Virus record (IMG/VR): IMGVR_UViG_3300038530_003085
Location: 123,394 to 187,393 of that record
From: a virus
Taxonomy: Duplodnaviria; Caudoviricetes
Strand: one strand, 5' to 3'
Length of the DNA: 64,000 bases
Both the position numbers and the translations under genes were made by a program. The notes under the pieces are model-generated. The model ran no database searches. It was given only the letters and a program-made list of their open reading frames with translations, and was not told where the DNA came from. The first letter of the stretch is position 1. Every line of letters starts with the position of its first letter. Shown here in pieces: positions 1 to 64,000 of the stretch.

Positions 1-275
1 ATCGAAGTCTTTGGAAACTTTCCACAGACAGGACAATTTTTACGCGGTTCTTTATTAAGTAGTTTTTTGCTTACCTTTATACCATTTACATCAATTTTAT
101 CTTCCCATTCAGAATTTTTGGATGTCTTAGCATAAAATTCTTTCATTTGTTGAAGATATTCTTTTTCCTTATCTTCATCCCAAAATGCTCTGGGATTTGC
201 AATTGCATCGTCGCCATACTTTTCTTTTATAGCTTTCTCAATAGCAGCAATTTGATTAAGATTTTTATTGTTCAT
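1..275 (-). CDS. Hypothetical protein with CxxC motif, 3'-truncated by the window edge
   Basis: Manual translation from ATG at 275: MNNKNLNQIAAIEKAIKEKYGDDAIANPRAFWDE...KNCPVCGKF. Open to position 1, overlaps the upstream stop, absent from the ORF track. Confidence 0.75.
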   Translation of the reverse strand, partial: MNNKNLNQIAAIEKAIKEKYGDDAIANPRAFWDEDKEKEYLQQMKEFYAKTSKNSEWEDKIDVNGIKVSKKLLNKEPRKNCPVCGKFPKTS

Positions 276-687
276 TAAATACCTTATAAGCACCGTATGC
301 ACTCGCAGTTCCCACAGCAACACCTCCAGCAAACCACCACCATTTATATTTTGGTGCTGTTTTCTCTAGAGAGTTTACAAGTGCTTTTATTTCCTTGTCT
401 TTCTCCATTATAAACAAGTCGTATTCTTTTGTTAAAGCATTGTGTTCAATTTTTAAATTCTCTAATTTAAATTCGTATTCTTCTCTCAGTACTTTCAGTT
501 CGTACTCTGTTTTTATCTCGCAGGAATATAATGCTATATCATAACTTGACAATACCTTTGCTATTGCATTTTCGTCAAACAAAACACCAGCAAAGGGTGC
601 TGGGGCTTTATATTCTAATACGGTAAACTTCGCAGGCTCTGTGGCATTTGCGGCCATTGTTAGCAGAAATAATAATTTAAGGAACAT
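265..687 (-). CDS. Secreted/membrane coiled-coil protein, possible spanin-like lysis component
   Basis: Likely start ATG 687 (MFLKLLFLLTMAANA, signal-peptide-like), central coiled coil, C-terminal hydrophobic segment WWWFAGGVAVG; follows the holin-like and i-spanin-like genes. Confidence 0.45.
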   Translation of the reverse strand: MFLKLLFLLTMAANATEPAKFTVLEYKAPAPFAGVLFDENAIAKVLSSYDIALYSCEIKTEYELKVLREEYEFKLENLKIEHNALTKEYDLFIMEKDKEIKALVNSLEKTAPKYKWWWFAGGVAVGTASAYGAYKVFNEQ

Positions 688-1060
688 ACTCGATACCAAA
701 CTTAGATTCTATATCTCTAATTAGTTCTTCTCTGTCACTATTAAACTTATTCTTGTATTTGCCAGCTTTATCTTGTCTTAGTTCATCTATCATATCAAGA
801 GCATCTTCGTAGTCTTTTTCTATTTCGGCAATTGATTCAAGATGACTTTCCATTAGCAATTGTTTTTCTTTAATCTCTTGCTTGTGTATTTCTTTAAGAC
901 CTTCGATTTGTGATTGTGCAGATTCTATTTGTGTCTTATATGTTTTCTGCATTAGATTGTAGTCATACCTCGTCTTAGCGACAACTACGATTGCTAATAC
1001 AACTATTAGTATTTCTTTCCAGTGTGATATAACAAACTCTAAAATTTGTTTTCTAATCAT
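677..1060 (-). CDS. Putative inner-membrane spanin (Rz-like)
   Basis: Start ATG 1060 overlaps the upstream stop; single N-terminal TM (ILIVVLAIVVVA) followed by a long coiled coil. Confidence 0.45.
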   Translation of the reverse strand: MIRKQILEFVISHWKEILIVVLAIVVVAKTRYDYNLMQKTYKTQIESAQSQIEGLKEIHKQEIKEKQLLMESHLESIAEIEKDYEDALDMIDELRQDKAGKYKNKFNSDREELIRDIESKFGIEYVP

Positions 1061-1250
1061 TGTAACCTCGCAATCTAGAGATGCCATCAATAATGGTTTG
1101 GCCCCCGATATAGATTGCTGAAATAATCACCCAGTCTTCGCTAGTAACATGTCCTGCTAGTGTTAAGCCAGTTGCTGCCAGCCAAACCATTAATTTACGT
1201 GATGTAAGCTTAGCTAACCAAGTGTCTAAGAATGCTTGTGCTTTTACCAT
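1053..1250 (-). CDS. Putative holin
   Basis: 65 aa, SRK motif then two TM segments and a charged C-terminus, as in small phage holins. Confidence 0.55.
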   Translation of the reverse strand: MVKAQAFLDTWLAKLTSRKLMVWLAATGLTLAGHVTSEDWVIISAIYIGGQTIIDGISRLRGYND

Positions 1251-1259
1251 ATTGAACCT

Positions 1260-1865
1260 TTAAGTTGTTTCAGTAGTTTCGCTTGGGGGTGTGGGGCTGG
1301 TGGTCGTGGTGATATCTGCTGGGTCTGGCAATTGACCTTTGATTGTCTCTGCCATTTTATTAACTGCTGCAGCTAAACCACCCATTGCAAGGGCAGATAT
1401 AATTGCTGGTTGTTCAGCCATCTTTTTCATAACGTTAAATAGCAACTCAACATTTTCAGGTGTTAATTGTTCAAGTCCTTCTTCAAGTTTACTTTCATTG
1501 GCATCACCAACATTTGCATAAAGTGCAGCTAAATAATCTTTTACTGGGCCATCTGTGCAGCCAACTTTTGAATTATCTTCTTTTTTATAAACACACTTTC
1601 CTTTAGAGTAATAACCTTCAGACAGTTGTTCACCCCTCATATAATTTAATACTGAACTAAGATAATCTTGCGACTTAGTAATCTTGGATTCAACCCACTC
1701 TTCAAGGTTTGTGTCGTCTCCAATCATATCTTGTAGCATCAGTGCAAGTTCTGCTGTTCTGCCAAGTTGGCTGCGAGCCATCGAACCTTCACCGTAGCCA
1801 CCTTCGTTAAGAGAATCAATTTCCTCTTGTATAATTTGTTTAAGTTCGGAGATAGTAATTTTCAT
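1260..1865 (-). CDS. MKIT-leader family protein, multi-module (putative internal head protein)
   Basis: N-terminus MKITISELKQIIQEEIDSLNE, then an EGSMARSQL...WVESKITK module, a C-x11-C module, a hydrophobic helix and a Thr/Pro tail. Confidence 0.6.
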   Translation of the reverse strand: MKITISELKQIIQEEIDSLNEGGYGEGSMARSQLGRTAELALMLQDMIGDDTNLEEWVESKITKSQDYLSSVLNYMRGEQLSEGYYSKGKCVYKKEDNSKVGCTDGPVKDYLAALYANVGDANESKLEEGLEQLTPENVELLFNVMKKMAEQPAIISALAMGGLAAAVNKMAETIKGQLPDPADITTTTSPTPPSETTETT

Positions 1866-1868
1866 TTT

Positions 1869-2177
1869 TTAAAATCCACCTATAGATGTCATCTTTGCAT
1901 TGATCGCAGGATCTGTTAATTTAAATTCAGCAAACGATGCTCTGATAGATTCTTCATCCGCATCTCCGCCATACCATTGAACAAACTTTTCAGTTGCGTT
2001 TAAGCCTTCAAGAAACTTACCACCAAGTCCTGCTTGCTTGCAGATGCCCTCAAAGATCTCTGCTACAGAGGAATCATCTTCCTCAACCAAAACCTCGGTA
2101 ACTTCTTCGGTAATTTCGTCTGTAACTGTTGAGGTTTTTCTAACTAAGGTAGTCCATAAATTTGTTAACCAGTTCAT
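1869..2177 (-). CDS. Hypothetical protein
   Basis: 102-aa ORF, ATGA overlap with the upstream gene, amphipathic N-terminal helix. Confidence 0.7.
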   Translation of the reverse strand: MNWLTNLWTTLVRKTSTVTDEITEEVTEVLVEEDDSSVAEIFEGICKQAGLGGKFLEGLNATEKFVQWYGGDADEESIRASFAEFKLTDPAINAKMTSIGGF

Positions 2178-2434
2178 TTAATTTCTCCTACTTTTTTTAA
2201 TGCTTCAACAAAAGCTTCTAAGTTGGCAACTCTGGTAGCAACTGCATTAAAGTCACCTCTTTGCGCTGCTTGCATAGCATCTTCTAGATTTTCCATAATA
2301 CCTCTTTTGACGCCCTTTACGCTTCTAACTCCGCCACCGGGAACTTCTACATCCGGGCTACGTGTTTGGCCGCGAACATAATCTCTCAATTCTTCATCAA
2401 TAATTTCTTTGAGTATTTGCTTTGTGATTTTCAT
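2174..2434 (-). CDS. MKIT-leader family protein
   Basis: Likely start ATG 2434 (MKITKQILKEIIDEEL) with a GAGG SD and ACTATTTA upstream. Confidence 0.65.
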   Translation of the reverse strand: MKITKQILKEIIDEELRDYVRGQTRSPDVEVPGGGVRSVKGVKRGIMENLEDAMQAAQRGDFNAVATRVANLEAFVEALKKVGEIK

Positions 2435-2464
2435 AGTATATTCCTCTATATGAGTTACTAACAC

Positions 2465-2472
2465 TAAATAGT
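2465..2472 (-). promoter_or_regulatory. Putative phage late promoter motif ACTATTTA
   Basis: Intergenic, about 31 nt upstream of ATG 2434; the same 8-mer precedes 9310, 15698 and 39434. Confidence 0.5.
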
Positions 2473-2489
2473 TTAATTTAAAGTAAAAA

Positions 2490-3137
2490 CTAATTTTCAG
2501 ATGTGGCCCATATTATATTTTTAAACTTCTCTGGCTGTAAACCATAGTAGTTAGTTTTCCACTCTGACTGCTCAAAAAAATCTAAATTAATCCAATCATC
2601 TCTAAACTGCCAAAGTTTTTCTGCCTCCTCATCCCAATTTTTACTTAAAACAAAAGATTCAATTTCTTGTTTTTTAGCTTGCACAGTATCGTAGTCAAAC
2701 CCATCCCACTCATAGTGAAAAACCTCGAAGACACGACCAGAACGATCAACATAATCTATACTAACATCTATTCCCCACTTTGGTTGCATATTGATAACTT
2801 TCCAAAGCATTGGGTTAATGCCAGAATATTTTACTAATTGTTTAACTGCATCACCAGAAAATGCTTTTCTTTCAAATAACTCGCAGTGATTAAAATGTGC
2901 GCCTGTATTCTTATCCCACTCCATCCACGGTTTATGAATTACCCAATCTTGCCTTCGTAGATTTATATCATAGTCTGATATATTTGCATATGCTCGCTCA
3001 ACTTCTGTCAAGTGATAACCATTCTGATCAAACAGAGCAGTGCAGTTGCGATTTAATAATATATCAGGATTTGCTATGGGTTTTGTCCAAAAACCATCTG
3101 TGTCAAACAAAGATTCTAGAACAACTATTTCACTCAT
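2490..3137 (-). CDS. Hypothetical phage protein (Trp/aromatic-rich)
   Basis: 215-aa ORF in operon context; no motif recognised. Confidence 0.7.
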   Translation of the reverse strand: MSEIVVLESLFDTDGFWTKPIANPDILLNRNCTALFDQNGYHLTEVERAYANISDYDINLRRQDWVIHKPWMEWDKNTGAHFNHCELFERKAFSGDAVKQLVKYSGINPMLWKVINMQPKWGIDVSIDYVDRSGRVFEVFHYEWDGFDYDTVQAKKQEIESFVLSKNWDEEAEKLWQFRDDWINLDFFEQSEWKTNYYGLQPEKFKNIIWATSEN

Positions 3138-3143
3138 CTTAAT

Positions 3144-3383
3144 TCAGTTGGCCAAGTCTCGTTTAGCGCTATCCATTTCATCCTTGTGACGCTCAAGCCA
3201 GCGCTCAGCTTCTTCATCAGAAAGATCAGTAGTTAAACTCTTTAGTGTTTCCTTGGCGCTTTTTCCTGTTTTCATCATTTTTTTAACGACAAGCTGGGCT
3301 GAATGTGGTACTGCGCGCTCATCAAGTGTGGCTTCCAATTCCTCTTTAATAATCTGCTTAAGTTGTTGTTTTGTAATCTTCAT
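3144..3383 (-). CDS. MKIT-leader family protein
   Basis: N-terminus MKITKQQLKQIIKEELEATLDE. Confidence 0.7.
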   Translation of the reverse strand: MKITKQQLKQIIKEELEATLDERAVPHSAQLVVKKMMKTGKSAKETLKSLTTDLSDEEAERWLERHKDEMDSAKRDLAN

Positions 3384-3421
3384 GTTGCTAATCCATTCAT
3401 ACTATAATTGTTTTCAAATCT

Positions 3422-3685
3422 TCAATTTTTTGAGTAGACACCTTCAAGCGCATCATAATAAGGATCCAACTTCTTATTGTTCATGGCAGCATCAATCTGA
3501 TCATCGCTTAACTGTGGAAATTGTTGCTTAACCGCATTGTGAAGATCTGTATTATCCATGTCATCAAAGGGAGAGTCTTTGATGATCTTAATGATTGCAT
3601 CAACCAATGATTCTTTTAAAACCTCTGTCTTCTCTTCCATAAAATAACGAGGATCAAATCTTTTTGTGTTTTTATGTCTAGCCAT
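3422..3685 (-). CDS. Hypothetical protein (DPRYF...LKE N-terminus)
   Basis: 87 aa with a GGAG SD; basic N-terminus followed by an LxE site and a small acidic helical domain. Confidence 0.65.
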   Translation of the reverse strand: MARHKNTKRFDPRYFMEEKTEVLKESLVDAIIKIIKDSPFDDMDNTDLHNAVKQQFPQLSDDQIDAAMNNKKLDPYYDALEGVYSKN

Positions 3686-3694
3686 TATAATCTC

Positions 3695-4831
3695 CTATGT
3701 TGCCAATCCATTCATACTTAGTATCGCAATCAAACCGGGCACATTTTTTCTGACATAAACACCAGAGAAAAGTGTCTCACATCGACCGCCGACATAAGCG
3801 ATTGCCGACTCAATATTTTTGCTAACTCTTGGGTCAGCTACCATCTCTTCTGATACAACCAGCACCAATGATCCTGCTGCAGCCTTACCTTTGGGTGGAG
3901 GACAGGCAGAACGATTCATGCAGTTATGGAGGATCACCGATCCAAGCTTTCCAGTATTTGGATCTTTAATCATAGTTGAGCCCATGAAGGCACGACCGTC
4001 ATTGCCCAGACAAGTTTCTAAGTCCTTACTATCAAAAGACTGGATCGGTGAATCCTCATTGGAGAGTTTCAAAACTTGGGCTAATGACTTTGCAAATTGT
4101 GTGTTGGCGACCGGATACATACCCAGCATACCAATTCTACCACGAAGTAATCTTGTTGCTCGTTCGTTATCAAGAATGATGTGTGGATGTCTTGACACAT
4201 CATTCGCAAGAGTGAGAGCATTTCTAGCTATTGTGGGGTTGAGATTTTCTTGTGCTGTTGGCCAAGATGTGACATACACTACTTGCCCAGAAGCTTGAAC
4301 AGAGCGAAGGTACCGCTCAAACACAGGATGAAGAGCAGTGACAGAACTACCGGTCCCACCGCCACCGCCAGCAAGGACGAATAACCAATCAACTTTACCA
4401 AGTTTGATGCGCAGAGCATCTTCAACAATCGCTCCATTTTGTGTTAATACCTCTTTTCCATATTCTACATTTTTGCCAATACCGTCGGCATCGGGAATGA
4501 GGACAACGTGATCCTCTTCAACATTCTTAGGAATGTCTTTGCCTGTTGTATTAACAAGCAATGTTTTGTTAAAGCCAAGCTCAATAAAAGCGTTAGCCAT
4601 TTTGTTGCCTCCACCGCCGACGCCAACAAAGCCCACATTAATTGAAGAAGGAGCGGTATTTTCTGGGAGTAAATCTTCATCAGAGTATTCCATCTGTAAT
4701 CCAAAATCTTCGACCATTCCGAAATCCTCAGCATCAACTTCTTCGTGATAGTGGTCTTTCTCCTGATTAAAGGAGGGTGGTGGTTCCGCGGGAGGCAGAA
4801 AATCAAATTCGTTGTTATCGTTGTTAGACAT
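3695..4831 (-). CDS. Tubulin/FtsZ-family GTPase (phage tubulin, PhuZ/TubZ-like)
   Basis: VGVGGGGNK T1 loop, GGGGGTGS tubulin signature, ILDNE, T7-like FDSKD; acidic N-terminal extension. Confidence 0.9.
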   Translation of the reverse strand: MSNNDNNEFDFLPPAEPPPSFNQEKDHYHEEVDAEDFGMVEDFGLQMEYSDEDLLPENTAPSSINVGFVGVGGGGNKMANAFIELGFNKTLLVNTTGKDIPKNVEEDHVVLIPDADGIGKNVEYGKEVLTQNGAIVEDALRIKLGKVDWLFVLAGGGGGTGSSVTALHPVFERYLRSVQASGQVVYVTSWPTAQENLNPTIARNALTLANDVSRHPHIILDNERATRLLRGRIGMLGMYPVANTQFAKSLAQVLKLSNEDSPIQSFDSKDLETCLGNDGRAFMGSTMIKDPNTGKLGSVILHNCMNRSACPPPKGKAAAGSLVLVVSEEMVADPRVSKNIESAIAYVGGRCETLFSGVYVRKNVPGLIAILSMNGLAT

Positions 4832-5184
4832 TATTTATATGTATCCTTAATTACTGCAGCCATCTTATCACCATATCGTGTGTATGGTTGATCAGCCGTA
4901 AGCTGTGATAGCAAGTCTTGTGCTTCTGTATCTGAGTATGTAGAGAAAGCAGCACGAATGACATCTTCAGCATATCTTCTTTTTATTTTCTCATTACCTA
5001 TATCCAATTTAGAATATAAATTTTTTAGAGGCTTTAAAACCATTTTTACATATTCAGGATTATCAAATGCTTTTGCTAAGTTAAAAACTTCTTGTCGAAA
5101 TTCTCTCTGAGATAATCTTTCAGTTAGAACTGATTCTAACTCTTCTTTGATGACTTGCTTAAGTTCTGACCTTTTCATTTTCAT
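4831..5184 (-). CDS. MKIT-leader family protein
   Basis: N-terminus MKMKRSELKQVIKEELESVLTE. Confidence 0.65.
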   Translation of the reverse strand: MKMKRSELKQVIKEELESVLTERLSQREFRQEVFNLAKAFDNPEYVKMVLKPLKNLYSKLDIGNEKIKRRYAEDVIRAAFSTYSDTEAQDLLSQLTADQPYTRYGDKMAAVIKDTYK

Positions 5185-8100
5185 TATTGGTTAACCTTTG
5201 CATATCCTGCTTTTTTATCAATCACGATTTGCATATCAACACAATCTTTGAGCGAATCAAGGTGCGAGATTAACAAAACATTCTTGAAATATACCTTAAT
5301 TAGTTCCAAAATCTGAATAAAACCCGACATATTGTCTTCGTCCAATGCTGTACCCGGCTCATCAAGGATAAATAAGTCTGACTTTGGCAGAGATGAAACT
5401 CCCAACAATGCTAAGCGGATAGCCATTGCTGACAGTGATTTTTCAGCGCCAGATGCCATTTCAATGGGTCGCTCTTCATACTTTGGATGCTTGATATTGA
5501 TATCAAACTTATTACCTGCAGCTTCAAAGAATACTTCAAAGTCAACAATATTAGCAAGCACCTTCGCAATCTCTTCGTTGATTACTGGTATCTTCTTCTT
5601 AATAACATCGTAAGCGATACCATTTGGGTGCATACATTGCATAAACAGGTCATACGCAGCAAACTCGGTCTGTAGATCTTGGTATTCCTGCTTTTGTTCT
5701 TTAATAGTTTCAATCTTTTGTTCGTATGAACCAACAGACTTGACAAGCTCAAGTGTGGCAGCATCACAGGTATCAATCTTCTTTTGTGTTTGTTCAATCT
5801 TATAATGACACTTGTTTAGCTGAGTTACCAACACTTCAAGGTTTTCAATTGCTTCCTTGTTTTCTTCATACTCGTCACGCTTGGTACGTAATTCTTTTAG
5901 CTTATCTTCCAAAGACAGGACAGAGTTTTTGTTTCTTTCAATCTCAAGATTTAAATCAGCAATCTCTGATGATACGGTGTGTTTGTTGGACTCTATCTTA
6001 TTATACCGTTCAAATTGTATTTCTACATCAGCAGGATTTAGACTTTTAATTTCTTCCGTGATTATATTAATTGTTTGTAATGTGTCAGCTTGTTGAGATT
6101 CAACATCAGCTTTTCTGCTAACGGCTGATTGTGCTTCTTTGACAAACTCATTACTAGAACAATATTTACAATCAGGATCATATTCATGATCGTGCAACAA
6201 ACTCTCTTTCTTTAAAATATAGTTGTGTTCTTCAATTAATTTGTCGAGATTGTCCTCCTGAGTTTTTAGTTGTTCTTTATACTGATTAATTTGTTGTCGC
6301 TGTGTTTCAAATTTTTGCAAATCAAACTCATCGAGAAAACTTACAATTTTCTTATACACACCTTGTTTTGTTTTTAAAGTATCAGCAAATTTGTCATTCT
6401 CAAGATTGTGTTTGGTTATTTCATTTTCTTTTAATCTAATTTCTTTGTTAACTGCCGAGATGTCAATAATTTCAGCAGGTATGGAATCAATCTTAGACTC
6501 AATCTCATTTTTAACATCAGTCAACTCTACAACTGCTTCTTTCAAGGCAGTGCAGACCGACTTATGTTCACTCATCTGCTGTCTAGCTTCGATGAGTGAT
6601 GCGTTCACAGCATCAAGTTCATCGTCATAGTTTTTACTTTCGAGTCTCTTGAGAGCGCCCTTAAGATCAACTGAATCTTCCTTGGCTAACTTAAACTTGC
6701 GATCAAACAACTCAAGATCAAGAAACTTAGCTATAATCTCTTTACGACGAGTTGAACCTTCATCAATAAATGCCAAAGCACCGTGCTGTGATGATAAAGA
6801 TGAAACTGCAAAGTCATCAAGTGTACCAAACTGTTTTCGTATGTTGGCATCGGTGAGTGTTCTTGTGAGACCATTTAAAGATGTAGTTTCATCCATAACT
6901 GGGTCATACACTTCAAAGTTCAACTCCGTCTTAGCCTCTAGTGTCTCTTCACCTTTCAGCCTTTTGATGTACTTCTTAGCTTTTCGTTCGACTGTATAGA
7001 CCAAATCATTAATCTGTATTGTTACCTTTCCGCGACAATCTTCTTTGTTCTGGTTAATAACATTCAAGTTCTTTCGTTCATTCTTGGATGTTGTATTAAA
7101 TAGTGTCCACAGGATACCATCAATAATACTACTCTTACCAGAAAAGTTTTTACCAAAGATTCCAATAATGCCACTTAGCTCTTCAAAGCTAACATTATTA
7201 CCATCCCCGTAATTAAACAGATTGTCAAACTCAAAGTCAACAAGTTTCCAGTTAATATTTCTCGATACATCTTCATTGTCCTCAACAATTTTATTATACT
7301 TCTTATTTAGTTCGTAAACTTTCTCAAGTGTAGTTTCTGCTACTTCGTAATCGACCAAATATTCATCGATTAGTTCTTCTTGTACTTTGATATCCCGCAG
7401 ATTTTCAGTTTGCAGACCATCAGTTAGTGCCTCAACAGATCCCCGCTCACCAGATGCACGATTTAAAAATGATATTGTTTCTGGCTTAAAACGATGCTTT
7501 GCTACGTCAACTGCTCTCTTCATAGCATCGAGCGGTAAATTATTATTGCTAACGAGACGGAGACGAGCACCAAGCGGAATAGAAATATTCTTTGGCATTC
7601 GTCCCTTGCGTGTAAGCTCGATAGTAATAAATGGCTTTGGGTTAGTAAGCGAGACGTGCCTTGTTGTCCAAGTATTTTTATCTTGGATATCCCAAATAAG
7701 ATAACCCTTATCATTTGACTCGCCATGATTCTGTTGCACAAGTGAGCCCGGGTATCGTGCTCGACCATCATTGTCAACTTTTTGATCTGTCTTGTGAATA
7801 TCACCCAGCATTGCATAATCATACTTCTCAAGCTCTTCGAGTGATATGTCACCGTGCGTCATCATCCAGCCACTATCAGTCACTGAACCTACGACGGAAC
7901 CATGGTACAACGCAATATTAACTCGATCATCCGGCAGTTCTTTTTGCCAATTCTCTGGATCAACTATTGATAGTACGTGCAAGTCAATACCGGGTGCAAC
8001 CTCAACTACTGATGCGTATTTATGAAAGTGAATATTTGGGTGCTCTAGATAATCAACAATCGGAGATATAGCATCTAGCCGACCACTATTCTTGAGGTTC

Positions 8101-8351
8101 ATATCGTGATTGCCAAGAATCATATGATATGGTGCGATATCTGCCAAACCAACAAATAACTCACTCATCATCCTAATTGCTTCAGGGCTTAAATCTAACT
8201 TTGTATGAAACGTATCACCGGTGTTAACGATAATATCAGGCTTTTCTTCTCTTAGCTTTTCATAAAGCTGTTCAAATACGGCTCGATATTCTTTGTGGTA
8301 TTTAAGTTTTCGCACATGAATATCAGAGACGTGTGCTATTTTAATGCTCAC
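5184..8351 (-). CDS. Fused Mre11/SbcD nuclease - Rad50/SbcC ATPase (gp47-gp46-like)
   Basis: Likely GTG start 8351 with a GGAG SD. Metallophosphoesterase motifs DIH, GD, GNHD, GDIH; Walker A GKNFSGKSS; coiled coil with zinc hook CKYC; ASGAE signature; Walker B ILDE; ISH loop. Confidence 0.92.
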   Translation of the reverse strand: MSIKIAHVSDIHVRKLKYHKEYRAVFEQLYEKLREEKPDIIVNTGDTFHTKLDLSPEAIRMMSELFVGLADIAPYHMILGNHDMNLKNSGRLDAISPIVDYLEHPNIHFHKYASVVEVAPGIDLHVLSIVDPENWQKELPDDRVNIALYHGSVVGSVTDSGWMMTHGDISLEELEKYDYAMLGDIHKTDQKVDNDGRARYPGSLVQQNHGESNDKGYLIWDIQDKNTWTTRHVSLTNPKPFITIELTRKGRMPKNISIPLGARLRLVSNNNLPLDAMKRAVDVAKHRFKPETISFLNRASGERGSVEALTDGLQTENLRDIKVQEELIDEYLVDYEVAETTLEKVYELNKKYNKIVEDNEDVSRNINWKLVDFEFDNLFNYGDGNNVSFEELSGIIGIFGKNFSGKSSIIDGILWTLFNTTSKNERKNLNVINQNKEDCRGKVTIQINDLVYTVERKAKKYIKRLKGEETLEAKTELNFEVYDPVMDETTSLNGLTRTLTDANIRKQFGTLDDFAVSSLSSQHGALAFIDEGSTRRKEIIAKFLDLELFDRKFKLAKEDSVDLKGALKRLESKNYDDELDAVNASLIEARQQMSEHKSVCTALKEAVVELTDVKNEIESKIDSIPAEIIDISAVNKEIRLKENEITKHNLENDKFADTLKTKQGVYKKIVSFLDEFDLQKFETQRQQINQYKEQLKTQEDNLDKLIEEHNYILKKESLLHDHEYDPDCKYCSSNEFVKEAQSAVSRKADVESQQADTLQTINIITEEIKSLNPADVEIQFERYNKIESNKHTVSSEIADLNLEIERNKNSVLSLEDKLKELRTKRDEYEENKEAIENLEVLVTQLNKCHYKIEQTQKKIDTCDAATLELVKSVGSYEQKIETIKEQKQEYQDLQTEFAAYDLFMQCMHPNGIAYDVIKKKIPVINEEIAKVLANIVDFEVFFEAAGNKFDINIKHPKYEERPIEMASGAEKSLSAMAIRLALLGVSSLPKSDLFILDEPGTALDEDNMSGFIQILELIKVYFKNVLLISHLDSLKDCVDMQIVIDKKAGYAKVNQ

Positions 8352-8359
8352 AAACTCTC

Positions 8360-8455
8360 CTAGTTTAACATCATCCAAAAGAGAGCACTGAAACCATACC
8401 ATGAGGTATAAATGAAGATCGCTTTTACAAGTGTATCAATGATAAAACTAAACAT
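8360..8455 (-). CDS. Small hydrophobic peptide (31 aa), not in ORF track
   Basis: GGAGGG SD then ATG 8455; MFSFIIDTLVKAIFIYTSWYGFSALFWMMLN; its TAG overlaps the SD of the nuclease gene. Confidence 0.6.
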   Translation of the reverse strand: MFSFIIDTLVKAIFIYTSWYGFSALFWMMLN

Positions 8456-8475
8456 ATGTGCCCTCCAATATATAT

Positions 8476-8504
8476 ACTATATCACTGCACTAGCAAGCTG
8501 TCAA
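8476..8504 (-). promoter_or_regulatory. Sigma70-type promoter
   Basis: TTGACA (8504-8499), 17-nt spacer, TATAGT (8481-8476). Confidence 0.8.
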
Positions 8505-9310
8505 GCATTTTCTTTAAAAGTGTTCTTACCCTTGGCACCACGTTCAGCAGTTTTATCTAATAGTGCTTTGTATGCGATTGACCAAGATGCAGGTAGAAGC
8601 TTGGTTCCAGTAGATTTTGAATTGTAAAAGTTACCTTGCCCTTCGGAACCCCATTTATTGAAATCTCTAACTAAATCTGCTAAGGCTTGAATTTCCATTG
8701 TTTGGTAATACTGCTTTAGATCTTCTTTTTCTGCCCCACGAGTAAAAGTATCTTTGTATCCATCAGGAAGGCTATCATATGGAACATATGTTATATATAC
8801 GCCGCCCCTTGCGGTTTGTTGCATTTTACCTGTGCTCTCAACATCACCTTTTGAAACAAATTCGGCTTCAAGTCGGTCCATAGCAATATTTTTTGCCTTG
8901 TCAGCACCAACACCCTTTGCCAAGTCTGCGGGTATGTCACCTTCGCGGCCGCTGGCATCGATGGCTTTCTGAATGAAGTCAGCGCGCGCGGCGGACATGT
9001 TTTGGCTAGCATCAAGAGCGTTCTGAATCTGTTCCGCTGCTGCCGGGGTTACCCCAACACCATCAAGCTGCTGTACGTCTGATGCTATTTGACCTCCAAA
9101 AGCAAGTGCTGCCATAACAGTAATCGGTACGGCAGCTTTCTTAGCGGCACTTTTAATTGCATCAAGAACGGTTTTTTCCAATAAGATTGTTTGTTCTTCT
9201 GTCAAGCCAAGTTGCATTTCTGCAATAACTTCGGTAATTGTTTGCTTAACAATACGAAGCTCTACTTCTTCGCGAATAATTTCTTTTAGTCTAGTTTCAG
9301 TAATTAACAT
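8501..9310 (-). CDS. MKIT-leader family protein with hydrophobic segment
   Basis: N-terminus MLITETRLKEIIREEVE, LTE/LLE sites, then KKAAVPITVMAALAFGG. Confidence 0.65.
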   Translation of the reverse strand: MLITETRLKEIIREEVELRIVKQTITEVIAEMQLGLTEEQTILLEKTVLDAIKSAAKKAAVPITVMAALAFGGQIASDVQQLDGVGVTPAAAEQIQNALDASQNMSAARADFIQKAIDASGREGDIPADLAKGVGADKAKNIAMDRLEAEFVSKGDVESTGKMQQTARGGVYITYVPYDSLPDGYKDTFTRGAEKEDLKQYYQTMEIQALADLVRDFNKWGSEGQGNFYNSKSTGTKLLPASWSIAYKALLDKTAERGAKGKNTFKENA

Positions 9311-9312
9311 TA

Positions 9313-10251
9313 TTAAACTGCCGAGAGTAAATCTAGCAATAAATAGTTGTCAGCATCAATAAAAGATGCATTCTTTTTTCTTTGTTCAAATACAGATTTG
9401 GGCATTGAACCAACGTCTTCGTATCCAGACACATCTATTTTGTGAAGTTCAATATCGTATTGTAGAAGCATTTTAATAATCCTTCTTTCTTTGTCTGCTG
9501 CATCTGGGTCAAGGGCGATATAGATTGGGGTGTCGTTCCGTACAATCTTTCGTAATAAGTCGGACCCCGACCGTAGGGTTGAACCCAGAATAGGAACAGC
9601 ATTTCCGGCGACCAGTGCATCAAAAACTCCTTCGACCAATACTAGGTCTTTATTCCAGTCGATATATAGTTCGTTAAAGGTTATATCTTTAGAGGCTCTT
9701 GGATTTTTATACTTGTAAGAATCACCAGTATATGAGCGTGCAATAAAATAACTCACATCCCCATCTTCGTCAAACGATGGTATGATAATTCTATTACGAT
9801 ATTCGCCATTAAAACAATAACCGATTTTCCATTTGAGAATATCGGCTTTGGTTATACCGCGCTTCATTAGATAATTATAAGCATATACTGCAGTGGCTGG
9901 TAGCTTATCGGCTGCAAGACTTAAGAACTCATCTGGTAGTTCTAGCTTTTGTACAATTTTTTCAGGCTTGTCATCCATAAAGAGGTCATTAAATCTCTCC
10001 AAATCTTGACGCCCGAATATTTGGTCCCACGCAGCAAGTTGGTTATAGTTGCCAAACCGACGCACAACACGCCTAATATTCCGGCCGCGATAATCACAAA
10101 TCCAACATTTGTAGACATTTTTATCAACATTAACAGAAAACTTACGTTTGTGATGGTGGCAGACCGGACAAGTGAATAACATCTCAGAGCCTTTGTCATG
10201 ACAATTTCCCAAGACACCTTGCAATATTTTTTTAGCCTGTCCATTTTTCAT
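9313..10251 (-). CDS. DNA primase (zinc-binding + TOPRIM)
   Basis: CPVC...CWIC zinc domain, RIIIP, KYKNP, VEGVFDA and ALDPD TOPRIM motifs. Confidence 0.88.
   Translation of the reverse strand: MKNGQAKKILQGVLGNCHDKGSEMLFTCPVCHHHKRKFSVNVDKNVYKCWICDYRGRNIRRVVRRFGNYNQLAAWDQIFGRQDLERFNDLFMDDKPEKIVQKLELPDEFLSLAADKLPATAVYAYNYLMKRGITKADILKWKIGYCFNGEYRNRIIIPSFDEDGDVSYFIARSYTGDSYKYKNPRASKDITFNELYIDWNKDLVLVEGVFDALVAGNAVPILGSTLRSGSDLLRKIVRNDTPIYIALDPDAADKERRIIKMLLQYDIELHKIDVSGYEDVGSMPKSVFEQRKKNASFIDADNYLLLDLLSAV
9340..9347 (-). promoter_or_regulatory. Putative late promoter motif ACTATTTA (inside the primase 3' end)
   Basis: 30 nt upstream of ATG 9310, matching the spacing seen at 2465-2472. Confidence 0.4.
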
Positions 10252-10475
10252 TCATCACCTATAATAGTATAGAAGCCATCTCTTATTGGTATAACACCTA
10301 GTGAACTTTGTTTAAAAAAGTAAGCGTGCACCGTATTACTTTCACTCTCAATTCTGACCACTATACCACAATCTTCTATTTCGGTAAACTTGAAATTAAT
10401 TTGTTTAGCTGGTGGGACAGCAGTATACCAACTTCTTTTTATTAAATCTCCAACTTTCACTTTGCGGCTTGGCAC
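10248..10475 (-). CDS. Small SH3/KOW-like protein
   Basis: KVGDLI...GIVV pattern; resembles 11448-11684. Confidence 0.5.
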   Translation of the reverse strand: MPSRKVKVGDLIKRSWYTAVPPAKQINFKFTEIEDCGIVVRIESESNTVHAYFFKQSSLGVIPIRDGFYTIIGDE

Positions 10476-11389
10476 TTCAGATTCTCTCGGTATCGTAGTA
10501 GTGCTAACTCCTTGTGCTTAGCTTCAATCATAATATCAAACTCGTGGCCATAATTGTTCAGTGTGTTGTACACAAGATCTGAATGTGCTTGTGGTTTAAT
10601 CTTGGGATTGTTGTGCTCAAGTGAGCGAGACTCGGCATAATGCACAACAGGCTTGATGTCACCCCAAGTAGACAATGCTAACTCAAGTGCCTCTTGTTCT
10701 GTCTGGCCCCCGGGATGCAACATGTGATGATGATAATCAAACACAATTGGGATACCAATACGCTTGTATACTCCCTCATACAGTTCCAATGTGGAGTACA
10801 ATGAAGTCTTATCGTCGTTCTCAACTGTCAAGCGTGAGCGCACGTTGTCAGGCAGGCGCTCAAAATTACGGCAGAAATTGTCAAGGGCAAAAGGTTTATC
10901 ACCATAGGCCGCACCAACGTGAATATTAAGCTTGGCATATGGTGTACGAGGTAAACCCATAAGATCAAATAAATCACCGTGGACTGATAAATCAGTCTTA
11001 GTCAATTCAAACACACGCTCTTTGGGTGATGCTAGCTTGTTAAACGGCCCCGGATGGGCTGTAAGCCTCATTCCGTGCTTACGGGCAAAGTTACCTGCCT
11101 TAAGGGCAGCAGCGTGTATAGCGCCAAAATTAGGCAGTTCTGTGAGATCGTATTCAGATGCCCACGGAATAATGTCGGAGGAAAGACGATAAAAGTAAAT
11201 ATCGTGTTCTAAATTCCATTCAAGAATAGTATATAAGTCACGTAAATTCTGTAGTGCAAGCTCTGCAGCGTATTCAATTCCACGCTCATCAAATGTGCGC
11301 CTAATCATACTGCGGTTAGTAGTGATACGTTGCGACTTTGGCAACGAAGAAAAACCCATATTGATACAGGCATAGCCCAAGTAATTCAT
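10457..11389 (-). CDS. uvsE: UV DNA damage endonuclease
   Basis: LGYACIN, YRLSSD, RLTAHPG, NIHVG, LTVENDD, FDYHHH, QAHSD, MIEAKHKE motifs; ATG 11389 with a GGAGG SD. Confidence 0.95.
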   Translation of the reverse strand: MNYLGYACINMGFSSLPKSQRITTNRSMIRRTFDERGIEYAAELALQNLRDLYTILEWNLEHDIYFYRLSSDIIPWASEYDLTELPNFGAIHAAALKAGNFARKHGMRLTAHPGPFNKLASPKERVFELTKTDLSVHGDLFDLMGLPRTPYAKLNIHVGAAYGDKPFALDNFCRNFERLPDNVRSRLTVENDDKTSLYSTLELYEGVYKRIGIPIVFDYHHHMLHPGGQTEQEALELALSTWGDIKPVVHYAESRSLEHNNPKIKPQAHSDLVYNTLNNYGHEFDIMIEAKHKELALLRYRENLKCQAAK

Positions 11390-11405
11390 AACAACCTCCA
11401 CACTA

Positions 11406-11434
11406 ACTATAGCCTACTTGAAGTGGCTTGTCAA
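11406..11434 (-). promoter_or_regulatory. Sigma70-type promoter of uvsE
   Basis: TTGACA (11434-11429), 17-nt spacer, TATAGT (11411-11406). Confidence 0.8.
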
Positions 11435-11447
11435 CTTAAACATATAA

Positions 11448-11684
11448 TTATTCTGCACGATACCATAGCAGTAATACTGAAGATGGCAATTGCTCAGTGA
11501 TTCCATTATCTAACCACAGTACAGTCACGCGATCTTGAGTTTCAGGATTTTCCAAGGTAGTAAAAATCCAAGCTGCTCTTTCAATTGAAATAACTATTCC
11601 GTTCCATCTATTCCTATCACTTGGAACAATCAGTTCTTTTTCAGTTACAATATCACCAATCTTAAATATTTTGTTTCTACTCAC
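11448..11684 (-). CDS. Small SH3/KOW-like protein
   Basis: FKIGDIV...GIVI...VTVLW pattern. Confidence 0.5.
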   Translation of the reverse strand: MSRNKIFKIGDIVTEKELIVPSDRNRWNGIVISIERAAWIFTTLENPETQDRVTVLWLDNGITEQLPSSVLLLWYRAE

Positions 11685-11691
11685 AAAATAA

Positions 11692-12258
11692 CTAGCGTTG
11701 ACTTTCTATATCCCATCCAGCTTTCGCAATTATAATAGCATCAGCGCGATCATAACTCTCCGGTCTCGGGTTACCATGTTTGGTATACTCTATGTGAAAT
11801 GCTGGCTCTGTCTGTAACAAATGCTCTAATACTACTTGCTTGGCTTTTTGGCCGCGTGGTACCTTGATCCCAACCTGTTTGCGTGCGGAAGTGGCTCCAA
11901 TATACTCAGGACGTATTTCAAAAACTTCAAAGAGTAACCAAGACACGATACCATTAAATCTTTGAAGTGCTGCCATTGTTTTGCCAGAAGAGCCACCAGA
12001 ATTAAAAAATGTAAAAGGCTGTTCAATATAAATGTGCTCAATGGGAAACTTGGCGTCACCAAAACCTGCCGAAGAATTATCATCATTATTAAGCTGATAC
12101 ATTTCATACAGGTCAAGTATTTTTTCTTTTATTGCAATTGTTTTATCAAAAACATTTTTGTATTTTCTCAAATCAATAGAATCATAATATACAAGTTGAT
12201 CGTCAGCTATTACAGCAAATCCCGTGATACTGGTTGATACGTCTACACCTAAAATCAT
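11692..12258 (-). CDS. RuvC-like Holliday junction resolvase
   Basis: ILGVDVSTSITG, IYIE and DRADAIIIA RNase H-fold catalytic motifs. Confidence 0.8.
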   Translation of the reverse strand: MILGVDVSTSITGFAVIADDQLVYYDSIDLRKYKNVFDKTIAIKEKILDLYEMYQLNNDDNSSAGFGDAKFPIEHIYIEQPFTFFNSGGSSGKTMAALQRFNGIVSWLLFEVFEIRPEYIGATSARKQVGIKVPRGQKAKQVVLEHLLQTEPAFHIEYTKHGNPRPESYDRADAIIIAKAGWDIESQR

Positions 12259-12270
12259 AATGGTATTCTA

Positions 12271-13542
12271 CTATATATCCAACTTAATCTTAAATGCTAA
12301 ATCGTTTTCTTCTTCTTTAAGTACAGGATTTGCCAAAGTTGCAACACCTATAAGATTTTTATCCTCATCATAAATACCTATCCTTGAAATAAAGACTTGT
12401 CTTTTAAACGGTTCATTATGGCTAGCAAAACTAGAAGATGCAATATTCTTTATTGTTCTTTTAGGATTTTCTTCAAATATGGTTGAGCTTGTTTGTAAAA
12501 GATAATTTTGTCCTTTAGTTACAAACGTTGGGTTGTTAGAATAATTAGCTTCACCTCTGGCAGCTTTTGCAAACATCGTATATACTTGTGTAGTGTTTTC
12601 AGCCTCAAAGTTAATACCAAATGATGCAGATGCAAATGCTACATCGGCTCTATCTGGATTAATCTTGCTGTCATTGCCACCTACTCCAAAGTATAGCCAT
12701 TTAGGCTTTACAAGACCGCCTGATGTTAATCCATCATTCAGTGGTAGGCTGACAGCAGGATCAACTTCCCAAGAGCCAGTCAGCATAATAACACCTTCGT
12801 TATATAGAACAACTCCAGCAACAAGACCATTACCAGTTGAATTAGAGCTTGTAACTTCTATAAGCTCACCGTTTTCTTTTGTATCTCTAATCTCAGCAGC
12901 CAATGTGCCGCTTACATACCATTTTAAGCAAACGGAACCCGGGTTGATTCTGCTACCATAAAATATAGAAGGTATATACAAAACATTTATAGCTTGTTCG
13001 GCTTTATTCCATCCTGACTCAAAATCAGATTGAACTCTATAATGCTCACTATATCTAGCGTAGTGATTAAGTCTATTTTTTAATGCAAAGAAATGAGGAT
13101 GTGATGGAATACCAGCAGATGCAGTAACAACACCGGTTTCAGTATTAATAACTGGGCCACGAGCACCTGCTGCTGGGCTCATAAATTCTCTAGATATCGA
13201 AGCAGTCATGGGGTAAAACCCTTCGATGCGATCTCCGTATTGAAACTCTGTCGAGTATGTTGTAGGAGCTACAGTTTTAAACGAGGCGCCAGCAGAATCC
13301 TTAGTGATAAAAGGGACTATAGGATTGTTAGAGCCTGTGAGCCTGTCAATATTGTATTCATATAAACTCACGCCACCACTAAAACTGGCAGTAATTCCCA
13401 AAATAGCATCGGAATAAGAGCCAGACTCATGTCTTTTGTCATTGAAGTATATTCTACCGTTGTATATGAAGAAGTCCACTATTGGGTGGGTCTTCATTGT
13501 GTTCAGTAGAACATCATTTTTACCGAACTTACGGTAAGACAT
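12271..13542 (-). CDS. Tail/baseplate structural protein with C-terminal tail-collar-like motif
   Basis: C-terminal ISRIGIYDEDKNLIGVATLANPVLK...KLDI; paralogous to 13544-14653. Confidence 0.65.
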   Translation of the reverse strand: MSYRKFGKNDVLLNTMKTHPIVDFFIYNGRIYFNDKRHESGSYSDAILGITASFSGGVSLYEYNIDRLTGSNNPIVPFITKDSAGASFKTVAPTTYSTEFQYGDRIEGFYPMTASISREFMSPAAGARGPVINTETGVVTASAGIPSHPHFFALKNRLNHYARYSEHYRVQSDFESGWNKAEQAINVLYIPSIFYGSRINPGSVCLKWYVSGTLAAEIRDTKENGELIEVTSSNSTGNGLVAGVVLYNEGVIMLTGSWEVDPAVSLPLNDGLTSGGLVKPKWLYFGVGGNDSKINPDRADVAFASASFGINFEAENTTQVYTMFAKAARGEANYSNNPTFVTKGQNYLLQTSSTIFEENPKRTIKNIASSSFASHNEPFKRQVFISRIGIYDEDKNLIGVATLANPVLKEEENDLAFKIKLDI

Positions 13543-13543
13543 T

Positions 13544-14653
13544 TTAGTAGTCCAGTCGAACTCTAAGAGTCAATTCGTTTTGCGGTGTTTTCTTAAGAGG
13601 CTCGGAAAGCTTAGCAACCGCAAGTAGTTCGTTTCTTGCATTGTAAAGCCCAACAGTGGTAACATAAGATACAGGTAAGTCACTAGCTTCATTCTTAACT
13701 TGAATCTTACTGTTCCGAGTATAAGTTGGGTTAGAACTATAGTTAAACTTGTTGACAGGTAGCCTACAGAAATAAATTGTAGAGTTAATCTCAGTAGAGT
13801 TATTAAAGCTAATGTTGTAAATACGATGTCTAAAAGCATCACAAGAAGCAGAAATAGCAGAGCCAGTCATCAAGGCGTCAATAGTCTCCATACCACCAGT
13901 ACTGCCAGTTCCAAAATCTGTGATTGGTGTTTTATCTAGTGGATTACCGGCAGCTTTACTGAAGACTGATGCGGTTACAACTGCAATACCAGCTTGATAA
14001 AACACAACACCAGATCCAGATGTATACCCATTACCAAATGTTCCATCACCATTGTTTGCATATAACACTCCATAATCGCCACCAATTGTAGGTGTTGTGC
14101 CTCCGTTGGCAGATGCAGATGCGTCTTGAAGTAGTAAACGAGAACCACCGGGTGTAGTAAAGGGAGAAGCGAACGAGCCTGTACCAAGCTCTATACTAAA
14201 TGTTCCTTTCTTAATCTGATCTTTTGTTATTAATCTTGAGAAAGGAATAATAACAACTTCTTTCATTTGACCTGTGCCGTCTAACTCTAAATCACTTTCA
14301 AATCTTCTAACTCTATTTGCTGAGCCAGTGAAACCAAACAATAGTTGAGTAAACTGATTGTAGATATTGATTTTCTTACTGTTCTGAACCGATGCCGAAC
14401 TGCTTAATGGCGAGGACTCATCATAAGCGAATGTAATGTCATAGATGTGGTTAGCTGAGGAACTCAAGAATGGATAGTCAAAAACAGACTGAAACATACC
14501 GTGAGTATAGTTTTTGATGTTAAAACTGGTGCCGTCAGGACTATCATATGTGCCACTAGCTAATGTTCCTGTTAATGGCAATACTTCATGTAAAATAGTT
14601 TTAGTTGTTGTTGAATCAGTGTTTACGTCTAAGACTTCGTAAGTTGATGGCAT
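13544..14653 (-). CDS. Tail/baseplate structural protein with C-terminal tail-collar-like motif
   Basis: C-terminal NYSSNPTY...VTTVGLYNARNELLAVAKLSEPLKK...RLDY. Confidence 0.65.
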   Translation of the reverse strand: MPSTYEVLDVNTDSTTTKTILHEVLPLTGTLASGTYDSPDGTSFNIKNYTHGMFQSVFDYPFLSSSANHIYDITFAYDESSPLSSSASVQNSKKINIYNQFTQLLFGFTGSANRVRRFESDLELDGTGQMKEVVIIPFSRLITKDQIKKGTFSIELGTGSFASPFTTPGGSRLLLQDASASANGGTTPTIGGDYGVLYANNGDGTFGNGYTSGSGVVFYQAGIAVVTASVFSKAAGNPLDKTPITDFGTGSTGGMETIDALMTGSAISASCDAFRHRIYNISFNNSTEINSTIYFCRLPVNKFNYSSNPTYTRNSKIQVKNEASDLPVSYVTTVGLYNARNELLAVAKLSEPLKKTPQNELTLRVRLDY

Positions 14654-14666
14654 TTATAATCTCCGT

Positions 14667-15698
14667 TTATGATGCTGCATTTCTAATAATTCTTATTGGC
14701 AATTGCAAAGTCGCCTGTGTTGCATTCCCTTGAACATATACTACTGTATCGATGTAGTCATATGTCTGAGAACTAGCACCTTGTGATTGTGCAACTTTAC
14801 CATATACTGTATAATCATCTAATGAAAGGTCTGGATTTATTGTTATTCCAAGTGTTCCAAAGCTAGCTCTAGGTCCATTAATAGCTGAGAAGTTTGTTGA
14901 TGAATCATTACCACTATTATTGGCGTGAAAATACACTCTGTTCAAACCACCGTTGACAGTGGCTTGAACATAGTTAGCTACCGTTGTAGTATCAGTGGAT
15001 GGGGTTGCGTCAACAAGGTTGCCAATCACCAATCTTGCCGTGACCTGTGCACTTGCGGTGTTATTGGCAAATTCTGCTTGGGCACTTTGGCCCTGAACAG
15101 AAGCGATAAATCGACTATCGTATGAAACAGTAAAGTTTTGATCATTGAGGCCAACTGACAAAATGTAGTTTGATTGATTAGCAGACGATGGTGTTGGTGT
15201 GCTATTCGCAGGTGTGTTGATACCTGTCTCAAAAAGGATAAATTTGCCTGTGCCACGATCACCACTAATCATTATAGCTTCATCGCCGCCCAAATCAGTA
15301 GATAATTGAGTTGATGTCAAAGGTGTACCAGTATCATTGGCGAGATAGATGACGCCATTTGTATGTTTCTTTACTACAGACGCCATCGCAGTACCAGACT
15401 TTTGATTCATCTCAATCGCTGGTAAATACAATAAATCTTGTCTAGGGTAGGATAAAAGGCCGTAATTAATGTTAGCATTGATTTGGGTGAAAGCTTCTAA
15501 TACAGGGGTTTGTAAAATTTCCAAATCATAATAAGCAGAACCCGATGGATGATCTTTGTTATAGAGACCGTAGTCAATCTCATCATCACCAATTGCAAAC
15601 TTGGAGATACTAAAGTCTCCCTGTGCCATTCTTTTACGCCCTACATCTGTAAGCACAGCGTCAAGAATAATATCTCCACTGTTATCTAAAAATGCCAT
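14667..15698 (-). CDS. Tail/baseplate structural protein with N-terminal tail-collar-like motif
   Basis: N-terminal DAVLTDVGRKRMAQGDFSISKFAIGDDEIDY. Confidence 0.6.
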   Translation of the reverse strand: MAFLDNSGDIILDAVLTDVGRKRMAQGDFSISKFAIGDDEIDYGLYNKDHPSGSAYYDLEILQTPVLEAFTQINANINYGLLSYPRQDLLYLPAIEMNQKSGTAMASVVKKHTNGVIYLANDTGTPLTSTQLSTDLGGDEAIMISGDRGTGKFILFETGINTPANSTPTPSSANQSNYILSVGLNDQNFTVSYDSRFIASVQGQSAQAEFANNTASAQVTARLVIGNLVDATPSTDTTTVANYVQATVNGGLNRVYFHANNSGNDSSTNFSAINGPRASFGTLGITINPDLSLDDYTVYGKVAQSQGASSQTYDYIDTVVYVQGNATQATLQLPIRIIRNAAS

Positions 15699-15715
15699 TT
15701 TGTTACCTCTTCCTA

Positions 15716-15723
15716 TAAATAGT
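15716..15723 (-). promoter_or_regulatory. Putative late promoter motif ACTATTTA(TA)
   Basis: Intergenic, immediately upstream of the GGAAGAGG SD and ATG 15698. Confidence 0.5.
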
Positions 15724-15735
15724 ATTGATTTTTAG

Positions 15736-18600
15736 TTATTCATCCAATTTTGCATTTGGATCATTATAAGTAATGTTTAAATCTATTTTTTTGCCAGTTT
15801 TCTTTGACGTAAGCCTGAGTTTGAAGGTATTGTTCCAGATTAATTCTTCAGCATCGCCAACCTTTAAGTTGTCATACTGAGAAGCTGCTGACTGAGAATA
15901 ATCAACTCCGTTGTCATTAAAAACTAAGTGCTTTGCGTTTGGTATTACTTCTATTAATCTCTTGAATGGTTCGGAGATATTTTTGTAATTTTCTACAATC
16001 ATGTCTCGGTCATTCATTACATCAAATAGTGCATACTTATAACCACCATCATTTACTAATTCAGCTTTTATAATCTGGCTATTTTGTCCTGAAATATTCA
16101 ACTCGTTCCTAGTTCTAAACAGATAGTAATATTGCTTGTTAGATTTTACTTTATCATAGAATATTGATGATTTGTATGCAAAATTTTTGTCTGCAATTTT
16201 ATTGTCAATTGTCTTAAGATAGCCAGACTCAAAGTCAAGATAAGACTTGGGCTTCTTATCTATTCTATAAATGTCAATAAATCTTGCAGGGGACACTGTA
16301 TTTTTTCTTAGTTTCATCACGTTAGTTAAATCATTAGAGTTTAGATACTTTGCCTTAAAAGTCTCCTCTGCTGCGGTAGTGATTTTTGGATATAACTCTG
16401 GTGTAAAAATCTGATAGTTTAAATTAAAGATCAATGTGTTGCTGTTGTCTAAACTGTATGATGGGTCAACATTTACATTATTTGGAACGTGATCAGTAAT
16501 TGTAATTTGCTTGGTGTGAATTGGTACCTCAACTAACTTTAATGATGGCTGAGTTGTTACAATAAAATTAGCAAAATAGGGCGGTATTATTTCATCTGAT
16601 GCAGAAGATCTTCTAATTCTAACTGTGTCTTCTGCAGCAAACGAGGTTATTGTTCCAACACCCACATCGCCAACCTCACCTTCAAGTAAATCGACAACAG
16701 GATCACCAGTAACGGGATCATAATATTCAACGCAATAAGCAGTTACAGGATTATCAAGAGGTGAAATACTATCTGAGCCAGCACCACTGGGTATATCAGT
16801 ATCACCAGAATACCCTGATTGTTCACGGACTGTACCTACAACTCTTGTTAATTGAAGATTAGAGAATTTGTATTTTACACCTTCAATGAGGTAGTAGGCA
16901 TAAATTTTGTAAGTGTAATCAGTATTGTATTTTACTTGTGAATCAATCAAATTAAATTCTTCCAAGTCTTCACTATTAAAAATCCAAAAGTTTTGAATCG
17001 TGCCTTGTGTATTTGAATCGCCAGACACAGCCCCAGCGATTTTTTCCACTCTATAAGCGACGGCTTCATTTGGTTTTTGTTGAGGCTGATTAAATTCCCC
17101 AACTCCACCATCAACTGTTTTATTTTGTAGATTTAAAAGTGAATTAATATCTGACATATAAAATGCATTAGAATCATTAACAAAATTTGAAATCGTATCG
17201 TTTATAGTTCTTAAAGTATTTCGCGTATTAAAAGCGCGATAAACACCGACTGTATCGCTTGCTGCTTTAGACTCTACGTTTGTCTGACCAATAACAGTAA
17301 AATCATCTTGATCATCTTTTATTTTATTGTGCGAGTACAACAATAATTCTGTAAAGTCAACTCCTCGAAATTCCACTGTTTGACTTGTTGATTTTCCAAC
17401 ATCATATTTCGTGTCTATAGAAGCAGATAAAAATCTCTCATTTATCATGAATTGTAGTTGTTCAGTGGGAAGTATTTCATTTGCCTGATTAAGAAACACT
17501 TCTTTGATTGTTCTTAAAAAAGTTGTAGAGTATTTATTTTTACTTATTTCTTTGCCATACTTGCCTGATCTTTCAACTGTAAAATTAATTTTATTATAGA
17601 AAGGTAAAAGGTTTGAGTTTATTAAGGGTGGCGAGTTGTGCTTTAAAAAACTAGTTGCATTATCACTGTTAAAAATTAAATTAGTCTGTCTTCTATTTAT
17701 TTCACTTTGCAATATACTATCTGATGCTTGTGTGTTTTCAATTAATTTATTTAATTCATTTATAGAATCAGTTTGAGGATTGGTGGCTTCTGCTGCTGTA
17801 GCCTGAAGGTCAGCTTTCGTGCCACTCTTGTAATAGTCTAATATTTTCTTGTCAGCAAAACTTGGGTTATTGTTATAGTCAGAATTTGCGATCAGATTAG
17901 TTATGTACCAATTTGGTATTTGTCTTTCTGAATTATAGTTTTCTAATAAATTTTGATATTTGCGATCATATTGATTATAATCATATGAGATCTCACTAAC
18001 GCTTCTGATAGAAGCACCATCAGAAAATGTATTTTTCTGAATCGCTTCGTATGGTATGTTGATTGAAGTATAATGTTGATCAAATACAGAGTTACTGTAT
18101 AATCTCTCAACAGTAGAGTTTTCAAATTTATCTCCAGTAAAACAGCATTGCCAAAATTTATTACCGGTAGAGGGACTTTGCAATAATTCTTCTGTTGAAT
18201 TAGCCTCAACATGACAAACAAATTTTGTAAATGGTAAAATTGTTTCTTGTTTGTGTGCTAGATATCCATTAATATCTGATGAGTCGGTCTCAGGTGTTCC
18301 AATTCCAGTTTCATAATTAAAAATTGCATCATTGATTGATGAGCCCGCATAAGAAACTACGGAGTAGATTAATGGATTTCTATTCGGTGCAGAGTTCATA
18401 TTTTGAAATGTTGGAGGAACAGTAACTTGACCATAGTCATCTATTTCATTAAAGAAAAATCCTCCAACTGAATTTCTAAAATAATCACTAGAGCCAGAAA
18501 CTAAATTTAAATCTACAATTGATATTCTACGGCCGCCATATTCATCGTATGGAAATGGTAGAACGTTTTCTTCATCGTACATTCCGTCAGATATACTCAT
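15736..18600 (-). CDS. Large putative virion structural protein
   Basis: 954 aa in the tail module; beta-rich with FN3-like YTYKIYA and YYYLFR segments. Confidence 0.55.
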   Translation of the reverse strand: MSISDGMYDEENVLPFPYDEYGGRRISIVDLNLVSGSSDYFRNSVGGFFFNEIDDYGQVTVPPTFQNMNSAPNRNPLIYSVVSYAGSSINDAIFNYETGIGTPETDSSDINGYLAHKQETILPFTKFVCHVEANSTEELLQSPSTGNKFWQCCFTGDKFENSTVERLYSNSVFDQHYTSINIPYEAIQKNTFSDGASIRSVSEISYDYNQYDRKYQNLLENYNSERQIPNWYITNLIANSDYNNNPSFADKKILDYYKSGTKADLQATAAEATNPQTDSINELNKLIENTQASDSILQSEINRRQTNLIFNSDNATSFLKHNSPPLINSNLLPFYNKINFTVERSGKYGKEISKNKYSTTFLRTIKEVFLNQANEILPTEQLQFMINERFLSASIDTKYDVGKSTSQTVEFRGVDFTELLLYSHNKIKDDQDDFTVIGQTNVESKAASDTVGVYRAFNTRNTLRTINDTISNFVNDSNAFYMSDINSLLNLQNKTVDGGVGEFNQPQQKPNEAVAYRVEKIAGAVSGDSNTQGTIQNFWIFNSEDLEEFNLIDSQVKYNTDYTYKIYAYYLIEGVKYKFSNLQLTRVVGTVREQSGYSGDTDIPSGAGSDSISPLDNPVTAYCVEYYDPVTGDPVVDLLEGEVGDVGVGTITSFAAEDTVRIRRSSASDEIIPPYFANFIVTTQPSLKLVEVPIHTKQITITDHVPNNVNVDPSYSLDNSNTLIFNLNYQIFTPELYPKITTAAEETFKAKYLNSNDLTNVMKLRKNTVSPARFIDIYRIDKKPKSYLDFESGYLKTIDNKIADKNFAYKSSIFYDKVKSNKQYYYLFRTRNELNISGQNSQIIKAELVNDGGYKYALFDVMNDRDMIVENYKNISEPFKRLIEVIPNAKHLVFNDNGVDYSQSAASQYDNLKVGDAEELIWNNTFKLRLTSKKTGKKIDLNITYNDPNAKLDE

Positions 18601-18602
18601 GA

Positions 18603-19463
18603 TTAATATCCTCCACCACTAGTTCCACTATCGCTAGTGGTGTTCGTTGTTGGAGCAACGGTAGTTGTAGCTGCTGCCACAGTCTGTGTTGTTTCAAGCA
18701 CCTCATCCGTGGGTATTTCTTCAAAGGCTACAGAATCTAATTGAAGTTGCTTAGTTGTTTTTACCACATCGACTCTTGAAAGTGCACCGGTCCTCATATC
18801 TTCAGAATAGCTCGCCATAAATGTATTAAACTTATTTTGTGTGTATGATGGTATATCAGGTGTTTCTAATACGGCATCATAATCAAAACCAAACTTTTTT
18901 TTCAATGCCTCTTTTTCATTATCATCATAGCTGAATACTGTTATCGGACCTACAACAAAATTTACCAATTCATTAGAATATGTTTGACTATCAATTACAT
19001 TTAATATTGGCTCTGTAACATCCTGTACATGTGCAAACATTTTAACATCTTGAGAAGCAATAGTTGAAGATGCATCACTAACATTCTGAATGACATTTGT
19101 GTTTTCAATTTGTGATAATCCAATCCCATTGCTTGCTCTAACATTATTTATAAATTCTGTTGTTGCAGCAGGCTGTGCACCGCCATAGGCTTTGTGCTTT
19201 GTAAAGTTATATGTTGACGCTTCGGGGCCTTGTAACAGTTGATTATTACCAACAAAACTCTCAGTATCGATAACACTATTAGTAACAGTTATATTATCTT
19301 GCGTTAATACGAATACACCTGTTTTTTCCACGATCGTTGTTTGATTAACTTCTGAATCAAACACAGCGTAGTTTAACATATCAACTGTTAAATCTTGACT
19401 ATCATCTGGGGTCATTACAGCCGGCGGCGTAAATCCGGTGTCGGTATACGTATTGGTAGACAT
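18603..19463 (-). CDS. Putative structural protein with Thr-rich tail ending GGGY
   Basis: 286 aa, GGGAG SD, located in the tail module. Confidence 0.55.
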   Translation of the reverse strand: MSTNTYTDTGFTPPAVMTPDDSQDLTVDMLNYAVFDSEVNQTTIVEKTGVFVLTQDNITVTNSVIDTESFVGNNQLLQGPEASTYNFTKHKAYGGAQPAATTEFINNVRASNGIGLSQIENTNVIQNVSDASSTIASQDVKMFAHVQDVTEPILNVIDSQTYSNELVNFVVGPITVFSYDDNEKEALKKKFGFDYDAVLETPDIPSYTQNKFNTFMASYSEDMRTGALSRVDVVKTTKQLQLDSVAFEEIPTDEVLETTQTVAAATTTVAPTTNTTSDSGTSGGGY

Positions 19464-19475
19464 TACACTCTCCCG

Positions 19476-20048
19476 TTATCTATAGTACTTATTTTTTCCA
19501 TAATAATTATCACTCATATTTAAAATATGTAAATCGCATAAAACTTTGGATAAATCAACTGGTGCCATCAACGTGCCGTCACGCTGAAGTTCATTAACAC
19601 CGACACGAGTAGTATTAATGTCATCCAATTCTAATATTGGTCCGTCGTGAGGCGGAAAATAATTATTAACACTAGTCGGTACATTTTCAATATTATCGAC
19701 TAATTGCATATCCATAACGTTGGGATTTATATCTCTTGAAATTTCTGGGTTTTGTTGTAAGAGAGAAAAATCTTTTTTAGTGGGGTCAAGTGCAATGTTC
19801 ATTTCCAGTAGAGTATCATTTGTAAGCTTAACCTGATCTAAAATAGAAACATTATTTCTCCGTTGAGTGCGAAGATTTATTGAGCCATTACTAGCTTGCA
19901 TAGCTTGCGCTGCATTTTGCAGATTAAAAAGTGTTGGTTCCGTCGTTTTGTTGACAATCTTGTCGCCAAAAACCGCACTATTATTTTGTTTGATAGCATT
20001 TTTTTTAGTTGATGAGTTTTGTAAAACTTCAGTTGGTATTGAAAACAT
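19476..20048 (-). CDS. Hypothetical protein (tail module)
   Basis: 190-aa Asn-rich ORF with an AAGGA SD. Confidence 0.55.
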   Translation of the reverse strand: MFSIPTEVLQNSSTKKNAIKQNNSAVFGDKIVNKTTEPTLFNLQNAAQAMQASNGSINLRTQRRNNVSILDQVKLTNDTLLEMNIALDPTKKDFSLLQQNPEISRDINPNVMDMQLVDNIENVPTSVNNYFPPHDGPILELDDINTTRVGVNELQRDGTLMAPVDLSKVLCDLHILNMSDNYYGKNKYYR

Positions 20049-20059
20049 AATTTATTCCT

Positions 20060-23000
20060 TTAGGTAAAAACACTATATCTGGCAGTGATATCTGAATAGT
20101 CTCCAATGTGATCTAGAATAGGTGTTTCTAAATCAATTCTAACACGATATTCCGCTGCAGCATAATCATCTGTTGCAATATCATTAGTAATAATATCTAG
20201 TCTATCTTTGATTTTTACAAGTTGCTCATTAAAATTTATTAAATTTGATATGGTGCCAGTCTCGGGCCTAATTTGTTCTAAAATATTTTGACCAAACTGT
20301 AGTTTTTCCGCATAACTTGTGTTGGCAAAAAAGTTACTAAATAAAGATATGTACATTATATAAGTTGAAATCATATCTATCCAAGGACTCTGGTCAGGAT
20401 GTGATGCTATTATTCCATCCACAAAAAACTTATTAAATGTTTTTGTAAAATCATTATAGGCGCAAGAATCCAAAGCAGGATTATAGTACTGATCTACAAA
20501 CCTATTATATACCGTGGTGTAATTATTAATTATGGCAGTCAAGCATTCTAGTGAATCATCATGAAACCCTACTTCGATATCAAAAATATCCCTTGATGAA
20601 TTGTTGGACTCTGGCCTAAATGTACCATCAACAGTAACAGTCTCTCTATTAAACTGATCATCATCGATAAAAAATTGATAACTATATAATGCCAACCTGT
20701 AATCTTCTATCCACGTTTTATCTCCAATTAAATTACCATCAATAAACCCGGGGAAAGCAAAATTCCTAAACACTATGTGACTGTGTTCATCTACGGTACC
20801 GGCACCCAGAGCAGTTTCTGGTGGTGCGTCAAATATGTCATTGAATTTAACCGTACTGCCAGCTATAGGTGCAGAACTATACACTAGTGGTCTACTGGGG
20901 TTTTGGCTCGGATCCACTGGAATAGTTACCAAAGAATGTAAGCTATGGCGCGTTGGATCATATGCGGCGGCGCCGAAAGGCTCTGTTAATAGTGCTATTC
21001 CAGTACTATATGTTTGACTATCGTATACAATACGTCTAATATTTATACAATTATTTGTTAACTCACGTCCTCCGGGGAATTGATCAATTAATGTATCAAC
21101 GTTAATGTACCTTGACATTTTAGATGCTTTTCTAATATATTTTTCTAAGTCAACGAAAAAGTATCCAGATTTTTTAATTATGATATCAACATTTGCTAAT
21201 GTATCGCACAATCCTTCATCAAGGCCTGAACCTTTAAAAATGGCAATTCTTAAAAGCATTTGTTCAATTTTTTGTCGGAGAGCATCTTCAACATCTTGGC
21301 GCTTTAATTCGTTGTATATGGCATCGCTTACAGCGCTGCCGAGTTTAATATGATGAATCCAAGATTGACTAGTTCTTTTCTTTGCTAAGCCCGGAAAAAC
21401 ATTATATGGAATTCTCTGTGTAGATGTAAGACCGGAACCAAGCACATTGAGATAATAGTCTGGTTCCTGTTCAACCCCACCCATTGGATCTGGATAAAAG
21501 CAGCATCTAATGTAAGCATCAAAAACACTTGAAAGTCTGTTTGAAAGCACCTGATTAACGCCGGCCAAAAAATCATTATATATATTATGAGAAATTTCTT
21601 CTCTAGTCGATTCTCTAAGTATACTTTGTGATAAAGTTGGTGAGTTGATAAAACCTTGCATAATTGTTGTGACAAGAGTTTTGATTTCGTCTGTCACTTG
21701 TGATACTACTTCTTCAAGAACTGGAATGGTGCCCTCTGATTCCTCACTAATAGCAACAAGTAAGGAAGTATCTGAATCAATATCATCTCGAACTCTAAGT
21801 GAGTTAATATTTTCATTTATTGCACTTAAAATAATACTTGCATTCCAATTTCTAGATTGACTTGAATCATATGTAATCTCACCTTGATAACCATATCCTG
21901 GGATATCTTCAGAAAAGTTTACATCAACTGGAGGTCTTAAAGTTAACAATCTTTCTCCCACATTATCGAATATGGCATCTGTACTGTTCAAATGGCCGGG
22001 CGCACCACTAATAGTATCATCGGCTAAACCAATTTGCGATTTTCCAGAGGAAGCAACTAAATCAAACATTTTATCACGCATAAACCACCATTTCATTTCT
22101 TTAAATTGCGCTGTTGATAATTTTACTAAATCTTTGCCACTGGCATCTGCGTAATCTTCTGCATTGTCTTGTTCGCCGCCACTGTTGCGTCCAACGTCTG
22201 TAAGTACGCTACCATGATAGCCAACATCTAAAAATTCACCTTGTTGGCCTTCGGCGGCATCTCCAAGGATAGCTTTTCTACCACGAATCCATCGGTCATT
22301 AAAATTTTCTAAAAACTCTTTTAATCTTCCAACTTCTTCGTTTATTAATACAGCATAGTAACTTGCATCTGAGCTATATTCACCTGTATTTTGGTTATAG
22401 TAAAGAGAGGCAACATCAAAGTTTATTCCACTAGCGCCTTCATCTGGTATTATAGCAGAAATTGATTCTGTAACTATATCAGAAACTTCTTCTAGTATAT
22501 TAGACACTTCAGCCTGAAGGGAGTCATTAAGACTATCTGATGTTATTGGTATTTCAGCTTGACCGGGGAATGAGCTTAGTTCTGATACAGGCACATATTT
22601 TGCTGCATTTGCATGCAAAACGTTTTTATAAATAAAGTTTTCAGGATTAGTCGCCAATTCTTCGTCATATGATGTGTCAAACACAATTGGCGGCACTACT
22701 CTATTATCTAATATTTTGTAGTTTCTATAGATTCTCCTGACAACTTGTGGCTGACCTAATAAAGTTGCATTAAACTTATTTATACGAATGCCTAACTCAC
22801 TTGTCATGTTGCCTGTCTTTGTAGCAGAACTTTTTGAAGGTGATAGTTTGTTAGCTTTGTATAAATTAGGTATTAGTTCTATTGAGTCTGCATATCTATT
22901 GAGCACATATTCCATATTATTAATTTGAGAATCTAATGTTTTATCTGTACTAGCTGATGCTTGATACTTGTTAAGAGTTTCTTGTAAAGTATCTCTAATA

Positions 23001-23875
23001 ATTTTATGTGTGACTACATCAGACTTATAATATTTGCCGTCTAGTGCTCTCAATGGTGTGCTATGATATGCTAAGCTATCACCATCAACATAGACTGGAT
23101 CTCCAAACTTTGCTAAACTGCCGTTTGTTTTTACATTTTCATAACTGATGTCACTAAAATTAATTGCAAACGCTGTTTTTGACAAATTTGAAACAGAAAG
23201 AGTATTTAAAGACTCCGAAGTTATGCAAGCAAAAATTGCCATATCCACAGCAGCATCCATATTATAAACGTGAAACGAAAAATCAACGTAAGAGGATTTA
23301 ATTACTTGGTTACCAGAGTCGTCAAATTCTGATGTAAAGTCTTCAGTCGTAACATAGTCACTAAGTGGCACACTGTAAACTTGAATTTGTGGGTTAATAA
23401 TAGAAGTAATATAACCAGAGATTTGAGAAGTACCTAAATCTAATTCAGCGTTGTAAGAAGTATTCATTATAGGCATACCATTATTTGTATACTCTCTAAT
23501 ACGACTCAAATTTAGTTTATCATTTTTTAATTCTTCAATTAAATTAGCGTCTTTATACACTATAAAATTAATATATAAGCTGTGATTGTCGTTAGCATCA
23601 AAAAGCTCTTCAAACATCTCCAAAGAATCAAAATTATCATCTGAATTGAAAATAGCAGATGTTTTAATATCAATGTTAGTTAACTGATCAGGAGTCACCG
23701 TGAACGTAGCTGTGATTGGGCCTGTGGAACTGAAGGCATAGCCAGATGAATTAATCGTTTCTACAATGGGGTCATCAGAGGATACACTACTTACTTTTAT
23801 TGTTTCAATTACTGGCGTAGGCAAAAATTTACCAAAATTATTTATTGTATCGCCCTTATAAATTAATCTAGACAT
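20060..23875 (-). CDS. Large putative virion structural protein
   Basis: 1271-aa acidic ORF in the tail module. Confidence 0.6.
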   Translation of the reverse strand: MSRLIYKGDTINNFGKFLPTPVIETIKVSSVSSDDPIVETINSSGYAFSSTGPITATFTVTPDQLTNIDIKTSAIFNSDDNFDSLEMFEELFDANDNHSLYINFIVYKDANLIEELKNDKLNLSRIREYTNNGMPIMNTSYNAELDLGTSQISGYITSIINPQIQVYSVPLSDYVTTEDFTSEFDDSGNQVIKSSYVDFSFHVYNMDAAVDMAIFACITSESLNTLSVSNLSKTAFAINFSDISYENVKTNGSLAKFGDPVYVDGDSLAYHSTPLRALDGKYYKSDVVTHKIIRDTLQETLNKYQASASTDKTLDSQINNMEYVLNRYADSIELIPNLYKANKLSPSKSSATKTGNMTSELGIRINKFNATLLGQPQVVRRIYRNYKILDNRVVPPIVFDTSYDEELATNPENFIYKNVLHANAAKYVPVSELSSFPGQAEIPITSDSLNDSLQAEVSNILEEVSDIVTESISAIIPDEGASGINFDVASLYYNQNTGEYSSDASYYAVLINEEVGRLKEFLENFNDRWIRGRKAILGDAAEGQQGEFLDVGYHGSVLTDVGRNSGGEQDNAEDYADASGKDLVKLSTAQFKEMKWWFMRDKMFDLVASSGKSQIGLADDTISGAPGHLNSTDAIFDNVGERLLTLRPPVDVNFSEDIPGYGYQGEITYDSSQSRNWNASIILSAINENINSLRVRDDIDSDTSLLVAISEESEGTIPVLEEVVSQVTDEIKTLVTTIMQGFINSPTLSQSILRESTREEISHNIYNDFLAGVNQVLSNRLSSVFDAYIRCCFYPDPMGGVEQEPDYYLNVLGSGLTSTQRIPYNVFPGLAKKRTSQSWIHHIKLGSAVSDAIYNELKRQDVEDALRQKIEQMLLRIAIFKGSGLDEGLCDTLANVDIIIKKSGYFFVDLEKYIRKASKMSRYINVDTLIDQFPGGRELTNNCINIRRIVYDSQTYSTGIALLTEPFGAAAYDPTRHSLHSLVTIPVDPSQNPSRPLVYSSAPIAGSTVKFNDIFDAPPETALGAGTVDEHSHIVFRNFAFPGFIDGNLIGDKTWIEDYRLALYSYQFFIDDDQFNRETVTVDGTFRPESNNSSRDIFDIEVGFHDDSLECLTAIINNYTTVYNRFVDQYYNPALDSCAYNDFTKTFNKFFVDGIIASHPDQSPWIDMISTYIMYISLFSNFFANTSYAEKLQFGQNILEQIRPETGTISNLINFNEQLVKIKDRLDIITNDIATDDYAAAEYRVRIDLETPILDHIGDYSDITARYSVFT

Positions 23876-24876
23876 ATTTCTGGAACAACCTCGCTACCAT
23901 AAATATCGTTGTACAAGTTTTCTGAGTCATCAAAATCACAATTAAAATCAAGACTTAGATAATATGTTTGCTTGTTATACAAGTCTATTGCTTTGCAAGC
24001 AACAGACCTGTTAACATTTTTATCTTTTCTAATATCAAAGTAATATTCTACAGCATTCTTTGTTATTTGTTCATTGCTTAAATTAACCTCTGGTCTTTCG
24101 GATACCATCAAACCATTAACAATTTGTTCTTTTTTGTTTTCAAAATATTTTCTAGTTAAACTTTTAGTTGTACCATTATCGCTAACCATAAAAACTTCGA
24201 TATCAAAATTTTCATTTAAAATTTCTGTATTGACTTCATCGATATAGATCATAGGGTCTTCCATTTGTAATTGTATGACTTTATCATCAGCGAATGTTAA
24301 ACTTTCATAGATACTAAAGTTTGCATTTGGATTGGTTGGAATTGACTGTCGATTTGTAATAACTTTTTTATAATCTAATGAAATGTTAACTTGTGGAATA
24401 TTAAGTTCTACAATTGATGTGTCATTTAATTTTTGTGTAGAAGAACTAATGTTTGAACTGAGAGTGACTACTTTCCAAGATGGAACAACACTATTATCTC
24501 TACCATCAATTAGCGAGTCTCCAATTGCATTGTCATATCTAAAATTATCGAATCTTGGCTTTTCAGGCTCTAATGGCACAGTATCAATTGTAATAATACC
24601 TAAACCAGTTTCATCAACCTTTGGTATTTTTTGAAGTTTGCTATCAATATTTTCAAACAAGACTTGAGTGCCAAGATATGGTGTCTCATCTTTAATTCTT
24701 GTGTGTATACTATTTTGTGATTCTGTTAAACTTGCATACGCACCATCATACATGATATTGTCATCATAGAACGCATAATATACAGGCTTGAATTTGCCAA
24801 CAGATAATTTGTATTTTCCGTAACTTGTAAGTTCTAAGTCGATTACTCTTTCTTTTTTATCTAAGAATGTAGCCAT
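23863..24876 (-). CDS. Tail/baseplate protein, N-terminal paralog of 14667-15698
   Basis: MATFLDKKERVIDLELTSYGKYKLSVGKFKPVYYAFYDDNIMY aligns with MAFLDNSGDIILDAVLTDVGRKRMAQGDFSISKFAIGDDEIDY. Confidence 0.6.
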   Translation of the reverse strand: MATFLDKKERVIDLELTSYGKYKLSVGKFKPVYYAFYDDNIMYDGAYASLTESQNSIHTRIKDETPYLGTQVLFENIDSKLQKIPKVDETGLGIITIDTVPLEPEKPRFDNFRYDNAIGDSLIDGRDNSVVPSWKVVTLSSNISSSTQKLNDTSIVELNIPQVNISLDYKKVITNRQSIPTNPNANFSIYESLTFADDKVIQLQMEDPMIYIDEVNTEILNENFDIEVFMVSDNGTTKSLTRKYFENKKEQIVNGLMVSERPEVNLSNEQITKNAVEYYFDIRKDKNVNRSVACKAIDLYNKQTYYLSLDFNCDFDDSENLYNDIYGSEVVPEICLD

Positions 24877-27800
24877 TAGTACGTTCCTCCTCCATCGCTA
24901 CCACCTCCACTGCGACCTCCGCCAAGACCGCTATCAGAGCCTCCATCATCGCCACGAATGCCACCTGCTTCTCCAGCACCAGTTCCAGTTGTGACGGTGC
25001 CTGCATTTCGTCTTGTAACGGATGGAGATGAACGTGTGGTAGTCGTTGTTTGTCCACCAGTCCTTGGAGTGCCACCACGAGGATTACGAGGGCCAGTGGT
25101 TTGATTATTGCCGGCAGAATTATTTGTGTATTCAATACGACCACCTTGTTTAATTTCTACGTCAACAACCCTTCGATTAGATTTGTTATTTTTAGTTTGT
25201 ACACTATTGCCCATTTCAGATTTTTTGACTTCAGTTACAACTTTTGTTTGTCGCCTCTTAGTCTTATCAAGAGAATCATTAATAACACCTACCGTTGATG
25301 CAGGATTAACATATTCGGGACTTGCTATATACTGGCTAGAATTAGGCGTAGAAGGTGCTCTATCCTTAAACAGCACGTCAGCATCAACTTGAATAGATTC
25401 GATGATAGAGACGTAATCATACGGCCAATTGAACCTAACCTTGTAGTCTTGCGTACCCTGAAGAACAGCATCTTGAAGTTGCGGTGGCTTGATTGGCTGA
25501 TTAGCTTGCTTAACAATGATGTCTTCGTACATTGCTTGACTGCGTTGCTTAACTTTGAAAACCATCCATCTTAAGTTTGGATTTTTAACTAAGTTGTCTT
25601 CTGTAAGCAACTCAGTATTGATCAACTCATGAGCTACCGCGTCTTCTGCTAAGGACATTCTAGTGCTGTTTCTAGGTGCTAAGTTTTGCCATATGTAGGA
25701 TAAATCATCACGATCAAATTCATACTTGAATTCAAAGATATACATTACGAGCGGATCAATAAGTTGATTGTTTAAGAAATCAAATTGTGGAGGTAGCACG
25801 TAATTCTTCATTTTATTAACTTGTCTTCTAATGGATTGTCCTGCGGCATCTAACGAATTACCCGGTAGGGAGTCAATGTTTTCTTCTAATGCAGCTTCAT
25901 ATCTGTACTTAGGAATGGTTATAAATTCTTTTCTAGTTTGTGCATTTTCAGCAGATGGTTGTGGATCGCCTTGTTCAATACCCTTGACTGTGTACGGTAC
26001 TGCAACGACTGCCTCTCTAATAACTTGTTTGTTTGCTACTTCACCAAGTCTTACGCTGGAATTCTCGTTAGTAAAGCCCATTAAATTAGCAAATGATTGC
26101 ATTTCCTTAGATATATTCAGCCCTCTTGTTCCAACAAATCCATTGTAAACAGATGCACTGCCGATTACTTCATAGTGATTTGCTAACCAAGATTCAGGGA
26201 TATCACCGATTTCTAAGAAAATACCAGTATTATTATTTGAAGGCATTGTACCAAATTGATGCCACATGCCCCTTGGTGTAGTACCTGCTCCAAAATTAGT
26301 AGGCAATGTTAAAGTACTGTTGCTGTCGTTTGAACTAGATATCGGTCTATCACCTATATCAGCAAAATTCATCATAGGCGTTTCAAATTTAGGCTGAATA
26401 ACCCATCTTTGTGCAGCAATTTCATTTTCATCGGTTATCAATTGACCAAACTTGTCAAATCTTTTCTTAGGTACGTTTTCTATACCAAATAGATTGATAG
26501 CAGCGTCTATCTGCATTGCATTGTTATCGATGTGTTCGCCAGAGTATGGTTGTAGTCCGTTAGGTTTGGAAATAACAAATGAAAGATCTCCCATAATCGG
26601 ATCAGCAGGGTGTGGCCCGAATTGACCGTTTATCCCAATCCTGTCTTTAACAAGCGTTCTGAAGCCATTTGCGTTAGGTGTTCCATCTGCAGATCTTAGC
26701 AAACTATCACCGGGATCAAAACGTCTAGTAATTGTTTGTGTCTCTGCTAAAATTCTAGTTAAATCATAATCGACTCCACCACTTGGTGAGAAGATAAAAT
26801 CAACCCATGCTTCACCATCATAGTATGGAGGAGTGTACGCCCAATTAAATCCATTAAGTGAATCTTTTGTTCCAGCTAAACTTGAACCTGTAGCTAACGC
26901 ATTAAAGGCATGTTCAAAGCCATCGGACGCGTCCGCAAAGTATGATCTGCCAAGCACAGGTGGGCCAAATGCAGTTGTTCTGCTATACATAACAAAATTA
27001 CGTTTGAAATTTGGATTTTGCGTGGGATCTTGTGGAATTTCAAAAGATGCAGAATTAACTAAAGTTGATGATGAAATCGCAGATTGGCCGGCTGCACCAA
27101 GCGCTGGTGGATTTCCAACTCCAAATGCATATCTACGCCCTGTTGACTTTGCTCCTTGCGGGCCATAGAAGTTATTGGTGCCGTCTGAACCACTCTCAAA
27201 TGAATATAATCTTGAGCCGCTATGAGATGCTTTTAATCGCAATCGAGCCCCGTATATTTCACCTTCCCTAAACTTAACAGTTGATATAGAATTACCGTTC
27301 GAGCTTAATTTGGTGTATTCGTTATTACTTAAAAAGAATTTACCTACTTCAGCAAAGTAATTTGATGCCATCAGCGTATAGAGCTTATCTGCCGGCTGGC
27401 CTGCAAGCGAAGCGGTGAGTGGAATTCTATTAAAGCTCATACTTGGGTGTGGCTCTAATTCAGGTATTTCAAGACCTCTCATATGTTGTGATGGATCAAT
27501 AATGGCTTCAAATGGTATTCTCTTATCCCAGAACGTACCGGACACATAATTAACGCCAAATTGATCTGTGCCAACTGCATCACGTATTTTAGCTTTAATT
27601 AAGAAATTGGAGGCTGTAAGGGGGGAACTATTACTGGCAGTCAATGCTTCATATTCAACTTTTGTACCATCGGTAATTACTGGATAATCAACAGCTATAC
27701 CTGACTTAATTGAATTGTACAAAATACCGGGCGCGAAGAGTGGCTGAGTAACTGGTCTTGCATAACTATATTGTATCAGTTCCGAATCATCTACATCAGC

Positions 27801-30800
27801 AAAAGTTGCCAAAGATGACCCAGTAACAGATGTTGCAATAGAATCTCCATAAGACTTACGAAATTGTTCTACAAGATCAAGCGAACGTTGAGCAGGGTAA
27901 AAGCCCTTGTATGGATGAAATTTAATAGCTGCTCGACACGATAACTTAAACTCTTTTGCAGTCAAGTTGGACATTTGTCTAACATCTAAGAAATTCTCTA
28001 AGAAGTCAGAATTTGAGTAATCAATGTAGAAATTTTGTTGAGAACTGTTTATTGTAGTTCCGGGGATCTCGAATGTATCGTTGTTCTCGCCACCAAGAAT
28101 ACCAAACTTGGTATAATTCTCAACTTGTTCAGAAATTCTGAATTCTGGTACAATTGAGTATCCCTTCGCAATTAATTTGATGTCCTCCTTGAACTCTTCA
28201 TAAGTATCATAGAATGGTTCAGAGGTAGCGGACACAAAATTTGTTATACCATTAGATGTTGTTAAATATCCTGCAAGTCTTGGAGCTTCCCATTTTGCTT
28301 CACCTGAACCACTTATAACAGGATTGACGCCTGACGCGCCGGGATTTAATTGTGCAGTTTCAGGATATCCAATAGCTCTGACGTAAGTATCAATATGACT
28401 TGGATTATTAATTGAGAACGGTGACGCCATCATGTGTTTTCTTGCATAAAGAGCACTGTTTCTAACACAGAATGGTATTTGCTCTGCTTCTTGTAAACTG
28501 TTTGGTATAGCACTGTTATCCCTAACAAAATGATAAGTACTGTATGTATTCTGTAATTCACCAGCAGAATTTGAGGTTATAAGGGTTGAACCTGAGAAGT
28601 AGTGAAATCCTGACGCATCTTGATCAGACGCAATAAAAGTTGGACCTGTTCGGGTTTCAAAATCTAATGGCGCGTCAAGAGGCCAAATACTTTGAGTGAT
28701 AAATCGATCTGTAAATGGTGGCGATAACGTGCCATTACTGTAATCTCCGTATTTTGTAACTCCCATTGAATTAGGAATGCCCGTGCTTGCACTCACACGT
28801 TGTGCTTGAGTTGCTTTCCAGAATCCGCTATCATATCCTATTCTATTAACTGATCTTGAAGCAAACTCATTGCGAATAGATGGGTACACATTCTCTTTGT
28901 AGAGTGCCCAGTTAAGTGCAATACCACTTCTATCCTTCAGGGCAATCAACTGCTCATAGGGTGTTACTTGCCTGTCAAAATTGATTTCTGTAAACTCATT
29001 AAGTCCCTTATCGTTAAACAGCACATATTCATTACTATAAGATGTTTTAAGAGTGGCGTTGTCAGCAGTACTGATTATTTCAGTCTGTCCGTTTCTTGTT
29101 ACCAGTGAAGTACGTATAAAGTCAAAGTTTACAAATGATGGTCTACCAACCATTGAGACTGGGCGTAAGTCATATTCGCTTAGTACACCAGCACCGCCGG
29201 TTGTAAAGATGTTTAACTTATTGTTGAGTCTTTGGTGTGTAAGAATTTGATGATCTTGTTGACGAACTTGCTTCCATGATGGATAGCCAAACTGATTACC
29301 GCGCTTGAACATGAGACTATTGAGTATAACACCCTTATCAGCATTCTGAAGCAAACCGCCTTTGTCATAAGGTGATACGTAAGGATTGACCCAGTTAAGA
29401 AATCTATTTGAACTAGAAACTGGTGCGATTGAAGAAGCAATAACTGATGGGACAGTTGTTGGCGGTATCAAAGTATTAGTCGATACATCTATATCTTCTC
29501 TAACATTTAGATTTAGTCTGGTAGTTTGAGGTAAGTAATTTTGTGTAATGTTTTCAGAACTGCGAAGTATTCGACCTGTATCAGAGGGTGCTCTTGAACT
29601 ACCTATTTGACTTGCAGTCACAAAGTCGAAAGCATTAGGATATGTGATACCTGATGCACCTGATAATCTTATAGTAAACTTAGGATGATAGAACCCACAA
29701 ATACCATTGTCATTGACAAGTGAGGATGTAATCCAAGCGTATTGCTTACTCATTTGTGGAATCTGATGTTGTACAAAGAAGTTATCAAACATTGAATGAG
29801 TGGCAAATGTCTTGATATCGTCATACCTTACAAGCACTGGTGAACAGCCCGCGGGTACATTTGTATCTGCAATCATTCCCATACCAGCGCTGCTGTTTCC
29901 TAATGGAACAAATACATTTTCATTAAAGCCAATTAGGCTATTGGTTGCAGCATCCATTGTACCCGGATTTGCAGCGTTAATAGCCATATAGTTACTATCT
30001 GGAGAATCTTCAAATCTAATCCAGTCCCAAAGATCTGCACTATTATCAGTGTAGACTGCGGATGCAGTAACATCACAAGGTACTCCGCTGTTATACAAAG
30101 AACTAACCTCAGTAGAAGTTAAACCGGTTGTCCAAAAAGTGAATTCATCAATAGAAGCAGACAGTGGATTTTGACCATCAGCCATACCACCACCAATATT
30201 CATGTAAGCGGCGCCTTGGGCTTTAATAGCAGAGAACCCTCTATAGCTTGATTTTGTGCCTGCAGCAGTTCGATAATTTGGCCTTATTGATTGAATGTCT
30301 GCGGCTGATTGAGAAACACCATTAAAGTACAATGTAGCTGCAGCGTCAAAATTAGAGTTGACTGAACCATTGTCAAGAGAGTTCCAAACTAATGCATAGT
30401 GATTGAATGTGCCTGATAAGTCAAAGCTTGCAAATGGGAAGTGCCACTCGAATTTAATTGTGCTGTTACCACCACCACCAGTGGTACCCACACTGAAATG
30501 AATTTGAGGTCTATCACCAGAACCAGCGTGAACTTTTTCTAATTTTGCAAGTGTTGTTGAAGAATTGGTACAGCCAACACCCCAGACTTGTTCAGTAATT
30601 GCCGAGCCCCCTTTAACGTCATTATGAAACTTTATAAGTCCTGTCCAGCTTAGTGAGTTTCCAGCGCCGCCTGTAATGGAATTTAATAACAATGGAGCTT
30701 TAGTATCTGGCTTGCCTAAACTAGCATTATGTGTACCAGTTAGAAAGAATGTGGGGTTTGGATTTGAGGCAGTCAGAGATGCACCTTGTGTATTGTGTAG

Positions 30801-33800
30801 GGTATCACCTTCATAGACTGGTGTTGGAGTATCGGTTAGAATCCTAACACAGTCTTTATTGTTTCTGTGTGTTTTATGGTATCCCGGTGATTCATCATAT
30901 GATGCGCCGGGATTCGTAACTAGATTTGAATCTCTACCAAATCTAGCTGTATGTCTCGACGAGTGTGCAGTTAATCCAAAATCTTGTCCGTGGATGTCAA
31001 ACACTCTAATACCGGGTGTCCCAGCACCTGTTGGTTCAGAAATTTGACCTGTTGATACCTGATGTGGTCTAGTAACCATAATGTTGGTATAGTCAGGGTT
31101 ATTGTATACTGAGAACTCGTTAGACCTAAAATCACGGTATCCTCTACCCTCAGTCAACAATCCACCAATTGCACTGAATCTGCTTACTATTACAGTTTTG
31201 TTGGTAGTGCCTGATAAATACCCAACATCGTAATCAGGCATAACTTCAAAGTGACCTTCCTCAAGTCTCCTAGCATCTAAGAAAGTTCTAGTTTGAGTCG
31301 AGCTAGTCGCTCTTAGATCAAAAGTATTAGGTGGTAATAATGGTGGATTTTCAATAAATTGTCTTGGATTCTCAAAAGCTCCAAATGTATGAACAACATC
31401 GTAGTTGTGTTGATAGTTACCAAGTATTGTCGAGCCGGTTCTTAATTGAATGTTTCTAATGTTTACTGGTCTCTTGGCAATAAAATCTCTGTAGTACACA
31501 GCCTTCTCAGAAGCTGTGACAGGATAAGGAAACTCATCTGGTGCATTTGCTTCAGGCCAAGGATAATCTGGCGCTGTCATACCAATAGCGCCATCCGTTA
31601 ACTGACCATCGCAGCTTGGATCTGCTGGATCTCTCTTACCAAGTAAAAGCTTCCAAGCTTCAGGTCTAGAGAGATAATTATCTAATCCGGTGTAGAACAC
31701 ACTTTTGGCAGAGCTACTAACGTTAAGCGGAACATGTCGTGATTGATGTCCGCCAACTGCATAATTTGTGAATGGACCCTGCATAGGTATTTCCATATCG
31801 GTACCATATGCGTCATTATGTAAATTGGTAATTGTTACATTCTTGTGGGTTCGATATTTAATGTAATCATCAACACCACCTGAGATAGATGCACTAATTA
31901 AATTAAACGGGAATGCAAAAGAGTTTTTGTTGGCTTCATATCCTAAGCCATCAATATAATCTCTACCTTGATCCACCTTGATATAACGCTTTCGCTTCTT
32001 ATTAATATTTTCTGTTAGTTGTTGCTTGAATGCCTCATCGGATACAACATTATCAAATGTTTCTATCTCACCAAAAAGAACGTTCTGTGGAACAAGAACA
32101 GAGCCGGCTGAAGAGGATACTGGACCAGCAGGGTGTAAAGATGTATAAGTATATTGAATACTCTTGTTATCTATAAAGTTAACACCACCCTTAATAACTC
32201 TATTAATTGTCACGTTTTCTGGGCCAGTGAAATCAACTGTACCGGCTTTCTGAGTTTCTAATAACCTATTGAGTGTATATCTTGTGCCGTCAGTTTTTGT
32301 AAGTGTTGGCATAGAGCCACTAAACTCTGGTCTACTCCATTTAACTGCTCGTATGCGTCTGCGCTTAGCGTCAAGTGTTGCGGCACTAGAAGTAATTTCA
32401 GGGTCTGCAATACCTGCAGCACCGGGCAGTGCCCTCTTTTTCCAAAAATCAGTATGTAAGTGTGTTGGTCGAGTTGCATCTGGTATGAAAGAACCACTTA
32501 CACCAGCAGGAAAAGTTGATCCACTAACACCGCCATACAGTTCTGCTTCATAACGAAGCTTTGCCTCGACAACGCCGCGGATACTAGCTTCTGGATCTTT
32601 CTGCTTAAATTCAATTGTTGGGAATCTTGATTGATATTTATTTCTTTCTAATACATGACTCTCAACAGTATTGTAAACATCATTAATAAATTCAGCAGAA
32701 GCAGGTACAAGCTGAGCTATCATTTCAGAAATAGAGTCATCAAACCACTTGTAATAATCTACAAACTTTTCTACTGTTGATAAGTTCTCAACTCTCTGAA
32801 AAAAGATGCTTCTTAAGTAATTCAAATCCTTGTACTGCATTCTATAGCGATTTACAGGATCACCTATAAGGTTGTTAAAGTCTATCGAGCCTGCGAAGAA
32901 GTCTAATATTTCTTCAGATACGGCACGATAAAGGCTTTTTTCTACAACAAAAACATAGTTTGGTACTTGGTCAAATGTTCCTAATAACTCATCGTCTTCT
33001 GACAATACTTGCACCATATCAGAAGAGACAACTATTTCTGGATCAATGAACTTGAATTCATTAACGATACGGTTCGACACAACGTTAGTGTCATCAGCAG
33101 CGAAATTACTACCACGACCAGTGTGTGGATATCCTGCGACTTGTCCAGCCCAACCAAAATTATCACGTATAAGCACTGAACCGGAACTAAGGTCGGTCAC
33201 ATAGAAGTCACCAGAACTATCTGAACTTGTAACGTTTTGGAAGTACCAGTTTAAAGCTAACGTATTGAAATTATAACTATTTTGATTTTCTTCTGGTGCA
33301 TTGATAGCATCGATGTTACGATAGGAGCCTGAGATACCAAAGTTTTCTCGATCAACTGCATGCTGCTTAAGAGTAAAAGAATCAAGATATTTTGTCCAAT
33401 ATCGTGTATCTGTAAATAATACATCACTCCTTACAGTATTAGCACCTGTAATGTTTGTGTTGGTGGCACCGATATAAACTCTTTTTGAAGCGCGAAGGAA
33501 GTTTTTAGCTACATCTTGACTGATTGAGGAAGTCAACTCAAAAGAGTTATTAATACTACCTAATTTGTTGTTGTAGCCCCTGAACACAACATTGTAGTCT
33601 TGGACATCAGAGCCTGATGTAGTGAAGGCGTAGGGGTATTGTGGAGGCTTTATTGAGACAGATAAATTCCAGTCCTCATCATCATAAACATTATAGAATA
33701 AGCTGGTTGTCAATAATGGTACTGGGAAAGGCGTAACAGATGATGACAGTCTGAAAAATACATTTCTTGATCCAGCCGAATCTCTAATTGCTTGTACTTG

Positions 33801-36017
33801 GAAGTTTGCATTATCTGATGCAAATATAGTTGTATCCGCTCCATCATCGGTGCTAGCAGAATGCATACCAAACAATGAAATTGTATTAATTGTTCTTCTA
33901 TGAACTTTATCGATAGAATTAAAAAAGTTGGGAAATTTTACACCAACTTCTGTTGTAAATCCATATCGATCTTCAAGTGCGACTGGGCCTGAACCAGAAA
34001 TATAACCTTGTGATTCTGCATTAGATGGATCAGGGGCTTGATACACAACTGCAGTAGTTGATAAGTTACTGTTTAGATTAATTAATTTTCTTTTCTTTTG
34101 TGTCTGCTTAAGATTACTCTTTAACTCAAATAATTGATTGTTAGCGTATGTGTTTAGGTAGACTAAGTTATCATCAATATTGAAGCATCTAAACAGGTTG
34201 CGAATTGACCTTTCGGTTCCCTTTGACTTGTAAATGGCAGCAAGGTTGTTGTAAATGTTTTGATAAATTATATTTTTTGTTTTATATAATTCTTGCTGAA
34301 ACAGCATCGTATCATTTCTATTTGCAAATTTTTCAAGCACCGTCGAGTCAACAAAGATTTCTGGTGTATAAAGCCCCAATGATTGTGGCAAGTGTTCTGA
34401 AAATGGGAATGGATCATTTGATGCGCTGGTATAAGTGGCATGCCTAAAGGTAGGTATTGCTTGAATTTGCAAATATAACTTATCAAAGTAAGCACCCATA
34501 ATGTGGGAGAGTTGCTCTATATCTGTAAGTCCTAATTCTTCGCTTTCTTCAACTACCCAAGATGGAGTGTTCTTAAGAAACATTGCATTATTTTGCACGT
34601 CATGATAAGTTCCAATGTCCAATAACTCTGCCTTAAGTGCTACGACACTTGGATGATCAGCATAAATAATCGGATCTAAATACTCCGATTCTGCTGCAGA
34701 CGCTGAAACGATAGCAGAGCCAGTATTTCTGGCAACTGAGGAGTATCCAGTCCAAGTACCATTGCATATTCTGCCACCATAGTCTAAAACAACACTATCA
34801 ATTGATGCGTTATTTGTAATACCTTCGTTAAACTTATAGTACATTCCAAGAGTAGTGTTGGATATATCTGTATTAACGCCACCTCTAATTTGTGTAAACC
34901 AATTTTGTCCTATCTCTTTTGCGTCTCTTGCTATCTTCCAAAATCTAAATTCATCAAGCGAGCCGCTAAGCTTACCAGCGCCACTGTAATTTGTAATCTT
35001 TGATACATCTTCGAGACCTCTTGGTGCTGTTTGAAGTGCTGCCAAGCGACCCATCATTTTTTCAGGATTAAGTTCTCCAACAGTTTTAGACGATACAATT
35101 TTTGTATTATTTAAATTACCATTGACGTAAAGCTTAATGTGAAAATCAGAACCGCTATTTTGTAACACAAATCCATAGTGCTTCCAATCATTTAGAGTAT
35201 CAATTGATAAATCAGCACCAACTGCTTCTTGAAAAATACTAGTGGATCCTGATTCAACTGTAACACGCCACGGTGTGGCTGCCCCAGCGGTGCCATCAAG
35301 CTCGACAGTAATTCGACCATAGTGCGCACTTGAACTAAGTTCGTTGTTCCATATATCTGCAATTACTTGTTTTTCTGTTAAAGACGTTGCAAGGGAACCT
35401 GTTTTTGCCCAGAACTCAATCGTGACACCATCATCAAAGTTTGATTTAAGGTTTGATGTTCTTGTGCCTGAGCCATAATCAGGACGAAAGCCGTTGTTGG
35501 TGTAGATGTTTTCATCATAAACATTACTGTATTGAAATTTGCTATCTCTATCATCTGGTACTAATGTTTTAATTTGTGCAGTTTGACTAAGTGAATTTGG
35601 GCCGGCCTTGAATGTGATGTATTCATTCGAGCTAGGTGAACCGTATCCACCATTACGAGCGGTAGCAGTACCCCACTCATTGGCAGAAAAAACAGCATAT
35701 CCATTCGTTCGAGGATATCTATTGTTAAACAAGTATTTTTCAATATCTAATGACTTGTTATAAAATTCTGTTAACTCGGCTTCAGAGCCATCGTAAGGAT
35801 AGAAATTAATAATGCGAGATATTGCACTATCGTAATATAATCTTGCGGAGCCAAACTTAGCAAATGTAGCTGGATCGGAATAATCTACTTGTGGTAAGAA
35901 AGCATCTTGTTTAGCTTTGTTAGCCCTTAAATTACGTGAGGATTCTACTTCAGAAAAAGCATCTTTCTCGTCTTGCGATTTTAAATAATTTCTAGTGAAT
36001 AAATCCTTAGTACTCAT
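24876..36017 (-). CDS. Giant baseplate wedge/tail protein with LamG (concanavalin A-like) domains
   Basis: 3713 aa. LamG hallmarks TIEFW...WKHYG...LYVNG...LDEFRFW (about 35.4-34.8 kb) and HYALVW...LYFNG...IDEFTFW (about 30.7-30.0 kb); YKSKGTERSI segment typical of baseplate wedge proteins; Gly-rich tail. Confidence 0.7.
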   Translation of the reverse strand: MSTKDLFTRNYLKSQDEKDAFSEVESSRNLRANKAKQDAFLPQVDYSDPATFAKFGSARLYYDSAISRIINFYPYDGSEAELTEFYNKSLDIEKYLFNNRYPRTNGYAVFSANEWGTATARNGGYGSPSSNEYITFKAGPNSLSQTAQIKTLVPDDRDSKFQYSNVYDENIYTNNGFRPDYGSGTRTSNLKSNFDDGVTIEFWAKTGSLATSLTEKQVIADIWNNELSSSAHYGRITVELDGTAGAATPWRVTVESGSTSIFQEAVGADLSIDTLNDWKHYGFVLQNSGSDFHIKLYVNGNLNNTKIVSSKTVGELNPEKMMGRLAALQTAPRGLEDVSKITNYSGAGKLSGSLDEFRFWKIARDAKEIGQNWFTQIRGGVNTDISNTTLGMYYKFNEGITNNASIDSVVLDYGGRICNGTWTGYSSVARNTGSAIVSASAAESEYLDPIIYADHPSVVALKAELLDIGTYHDVQNNAMFLKNTPSWVVEESEELGLTDIEQLSHIMGAYFDKLYLQIQAIPTFRHATYTSASNDPFPFSEHLPQSLGLYTPEIFVDSTVLEKFANRNDTMLFQQELYKTKNIIYQNIYNNLAAIYKSKGTERSIRNLFRCFNIDDNLVYLNTYANNQLFELKSNLKQTQKKRKLINLNSNLSTTAVVYQAPDPSNAESQGYISGSGPVALEDRYGFTTEVGVKFPNFFNSIDKVHRRTINTISLFGMHSASTDDGADTTIFASDNANFQVQAIRDSAGSRNVFFRLSSSVTPFPVPLLTTSLFYNVYDDEDWNLSVSIKPPQYPYAFTTSGSDVQDYNVVFRGYNNKLGSINNSFELTSSISQDVAKNFLRASKRVYIGATNTNITGANTVRSDVLFTDTRYWTKYLDSFTLKQHAVDRENFGISGSYRNIDAINAPEENQNSYNFNTLALNWYFQNVTSSDSSGDFYVTDLSSGSVLIRDNFGWAGQVAGYPHTGRGSNFAADDTNVVSNRIVNEFKFIDPEIVVSSDMVQVLSEDDELLGTFDQVPNYVFVVEKSLYRAVSEEILDFFAGSIDFNNLIGDPVNRYRMQYKDLNYLRSIFFQRVENLSTVEKFVDYYKWFDDSISEMIAQLVPASAEFINDVYNTVESHVLERNKYQSRFPTIEFKQKDPEASIRGVVEAKLRYEAELYGGVSGSTFPAGVSGSFIPDATRPTHLHTDFWKKRALPGAAGIADPEITSSAATLDAKRRRIRAVKWSRPEFSGSMPTLTKTDGTRYTLNRLLETQKAGTVDFTGPENVTINRVIKGGVNFIDNKSIQYTYTSLHPAGPVSSSAGSVLVPQNVLFGEIETFDNVVSDEAFKQQLTENINKKRKRYIKVDQGRDYIDGLGYEANKNSFAFPFNLISASISGGVDDYIKYRTHKNVTITNLHNDAYGTDMEIPMQGPFTNYAVGGHQSRHVPLNVSSSAKSVFYTGLDNYLSRPEAWKLLLGKRDPADPSCDGQLTDGAIGMTAPDYPWPEANAPDEFPYPVTASEKAVYYRDFIAKRPVNIRNIQLRTGSTILGNYQHNYDVVHTFGAFENPRQFIENPPLLPPNTFDLRATSSTQTRTFLDARRLEEGHFEVMPDYDVGYLSGTTNKTVIVSRFSAIGGLLTEGRGYRDFRSNEFSVYNNPDYTNIMVTRPHQVSTGQISEPTGAGTPGIRVFDIHGQDFGLTAHSSRHTARFGRDSNLVTNPGASYDESPGYHKTHRNNKDCVRILTDTPTPVYEGDTLHNTQGASLTASNPNPTFFLTGTHNASLGKPDTKAPLLLNSITGGAGNSLSWTGLIKFHNDVKGGSAITEQVWGVGCTNSSTTLAKLEKVHAGSGDRPQIHFSVGTTGGGGNSTIKFEWHFPFASFDLSGTFNHYALVWNSLDNGSVNSNFDAAATLYFNGVSQSAADIQSIRPNYRTAAGTKSSYRGFSAIKAQGAAYMNIGGGMADGQNPLSASIDEFTFWTTGLTSTEVSSLYNSGVPCDVTASAVYTDNSADLWDWIRFEDSPDSNYMAINAANPGTMDAATNSLIGFNENVFVPLGNSSAGMGMIADTNVPAGCSPVLVRYDDIKTFATHSMFDNFFVQHQIPQMSKQYAWITSSLVNDNGICGFYHPKFTIRLSGASGITYPNAFDFVTASQIGSSRAPSDTGRILRSSENITQNYLPQTTRLNLNVREDIDVSTNTLIPPTTVPSVIASSIAPVSSSNRFLNWVNPYVSPYDKGGLLQNADKGVILNSLMFKRGNQFGYPSWKQVRQQDHQILTHQRLNNKLNIFTTGGAGVLSEYDLRPVSMVGRPSFVNFDFIRTSLVTRNGQTEIISTADNATLKTSYSNEYVLFNDKGLNEFTEINFDRQVTPYEQLIALKDRSGIALNWALYKENVYPSIRNEFASRSVNRIGYDSGFWKATQAQRVSASTGIPNSMGVTKYGDYSNGTLSPPFTDRFITQSIWPLDAPLDFETRTGPTFIASDQDASGFHYFSGSTLITSNSAGELQNTYSTYHFVRDNSAIPNSLQEAEQIPFCVRNSALYARKHMMASPFSINNPSHIDTYVRAIGYPETAQLNPGASGVNPVISGSGEAKWEAPRLAGYLTTSNGITNFVSATSEPFYDTYEEFKEDIKLIAKGYSIVPEFRISEQVENYTKFGILGGENNDTFEIPGTTINSSQQNFYIDYSNSDFLENFLDVRQMSNLTAKEFKLSCRAAIKFHPYKGFYPAQRSLDLVEQFRKSYGDSIATSVTGSSLATFADVDDSELIQYSYARPVTQPLFAPGILYNSIKSGIAVDYPVITDGTKVEYEALTASNSSPLTASNFLIKAKIRDAVGTDQFGVNYVSGTFWDKRIPFEAIIDPSQHMRGLEIPELEPHPSMSFNRIPLTASLAGQPADKLYTLMASNYFAEVGKFFLSNNEYTKLSSNGNSISTVKFREGEIYGARLRLKASHSGSRLYSFESGSDGTNNFYGPQGAKSTGRRYAFGVGNPPALGAAGQSAISSSTLVNSASFEIPQDPTQNPNFKRNFVMYSRTTAFGPPVLGRSYFADASDGFEHAFNALATGSSLAGTKDSLNGFNWAYTPPYYDGEAWVDFIFSPSGGVDYDLTRILAETQTITRRFDPGDSLLRSADGTPNANGFRTLVKDRIGINGQFGPHPADPIMGDLSFVISKPNGLQPYSGEHIDNNAMQIDAAINLFGIENVPKKRFDKFGQLITDENEIAAQRWVIQPKFETPMMNFADIGDRPISSSNDSNSTLTLPTNFGAGTTPRGMWHQFGTMPSNNNTGIFLEIGDIPESWLANHYEVIGSASVYNGFVGTRGLNISKEMQSFANLMGFTNENSSVRLGEVANKQVIREAVVAVPYTVKGIEQGDPQPSAENAQTRKEFITIPKYRYEAALEENIDSLPGNSLDAAGQSIRRQVNKMKNYVLPPQFDFLNNQLIDPLVMYIFEFKYEFDRDDLSYIWQNLAPRNSTRMSLAEDAVAHELINTELLTEDNLVKNPNLRWMVFKVKQRSQAMYEDIIVKQANQPIKPPQLQDAVLQGTQDYKVRFNWPYDYVSIIESIQVDADVLFKDRAPSTPNSSQYIASPEYVNPASTVGVINDSLDKTKRRQTKVVTEVKKSEMGNSVQTKNNKSNRRVVDVEIKQGGRIEYTNNSAGNNQTTGPRNPRGGTPRTGGQTTTTTRSSPSVTRRNAGTVTTGTGAGEAGGIRGDDGGSDSGLGGGRSGGGSDGGGTY

Positions 36018-37638
36018 CGTCTAACACTCTGAATTTGAATATTTTATCCTGTTCAAGCCAAGAATTTAACTCTTTATTGTAAAAAGCAAACTTGAACCCA
36101 TATTCATAACCCGGATCTAGTAAGCGCATATCGACGTTAAAGTAATTACCAGATACATCGTAGGATAAACCTGTAGCAAAATCACTTCCTGTGTTGTGTG
36201 GTATGGCTTCAAGCGAATCAAGGATTCTGAAAACTCTATACGAAGCACTCATTATTGGATAATGTGGTGGATTCTCCTTGGCCTTAGTATAAATAGTTGG
36301 GGACCAATTTTTATTTCTAATGTAAAGGTTAAATCTGGCGGTTTCATTCTTGCTATATTCGTTTCGTAAATTAGTAATATTGATAAAATATTTTCTTGTG
36401 TCAACAGCAAGAGAAGATTCTATTACCTTAGCGCTAATAGAACCGGTAAAATATTCGAGTGATGTGGCATGTTCATTCTGCATCGAGCCACTATGCCATA
36501 CGTCATAAAGTGTCTGAATAGGCGTAGCTGCGGAAGTGATAGCGATTGAGCAACTGTAAATTCCTGTAGATACATGTCCACCAGTAATACTGGTTGTTCC
36601 GTCAAATAATACAAGTCGTGAACCTGATGGTTCTGAGTTATCAGCAGAGCCTGAATACAAGCTGACCATAATTGAACCTGTTGTGCCAATAGACGGAATG
36701 TCTGTGAGTCTGCCTCTAACGTAGTTGTAAAGATACAGTGTATTTAAATTGTCTGGACCTGGAGCTAAAGAGCTACTGTAATAAAAATCTCCACGATCAT
36801 CTCTTTTGATATCATTCCATCGAGCTTCAATTACTGGCTTCTTAAAGAAGAATTGTGTACCTCTTGCAAAAAATCTTTTTGTATAATATGATTTTGTTGA
36901 GCCACTAGGATTATAGATAACAGCTTGGCCAGAGTCTGCTGGATCGGGAAGTCTTGGGGTCCTGCTGACAACAGTGTTTAATGCGCCAGAAACATAAGCC
37001 TCTTGGCTGGCTGATAAAGCAATTCCAACACCATAATTTGTGTATGTTCCATCTAGCCATTGTTCTACAAGAGGAGTTATATTAACTTCTAAATCTTCTA
37101 ATCCTGTTTTAAGGTTTTGTTTGAAGATGTGAACTTCTGAAGAAACATCAGCGTTTGGAACTGATTGAGTGTGATAAGAACCACCAGCTAATAGAGTGCC
37201 ATTAATATCAGTCCAAGCAGCCGTATTAGAAGCCGACATCCAATTGGAACCTTCATTTCCATTTGTAACATCCAGATAGTTTTCTAAATCTAAACCAACA
37301 CCCTCTTGCCAAGATTGTGAGATAGCATGCACAACAATATCCAGATCTCTTGGAACAGTTTTAGATGTCTCAGCATTAAAAAGTCTTAAATAAAAATTAA
37401 CTGAACCAGAGGCTGGAATGTTGCCAGACGAACGATCAGAATCTATTCCTGTAACTGGGAATTGAATTAATATTCTAGAAAGCTCTTGAGATCCAGACGC
37501 AACCCTATCATAGACAGAATATGTTTCTAGAACGTCAGCTTCTCCTGTATTCGCACCGGTGCCTCTAGTCTGTAAATCTGACTGAAAGGCGTTAACTATA
37601 GTGTTGTCAGCATCTGCTGTGTACTTTTTTATTGGCAT
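36007..37638 (-). CDS. Baseplate-associated structural protein (possible DNRLRE-like N-terminal domain)
   Basis: 543 aa directly after baseplate J; ADADNTI...SRILIQF...WQEG pattern. Confidence 0.55.
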   Translation of the reverse strand: MPIKKYTADADNTIVNAFQSDLQTRGTGANTGEADVLETYSVYDRVASGSQELSRILIQFPVTGIDSDRSSGNIPASGSVNFYLRLFNAETSKTVPRDLDIVVHAISQSWQEGVGLDLENYLDVTNGNEGSNWMSASNTAAWTDINGTLLAGGSYHTQSVPNADVSSEVHIFKQNLKTGLEDLEVNITPLVEQWLDGTYTNYGVGIALSASQEAYVSGALNTVVSRTPRLPDPADSGQAVIYNPSGSTKSYYTKRFFARGTQFFFKKPVIEARWNDIKRDDRGDFYYSSSLAPGPDNLNTLYLYNYVRGRLTDIPSIGTTGSIMVSLYSGSADNSEPSGSRLVLFDGTTSITGGHVSTGIYSCSIAITSAATPIQTLYDVWHSGSMQNEHATSLEYFTGSISAKVIESSLAVDTRKYFINITNLRNEYSKNETARFNLYIRNKNWSPTIYTKAKENPPHYPIMSASYRVFRILDSLEAIPHNTGSDFATGLSYDVSGNYFNVDMRLLDPGYEYGFKFAFYNKELNSWLEQDKIFKFRVLDDEY

Positions 37639-39434
37639 TATCTAAGCTTTCCTACGATATCCAATTGTGGAAATTTCAATTCTAATATGGCATTATTTGG
37701 TACAATTAGTTGTGAGCCATCACCTGATGTGTTACTATCAATATCAATTGATGCATTTGAATACGAACCACCGCTCTTGATAAATATTTTAACATTTAAC
37801 ACATCTAAGACTCCCGGCACATCTTTAAGAACCTTATAAATATCACTGATGTATAAAGATTCCCCAATGAAGTGTGTTCGATCATAATTTTCTTTCAGTG
37901 CTTCCAAACAAGAGTCTAAGACACTAAATTTGTCTGATGCTTGTTGTGGGCGCACTATAAATTCGATACCATAATTTAAGATAAACGGATCTAAAATATC
38001 AACGGTATCATTAATCATTCTATATTGATTTAGCCAAGTTTTTAAATTATTTTTGATAACCGAATTCGATTTCAACAGTTTACCATCAGTCCCCTCAGAA
38101 ATGACATAGAAATTTAAGTTTCTTTTTTGTGAGTCTGCATCTCTCTGGACGGATACTCTTTTAACAGAGCCAAATTTCACAGGCATACGGTAAGCTAAAT
38201 TTTCATAATCTGCTTGGGTCACTGCTCTGTTTTGAGTAGGAAACGTATCATAAATTCTTTGTTTAATTTCATCAGATGTTGGAATGCTAACGTCACCTGA
38301 TATTGGCTCTTCATTGCTAACTTCTAGAGAGCTTCTAATTGTTTGCAATGTAGGACTGTTCAAAGTTTGTTGATCAATAAATTCAAAATTAGAAAAAGTG
38401 ACAGAATTGATTTGTCCCGCTGCTACATTAGAATTAATAGGATTATTAGAACGGTAAGTAATGATCAACTCAGTGTTTGTAGGTACAATTCCAAAGCTTT
38501 CATTTTCAGATAATCTACTAGGATCAAAAGTCATGTTTGTTACGTATGTCTTGCCGTATGTATTAACAGCCACATTTTGCGGGTTCTCGACCACATTGTT
38601 TTCATTTAGTCTACCGCTGCCAAATTGTAATGTTATTTGATTTCTATTAGTTTGAGTTATAAACTTTCTTGATACAAGATATGGCTTAATAATTGATGGA
38701 ACATTATCATTTTTAAAATTAGGGTTTGATATTTCTTTAAAAATTACATCTTGTGCCAAAAAGTCAACTTCGTAATATTGATTACCTTCTGAGTCATAGA
38801 CGGAGATAATCTCAGATACATTATCTGCATTTAAGGTTACTCTCTTAAATTTTTCAAATGCACCTACAGTAATTCTCTCTTGTCCAAATTGTCCAGACAC
38901 TACATTTCCATATGCTTTAACTGCATAGAATGTTGGTGCGCCTGTCACCGAGTCATTTCTAGCAACAACAAATACATTCTTTGTGCTAGCAAAATCAATG
39001 TTTTCTGTGAGAATGAAACTTAAATTGTTAGTAGAGGAAAAGGTTGTGCCTCTTTTAAGTATAGGCAAGTAAGTTTCATCAGGACCAATACCACTTGGAG
39101 ACGCTGGCACAATTAAATACATTGCAACAGTACCATATGTTGATGGTCGGCCTTCAAATTTGTACCCAAGAGCACGGCCATGGCGAACGATATTACTAAA
39201 TTGAAACGCTGTATCAAGGAAGGACTCGTTAACATTATAATCCATATAGAAGGACAACTGATCACCAACGTATGAAACAGCGTCTATCATCATAGAACCA
39301 AACGAGCCTTCACTAAAGTCTTGGAATGTATCTGGATAAAATCTTTCAGCTATATCTAGTAAATCGCTTTGAATACTAGAAAATTCTCTACTTGTATAAT
39401 CAATCGGTAGAAGGTCTTTTTGTTTTTTCGCCAT
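37638..39434 (-). CDS. Baseplate wedge protein (baseplate J / T4 gp6-like)
   Basis: DYTSREFSSI, DFSEGSFG, ESFLDTA, LGYK and QNRAVTQADY motifs. Confidence 0.88.
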   Translation of the reverse strand: MAKKQKDLLPIDYTSREFSSIQSDLLDIAERFYPDTFQDFSEGSFGSMMIDAVSYVGDQLSFYMDYNVNESFLDTAFQFSNIVRHGRALGYKFEGRPSTYGTVAMYLIVPASPSGIGPDETYLPILKRGTTFSSTNNLSFILTENIDFASTKNVFVVARNDSVTGAPTFYAVKAYGNVVSGQFGQERITVGAFEKFKRVTLNADNVSEIISVYDSEGNQYYEVDFLAQDVIFKEISNPNFKNDNVPSIIKPYLVSRKFITQTNRNQITLQFGSGRLNENNVVENPQNVAVNTYGKTYVTNMTFDPSRLSENESFGIVPTNTELIITYRSNNPINSNVAAGQINSVTFSNFEFIDQQTLNSPTLQTIRSSLEVSNEEPISGDVSIPTSDEIKQRIYDTFPTQNRAVTQADYENLAYRMPVKFGSVKRVSVQRDADSQKRNLNFYVISEGTDGKLLKSNSVIKNNLKTWLNQYRMINDTVDILDPFILNYGIEFIVRPQQASDKFSVLDSCLEALKENYDRTHFIGESLYISDIYKVLKDVPGVLDVLNVKIFIKSGGSYSNASIDIDSNTSGDGSQLIVPNNAILELKFPQLDIVGKLR

Positions 39435-39448
39435 TATTATTCCTCAGT

Positions 39449-39817
39449 CTAAATAGTAAATTCAAGCAAATCTCTCACATTGATATCAGGTATAGAATAT
39501 ACTATTTTAATTATTAATGCATTTGGATTGGTTTCGGAGGGTACAAATGCTAATTCTATAATATTGACAACTGGTATATAGATCGAAGCCTGCTCTATAA
39601 TTTCATTTTCAATTCTAGCAAATGTTGCTTCATCAAAATTACTGAATAAAAATCTTTTCATCCCCACGCCATATTCGGGGATCATCACGCGCTCACCTTT
39701 ATTAGTTAAAAGCAGCATTTTAAAATTTTGCTTTATTAATTGTCTAAAAGATTTAATGGTTTTAAAACCATCAGAACTATCTTTTACAAGCGGTAATTTT
39801 ATTGCTAACGATGACAT
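39449..39817 (-). CDS. Baseplate wedge subunit gp25/GPW-like
   Basis: LLLTNKGERVMIPEYG motif; directly upstream of baseplate J. Confidence 0.9.
   Translation of the reverse strand: MSSLAIKLPLVKDSSDGFKTIKSFRQLIKQNFKMLLLTNKGERVMIPEYGVGMKRFLFSNFDEATFARIENEIIEQASIYIPVVNIIELAFVPSETNPNALIIKIVYSIPDINVRDLLEFTI
39450..39457 (-). promoter_or_regulatory. Putative late promoter motif ACTATTTA
   Basis: Overlaps the gp25 stop, 16 nt upstream of the baseplate J start; the variant AATATTTA at 39837-39844 precedes gp25. Confidence 0.4.
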
Positions 39818-39845
39818 TTCTTAAATCTCACTTATATAAATATTA

Positions 39846-42800
39846 TCAATCAGGTTTTTTGCAGAGTTCACCCTTGTTATTAAATGGATTTGGTTTAAGT
39901 TTTCTGCGCTTAAACCATGGTAATAGGTTACCTCCAGTTAGGGGCTTGAATCTTTTAGCCGTTAGCGATATAAACTGATCACCGGGTGAGGCATCATCTG
40001 CATCTTCAACTTCAAACTTTCTCTTAGTGTAGTATGGTTTAAATATTTTCTTTGTTCTTTTGACTGATTTTCTTAATAAGATTTGATCCCAATCGTCCCA
40101 TTTTCTAAAGAACGGACTTGCAAATAATCCATTTCTATTTGCTTCGTGAGCCCAACCTTCTGTATAATCTACTTCACCTGTTTTAACATCTACACGGACA
40201 CCGGGCTTGGCGTTGGCATTTGGACTATTGTAAGTTTTAGTTTCGCCGGTAGCTCTTGCAACTGTATATTCTCCAATTGATGGCATAAATGCTATATCAG
40301 TATAAATCGCATACATAGACAAAGCTTTTTTGATTGAGCAAATATAGTCAACAGTCATTCTAAACTTTTCATCGTCTCTAAGATTATCAATTAAGCAAAG
40401 CAATAACTTGCTATTGGCTCGGGGCCCAGTATATTCGTTTACAGGTAGGTCTAGAGCGTCGAGTCTTACTTCCGTAATTGGCACTTCACTACCACCGCTT
40501 AGAACTCCAAATTCTAATACACTTTGTACGCCGATGTTCCCATCAAGACCGTAAGGTTTTCCAATGGCACTGGTTAAAAGTCGTAAGCTACCCGGATAGT
40601 GATTTGAAACATTGCCAACTTTTTTACTTCTTATCAAATTTTCAGCATCTTCAACAGTATATTCGTCGCCATCAATAAGAACATATTTTTTCAAATAGAA
40701 TGATTTATCGGCCGCAGGATCAACAATATTGCTGATATCTCCAATCGGTGCAACATTACCATCGGGATCTTTTCCTTTGACTATCACATTATTTCCAAAG
40801 GGAGCCAATACATCGTGCATATCATCAACATGATACTCGCCAACCATAAAGACTGTGTTGCCATTTTCATCAATATGCACGTGATAATCACCAACGTATG
40901 GCTCACCGTTAGGTAAAGCAAATAAGTTACCAGTTGTATAACCGCTACCAATTGCAATGGCTTCATTCACTTCTGTGTTATCAACATCTTCAACAAAAGA
41001 AACAACTTTTTGCATATTGAGTCCTTCACCATTGGCACACAAGGATTGTAAGAAGTAGAAGTCAGTATCAGTAACCGCAGTGACGAATCCTGATTTTTTT
41101 AAGTTTTCTTTAAAAAGTTTAGAAATAAAATTTAGTTGCTCTTTTACTAGCTCAGTTAAAATTAATTTTGATTCATCTTCAACTTGTTGAATAGCTTCTA
41201 AATTCTTCTCTTCTCTAAAACTCTTAAGTGATTGAAAATTTGCTTTTTCTTCAGATGGGGCATCTTTAAAATCATCTCGATCGGGATAGTTGTAATTTTC
41301 TTGTAATCTGTTTATTTTTTCTATAGCTTCCTGAACATATACTGGAACATCATCCGGTGTAAATGTATCATCCAAGTCATCATCTAATTTTCTACTATAA
41401 AGTTGCACTGCTTGTTCAAGGAACGCATACCAAAATTCATCGTCCTTAAATGGATTCAAAAAATTGCCGCCTGATTCTTTACAAGCCTCTTCAATATTTT
41501 CTATAATATATGAGGCGTAAATATTGCTGTAGTTATCAGGAAATTTTGTTTCAAAAGTAGCAAACACGGGCAATGACTTTATAAAATGAGTACTAACAAA
41601 TATTCTAATTAAACCAGTTATTAAGCCTTCTAGTCCTGCACGAGATGGGCGGCTTAAAATTCTGTTAAATGGAACTTCAGTAATACAATCAGGATCTGTT
41701 TTAAGTCGATCATCTTCGGGTATTCTTCTATAAGCTGAATCAATTTGATTTTGTATATCATCAAATGCAATTAGGTTTGTATCTCTAGGCTTACAAGGTG
41801 AATAATCAGGGAACATAACATTGATAGCGCCAAGCCAACCTTTGTTTGCAAGTGGTTTTATGTACAATGAAGGAGATTTATAACTTTGCCCAAACTGAGT
41901 GGGATTTAAATAAAAGACTCTAGTTTTTTCTGGAGTGCCGGCTACTTCCATATCGTGTTGATTACGACTGATACCAAGTAACAAGTCTTCATTGTTAGGG
42001 CGCCGCCAACCATTACGGACTAATCTAACTTCACCTTCATCGTTTTCTTCTTCCTCAAAATTGGGTATGTACAAATCATCGTATGGGCAAAAGCCACCAA
42101 GCGTCACATCAGTCCCCTGATAAACACCAGCAGGACTAGGATCCCAATATTCTTCAGTCATTGTAACACCATAGTCAATATCAGCCTCTGACAAATCATC
42201 AAATTCAGCGCCGTACAGCCAAACTCTATACAAGTCGTCGGGATCGCCGATAGTTTGCCTAATAGTATTATAAAGAGCAGAATTAATTTCATTAGAAATA
42301 CTGCTAGCTGCAGCATCACCAAGACCAGTAATATCAGCAAGAGCTAATACTTGAGGTGCGACGGGAGATCGGCCGGCGTTGAAAGAACTAAACAATAAAG
42401 GATAAGTGCTCTCGTTGATATCGATATTGTCTAATGAATTATCAACAGCAAAAAATTCATACTTCAGGTATCCTGTAATATCATCTGTTGTGCCTATATC
42501 AGACTCGCCTCCCTCTTCTGCTTGTTCTAATTTTTCTTCAACTGATGAGCTAGTTTTTGCTTTTTCATTGATGTATTCTCTAATTTGAACTCTTACATTA
42601 TCATTTGGTATGTTAAAAAATCCAGATTTTAATTCTGTATCGTACTCAGCAATGTCAGAATAGAACGCTTTTAAATCAAAGCCATAAGCCCAATGACCAT
42701 CGGTTGGTCTATATCCCTTTGAATTATCTCTAAATTTTAAAGTTACATCTGGGTTCTTTTTTCTCGCCGCTTTTGTGATTTCAACAACATCTTGTTCATA

Positions 42801-45800
42801 ATCAACTTTATAAGATACATTATAGCCAAAATCTGTCATCTCTGTCAAGTTAACATCAGTGTCAAACAAACCTTCAAAACCCAAGACTCCAAATGATCTA
42901 GTAAATTTTTCAGCTTGTTGAACATCATTAGTAGCACTAAATGTCACTATACCAAGGTCAGTTGCACCGTTTGTCTGATTGAATTGATACTTAAGCCACT
43001 CGGCCATATAATACGGATACGCACCTCTTTGACGTGACACTCTGGAAAAATCTCCTAATTCTGCATCATCATCATCATCAACATAGAAGTTAACAAACCT
43101 ACTACTATTGAAAGTTTTTCTTTGGTGCGCGGTATAAGGATTGCCCATAGTATCAGAGAGGATCATGTTCATAAATCCCCAGTCATCATCGCTAGCAAAC
43201 AACCCCCCGTTACCAAGCATATCATCAGTATAGGCAATCTTTAGACTATCCATATCGGCGCTTAAAGCCGCTGTGGCAGTCTTGATGGATTCTTCAGGCT
43301 CGAATGGTAGCAATCCATTTTCGCAGCCCGGGTCAGAAAATATAGGCGGCATAGCGTTTTCTATAGTCGAGCTAATACCATCATTCAATATTTGTCCTAA
43401 ATCATTTGTGTCTTCTAATACTCTCTGCAGTGCAAGATCAGTTTGCTCTTTTGCTTGCTTAGGGGTCATCCTGCCTTCTAACAAGGACTCACGCACGGCA
43501 TAAAAGTCTTCTAATGCTTCTGGTGTAGCACACAATGTTGGGTTCATTGGTGAATCAGGGCTGTCGGCTCCTATTGAAAGCCCAAGTTTAATTTCATCTT
43601 TAACTGCTTCTGGAATAATATTACCCATATTTTTAAACATAGTTTCAATACTAGTATCATTAGACAAAGCATCTCTAAACTCTGTGTATTCATTATCAAG
43701 AAGGCCGTTAACAATTTCAATTTGTGCTCTGCTTGGTCCTTCCATTAATAGTCTAAGGGATTCGTCTCTTGTTGAGCTATTGACAATATCACCAAAGAAT
43801 GAAATAGTTCTTTCTGGATTAGCAAACGCTGCTGCTCCCACGCCAAAGTTTTCAGCAAGTGCAAGCACTGTAGCTTTTACTTCTTCATCAGTTGCAGACT
43901 CACCACATATTGTATCTCTTATAATACCTAATATGTCAGTATTGCCTGTCAGTAAACCAGCACCAATCTGACCAACAGTTTCTAGCAATTTGCATATTGC
44001 ATCACCAATAATTTCACATATTTTTGCCATTATCAAAATTATGACACGCATGATTATGCAAATGACTAATTTTACAAGGGCCTCAAATATTGCTGATAAT
44101 ATGTCACTTAATTTCGGAATATATAAAAACGGGTTTTCCCATTTAGGAAAATCAAGTGGATTAATATTTCGACAGAATGGTAATTGAATGCTCTTGAAAA
44201 AATCCTCAAAACCGGGATTAAACAATGGCGGTGTCGGACAATCTAAAAGAGCAATCACTGAAGCAATAAGTTGAGCGCCCGGAAATCTATTTAGAGCGTC
44301 CAACAATTCTAAATAATTATCTTGATACACTTCCATAAGAGCTTCGATATAAGCATCAATTATAATATTGTTAACTTGAAAATCTTCACCAACCGGTTCT
44401 TTTAATTTTTGACCAATTGTCCTTCTTTCGGGCTGGCTATATGATGCAGGTGTTGCATTATTAGAACTTTTTAAATTACCATAGTTGTCTCTACGCTTAT
44501 TTTTGTTTGACGCCTCAACATACTTCTTGTCTTTCCAAGGTTTTTTGCGTTTCAAATTTTGTAAAGCAATTCTATTAGGGCCATTATTTTGCCCTGCTAG
44601 TGCATCTGAAGTTGTTTGTCCGGGAGAGCCATTTGAAAATATATTTCCAGATTCTAATTTTCTCTCTACCGCTGCTTCCAGTTCTCTTTGTTTCTCGGGA
44701 GGTAAGCCAACAAATAACTCACCGATTTCTTCGACACCCATTGCTTTTAGCGCGGCTCTTATTATTGAGGCTAGTGCTTGCTCAAGTGTCAAGCCTTTAA
44801 ATAAGCATTGTAATGCTTCTAAGAGTAAATCTAAGAAACCACACTGACCTATTCGATCTAAACCTTTTGCATACATTTCATCTAATTGTTGCAAAGGCGA
44901 TAGTCCGCACCCAACTCCACTTAGACCACCTGATATCATTCTAAAGCATAATTGTGTGAACACAGAGTCTTCTGCATTAATAGTGTCAAACGCTTGGCTT
45001 TTAGCTAAACTATAGACATCTGACGGGTTGTTTGGTGAATTGGCGCCAAGATTTAATCCTTTAAGAATAGATTCTTCATTTACTTTAGCCGGCGTTGTTT
45101 GACACAAGTTTTTATGAAATCTATATGCAATTGCATCAGCTAAACTAAAGACCTCATCAAATATATCTTGACCAAGTTCTTTTCCATCCTCTAATAAAGC
45201 ATCAGTAATACATGATGCTATAGTTTCTGAGGAGCGGCCGCCAACATTTGGTCCTTCTTGTACAAAAACTTTAGGGTATGTATGCTTAACAATAAACTCT
45301 TCAAAAGGCATTGGCACCCGAGCTTCCAAATCACTTTCAATTTTTTTCATTTTAGAAAAATAAGCAACAGCAGTTGGGTCTCTCCAAGCATCAGTGTTAG
45401 ATAATGCCCTAACATAATTTTTACCATATACCTTATCAGGACGATCTGAGCCACAACCAACTGTATACACTTTTAATTTTTTCAACTTGTATTCTGGTGT
45501 TAGTATGAAGTCAAGCTTAGTAACAGTTTCTTTTCCTAAACCACTAAATGTATTTCCAATGTTTGTTATGTTATACCCACGACCATTTAAGAATTTATCA
45601 ACTTCTCTGATCAGTTCACCTATTAAGGATTTTTTTGTGAAAAAGGCAGTGTCACCGTAGGGATCTAAATCAAATATTTTATTTGATTCCTCAAATCTTA
45701 TTATTTTCCCTTCTATTGCACGTGCAACCCTAGCAAATCTATCATATAAGTTGAGCCCTTTTCTAACAGTTATGCTGGTAGAGAGCATCTCACTTGCTTC

Positions 45801-46391
45801 ATAAGTGACAGTGATATCAGAACCTTTTTCCTCATCTTCTTCGTCTTCAGTTGAAGTAGCATCTGGTAAAGAAAAAATCTGTTGAAAGTCTACAGAATAC
45901 AATAATTTCAAATATGAGTTTTGTCTGTAACTTAAGTCATACGAAGTGTACTCTAGTGAATTTAGTACCTCTTGTACAATTCCTTCAGCATCGTCCTTTT
46001 CAAATCCTCTTAATAGAAAAATAACTGCATCTCTTGCATATTTTTTAAATATGTCTTGAAGTGCTTGATCAGCCTGTTCATCAGTCATGCCCTCAACAAA
46101 ACCAGTATTTGTCTCAGTGGTCCTAAATGTAATCTGATATTTGCATATTTTTTCATTTAGGAAAGGTGTATCTTGATTTTTCTTAGTCCAATCAATTGAA
46201 ATTGCTTTAGGGTTTGGTACACAATCCTTACATACCTGTTGAGATGGCACAACTTCGATATCGCAAACATCAGGTAATTTATCACCATTAGGATCTTGAA
46301 ACTTAAGAAATGGTGATTGCCCTTCTTTGGCAAGTTTTTGTTCTTCTGCTGGTACTAATGTTGGATTTGAATCTCGTTTTCTCTCTGCCAT
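39846..46391 (-). CDS. Very large baseplate/tail-associated protein
   Basis: 2181 aa between the spike-like gene and gp25; Cys-studded helical region with a hydrophobic stretch; GEPYVGDYHVH motif. Confidence 0.6.
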   Translation of the reverse strand: MAERKRDSNPTLVPAEEQKLAKEGQSPFLKFQDPNGDKLPDVCDIEVVPSQQVCKDCVPNPKAISIDWTKKNQDTPFLNEKICKYQITFRTTETNTGFVEGMTDEQADQALQDIFKKYARDAVIFLLRGFEKDDAEGIVQEVLNSLEYTSYDLSYRQNSYLKLLYSVDFQQIFSLPDATSTEDEEDEEKGSDITVTYEASEMLSTSITVRKGLNLYDRFARVARAIEGKIIRFEESNKIFDLDPYGDTAFFTKKSLIGELIREVDKFLNGRGYNITNIGNTFSGLGKETVTKLDFILTPEYKLKKLKVYTVGCGSDRPDKVYGKNYVRALSNTDAWRDPTAVAYFSKMKKIESDLEARVPMPFEEFIVKHTYPKVFVQEGPNVGGRSSETIASCITDALLEDGKELGQDIFDEVFSLADAIAYRFHKNLCQTTPAKVNEESILKGLNLGANSPNNPSDVYSLAKSQAFDTINAEDSVFTQLCFRMISGGLSGVGCGLSPLQQLDEMYAKGLDRIGQCGFLDLLLEALQCLFKGLTLEQALASIIRAALKAMGVEEIGELFVGLPPEKQRELEAAVERKLESGNIFSNGSPGQTTSDALAGQNNGPNRIALQNLKRKKPWKDKKYVEASNKNKRRDNYGNLKSSNNATPASYSQPERRTIGQKLKEPVGEDFQVNNIIIDAYIEALMEVYQDNYLELLDALNRFPGAQLIASVIALLDCPTPPLFNPGFEDFFKSIQLPFCRNINPLDFPKWENPFLYIPKLSDILSAIFEALVKLVICIIMRVIILIMAKICEIIGDAICKLLETVGQIGAGLLTGNTDILGIIRDTICGESATDEEVKATVLALAENFGVGAAAFANPERTISFFGDIVNSSTRDESLRLLMEGPSRAQIEIVNGLLDNEYTEFRDALSNDTSIETMFKNMGNIIPEAVKDEIKLGLSIGADSPDSPMNPTLCATPEALEDFYAVRESLLEGRMTPKQAKEQTDLALQRVLEDTNDLGQILNDGISSTIENAMPPIFSDPGCENGLLPFEPEESIKTATAALSADMDSLKIAYTDDMLGNGGLFASDDDWGFMNMILSDTMGNPYTAHQRKTFNSSRFVNFYVDDDDDAELGDFSRVSRQRGAYPYYMAEWLKYQFNQTNGATDLGIVTFSATNDVQQAEKFTRSFGVLGFEGLFDTDVNLTEMTDFGYNVSYKVDYEQDVVEITKAARKKNPDVTLKFRDNSKGYRPTDGHWAYGFDLKAFYSDIAEYDTELKSGFFNIPNDNVRVQIREYINEKAKTSSSVEEKLEQAEEGGESDIGTTDDITGYLKYEFFAVDNSLDNIDINESTYPLLFSSFNAGRSPVAPQVLALADITGLGDAAASSISNEINSALYNTIRQTIGDPDDLYRVWLYGAEFDDLSEADIDYGVTMTEEYWDPSPAGVYQGTDVTLGGFCPYDDLYIPNFEEEENDEGEVRLVRNGWRRPNNEDLLLGISRNQHDMEVAGTPEKTRVFYLNPTQFGQSYKSPSLYIKPLANKGWLGAINVMFPDYSPCKPRDTNLIAFDDIQNQIDSAYRRIPEDDRLKTDPDCITEVPFNRILSRPSRAGLEGLITGLIRIFVSTHFIKSLPVFATFETKFPDNYSNIYASYIIENIEEACKESGGNFLNPFKDDEFWYAFLEQAVQLYSRKLDDDLDDTFTPDDVPVYVQEAIEKINRLQENYNYPDRDDFKDAPSEEKANFQSLKSFREEKNLEAIQQVEDESKLILTELVKEQLNFISKLFKENLKKSGFVTAVTDTDFYFLQSLCANGEGLNMQKVVSFVEDVDNTEVNEAIAIGSGYTTGNLFALPNGEPYVGDYHVHIDENGNTVFMVGEYHVDDMHDVLAPFGNNVIVKGKDPDGNVAPIGDISNIVDPAADKSFYLKKYVLIDGDEYTVEDAENLIRSKKVGNVSNHYPGSLRLLTSAIGKPYGLDGNIGVQSVLEFGVLSGGSEVPITEVRLDALDLPVNEYTGPRANSKLLLCLIDNLRDDEKFRMTVDYICSIKKALSMYAIYTDIAFMPSIGEYTVARATGETKTYNSPNANAKPGVRVDVKTGEVDYTEGWAHEANRNGLFASPFFRKWDDWDQILLRKSVKRTKKIFKPYYTKRKFEVEDADDASPGDQFISLTAKRFKPLTGGNLLPWFKRRKLKPNPFNNKGELCKKPD

Positions 46392-46398
46392 TTTACAC

Positions 46399-47568
46399 CT
46401 ATGTTATATTAACATTCCTACTGCAAATATATTTATACCCGAACGGATATAAATAGTTGAATTCCCACATATTTTTGTTTACTCTTGTGTGATAAAGAGA
46501 ATTCATTACAAAAGCTATCTGGGCAGTTGTTGCAGCCGCTGCGCCGGCTGGTACCCACGGCCTAAAGGGATCTGCCCCTAGAACACCATTGAAGGCGACT
46601 TGCGTTAATGTGAGAGTATAAAGCGCGCTCCACATTTCATCGATAACTTCACCTAAATCTCTTAATGCGTCTCTGGTGAGATAACCTTTGACTGCGGGTT
46701 GAAGATTAGGTATCCTCTCGACCGGCTTGAATAAGCCACCCCAAACTTTTCTGTCGCTAGTATTATTACCAGCTATAAGATCAATGGTAGGTGCAGGTTG
46801 TCCAATCTTGCCACCTAGCGAATTGGTCTCACCTTTTTGCCCATAACCAGATACACCATCTGCTCTACCGGTGACAATTTTGATACCTTCGCGACCGATG
46901 ACACGCACAGCATCTGCTTTGATTGCTATACCTGAACGTCCTACCGACTGCTCAGTATTTGTTTCTGCAAGACCAAAATTTTTATCTATATCTGTTAATT
47001 GGCTAATGTAGATGCGTGCAGCGTCTGCGAAGAATGAATTGTCAACAAATGTGCCTTGTTTTGGCCCTTCGCCGCCTTTAGCAGATGCCATTCGCCCTAC
47101 GACAAGATCAATAGAATTAGCTCGGTCAGAGCCTTTTGCTCCATAACCAGACTCTGTTCCTTGTGGCCTGTCTGTGCCTAAGACAATGTAAGAACCTTCA
47201 TTTTCAAAAACAAGCTCGTTATGAGCTTTTTTGAAGTTTAATGTTCTATTTGTTAACGGGGTATGAAAAATTCCATTCTGTGAATTATTAACCGTTTCAC
47301 CATTATCAAGTTTTTGTTGAATTGTTTCTGCCAAAGGGTTTTCTGGAATTTGTTCTGAATCAAAACCAGCACGATTATAATCTTCTCCAGTGACCTGACT
47401 GCTAATGCCGGCAGTTTTATCAACGGGTAAGACAGTTTTTTGAGCATTCTCGTCAAGGCCGGGCCCATACACCTGATCACGATTCCCACCCTTGGCGCCA
47501 CCGTGTATTCTGTCTGCTGTGTTTTTTCTTTGTTTATTCTTATAGAGGCGTTGTTCTTTCTTGCTCAT
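46399..47568 (-). CDS. Putative baseplate spike/hub protein (gp5 C-terminal-like)
   Basis: IVLGTDR, IDLVVGR, ARIYISQ, IAIKADAVRVIGR beta-strand series; position upstream of gp25. Confidence 0.5.
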   Translation of the reverse strand: MSKKEQRLYKNKQRKNTADRIHGGAKGGNRDQVYGPGLDENAQKTVLPVDKTAGISSQVTGEDYNRAGFDSEQIPENPLAETIQQKLDNGETVNNSQNGIFHTPLTNRTLNFKKAHNELVFENEGSYIVLGTDRPQGTESGYGAKGSDRANSIDLVVGRMASAKGGEGPKQGTFVDNSFFADAARIYISQLTDIDKNFGLAETNTEQSVGRSGIAIKADAVRVIGREGIKIVTGRADGVSGYGQKGETNSLGGKIGQPAPTIDLIAGNNTSDRKVWGGLFKPVERIPNLQPAVKGYLTRDALRDLGEVIDEMWSALYTLTLTQVAFNGVLGADPFRPWVPAGAAAATTAQIAFVMNSLYHTRVNKNMWEFNYLYPFGYKYICSRNVNIT

Positions 47569-47585
47569 ATTTAACCCTGATTAAT

Positions 47586-48905
47586 TTAGCTTGTTCCGGC
47601 TTTTTTTCTTTTCTTCCATTGAGATTCGTAAATACCGGGCTCAGATATATCTCTTAGTTGTAAATTTTTTCCATTATTATTAGTAATATTTAGTAAGTTT
47701 GGCCAAAATTGATCAAAGGCCGGGCCCGGATCTTCCTTTCCTAATCTGTGAGTTGTGTCATCTTCATGACCGCAAATAAATTCAATATTATCAAACTTAC
47801 TAAGCACCTCTGCTATAACTGCATACAAGGCATTTATTTGCTGTTGTGGGAAAGGCTGCCAGATTTTACCTCCTGACCTAAACCATTTATCTTTTGAGGG
47901 AATTGTAAATTTTTGTGGACCACCTTCTGCCGCAACATCAATTTCTTTTCCTACGAAGGTAGGAACACCAGCATCTGCATCATATCTCGACAGGTTCATC
48001 AAACATATACCGATTGTATTTGAATTGTTATTAGCAGCGGTTCCGCCTGCATGTTGTGCTTTCAAATCAGTACTAATTGCTTCTACATAGTATCCGTTCG
48101 GCTCTATCAAATAATGATATGAATCTGTTCCACTTTTACCTAAAACATCAACACAATTTTTAATGTTAGCAGTAACTGAGTAATGAATCATAATATTTTT
48201 AACATTTGTTGGATTTAAATTTCCGCCGTGATTAAGACCAAAAGGATTGTCGTCTGTTGGTTCTGCATAATAATTAATGCCTTCAAAACTACCACCGTCA
48301 TAAGTACCAGTTTTTCTACCACCAGAACCCGAACTACCAATTGTTCTCAACTGTGCATTAAACAACCCACCAGCATCACTACACTCTTCTCTTAGATATG
48401 GATTTTTTTGTAATATATTCTGGTAAAAGTTTTGATTATTACCTGTTTTTTTAATAAAGAAGCCATATGATAAATCATACTTGCCACCAACTTTATTAAA
48501 TTTAACAATACAGGTATCAAGCTCTTCTAATTCTTCGGTAGTTGCTATAAGCGTATGCATCGATGCAATAACTAATGGTACTGATGTATCATTAGCAGAA
48601 CTAAGGTCACACGGAATGGGATAAAATGCGTGAGGACTATCTTCATCAGTTATCCTAACCCTATAGCCATAATATTCACTAGTTCCCTCACCTATAACTG
48701 CACCAAAAATAGCTGACAATTCGGAGCGGCTAAATGGTGTGTCACTGACTTTATGCAAAACTATACAGTTAAATTGATCCTTTCCTTCGAGTTTATCTTT
48801 TTTACCAACAGACGCATTTACAGCGGCCTCTTTTAATAAATCAAACCCGTCTTCTGGAGTAGTTAATTCTGGTAATGACTTGAGTCCATCAAGATCCTTG
48901 ATCAT
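47586..48905 (-). CDS. Protein with C-terminal N-acetylmuramoyl-L-alanine amidase (Amidase_2) domain
   Basis: IMIHYS, YHYLI, AQHAG, TIGICL, GHED and KEDPG zinc-amidase motifs; about 230 aa of unknown N-terminal region. Confidence 0.82.
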   Translation of the reverse strand: MIKDLDGLKSLPELTTPEDGFDLLKEAAVNASVGKKDKLEGKDQFNCIVLHKVSDTPFSRSELSAIFGAVIGEGTSEYYGYRVRITDEDSPHAFYPIPCDLSSANDTSVPLVIASMHTLIATTEELEELDTCIVKFNKVGGKYDLSYGFFIKKTGNNQNFYQNILQKNPYLREECSDAGGLFNAQLRTIGSSGSGGRKTGTYDGGSFEGINYYAEPTDDNPFGLNHGGNLNPTNVKNIMIHYSVTANIKNCVDVLGKSGTDSYHYLIEPNGYYVEAISTDLKAQHAGGTAANNNSNTIGICLMNLSRYDADAGVPTFVGKEIDVAAEGGPQKFTIPSKDKWFRSGGKIWQPFPQQQINALYAVIAEVLSKFDNIEFICGHEDDTTHRLGKEDPGPAFDQFWPNLLNITNNNGKNLQLRDISEPGIYESQWKKRKKAGTS

Positions 48906-49210
48906 CAGTTATTCTCCCTTTGGGACTCTTCTTGAATCATGTCAAATAAATTTTCTCTATCGACATCAGTAAGTTCATAGCTAGAGTCAGTTTTCTTTGA
49001 CTGAATAGATATGATTTTAACCAACTGTTCATTGGAGCGTTGTAGTGTTTCAATATGCTTTGCCGCAACGGGGCTAAGATATTTATTTTGTTCCGGGTCT
49101 CCAGATATTAAATTAGCAATTTCATTTAAAAACTCACGAGCAACTTTACGATCATTTCGTATGTTACCAAGCGCCTCTGACATCAGTGTTTCCAAATCGT
49201 TGTTACTCAT
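48905..49210 (-). CDS. Hypothetical helical protein
   Basis: 101 aa, GGAGG SD, ATGA overlap with the coxB stop. Confidence 0.7.
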   Translation of the reverse strand: MSNNDLETLMSEALGNIRNDRKVAREFLNEIANLISGDPEQNKYLSPVAAKHIETLQRSNEQLVKIISIQSKKTDSSYELTDVDRENLFDMIQEESQRENN

Positions 49211-50214
49211 ATTGGTGCCTCCTTATTGGTTCCCAGTCCTTTCAAATAAACAACAAGTGCAGTTAGTTCCTCTTCACTCAGTCGTCCCGCGTATGATGGC
49301 ATAACCGGACCGTATCCTTCAACCACCTTTGCAATCGGATTTACAATTGATTCACGCAGATAGTTCTCATCGACCAGCACGGTATCACCGGTTGTCAGTC
49401 GTTCCTTACGTCCAAATACCCCGTACAGCGCTGGGCCAATGCCGCCGGCAGGTGCATCTTCAGTAACTGAATGACAACCCGCACAGCCGCTACTAGCAAA
49501 TACCGTAGCACCGTCAACGGGACCATCAGATTTATTTTGCATTTCTTCGACAAATGAAACAAACTCTGACTGACTTAGCACCGTAACCTTAGTTATCATA
49601 CCTGAATGTTTAGTACCACAGTATTCAGTACAGAATAGGTCGTACACACCTTCCTGCGTTGCTTGAAATCCAGTTACTGTATAACGGTTTGGAACAACGT
49701 CTTTCTTCATACGGAAAGAAGGGATATATATACTATGTAACACATCGGCTGACGAGCCAACTATACGAACGGGAGTATTAACCGGAACAACAAGCCCAAC
49801 TGGGCGGCCCTCTCTAGTATTCTTTACATTCATCTCTTCTGTAGCTTGTAAACGAATCCCTTGTTCTGGATAATCAAATGTCCAAAACCACTTTTGTCCC
49901 ATAACTCTAATCTCCATTGCATCCGCTTTAGGTACCGACATGTGAACATAATCATGGGCGCCCCAGTAAAAAATTAACATTAGGATAATAGTAGGAATCA
50001 GTGTCCAAGTGACTTCAAGTCCAAGGTGGTCTCGTGGAGGATTATCTCGTGCAACATCTGCTGATGCGCGGTAGCGGATAGCTAAATAAATCATAGTACC
50101 ACAAACCAATACCATAGAAATTACAGAGACCCATAAGATAAACATAAATAAAGTATCGATCCCGGGTGCGAGAGCATTAACGGACTCAGGCATCCAAAAA
50201 CGAGAGTCAAACAT
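49207..50214 (-). CDS. coxB: Cytochrome c oxidase subunit II with fused cytochrome c (caa3-type)
   Basis: Two TM helices (LEVTWTLIP), GQKWFWTFDY, DVLHS, CuA motif CTEYCGTKHSGM, heme motif CAGCH and distal Met (VMP). Confidence 0.93.
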   Translation of the reverse strand: MFDSRFWMPESVNALAPGIDTLFMFILWVSVISMVLVCGTMIYLAIRYRASADVARDNPPRDHLGLEVTWTLIPTIILMLIFYWGAHDYVHMSVPKADAMEIRVMGQKWFWTFDYPEQGIRLQATEEMNVKNTREGRPVGLVVPVNTPVRIVGSSADVLHSIYIPSFRMKKDVVPNRYTVTGFQATQEGVYDLFCTEYCGTKHSGMITKVTVLSQSEFVSFVEEMQNKSDGPVDGATVFASSGCAGCHSVTEDAPAGGIGPALYGVFGRKERLTTGDTVLVDENYLRESIVNPIAKVVEGYGPVMPSYAGRLSEEELTALVVYLKGLGTNKEAPI

Positions 50215-50250
50215 TTATAAGTCCCTTACTTACTGTTTTTGTTTCAATGA

Positions 50251-50964
50251 TCATATCTTGCCGTTTTTCCAGTTATTGCTAAAAGTATAATATTTTGTTT
50301 TAAACTTTTTAAGCGAGTTAACGACCTGTTTTGTATTTAAGCCTGTTAATTCACGTAAGTATAGATAAATAGCTTTCTTGTTAAAAATATCAATATCATC
50401 TTTTGAATCAAAAAGAATGCAAATGGCCTTATAAACTTTCAAATCGTTTTCTTTCATTGTAGCTGTATCCCACGATTTTAGTTCTTCATAAAATTTAAGC
50501 CAAAATTCATCTTTTTCTCTATCAGTGAGATAAGACTCATCAGTTGACAAATATTGTTCTTCATAATTTTTAGCAATATTATCAATATTAACTTCGGTTC
50601 TATTCTGTTTTTGTTGTTTTTTAACTTTGTGAATAAACCAATTTTTAGTAATAACTGAAAAATACGAGAAGGCTTTTGAGCCTTTACTTTGATCGTATTT
50701 ATCAAGAATTGTCATTAACCATATCTTACATTCATCACGTAGTAAGTCTATGTTTGGAAGGTTTGTAAACTTATAGGTAAATACAATCTTATCAACCATC
50801 TCATTGAAAGCCGGCTCGATCCACCTTACATACAATTCTGTTCTTTCTTTCACGCAAGTAGTCTGTGCATATCTTACAATTGCATCTTCATGCTCTTGTG
50901 TAAAATAGTGATTTTTACGACGCTTCCGTCTCTTCCTCTTGGGTGTTTCCTTCGTTATTGTCAT
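50251..50964 (-). CDS. Phage sigma-factor-like protein (gp55-type late sigma candidate)
   Basis: NHYF N-terminal motif and region-2-like LDKYDQSKGSKAFSYFSVITKNWFI; C-terminal HTH-like LRELTGLNTKQV. Confidence 0.7.
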   Translation of the reverse strand: MTITKETPKRKRRKRRKNHYFTQEHEDAIVRYAQTTCVKERTELYVRWIEPAFNEMVDKIVFTYKFTNLPNIDLLRDECKIWLMTILDKYDQSKGSKAFSYFSVITKNWFIHKVKKQQKQNRTEVNIDNIAKNYEEQYLSTDESYLTDREKDEFWLKFYEELKSWDTATMKENDLKVYKAICILFDSKDDIDIFNKKAIYLYLRELTGLNTKQVVNSLKKFKTKYYTFSNNWKNGKI

Positions 50965-51247
50965 CTTCTATTAATCCGTAAATGTACTCAAATGTTTCTT
51001 GTTGTTCTGCAAACGATCTAGCGTGCTCCATCAAACCACCCAACGTTTCATCACCGTAAAACATTTCTAATTCATAAACAGATTGTAGATGTTCTGCTAA
51101 TGATTCAGACATATCCTTCAAATCATATAACTCTTCAGCAACGCTTAAAAGTCTAACAATAGCAGCGCGAGCATAAACAAAGAGTGCTACATTACCCGCT
51201 AAAGAAATTGTCAAAATGATTGTTAATATAATTTCAAGATTTGTCAT
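50915..51247 (-). CDS. Membrane-anchored hypothetical protein
   Basis: N-terminal TM followed by an acidic helical region. Confidence 0.6.
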   Translation of the reverse strand: MTNLEIILTIILTISLAGNVALFVYARAAIVRLLSVAEELYDLKDMSESLAEHLQSVYELEMFYGDETLGGLMEHARSFAEQQETFEYIYGLIEDDNNEGNTQEEETEAS

Positions 51248-51497
51248 ATTGTTTATTTGAGTATTCTTTCTTTTGTTTGTTTAAGATTTCTCTATTCTCC
51301 TCAATAAATTTATTGGTTATCTCACCAACACTAGAGTCCTCTTTATTTTTATTCTTTGATATCAATGGCTTGCCTAGGATTTTTACTAATGTGTTTTTAG
51401 ATTCACATTTCTCACAATCTAGACGAACCTCATCATAGCCATGCATATATGAACTAATCTCTTTACAAGATTTACATTCATATCTGTATATTGGCAT
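51234..51497 (-). CDS. FmdB-family zinc-ribbon protein
   Basis: MPIYRYECKSC...CEKCES. Confidence 0.8.
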   Translation of the reverse strand: MPIYRYECKSCKEISSYMHGYDEVRLDCEKCESKNTLVKILGKPLISKNKNKEDSSVGEITNKFIEENREILNKQKKEYSNKQYDKS

Positions 51498-51703
51498 TAT
51501 CGCTCAGCCATTTTTTCTAAATCTTCGGCTGTAACTTCAGTGTCATCAGTAAATCTGACTGTTGGTGGATTAGTAATAACTAAACCGTCATTCGACTCTT
51601 GAAGAGTAAATCCCTTAAGAACCGGAACAATGTCGGTTTGTTCAAGTAGCGACTCTTGAAGAGCCAACATAATTGCACCAAGTGCTTGATTTGAAAGTTG
51701 CAT
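51497..51703 (-). CDS. Hypothetical protein
   Basis: Likely start ATG 51703 (MQLSNQ) with an AGGAG SD. Confidence 0.65.
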   Translation of the reverse strand: MQLSNQALGAIMLALQESLLEQTDIVPVLKGFTLQESNDGLVITNPPTVRFTDDTEVTAEDLEKMAER

Positions 51704-51723
51704 TTTATCTCCTTTTGTATATT

Positions 51724-52686
51724 TTACCACTTAAAATTATTTTTATAATAGCTAACAATGCTATTTATTTCTTCATCAAAAACTCTCTCTGGTTTCCAAC
51801 CAAGAGCACGGAGCTTATCATCATTAAGTGCATAACGCACATCCTGCCCTTGTCTTACGTGTGATAGATCAATATAATCAGATATATCGATTTCTAAATC
51901 TAAAGGTTTGCCAAAATAAGACTTAATAATTTTTAGCACAGTATCGTAGTTCCTCTGTTCAAAGCCGCCGGCTACATTATAAATCTCATTAGTTTTTCCT
52001 GATTCTATGATTGTTGTTACTGCTCTTGCCGTGTCAGCAGAATGTAACCAATTTCGTATCGGCTCTCCAGCATCATGGAGTCTAATCTTTTGATCTCTCA
52101 TTAACAATTTTACAGAGAGAGGGATTAACTTTTCAGGATACTGACCAACTCCATAATTATTGGTCGGTCTCAAAATTATGTAATCGATACCATAAGTTCT
52201 AGCGTAGCCGTAAATTAACATATCAGCAGCAGCTTTTGACGAAGAGTATGGATTACTTGGCTTTAGAAAATCGGACTCTGTATGTTCACCTTCAACAATA
52301 TCTCCATACACCTCATCGGTGCTAAAGTGAAACAACACAGGTCTTTTTGATACATTACCTTGCTTTGCTCTGATCAGATCAAGTAGATTTTGAACACCCG
52401 TAATGTTGGAATGTATAAACTCAGAGCTACTAACAATACTATTACCAACGTGTGATTCAGCAGCAGTGTTAATAACATAATCACAATCAGGTAGATAATC
52501 GAGTGTAGCTATATCGGCTTTTTTAAATGTAAAATTTTTGTGTTGCTGAAGTTCTCTGATATATTGATAATTAGCTGCGTATGTCAGCTTATCTATGCCA
52601 TATACCTTGTAACCCATACTTAGGCACTGTCTAGTCACGTAATGGCCAATGAGGCCCAAGCAGCCTGTAATAACAACTAGTTTCAT
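51724..52686 (-). CDS. rfbB: dTDP-glucose 4,6-dehydratase-like SDR
   Basis: GCLGLIG, AAESHV, STDEVYG, YSSSK, NNYG, PEKLIP, RNWLH motifs. Confidence 0.85.
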   Translation of the reverse strand: MKLVVITGCLGLIGHYVTRQCLSMGYKVYGIDKLTYAANYQYIRELQQHKNFTFKKADIATLDYLPDCDYVINTAAESHVGNSIVSSSEFIHSNITGVQNLLDLIRAKQGNVSKRPVLFHFSTDEVYGDIVEGEHTESDFLKPSNPYSSSKAAADMLIYGYARTYGIDYIILRPTNNYGVGQYPEKLIPLSVKLLMRDQKIRLHDAGEPIRNWLHSADTARAVTTIIESGKTNEIYNVAGGFEQRNYDTVLKIIKSYFGKPLDLEIDISDYIDLSHVRQGQDVRYALNDDKLRALGWKPERVFDEEINSIVSYYKNNFKW

Positions 52687-53051
52687 TAGTCACCCTTCTG
52701 TATTCTATAACTGTCAGAATCAAAATGCTGAGTTGAGAACTCAAATAGTTCTGTGTCTTCAAGAGCAATCATCTGATGCCTTAAGCCGCGATAAACGTGA
52801 AAGTTATCACCGGGCCCTAGTATCGTTTCATTTGCCTCTGATATAGCATCGTGATCCGCATATTTAACAAGTATCTTACCCGACTGAATGTAAAATACTT
52901 CGTCTTTTAATTCATGATAATGCCAAGAACATCGCTTGTCTTTTGCAAAATACAATAACTTACCGCAATATTCCTCACAGTTTACAATCCATTTTTCAAA
53001 GCCCCAACCTTTGGGAACAAACTTAATCTCTTGTGTTGAAGAAGTCTTCAT
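52686..53051 (-). CDS. Cupin-fold sugar isomerase-like protein
   Basis: KGWG, SWHYHELKDEVFY and H-motif 2. Confidence 0.75.
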   Translation of the reverse strand: MKTSSTQEIKFVPKGWGFEKWIVNCEEYCGKLLYFAKDKRCSWHYHELKDEVFYIQSGKILVKYADHDAISEANETILGPGDNFHVYRGLRHQMIALEDTELFEFSTQHFDSDSYRIQKGD

Positions 53052-53349
53052 CTTTTATTCCTTTATCATCAATGTAAATATCGCCGGCGGGTTTACCCAA
53101 AAACAACGAGTGAAAATTGACACCCCAGTCTTTAAGTTGTTGATATGTTAACTCATAAAACGCCTCGTGTGCATAACTATATGAATTATTAGATCGCCCC
53201 ATACCTCTCGCAGTTTGGAAAATAATTTTATTACCTTGTTCATACAATTTGTTAACCATATCAATTCTGTCTTGAATGGGTTGTGCTTGAGAATAATCAC
53301 CATCAGTTTTAGTACAAATTGTTCCGTCAATGTCAAATACGTAATTCAT
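53023..53349 (-). CDS. HAD-family phosphatase (capsule biosynthesis phosphatase-like)
   Basis: FDIDGT, TARG, GKP, YIDD. Confidence 0.85.
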   Translation of the reverse strand: MNYVFDIDGTICTKTDGDYSQAQPIQDRIDMVNKLYEQGNKIIFQTARGMGRSNNSYSYAHEAFYELTYQQLKDWGVNFHSLFLGKPAGDIYIDDKGIKDEDFFNTRD

Positions 53350-53744
53350 AAATTTTCCACAATTTTTGTTGTTGAGTAGTTAGCAAGTCTGTTAAAAAAC
53401 TTAACTTCGTCAACGTGCTGTGCACCAATAACTCTTTTACCTTTATAGTCTGAACCTATCACCATTATCGATGCTTCAGAGTTTAAGACACAATTTTCAA
53501 GCTCTGAGTCTTTTGAGAATGTAACAACCTCGTCAATATATTTGATAGATTCCAATACAGCTTTTCTATCGCTTGTTGTGTTGATAGGTCTACTATCACC
53601 TTTGGATTGTTTGACTCTTTCATCCTCGTCAATTCCAACAACTAAATAGTTGCCTAATGATTTGGCATATTTAAAAAGTTCTATATGGCCGCGGTGTAAT
53701 ATATCAAAACAGCCATTAGTCCATATCGTTTTAGTAGTTTGCAT
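53346..53744 (-). CDS. Heptose-1-phosphate adenylyltransferase-like (RfaE/HldE domain II)
   Basis: NGCFDILHRGH, KGDSRP, GSDY, STT. Confidence 0.85.
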   Translation of the reverse strand: MQTTKTIWTNGCFDILHRGHIELFKYAKSLGNYLVVGIDEDERVKQSKGDSRPINTTSDRKAVLESIKYIDEVVTFSKDSELENCVLNSEASIMVIGSDYKGKRVIGAQHVDEVKFFNRLANYSTTKIVENL

Positions 53745-54660
53745 ACCAAGGCTCATCTAAAAGTTTATACATCTGCATAAGCTGACGAATACCATCATCT
53801 AAGTCATACCTACATTCAAAGCCGGTATCAAATAATTTCTGACTACTAACAATGTAGTCACGCTTATCAGGGTCTTGTGTAAATTCAGCTTTTATAATTT
53901 CAACAGGGGTATGTTGGGCAATCTTTTGTGCTAACTGTAACTTATTCATATTGATAGAATCGTTTCCAACATTATATGTTTCATTCTTGAGGACAGAAAA
54001 ATTATTGATCATCCACATATAAACTCTACAGATATCCCAAATGTGAATGTAGTTTCTCATAAACTCACACTCATACAACACCAGAACTCGATCTTTTATT
54101 GCCTTAAGAACAAAGTTATTAACAAGCAAATCAGTTCGTGCACGACTAGATGGACCGAATACAGTTGCAAGCCTCAAGGTAATGCACCCTTCAGTGTCTT
54201 GATATACTCGTTCAGCATCTACCTTTGTAATACCATACAATGATATTGGGTTAAGTGGTGATTCCTCCGTACAAACTCCGCCATCATCACTGACACCATA
54301 ACCGGAGTTTGTACAAGGGTAAATCAACATTTGGTCATCAGATTTATTATCAGCAATCCATTTGTTGACTTCAAAATTGACTTGCTTTGCATCAGTAGGG
54401 CGCTGCTCACATAATGGAAAACCAACCAAACAAGCAAGGGGAACTATCACATCCGCTTTAGACATGTAAGGTTTGATTAAATCAGTTCTGCGAACATCAA
54501 CTTTATTAAAATCAAAGTTTTCGTCTCCAACGTATCGCAAAAGTGGTTGTGCGCCATACTCAAGATTATCTAAGACAGTTACATTATGACCGTCATCAAG
54601 TAAAAAGCGGACCATTTCGCTTCCGATATAGCCCGCACCACCAGTAATTAAAATATTCAT
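53731..54660 (-). CDS. NAD-dependent sugar epimerase/dehydratase
   Basis: Likely start 54660 (MNILITGGAGYIG), YGITK, RLATVFG. Confidence 0.88.
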   Translation of the reverse strand: MNILITGGAGYIGSEMVRFLLDDGHNVTVLDNLEYGAQPLLRYVGDENFDFNKVDVRRTDLIKPYMSKADVIVPLACLVGFPLCEQRPTDAKQVNFEVNKWIADNKSDDQMLIYPCTNSGYGVSDDGGVCTEESPLNPISLYGITKVDAERVYQDTEGCITLRLATVFGPSSRARTDLLVNNFVLKAIKDRVLVLYECEFMRNYIHIWDICRVYMWMINNFSVLKNETYNVGNDSINMNKLQLAQKIAQHTPVEIIKAEFTQDPDKRDYIVSSQKLFDTGFECRYDLDDGIRQLMQMYKLLDEPWYANY

Positions 54661-54947
54661 CTTTCTATTTTTCCTAAAAACCAATCTTTTAGCATCACCC
54701 AATCAGAAGCTTTTGCATACAGTGGATTAGTAAAGGCTGCTGGTTTATTCTTTTCAAAAACAAAATGACCTGTCCACGCAAAAGGGTAAATAATAAAAGG
54801 TGCTAATAATATAGCATAAATTGGAATTGTTGTCAAACATAACCACACGTAATATACAGTCAACAATTGACCGAGAACGTGTAATCGACGATTCCATATA
54901 TTTTGATGAAGTGTCAAATAGTATTTGTAATATTCGTTAAAATTCAT
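54657..54947 (-). CDS. DUF962/Mpo1-like membrane protein
   Basis: YLTLH...RRLHVLG...WTGHFVFEKNKPA...SDW. Confidence 0.8.
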   Translation of the reverse strand: MNFNEYYKYYLTLHQNIWNRRLHVLGQLLTVYYVWLCLTTIPIYAILLAPFIIYPFAWTGHFVFEKNKPAAFTNPLYAKASDWVMLKDWFLGKIER

Positions 54948-55683
54948 TTATTGTATTAACTCCCTTTTTTTGTACTACTTTTGTAGCACATTCGTTTGCA
55001 TAATTTAGAGACTTAGCTATGTCTTTAGTTTTCAAATATCCAACACACAGTGAAGCCATAAAAGTATCACCTGCTCCACACAAGTCTTTTATTTCAACTT
55101 TTTCAACCGGATAAATTTTATCTGCTAATTTACAACCACCTTCACCCAAGGTTTGAATAACCTTCTGGTGAGTCCAGTCATTATTATTAATATAATTAAT
55201 TGAATTGTTATATTCATGTTTATTGATTTTTATGTACGTACAATTTTTACAATAATCACCAAGTATCTTTTTGGTGTCAATAAAAACGCAATTATGATTA
55301 TTACAGATAAACTCTATATCTTCCTCAGATAAAAACCCTTTGTTATAATCAGATATAATTACAAGATTAAAATTATCTAACATCTGCTTTGTTAAATTCT
55401 TAATTCTCTTAACATTACTGTCACCAGTATCAACTCTTAAAAACATATGATTTGTTTGTTCATCTACAAACCTTTTCTTTTCAATAACTTCTTGATTTGT
55501 TTTTAGTGTTGCAGGTGTTCCTAGCGCTATCACATTTTGATATACGTTACCAGCCATACCGAGATTTTGTTTTTCAAACACAGGGTTGAAAACTGGAACG
55601 GGCGCTTCAGGGCAAAGACGTTCACATTTACCATAAACATGTATGTCTTTGCAAGAATCACCAATGACAAGGATCTTACTCAT
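54937..55683 (-). CDS. PfkB-family heptose kinase-like (RfaE/HldE domain I)
   Basis: RLCPEAPVPV, GMAGNV, SDYNKG, GAGDT. Confidence 0.85.
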   Translation of the reverse strand: MSKILVIGDSCKDIHVYGKCERLCPEAPVPVFNPVFEKQNLGMAGNVYQNVIALGTPATLKTNQEVIEKKRFVDEQTNHMFLRVDTGDSNVKRIKNLTKQMLDNFNLVIISDYNKGFLSEEDIEFICNNHNCVFIDTKKILGDYCKNCTYIKINKHEYNNSINYINNNDWTHQKVIQTLGEGGCKLADKIYPVEKVEIKDLCGAGDTFMASLCVGYLKTKDIAKSLNYANECATKVVQKKGVNTINEF

Positions 55684-56083
55684 CCCAGCTAATTTCCCAG
55701 TCTTTAAACTCTGCTGCTAAACAATCGATTTTATAATCTTTTCTACCACCCATAATCTCTTGAATCTTGTTCTTGGCAGTATTTCTAATACCATTTAAAC
55801 CGTGTGTTAGTTCAAGGTTGTTGCCATCCTTTATGCCTTTTCGATAATTCGATTCGTTGTGCCAAATGTGTAGATTCATCTGAGACAATACAACAATAGC
55901 TCTAATTGTATCTCCACTTACTGGCTCACCTTGATCTAGCAGTAATTGTATATCGTGCACAATATCAGCGATTTCCTGTGCGTATTCTGCTTTGTGTTCA
56001 GTAATGAAGACCTCTTTAAGTTGTGCAATCGACAACCTGTCAATCAACTCAGAAAGAGTCGGTAAGTATTTTCTTTCGCTCAT
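55676..56083 (-). CDS. Hypothetical protein of glycan clusters (ELIDRLSI motif)
   Basis: SELIDRLSI...NLHIWHNE...NGIR pattern. Confidence 0.6.
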   Translation of the reverse strand: MSERKYLPTLSELIDRLSIAQLKEVFITEHKAEYAQEIADIVHDIQLLLDQGEPVSGDTIRAIVVLSQMNLHIWHNESNYRKGIKDGNNLELTHGLNGIRNTAKNKIQEIMGGRKDYKIDCLAAEFKDWEISWDE

Positions 56084-57081
56084 TTGATCCTCCCTTTGAT
56101 ATCTAAATAAACTTTTTCTAATCCTTCTTTAAAAGAAACTTTAGCTTCCCAGCCATCTAACTCATCAGATGCTTTTGTACAATCACACCATTGGCCCCAT
56201 ATTTTAGTTTCCTTTGTGGTGTCATATTCAATATGAATGTTTTTACCAGAAATGTCAATGATATTTTTTGCAATATCTTCAATTTTTACTCTTTCTTGCT
56301 TGCCTACATTTAGCGGGCCAACAATTGACTTTTCTTGCATTTTTTCAATCATCAACTTCGTGCATTCTATAGCATCATCAATATAGCAGTAAGAACGTGT
56401 CTCTTGGCCTGTTCCCCAGACAGAGAATGGTATTTCAGGGTAACGTAGTGCTCTATGAGTAAAGACCGGTATAACGGAACCTGTGGCTAGATTATAGTCT
56501 TGGCCCGGACCAAAAATACCGATATATCTACCAATAGCTGCACAAAAGTCTGGATTTTCTTGAGCAGCATAAAGTATTTGTTTCTCTGCCAATAGTTTAG
56601 CCCAGCCATATGATAATTCAGGATTAGCAGGATATGCTTGTTCTTCTGATATAGCAACTGAATCGGGAGTGCCTTGTAATTCAATCGGATAAACATGTGC
56701 GCTACTAGCATAGAAATACAAAGGCGGAATATCTTGCGCTAAAACTCTCTCCAGTACATTAGTATCGACTTTGCTCATCTTTTGAATTACTTCATAAGGT
56801 TTAGATGTATAATATCCAATGCCTCCAACCTTTGAAGCCATATGAATTACAACATCGTAATCATCAAGAAATGCAGTGTCACATTCTTTCTCAAATGACA
56901 GATCTAAATCAAGAAATGTGATCTTACCTGCCAAGTCTTCAATAGCTTCATAAGTTCCTCTTTCAAGATTATCAACAATGGTTACAGTTGAGCCTTCATC
57001 CACAAGATTGCGAGCTAAGTGTGATCCAATGAAGCCAGCGCCACCGGTGATTAGAACTGATTTACTCTTCCAGAAATTCAT
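56080..57081 (-). CDS. NAD-dependent epimerase (GDP-mannose 3,5-epimerase-like)
   Basis: GGAGFIG, VGGIGY, SSAHVYP, YGWAK, WGTGQETRSY. Confidence 0.8.
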   Translation of the reverse strand: MNFWKSKSVLITGGAGFIGSHLARNLVDEGSTVTIVDNLERGTYEAIEDLAGKITFLDLDLSFEKECDTAFLDDYDVVIHMASKVGGIGYYTSKPYEVIQKMSKVDTNVLERVLAQDIPPLYFYASSAHVYPIELQGTPDSVAISEEQAYPANPELSYGWAKLLAEKQILYAAQENPDFCAAIGRYIGIFGPGQDYNLATGSVIPVFTHRALRYPEIPFSVWGTGQETRSYCYIDDAIECTKLMIEKMQEKSIVGPLNVGKQERVKIEDIAKNIIDISGKNIHIEYDTTKETKIWGQWCDCTKASDELDGWEAKVSFKEGLEKVYLDIKGRIK

Positions 57082-57085
57082 TTAT

Positions 57086-57922
57086 TTACTCGTCAAGGTT
57101 GTAATTAAAATTTTTAAAATCTTTATAATATATTTCTTTTACAATTTGTTTATCTGAACTAGAATAAAAATCTAAATAATTTTTTTGTACTACTGAACTG
57201 TTTAACTTTGGTAGTGAATTATTTTTTAAACTTCGTTCACCAAGAATATGCCGGCATAACTCATACCAAGTTGATTGTAAGTCTTCTACTCTACCGATGT
57301 GATTGTAATTATGTTTAATAATACCTGAATCAACAAAGGTACTCTGTGAGCATAAGTGATAACGTATATGCATCAGTTCATTAATTTTATATTCTTTATT
57401 ATCTTGAGGAATTACACTTGGTAAAGTGTATGGCATAGAATATTTTAATATATTAGGATGAGATCTAATGTTTTCTTTTCCTTTGAAGTTTGAATTCAAG
57501 GGATAAAACCATTCAGGGTTTGATTTATATAAGTCATATAAAAAATTAACATAAATAGAAAATACATTTTTTATACTTTCAAGTGAATATGATTCGACCA
57601 TTTTAACATTGTGTCTTCTTTGAAAACGATATAAGAACTCAGATACTAATCGATACAGAGGATTTCTAACAACCGTAAATGAATAGTATTTATGTTTTAG
57701 TATATGAGATAAATCAGCATTGTCACTTTCAGTTAGTCGATAAATATTTTTGATTTCTTCTATATCCTGTAGAAGTGTTTGATGTTTCTCTTTCTGGCAG
57801 CCGTCGCCTAACTGAAAAAAGCTATTATCAAAAATGACATTTAATGGCTCAGTTCTAACAAGACTGGTAGTTCCCGTTTTAGGAATAGCGGTATAAATAA
57901 TTTTGTGCTTGTGATTAACCAT
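57086..57922 (-). CDS. Sulfotransferase (Sulfotransfer_2 family)
   Basis: IPKTGTTS 5'-PAPS motif, VRNP..RLVSEF 3'-PB motif, C-terminal YYKDF..FNY. Confidence 0.82.
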   Translation of the reverse strand: MVNHKHKIIYTAIPKTGTTSLVRTEPLNVIFDNSFFQLGDGCQKEKHQTLLQDIEEIKNIYRLTESDNADLSHILKHKYYSFTVVRNPLYRLVSEFLYRFQRRHNVKMVESYSLESIKNVFSIYVNFLYDLYKSNPEWFYPLNSNFKGKENIRSHPNILKYSMPYTLPSVIPQDNKEYKINELMHIRYHLCSQSTFVDSGIIKHNYNHIGRVEDLQSTWYELCRHILGERSLKNNSLPKLNSSVVQKNYLDFYSSSDKQIVKEIYYKDFKNFNYNLDE

Positions 57923-57943
57923 ACTAGATTTACAATATACTGT

Positions 57944-58897
57944 CTACATTTTTTCCTGCAGGTACCAGTCAATAGTGCTCTTGATACCTTCGGAAAGGGT
58001 AGTAGATGGAACATAACCTAATGCTTCTTCAAATTTAGACATGTCATAAAATCTTCTAGGTTGACCGTCGGGTCTCGTTGTATCCCACACAATCTCACCC
58101 TCAAATCCAACTTGCTCAGATATTGTTTCTACCAACTCTTTAATGCTGGTTTCAACACCAGTGCCTAAGTTAAACGGACCTGATTCATTAACTCTTTCTG
58201 CCATATCAATGATAGCTTGTGCAGTATCAACAGAATACAAAAACTCACGACTAGCAGTACCAGTGCCCCAAACTTCCACTTGGCTTGAGCCATTTTCTCT
58301 TGCCTCTAAAAATTTCCTAATCAGTGCAGGTACAACGTGTGATGTTTCAAGATCAAAATTATCGTGAGGGCCATACAAGTTAGCAGGCAGCAAGATAACA
58401 GAGTTAAAACCGTATTGTTCTCTATAAGTCCAAGACTGAATAATCAAGTTTTTCTTAGCCATCGAATATCCAATAGAGTTTTCATCTGGTAGGTCTCTCC
58501 AAAAGTCAGCTTCGGTATACGGCACAGCCAAGTGCTTAGGATAACCACACCCAGCGGCAAGGGCTACAACCTTTTGTGCGCCGTGCTTATATGCATAGTG
58601 CATAACAAGTGTGCCCATCATAATGTTTTTATAAAAGAAATCGCCCGGGGCCGCTTTGTTAGCGGCGATACCACCAACTTTACCAGCTAAATGTAATACG
58701 ATGTCTGGCTTGTTATCCGCAAAGTAGGAATCTACCTCGGATTCATTTGTCAAATCAACTTCTGAGCTTGTAGGACACAAAATGTCAAAGTCAACCTGTT
58801 GCCTCATTGTTTCTAAAATCTTCATAAGATTTTGACCAACGAAACCGTGACCACCGGTTACAAAAACTTTTTTACCATTCCAATATTCTTTATTCAT
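57944..58897 (-). CDS. fcl: GDP-L-fucose synthase-like
   Basis: GGHGFVG, KVGGIAAN, NLYGPHDNF, SHVVPALIRKF, WGTGTASREF, PDGQPRR. Confidence 0.88.
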   Translation of the reverse strand: MNKEYWNGKKVFVTGGHGFVGQNLMKILETMRQQVDFDILCPTSSEVDLTNESEVDSYFADNKPDIVLHLAGKVGGIAANKAAPGDFFYKNIMMGTLVMHYAYKHGAQKVVALAAGCGYPKHLAVPYTEADFWRDLPDENSIGYSMAKKNLIIQSWTYREQYGFNSVILLPANLYGPHDNFDLETSHVVPALIRKFLEARENGSSQVEVWGTGTASREFLYSVDTAQAIIDMAERVNESGPFNLGTGVETSIKELVETISEQVGFEGEIVWDTTRPDGQPRRFYDMSKFEEALGYVPSTTLSEGIKSTIDWYLQEKM

Positions 58898-59822
58898 TTA
58901 TTTTTCTCCAAAAATTAGTAATACTGTATTGTTCGACATGTTTATTAGCATCTTCAACAATATTCCAATATTTGTCGTAGTTCCTATTAATGTCATCTAA
59001 TATAATTTCAAGTTGTTTCTCGTTATCCCAATAGATAAAGTGTTTATTTGGTTCAAACCATTCTTCAATAATATTGTACTCATCTCTGCGTATCAACATT
59101 AGGCTTTTACAAGCCGCGGCTTCAACCATACGTGTTTTCATTTGGGGCATCCTGTCGCCAGTTAGCATATTGCCTACCCTATCAGAAACTTTATAATTAT
59201 TTGTGTAATAATTAATGTCTGGTTTTGCTATAGGAAATAACAAATTCATCCCGACACAAGTTTTTGTAAGAGCCAACATAGCCCACTTTTCTTCTGTAGT
59301 GACATTACGATGCGTAACGAGAGAAGCCAACCTTTGATCTAAGCCATGGTTTGAAATAGTTAGAAACTGATGATTAAATTTAGCAATTGTTTCAATCATA
59401 GGCTTGTAAAGCTGGCTATGTACTTGACCGTAATAAATTGAATCATACATTTTAATTTCTTGGTTGATGGCCTTATCTAAATCATCAAATTTCCACTCAG
59501 GATATGGGAAACAAACAGCCTCTGCATCGACTCCATTATCATTTAAAAGCTCTGCTGTAATTGGACAGATAGTGTAGAACTTAGTAAAATAACTTGCTTT
59601 TTCAATAACATCAACAGGAGTTAAAAATGCACAAGGTGAAGCAGTATCGAGAAAAACTCTATGTTTATAATGTTTATATTCTTCTTGTAAATTTAAATCT
59701 TCAAAACATTTCCATCCCCAAAAAAATACTTTATCGTCTGACGCACTTTCAAACCTATCAAAGTTAAAATAACTAACTATACAATCAGCATACTCGCCAC
59801 CTTTTGCTCTAACAACTTTCAT
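58890..59822 (-). CDS. Glycosyltransferase (GT-B, CgeB/Glyco_trans_1_2-like)
   Basis: C-terminal KTRMVEAAAC...WFEPNKHFIYW pattern. Confidence 0.65.
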   Translation of the reverse strand: MKVVRAKGGEYADCIVSYFNFDRFESASDDKVFFWGWKCFEDLNLQEEYKHYKHRVFLDTASPCAFLTPVDVIEKASYFTKFYTICPITAELLNDNGVDAEAVCFPYPEWKFDDLDKAINQEIKMYDSIYYGQVHSQLYKPMIETIAKFNHQFLTISNHGLDQRLASLVTHRNVTTEEKWAMLALTKTCVGMNLLFPIAKPDINYYTNNYKVSDRVGNMLTGDRMPQMKTRMVEAAACKSLMLIRRDEYNIIEEWFEPNKHFIYWDNEKQLEIILDDINRNYDKYWNIVEDANKHVEQYSITNFWRKINE

Positions 59823-60523
59823 TATTTACACCAAAACATTCCATAATTAACTCTGCGCTGTGGATCAAAACAAATATCTAGTTCTGACTTAAGGACTTTC
59901 CAAGAAACATATCTATTTGGTTCAACTAAGTATGGATCACCAACTTCAGAATATGTTAAGTTTTTATATTTATCACCCTCATCAAGATATCCAATGAATC
60001 CAAACTTATTATAACCTAATTTAAGTAAATGGTCAATACAGTTGTTTAATTTTTCTTGTTCCTCTTCATGACACTCAAAGCAAATCTTACCAACTTTATG
60101 ACTTAATCCAGACAAGACATTGTATTCGTATCCCTCAACATCAACTTTTATAATTTCTGGTGTTCCGTATTTTTCAATCATTTTATCTAGTGTCACAGTG
60201 TGAACTTCAGCAGTCCTTGTCCAAGAGGTGTTATTTTCTATCAAATACTTACTACCTTTTGCAAACCTAGAATTGTTCATAAAATCTTCTGATACTGTAG
60301 ACACACCATCTTGATTTAAATCCATATGAAGAGTTCGTACTTCGCCATCTTTCTCGCAGACAATATAATTTATTAATTTTAGATTTCTATAATTTTTTCT
60401 TCTAGATTTATAACAAAGGTTTATATTGGCTTCGGCTGCTACAATATTGTAGTCTGGAAATTTTTGATTGCAGGCATCAGTAAACTCTCCGTTATTGAAC
60501 CCAATATCAAATATCAATGACAT
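59822..60523 (-). CDS. FkbM-family methyltransferase
   Basis: FDIGFNNG, EAN, TLD, KVDVEGYE. Confidence 0.85.
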   Translation of the reverse strand: MSLIFDIGFNNGEFTDACNQKFPDYNIVAAEANINLCYKSRRKNYRNLKLINYIVCEKDGEVRTLHMDLNQDGVSTVSEDFMNNSRFAKGSKYLIENNTSWTRTAEVHTVTLDKMIEKYGTPEIIKVDVEGYEYNVLSGLSHKVGKICFECHEEEQEKLNNCIDHLLKLGYNKFGFIGYLDEGDKYKNLTYSEVGDPYLVEPNRYVSWKVLKSELDICFDPQRRVNYGMFWCK

Positions 60524-60551
60524 TATAACTCCTTTGTTATTAATTCAAATA

Positions 60552-61430
60552 CTAAATTAAAATCCAGTCATCTGGATAAAATTTGTACCTATGGGTATAG
60601 TCAGGCTTGTCTGGGTGGTAATTTAGCGGCGCAATTGTAGTTTTAGAATTTTCGTTTAAGAATGCAGCCCACCAGCCAAATGAGCTAACGTGAGACAATA
60701 TATTGTGATCACAGTTCATAATTAAGCTAAAGTCTTCCATCACAGTTTTATTCTCAGAGAAAATAAATTGGTCACCTACAAAACTATTTTTACACCACTC
60801 CATATCTGAAATATTATTATTGCCATTTCGGCCACCACCAGAAAAAATTAAAAACTTAACATTTTCAAATTTTGACATTGCAGTGTTTATATAATATGCA
60901 TACCTACTACTTGGACTGAGTCTAGGTGCACCCGGGGCACAATAGAAATTATTTAATTCTACTTGATCAGGTATTGTATAGTCGGTATTATCGCCTCTTC
61001 TAACGTGAATTGAAACAATTTCACAATTGTACTTTTCTCTGTATGCGTCAATTTCTTTCTTTGCAGAATCAAGGAAGTGTTGTTTGGGAGAAAGTTCTTT
61101 TTTAATTTGATCAATATGCTTTTCAAAATATGCGATTGATTGAAAATATCCCTTAATATCTAAGCCGTCACCTAGATGAAAAAAATTTTTGTCTAATTTA
61201 AAACTATTAGTTTCCGTGTATGTGTATTGAGGTTCGTAATTTTCTGGTATGTAGGACGCTTCAATATTAAAATTATCTAATAGACAATCTTGTCCGTGCC
61301 AATGCATAGTTTTAGGATTGGGTATACCAAGTTCAAACCCCTTATCCAAACTTAAAGATCGTATGGCGGCATATTGAAAAAGTTGATTGCCTAAGCGACC
61401 AAGACATCCAAGTTCAGAAAAGGTAATCAT
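60552..61430 (-). CDS. Alpha-1,2-fucosyltransferase-like (GT11)
   Basis: GRLGNQLFQYA, GYFQ, IHVRRGD, SSFGWWAAFL. Confidence 0.9.
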   Translation of the reverse strand: MITFSELGCLGRLGNQLFQYAAIRSLSLDKGFELGIPNPKTMHWHGQDCLLDNFNIEASYIPENYEPQYTYTETNSFKLDKNFFHLGDGLDIKGYFQSIAYFEKHIDQIKKELSPKQHFLDSAKKEIDAYREKYNCEIVSIHVRRGDNTDYTIPDQVELNNFYCAPGAPRLSPSSRYAYYINTAMSKFENVKFLIFSGGGRNGNNNISDMEWCKNSFVGDQFIFSENKTVMEDFSLIMNCDHNILSHVSSFGWWAAFLNENSKTTIAPLNYHPDKPDYTHRYKFYPDDWILI

Positions 61431-62041
61431 TCAACTACCTCAATATCTTTAAACAAATCAAACTCTCTTAGATCTCTGTAGAACGGCTGTTCTGGCAAGT
61501 CATCCATATGTTCAGGGTAATTTTGCATTAACATCAACCCGCGGGCTGCTTGCTCTGGTGTCATATATGCATTCCAACCATTAATTTCAATATTGTCCTC
61601 GTGATACATTACTTCGCCGCGGCCTTCATAGCGCCCCTTTCTAAACCACGCTGCTGCGTCTGCATCATCTGTGAGAATCATACCACCTTTCCCAATCTTA
61701 AGATGTTTTTTAATATGAAATGATAAACACATAAAAGAATCAGGGATATACATATCGCTTGTAAATCTTTTAGCAGCATCGTAAATTGGATATGGCTCAA
61801 GTTGATATATTCCTTGCCAGCGGTAATCTTTAAATTTAACAGTGCCGCCGGCATGCATAATAGATTGTGGTACCGACAGATAGGTTCTGGCAGGTATTGT
61901 TACTTCTTCGACACTCAAGTACTCACAACATAATAGGAGGGCGTCAGTGCAATTGTCAGTGGATACAGCATACTTAGATCCGCAATAGTCTGCTACAGTT
62001 TCTTCAAACATTTTTACAATTTTATATGGATTGTGGCGCAT
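61427..62041 (-). CDS. Short DegT/DnrJ/EryC1/StrS-family aminotransferase
   Basis: FEETVADYCG..AVS..NCT.AL, DAA, SFHIKKHLKIGKGG PLP-lysine motif. Confidence 0.8.
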   Translation of the reverse strand: MRHNPYKIVKMFEETVADYCGSKYAVSTDNCTDALLLCCEYLSVEEVTIPARTYLSVPQSIMHAGGTVKFKDYRWQGIYQLEPYPIYDAAKRFTSDMYIPDSFMCLSFHIKKHLKIGKGGMILTDDADAAAWFRKGRYEGRGEVMYHEDNIEINGWNAYMTPEQAARGLMLMQNYPEHMDDLPEQPFYRDLREFDLFKDIEVVE

Positions 62042-62044
62042 ATT

Positions 62045-62866
62045 TTACTCCTCTACGTAAGCACGTATTACAACGTTGTTATCCCAAACATCGGGTAAGC
62101 GATCTTGCCAAAATCTATCATCTTTCAGTTTTTGTATAGCGCTTTCTTCAACTCCCCATTCACTCTTTAAAAAGTTTTCATATTTTATAACTTCGTCTGG
62201 ATCGTCAAAATAAAAACGCTTCACTTCATCTACAGTATAATCAGGATTGATACTTTTTAAAAAATCTTTTATTTCGTCTTTACGACTCCAATTATCAGGA
62301 GAATCAATATCTAAAAATAAGTTGTGATTTTTAATATGATGCTGCTTGATAACTTCTAATTCGTGAAATAATGGCTCTTTACCTGCAATTGGTGACGCAG
62401 TGCTAGCGATTCCTTCAGCACTAGATACATGACCATCTAGCCAGAAGCTTAATTTGGTGTTGATTTGTGGTAATACCTGCGGTAATACAGCACAAGAATC
62501 ACCAAGAAAGTAATTAAGTTTAAAAATCAGATTACCGTCATCATCTCTAAGCCGAAACAAACATTGGTTAGGGTTAATCACGCAATCAGCATAATTATTT
62601 TGTCTCATTACATCACACATATTTTTAATATTAATAGAGTAAAGTTCTTTATCAATTTCAATTGAATAAATATTTTGAACACCTTTTGATAGTGCAGCCA
62701 ACACACCTGCACCCAAATAAGTTCCAGACTCAAATAATGTATTGTTTATAATGTTATCCCAAAAACAGTAATTATTACTGAGATAGCTTTCTCTTAGATA
62801 TGCATCATTAATTAGCGGGACTAAATTTATGCCCTGACTACCAGGTTCAACTTCATAATTATTCAT
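62045..62866 (-). CDS. Methyltransferase-like protein
   Basis: Likely start 62866 with a GGAG SD; FESGTYLG, SIEID, GDS, FWLDGH. Confidence 0.6.
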   Translation of the reverse strand: MNNYEVEPGSQGINLVPLINDAYLRESYLSNNYCFWDNIINNTLFESGTYLGAGVLAALSKGVQNIYSIEIDKELYSINIKNMCDVMRQNNYADCVINPNQCLFRLRDDDGNLIFKLNYFLGDSCAVLPQVLPQINTKLSFWLDGHVSSAEGIASTASPIAGKEPLFHELEVIKQHHIKNHNLFLDIDSPDNWSRKDEIKDFLKSINPDYTVDEVKRFYFDDPDEVIKYENFLKSEWGVEESAIQKLKDDRFWQDRLPDVWDNNVVIRAYVEE

Positions 62867-63257
62867 TTTCTTTCTCCAAAATATAATATTTTTTTCTAAA
62901 TCCACAACGCTCAAATAGTTTTATACTTGCTTCATTATCAAGTTTTACCTTGGCAAATGCAGTAGGGATAATTTTCATTATTTCATTAATCATAAAAGTG
63001 CCAACACCTTTACCTTGGTAATCAGGATGAGTTGCAACTCTAATGTCGTCATCAATTACCCCGACAAAACCTGCAGGTGTGTCGCTATCCAAGCAAATCC
63101 AGTAATTAGAGTTATATTTTAACATATACGTGGCTTGCTCGATAGGTGTAATATCTTGCTGAGATATAAATCCCTGACTTACACCTTGCATTGTTCTTAG
63201 TTCTCTGATGAATTCCCAATACTCTGGACCATTTCTTACTAGCTCATATTTTGCCAT
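62859..63257 (-). CDS. GNAT acetyltransferase
   Basis: HPDYQGKGVG, NEASIKLFERCGF. Confidence 0.85.
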   Translation of the reverse strand: MAKYELVRNGPEYWEFIRELRTMQGVSQGFISQQDITPIEQATYMLKYNSNYWICLDSDTPAGFVGVIDDDIRVATHPDYQGKGVGTFMINEIMKIIPTAFAKVKLDNEASIKLFERCGFRKKYYILEKENE

Positions 63258-64000
63258 ACATCAACCTGTGAACTAAACGGGCTATTTGCATTCAGCCAAT
63301 AACTGGTTAGATAGCCTCTTGTGTGTTTCCAACCTTCTAGATCAAGTAACGGGTTCAAGCAACTTCCAATATCAATAAATGTATTGTTTGAATTATTCTT
63401 GTAACACTCATAAGTTATAACATTACTTAAGCTTGCGGCAGAACATAAAATAATATAATCTCTTACTTCATTATTGTCAATATACACTTTTATCTCTTCG
63501 GCCAAATTGTAATCGTTTATCATACAGTTTGAGCCAACTGCAAAATGTTTTTTAACTTCAAAAGGCAACTTTGAGATATTTGCTTTTTTATTAGCAACGT
63601 ATATGATATCTCTCTCAACAAACAAAGGAACCATTTCCTCGATGAATCTTTTATAATTTGCATTTATCAACAAATTTGAAAATGTAAGATTTTTATGATC
63701 GCCACCGTGTTCTTTAATCATCCAATTAAAATTTTCATCTCCAACGTGTGGGTCAGTACCAGTGCAAATACCTTTGAAGAAATTATCTTGATTATGCAAG
63801 TAGCATTCTAATAATTTTTCTTTGAAAAAGCCATGCTTTTCGGGTATAAATTCTTTCTGTTCTTCTTCAGTGTATATGTTAGGGCCTTTTATATCACCGG
63901 TGACATAGTGGTCGTTAGCCAAAATAACTGTCTTATTCTGTAAAATAAAAAGCTCACCATCAGAAAAACGAGTGAACGCAAAATTTTCTTTATTCTTAAT
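63239..64000 (-). CDS. GT-D fold (DUF1792-like) glycosyltransferase, 5'-truncated by the window edge
   Basis: Frame open to 64000: IKNKENFAFTRFSDGE... and C-terminal FIDIGS, both GT-D hallmarks. Confidence 0.7.
   Translation of the reverse strand: MKNKENFAFTRFSDGELFILQNKTVILANDHYVTGDIKGPNIYTEEEQKEFIPEKHGFFKEKLLECYLHNQDNFFKGICTGTDPHVGDENFNWMIKEHGGDHKNLTFSNLLINANYKRFIEEMVPLFVERDIIYVANKKANISKLPFEVKKHFAVGSNCMINDYNLAEEIKVYIDNNEVRDYIILCSAASLSNVITYECYKNNSNNTFIDIGSCLNPLLDLEGWKHTRGYLTSYWLNANSPFSSQVDVWQNMS

Follow-up and report, generated by a model that had tools for sequence, protein, structure and literature searches.

Why should six small proteins that are otherwise unrelated begin with the same 22-residue helix? 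The question is raised by an uncultured marine T4-related phage, of which we analysed a stretch of 64,000 nucleotides (the window) together with the 146-kb contig from which it comes. Five of the six proteins are encoded by window ORFs, all on the minus strand and all with the N-terminus MKITxxxLKxIIxEE, and they exist with the N-termini and starts (1865, 2434, 3383, 5184 and 9310) that the original prediction gave them (Table 1). The tag under study is of the MKITKSQLKQIIKEE type and has the consensus core M-K-I-T-K-x-Q-L-K-Q-I-I-K-E-E-[IL], followed by a hydrophobic-x-Glu at about residues 20–22. In a six-frame translation of the window the regular expression [LIVM]K.[LIVM][LIVM].EE has exactly five matches, each of them seven codons past a start codon, and a looser expression finds six matches and none elsewhere in the six frames of the whole contig. 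The sixth tagged protein, MQITKKQLRRIILEE, lies at genome position 64667, which is 0.67 kb beyond the window and immediately upstream of TerL. Our answer is that the leader is probably a T4-like capsid-targeting propeptide removed by the head protease, a lineage-specific counterpart of the CTS of phage T4, and the evidence for and against this is given below.

Table 1. Leader genes and promoter-like motifs of the window (window coordinates)
Feature	Position	Strand	Remarks
201-aa leader protein	1260..1865	-	leader = residues 1–21, ending LNE|G
86-aa leader protein	2174..2434	-	true start ATG at 2434; no hydrophobic-x-E in residues 16–27
CTATTTA promoter-like motif	2465..2471	-	37 nt upstream of 86-aa leader gene
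79-aa leader protein	3144..3383	-	LDE at residues 20–22 ends leader
117-aa leader protein MKMKRSELKQVIKEE	4831..5184	-	LTE at residues 20–22
269-aa leader protein MLITETRLKEIIREE	8501..9310	-	ITE 25–27, LTE 36–38, LLE 43–45
CTATTTA promoter-like motif	9340..9346	-	36 nt upstream of 269-aa leader gene

Behind the leader the proteins had been thought to share nothing, and this is borne out by BLASTP, in which the best pairwise comparison among the six bodies does not fall below E = 0.3. When the five window leader proteins were searched along with adjacent ones in Pfam and PHROGs, no tagged protein had a significant match. Nothing in 50,697 phage records matched either the region in megablast or the 26-aa leader in tblastn, and literature searches yielded nothing on the leader peptide strings or on capsid targeting in metagenomic data. 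It had also been proposed that conservation lies at the peptide level, and the relatives agree: among 124 distinct nucleotide versions of the leader, synonymous codons vary at almost every position (for example ATT/ATC/ATA and AAA/AAG, and K to R via AGA/CGT). Since these codons vary freely, the constraint acts on the peptide. The conserved unit might instead act as DNA or RNA, serving to initiate translation or to join gene cassettes by recombination, with the peptide having no role; the start codon does have a purine-rich ribosome site ahead of it, together with an A-rich spacer, and modules are exchanged at these joints. We find this scarcely credible, however, given that amino acids are retained while synonymous sites change, that K to R and I to V replacements come via unrelated codons, and that the start codon is missing in some internal copies.

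The tag proved to be portable, as was originally suggested, sitting on six unrelated bodies in the contig and on 196 body families among 309 tagged proteins in relatives. Only the first 22 residues of the 79-aa protein are common to dozens of metagenome proteins, and in IMG/VR an ATG or GTG stands immediately before each of the 109 matches to a DNA pattern that encodes KITxxxLKxIIxEE and itself contains no start codon. Only 5 of 110 body representatives have a Pfam match, recognisable domains on some tagged bodies including FliG_C and EF-hand, and body families turn over rapidly between close relatives. Genomes carry 6–30 tagged genes each (29 tagged ORFs in a 96%-complete jumbo relative), and in jumbo relatives up to about 20 of them stand in tandem. 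Clustering and tandem arrays of this kind would fit diverged paralogues of one ancestral small protein that kept only its N-terminus, in which case there would be no portable tag. That explanation is very unlikely, as the bodies, 65 to 422 aa long, have no detectable similarity, one and the same body module can follow different upstream contexts, and copies of the tag are found inside polyproteins.

In public data the leader profile matches 4,593 cluster representatives (E <= 0.001), and the tag is restricted to one T4-related lineage. The profile has no match in four leaderless T4-type phages (T4, P-SSM2, Syn9 and HTVC008M), and in T4 it finds nothing at E <= 10. An ESM Atlas search with one tagged protein, the 201-aa protein, returned only unnamed viral clusters, 100% of the look-alikes being viral. 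The absence of the profile from the leaderless phages and the viral nature of the Atlas clusters indicate that the tag is viral and not a common domain of cellular proteins.

An L/I-x-E was said to follow the helix in four of the five window genes, and it does (LNE at residues 19–21 in the 201-aa protein, and LDE, LTE and ITE where Table 1 places them), the gene starting at 2434 being the one without. Among 538 distinct leaders the Glu of the hydrophobic-x-E is residue 22 in 182 and residue 21 in 95, and a site ends somewhere within residues 18–27 in 405; the roughly 25% that have none count against the capsid-cargo reading. L, M, V or I occupies P3 of the sites, and P1′ after the leader site is mostly G, A or S. 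Of 117 leaders from relatives, 87 have a site, where shuffled sequences give 42.6 +/- 4.7 and a control stretch 14. AF2 models, read for secondary structure only (mean pLDDT 61.6 for the pre-TerL protein and 47.1 for the 201-aa protein), have a helix at residues 5–19/20 that gives way at the site to a break of low confidence. An amphipathic helix could, on the other hand, naturally terminate in hydrophobic-x-E-Gly, which counts against the capsid-cargo reading.

Multi-tag polyproteins hold 138 internal copies of the leader. The Glu just upstream of the internal leader has a hydrophobic P3 in 93 of 124 junctions (75%), versus a background of 23.4% (p about 1e-33). We considered the idea that the junction motif is a translated ribosome-binding site. 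This accounts for the Lys ahead of Met and for the Glu, P2 and P1′, but not for the hydrophobic P3: separately encoded tagged genes, read in the same frame, have a hydrophobic residue there in 38 of 136 cases, so a ribosome-binding-site footprint cannot account for the preference. The 201-aa protein has a similar arrangement inside it, its module A (residues 23–83) ending in a near-invariant L81-S-E83|G at the module boundary, with variable modules after it. Module B (GYYSKGK...) is preceded by the leader's LDE, module A's LSE or another module's MQE, depending on the relative; cleavage after Glu would therefore yield an identical mature N-terminus each time. The polyprotein and junction data together suggest that cargo sets evolve via fusion and fission at the putative cut sites. 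A bolder and more tentative proposal, which we think possible without favouring it, is that the leader and its flanking hydrophobic-x-Glu form a universal self-excising cassette joint, in which in-frame fusion would turn the ribosome site, start codon and tag into a protease-cuttable linker and the same mature cargo would be made from separate genes or polyproteins. If that is true, gene boundaries are fluid, and an abundant marine phage lineage shuffles a virion-delivered payload of thousands of unknown families.

The original prediction called for a gp21-type (S77) prohead protease, and one is encoded 6 kb away by a gene at genome 70380–70982, which matches PF03420 at 70461–70898 (E = 1.4e-33) and also phrog_207 (E = 1.1e-57). 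PF03420 is present in five of five large leader-bearing contigs, in LR756508 and in phage immuto, every tagged genome tested being positive. When the major capsid protein is aligned with T4 gp23 and gp24, LRE|S corresponds to their cleavage sites, and the N-terminus of the protease has an invariant LLRE and LLTE. Right after the protease gene is encoded a conserved 129-aa protein with a leader-like N-terminus, MKKSELKKVIK; two jumbo relatives have weak leader-profile matches at its position. In the cultured Flavobacterium phage vB_FspM_immuto, MKKSQL..IIKE leaders are found on genes 175, 176, 190 and 198, and a gene between portal and protease is among those that carry this type; genes 178, 193, 194 and 201 of immuto have a different tag, MENxFDLKKFLVENKL. 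This marker protein has no tblastn match in 50,697 phage records, the clade being without a cultured member. The leader might also be imagined as the recognition sequence of a modifying enzyme of the radical-SAM kind, as in RiPP precursors, and there is next to no chance of this: Radical_SAM (PF04055) is absent from the window's contig and from the 96%-complete jumbo relative with its 29 tagged ORFs, and where present it is not near tagged genes. As PF04055 does not co-occur with tagged genes, we rejected the link.

The leader genes, first thought to be dispersed, are grouped within 10 kb adjoining the head module. Their neighbours in the window are replication and recombination genes (primase, Mre11-Rad50, tubulin; the start of the 117-aa leader gene overlaps the stop of the Mre11-Rad50 gene), and this counts against the capsid-cargo reading, as does the conserved pre-TerL tagged protein, which occupies the place expected of a small terminase and might be one. 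The sequence ACTATTTA does lie upstream of the two leader genes for which it was claimed (starts 9310 and 2434), at 36–37 nt and not the roughly 30 nt given. The structural-gene motif CTATTTA is found 22–40 nt upstream of the scaffold, tail tube, baseplate wedge and DNA polymerase genes, and for the sheath gene the distance is 63 nt; it is not confined to structural genes, since it precedes that of DNA polymerase, which counts against the capsid-cargo reading. It precedes only two of the contig's six tagged genes and is directly upstream of only 4 of 121 leader genes in relatives, a low number that counts against the capsid-cargo reading and for which we dropped the promoter directly upstream as a general feature of leader genes. 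Strong sigma-70-like matches lie near two tagged genes, so that the signals for late expression are mixed.

These observations would also suit a helix that docks accessory proteins on a shared non-capsid partner, either a host machine or a phage hub, with hydrophobic-x-Glu-Gly as the helix end and neither cleavage nor packaging. The window's tagged genes sitting among replication genes and the mixed signals of expression timing (CTATTTA and sigma-70-like sites) agree with it, multi-copy tagged proteins could serve as multivalent binders, and the pre-TerL protein has leader-like helices at its N-terminus, inside and at its C-terminus. We nevertheless consider such a partner unlikely, as it leaves unexplained both the enrichment of hydrophobic P3 residues upstream of the tag at polyprotein junctions and the near-invariant L-S-E at an internal module boundary. 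Tubulin, the one obvious local candidate, was rejected, PF00091 being missing in five other tagged genomes.

Read from the sequences, the tag is N-terminal, modular, lineage-restricted and co-occurring with the protease, and its site is enriched at a fixed position. For a capsid-targeting propeptide we envisage the following course of events. The leader, predicted to form an amphipathic helix, would dock any protein behind it onto the assembling prohead core, and the gp21-type (Peptidase S77) protease would cut after the Glu of hydrophobic-x-Glu sites past the leader, between modules and ahead of internal leader copies in polyproteins. Cutting would release mature cargo within the head, and part of that cargo, at least, may exit with the DNA at infection, by analogy with T4 IPI–III and Alt. 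On the same analogy, the loading of changeable cargo into the capsid is the most likely role of the tag. Targeting and cleavage might also apply to proteins that are assembly fillers or core parts like T4 gp67 and gp68, degraded and expelled and not host-delivered effectors. The N-terminus in common with the conserved 129-aa head-module protein is in keeping with fillers, as are the many tagged bodies that are short, helical and of low predicted order and the several that hold multiple hydrophobic-x-E sites. The 196 body families and their fast turnover in close relatives suit arms-race cargo better, however, and some bodies have the recognisable domains noted above, which makes fillers distinctly unlikely.

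If the tag is a capsid address, its 24-position profile singles out unannotated marine phage proteins in their thousands as candidates for delivery by the virion, and these could serve host take-over or counter host defences. The lineage is very abundant, with 3,859 sequence clusters for the 129-aa marker protein alone, and a block of viral dark matter would become a defined, testable class. The T4 CTS principle would then extend far past the T-even phages, and a natural protease-released packaging tag would be at hand for engineering.

The closest known system is that of T4, in which gp21, the prohead protease, removes the CTS from IPI, IPII, IPIII and Alt (Mullaney and Black 1996, reviewed in PMC9026906 and PMC3012670); the CTS MKTYQEFIAE|A is found on unrelated internal proteins (PMC9026906; PMC3012670). 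Both peptides are short, N-terminal and common to otherwise unrelated, fast-evolving small proteins, and they have a loose compositional resemblance in their MK start, a hydrophobic pair followed by x-Glu, and a hydrophobic-x-Glu end. In both systems the genome encodes a gp21-family (S77) protease and the core head operon does not include the tagged genes. The tag described here differs in having 22 residues versus 10–19, with no detectable sequence homology (the profile search of T4 was empty), in being carried by 6–30 genes per genome versus 3–4 in T4 and by hundreds to thousands of body families, and in being reused internally in polyproteins; the present system is also known from sequence alone.

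In the giant phages phiKZ, 201phi2-1 and SPN3US, propeptides of ejection or inner-body proteins are cut at S/A-x-E (PMC5694885). The likeness there lies in multiple processing sites, a cleavage motif with Glu last (here predicted), many head-packaged proteins (here candidates) and, in the phiKZ-type phages, paralogues whose identical N-terminal ~15 residues hold the cleavage motif. Their protease is of the S80 type with the motif A/S-x-E, whereas here it is S77 (PF03420) with P3 being L, M, V or I, and their shared N-termini are limited to paralogue pairs, whereas here the tag is on hundreds of families. Encapsulin cargo-loading peptides are usually C-terminal and uncleaved and bind the shell protein directly, with no protease and no DNA involved. 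Like them, the tag is proposed to be a short portable peptide that directs cargo of many kinds into an HK97-fold shell; unlike them, it is N-terminal and accompanied by an encoded protease.

The window corresponds, in reverse complement, to bases 1–64000 of a 145,971-bp IMG/VR virus record (estimated completeness 79%), and the plus strand of that contig carries every gene discussed here. By large terminase (TerL), Flavobacterium phage immuto (47% identity) is the closest cultured relative, followed by Microcystis phage Mel-JY01 (44%), with cyanophages at ~35%; the source phage belongs to a remote branch of the T4-like phages that is uncultured. In contig orientation the genes run from primase through a 269-aa leader protein, an Mre11-Rad50 fusion, a 117-aa leader protein (its gene overlaps the stop of the preceding ORF, TAATG), an FtsZ/tubulin-like protein, an 87-aa ORF, a 79-aa leader protein, a 215-aa ORF, an 86-aa leader protein, a 102-aa ORF and a 201-aa leader protein to a few small ORFs. 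Past the window edge, the gene for a 148-aa leader protein overlaps the start of the TerL gene, and the head module continues with portal, two unknown genes, a gp21-type prohead protease, a 129-aa protein and a ribosomal protein S21 homologue; a gp22-like acidic scaffold and the major capsid protein lie farther along.

Positions of the features discussed (L006, locus just beyond the window edge; L087, phage immuto)
Feature	Position	Strand	Remarks
LE-x-(L/I)TPEN module	window 1260-1865		also in relatives
CTATTTA	window 9340-9346 and 2465-2471	minus	lies upstream of two leader genes out of six
Mre11-like phosphoesterase N-terminus plus Rad50/SbcC-like ATPase	window 5184-8402	minus	one 1072-aa ORF; apparent combination, judged by eye only
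Sixth leader protein, 148 aa	L006:667-1113 (contig 64667-65113)		outside window; directly upstream of TerL in all relatives
Prohead protease	L006:6380-6982		
129-aa protein	L006:6992-7381 (contig 70992-71381)		directly after protease gene; leader-like N-terminus MKKSELKKVIKPLVKE, conserved DAYNGVDLFEGT motif
Ribosomal protein S21 homologue	L006:7388-7630		within head module; phrog_21469, E = 6e-6
Second, unrelated N-terminal leader MENxFDLKKFLVENKL...	L087 4790-5338, 18615-19616, 19616-19915, 26225-26452		four immuto proteins

The original prediction held that five unrelated proteins of the window begin with the same leader, and this was borne out: translated in six frames, the window has five copies of the core motif of the tag MKITxxxLKxIIxEE and the contig as a whole has six, and every copy sits on the gene strand, exactly seven codons past a start codon. 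The bodies, i.e., the remainders of the six proteins, have no pairwise similarity (best BLASTP E-value 0.3). Another 146 copies with this same spacing from a start codon, in 122 distinct proteins, lie in 80 related IMG/VR loci (TerL 85–99% identical), and among these relatives the information content of the leader is high at residues 1–16 and then collapses. Synonymous codons differ at nearly every conserved leader position, as predicted for conservation at the peptide level, so it is the peptide that is under selection, rather than the DNA or RNA; a purely DNA- or RNA-level element is excluded by these codon data.

An IMG/VR scan with a degenerate DNA pattern for K-I-T-x3-L-K-x-I-I-x-E-E, start codon left out, gave 109 sites in the fetched loci, and the preceding codon was a start codon in 109/109 (ATG in 101, GTG in 8). 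The two locus sets together yield 309 distinct tagged proteins (60 aa or longer), whose bodies group into 196 families (BLASTP E < 1e-4). A query with the 79-aa protein returns dozens of metagenome proteins with the first 22 residues identical and the remainder unrelated, and the leader profile matches 4,593 of 1.84 billion cluster representatives at E <= 0.001. It is a real, widespread, unannotated and portable N-terminal tag. Such a helix might also dock to a non-capsid partner, which is a possible reading. Only five of 110 family representatives have a Pfam match (DUF6321, FliG_C, DUF6745, EF-hand and MetOD1). In the alignment of IMG/VR leader proteins, a FliG C-terminal domain (E = 1.8e-8) is present in one protein and EF-hands in another, rare recognizable domains among cargo otherwise unknown. 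Several unrelated cargo proteins share an LE-x-(L/I)TPEN module followed by an Ala/Gly-rich hydrophobic helix (PA..AL..GG..AA), which may be a membrane-active or oligomerizing segment.

Of 538 distinct leaders, 182 have a hydrophobic-x-Glu triplet, the proposed cleavage motif, whose last residue is 22 and 95 have one whose last residue is 21; in three quarters a triplet ends within residues 18–27, and it is most often followed by Gly, Ala or Ser. Hydrophobic-x-Glu after the helix is indeed enriched, with a site in 87 of 117 leaders of the TerL-related set vs 42.6 ± 4.7 in composition-preserving shuffles and 14/117 in a control stretch of the bodies. This enrichment could in part reflect how an amphipathic helix ends, and I12-x-E14 within the tag core is likewise invariant; helix-independent evidence was therefore sought. 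Among the best profile matches, ORFs that carry the tag two to four times, in the order tag-body-tag-body, are overrepresented, and in-frame fusions are present at the DNA level in loci of the phage's own clade (e.g., L063 and L167). In 138 internal copies, Met is kept at position 1 in 61%, and 124 have a Glu at most 8 residues upstream. The residue two before this Glu (P3) is hydrophobic in 93 of the 124, as against 23.4% for all other Glu of the same proteins (p about 1e-33), and in 73% this Glu is followed by Asn, Ser or Gly. Part of the junction motif is a translated ribosome-binding site with its A-rich spacer (AGGAG-AACAAA-ATG gives [KERQ]-E-N-K-M). As the source of the hydrophobic P3 such translation is ruled out, since only 38 of 136 separately encoded tagged genes show a hydrophobic residue in the same frame; so a hydrophobic-x-Glu site is under selection at the joint of fused modules.

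The 201-aa protein repeats the logic of these junctions. Aligned with 23 relatives, it consists of the leader, LNE/G, a 60-residue module (module A), a near-invariant L81-S-E83 and then relative-specific modules. The next module, GYYSKGK..., follows the leader LDE, the module A LSE or the MQE of a third module, depending on the protein, and a cut after Glu would leave it the identical mature N-terminus in all three contexts. Both sites of the 201-aa protein are at or just past helix ends in a low-confidence AF2 model.

The tag is restricted in lineage: the leader profile has six matches in our contig, seven in a complete 190-kb relative, 29 and 28 in jumbo contigs of 289 and 273 kb, 16 in the 484-kb huge phage LR756508 and three weak ones, of the variant form MKKSQLRQIIKE, in immuto; P-SSM2, Syn9, HTVC008M and T4 have none. 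Five other tagged genomes have no tubulin, which excludes a link to the neighboring tubulin, and a near-complete genome with 29 tags and no radical-SAM enzyme excludes a radical-SAM maturase. A gp21-type (S77) protease is present in every tagged genome tested and, as expected, likewise in untagged T4-like phages; in LR756508 its gene is flanked by several tagged genes. The known cleavage sites of T4 gp23 and gp24 (LTE/A, LRE/S) align to LRE/S of our capsid protein and VSE/A of immuto, so the specificity of our protease is plausibly T4-like. Near its N-terminus are invariant LLRE (residues 5–8) and LLTE (residues 21–24), compatible with autoprocessing sites like LIE-9 of T4 gp21. It is also possible that the tagged proteins are prohead fillers, degraded rather than delivered.

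A leader-like N-terminus also occurs in the head module, on the 129-aa protein. The T4 capsid-targeting sequence (CTS) likewise resembles the N-terminus of scaffold gp22 (MKTYQEFIAE vs MLKEQLIAEA); T4 internal proteins co-purify with gp22 (PMC9026906). The tag of the 129-aa protein is two residues shorter, like immuto's form, one copy of which lies between portal and protease. Conserved across the clade (3,859 metagenome clusters at 90% identity, none of them named), and with no homologue found in cultured phages, the 129-aa protein is a good marker gene of this abundant clade. The 148-aa protein has leader-like helices internally and at its C-terminus and occupies the small-terminase position; its structure model is too poor for classification, and it is a candidate small terminase, packaging adaptor or cargo. 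In three of its four proteins the second leader of immuto terminates in L-K-E with G, N or S as the next residue, and in the fourth it has LLE/V; one of the four is encoded directly after the prohead protease gene. Immuto, a phage open to cultivation, has the same leader design on a different tag.

The motif CTATTTA has 33 copies on the contig gene strand, 13 of which sit 20–45 nt upstream of starts vs ~1 by chance (our estimate). These include the baseplate wedge, fibre-like protein, scaffold and tail tube genes; the DNA polymerase gene is also preceded by it, and an additional copy stands 63 nt before the sheath gene. CTATTTA is probably the clade's phage-specific (late or middle-late) promoter element. 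In relatives, only 4 leader genes out of 121 have it immediately upstream. Strong σ70-like matches precede the Mre11-Rad50 block and the 86-aa gene, in a region not significantly enriched in such matches.

The portable tag, the S77 protease and the hydrophobic-x-Glu sites of the predicted capsid-cargo system stand, and the capsid targeting itself stays putative: judging from sequence, we lean toward a tag that works like the T4 capsid-targeting propeptide. The tag is no sequence homologue of the T4 CTS, and its use in its own lineage is far more extensive and includes the inside of polyproteins.
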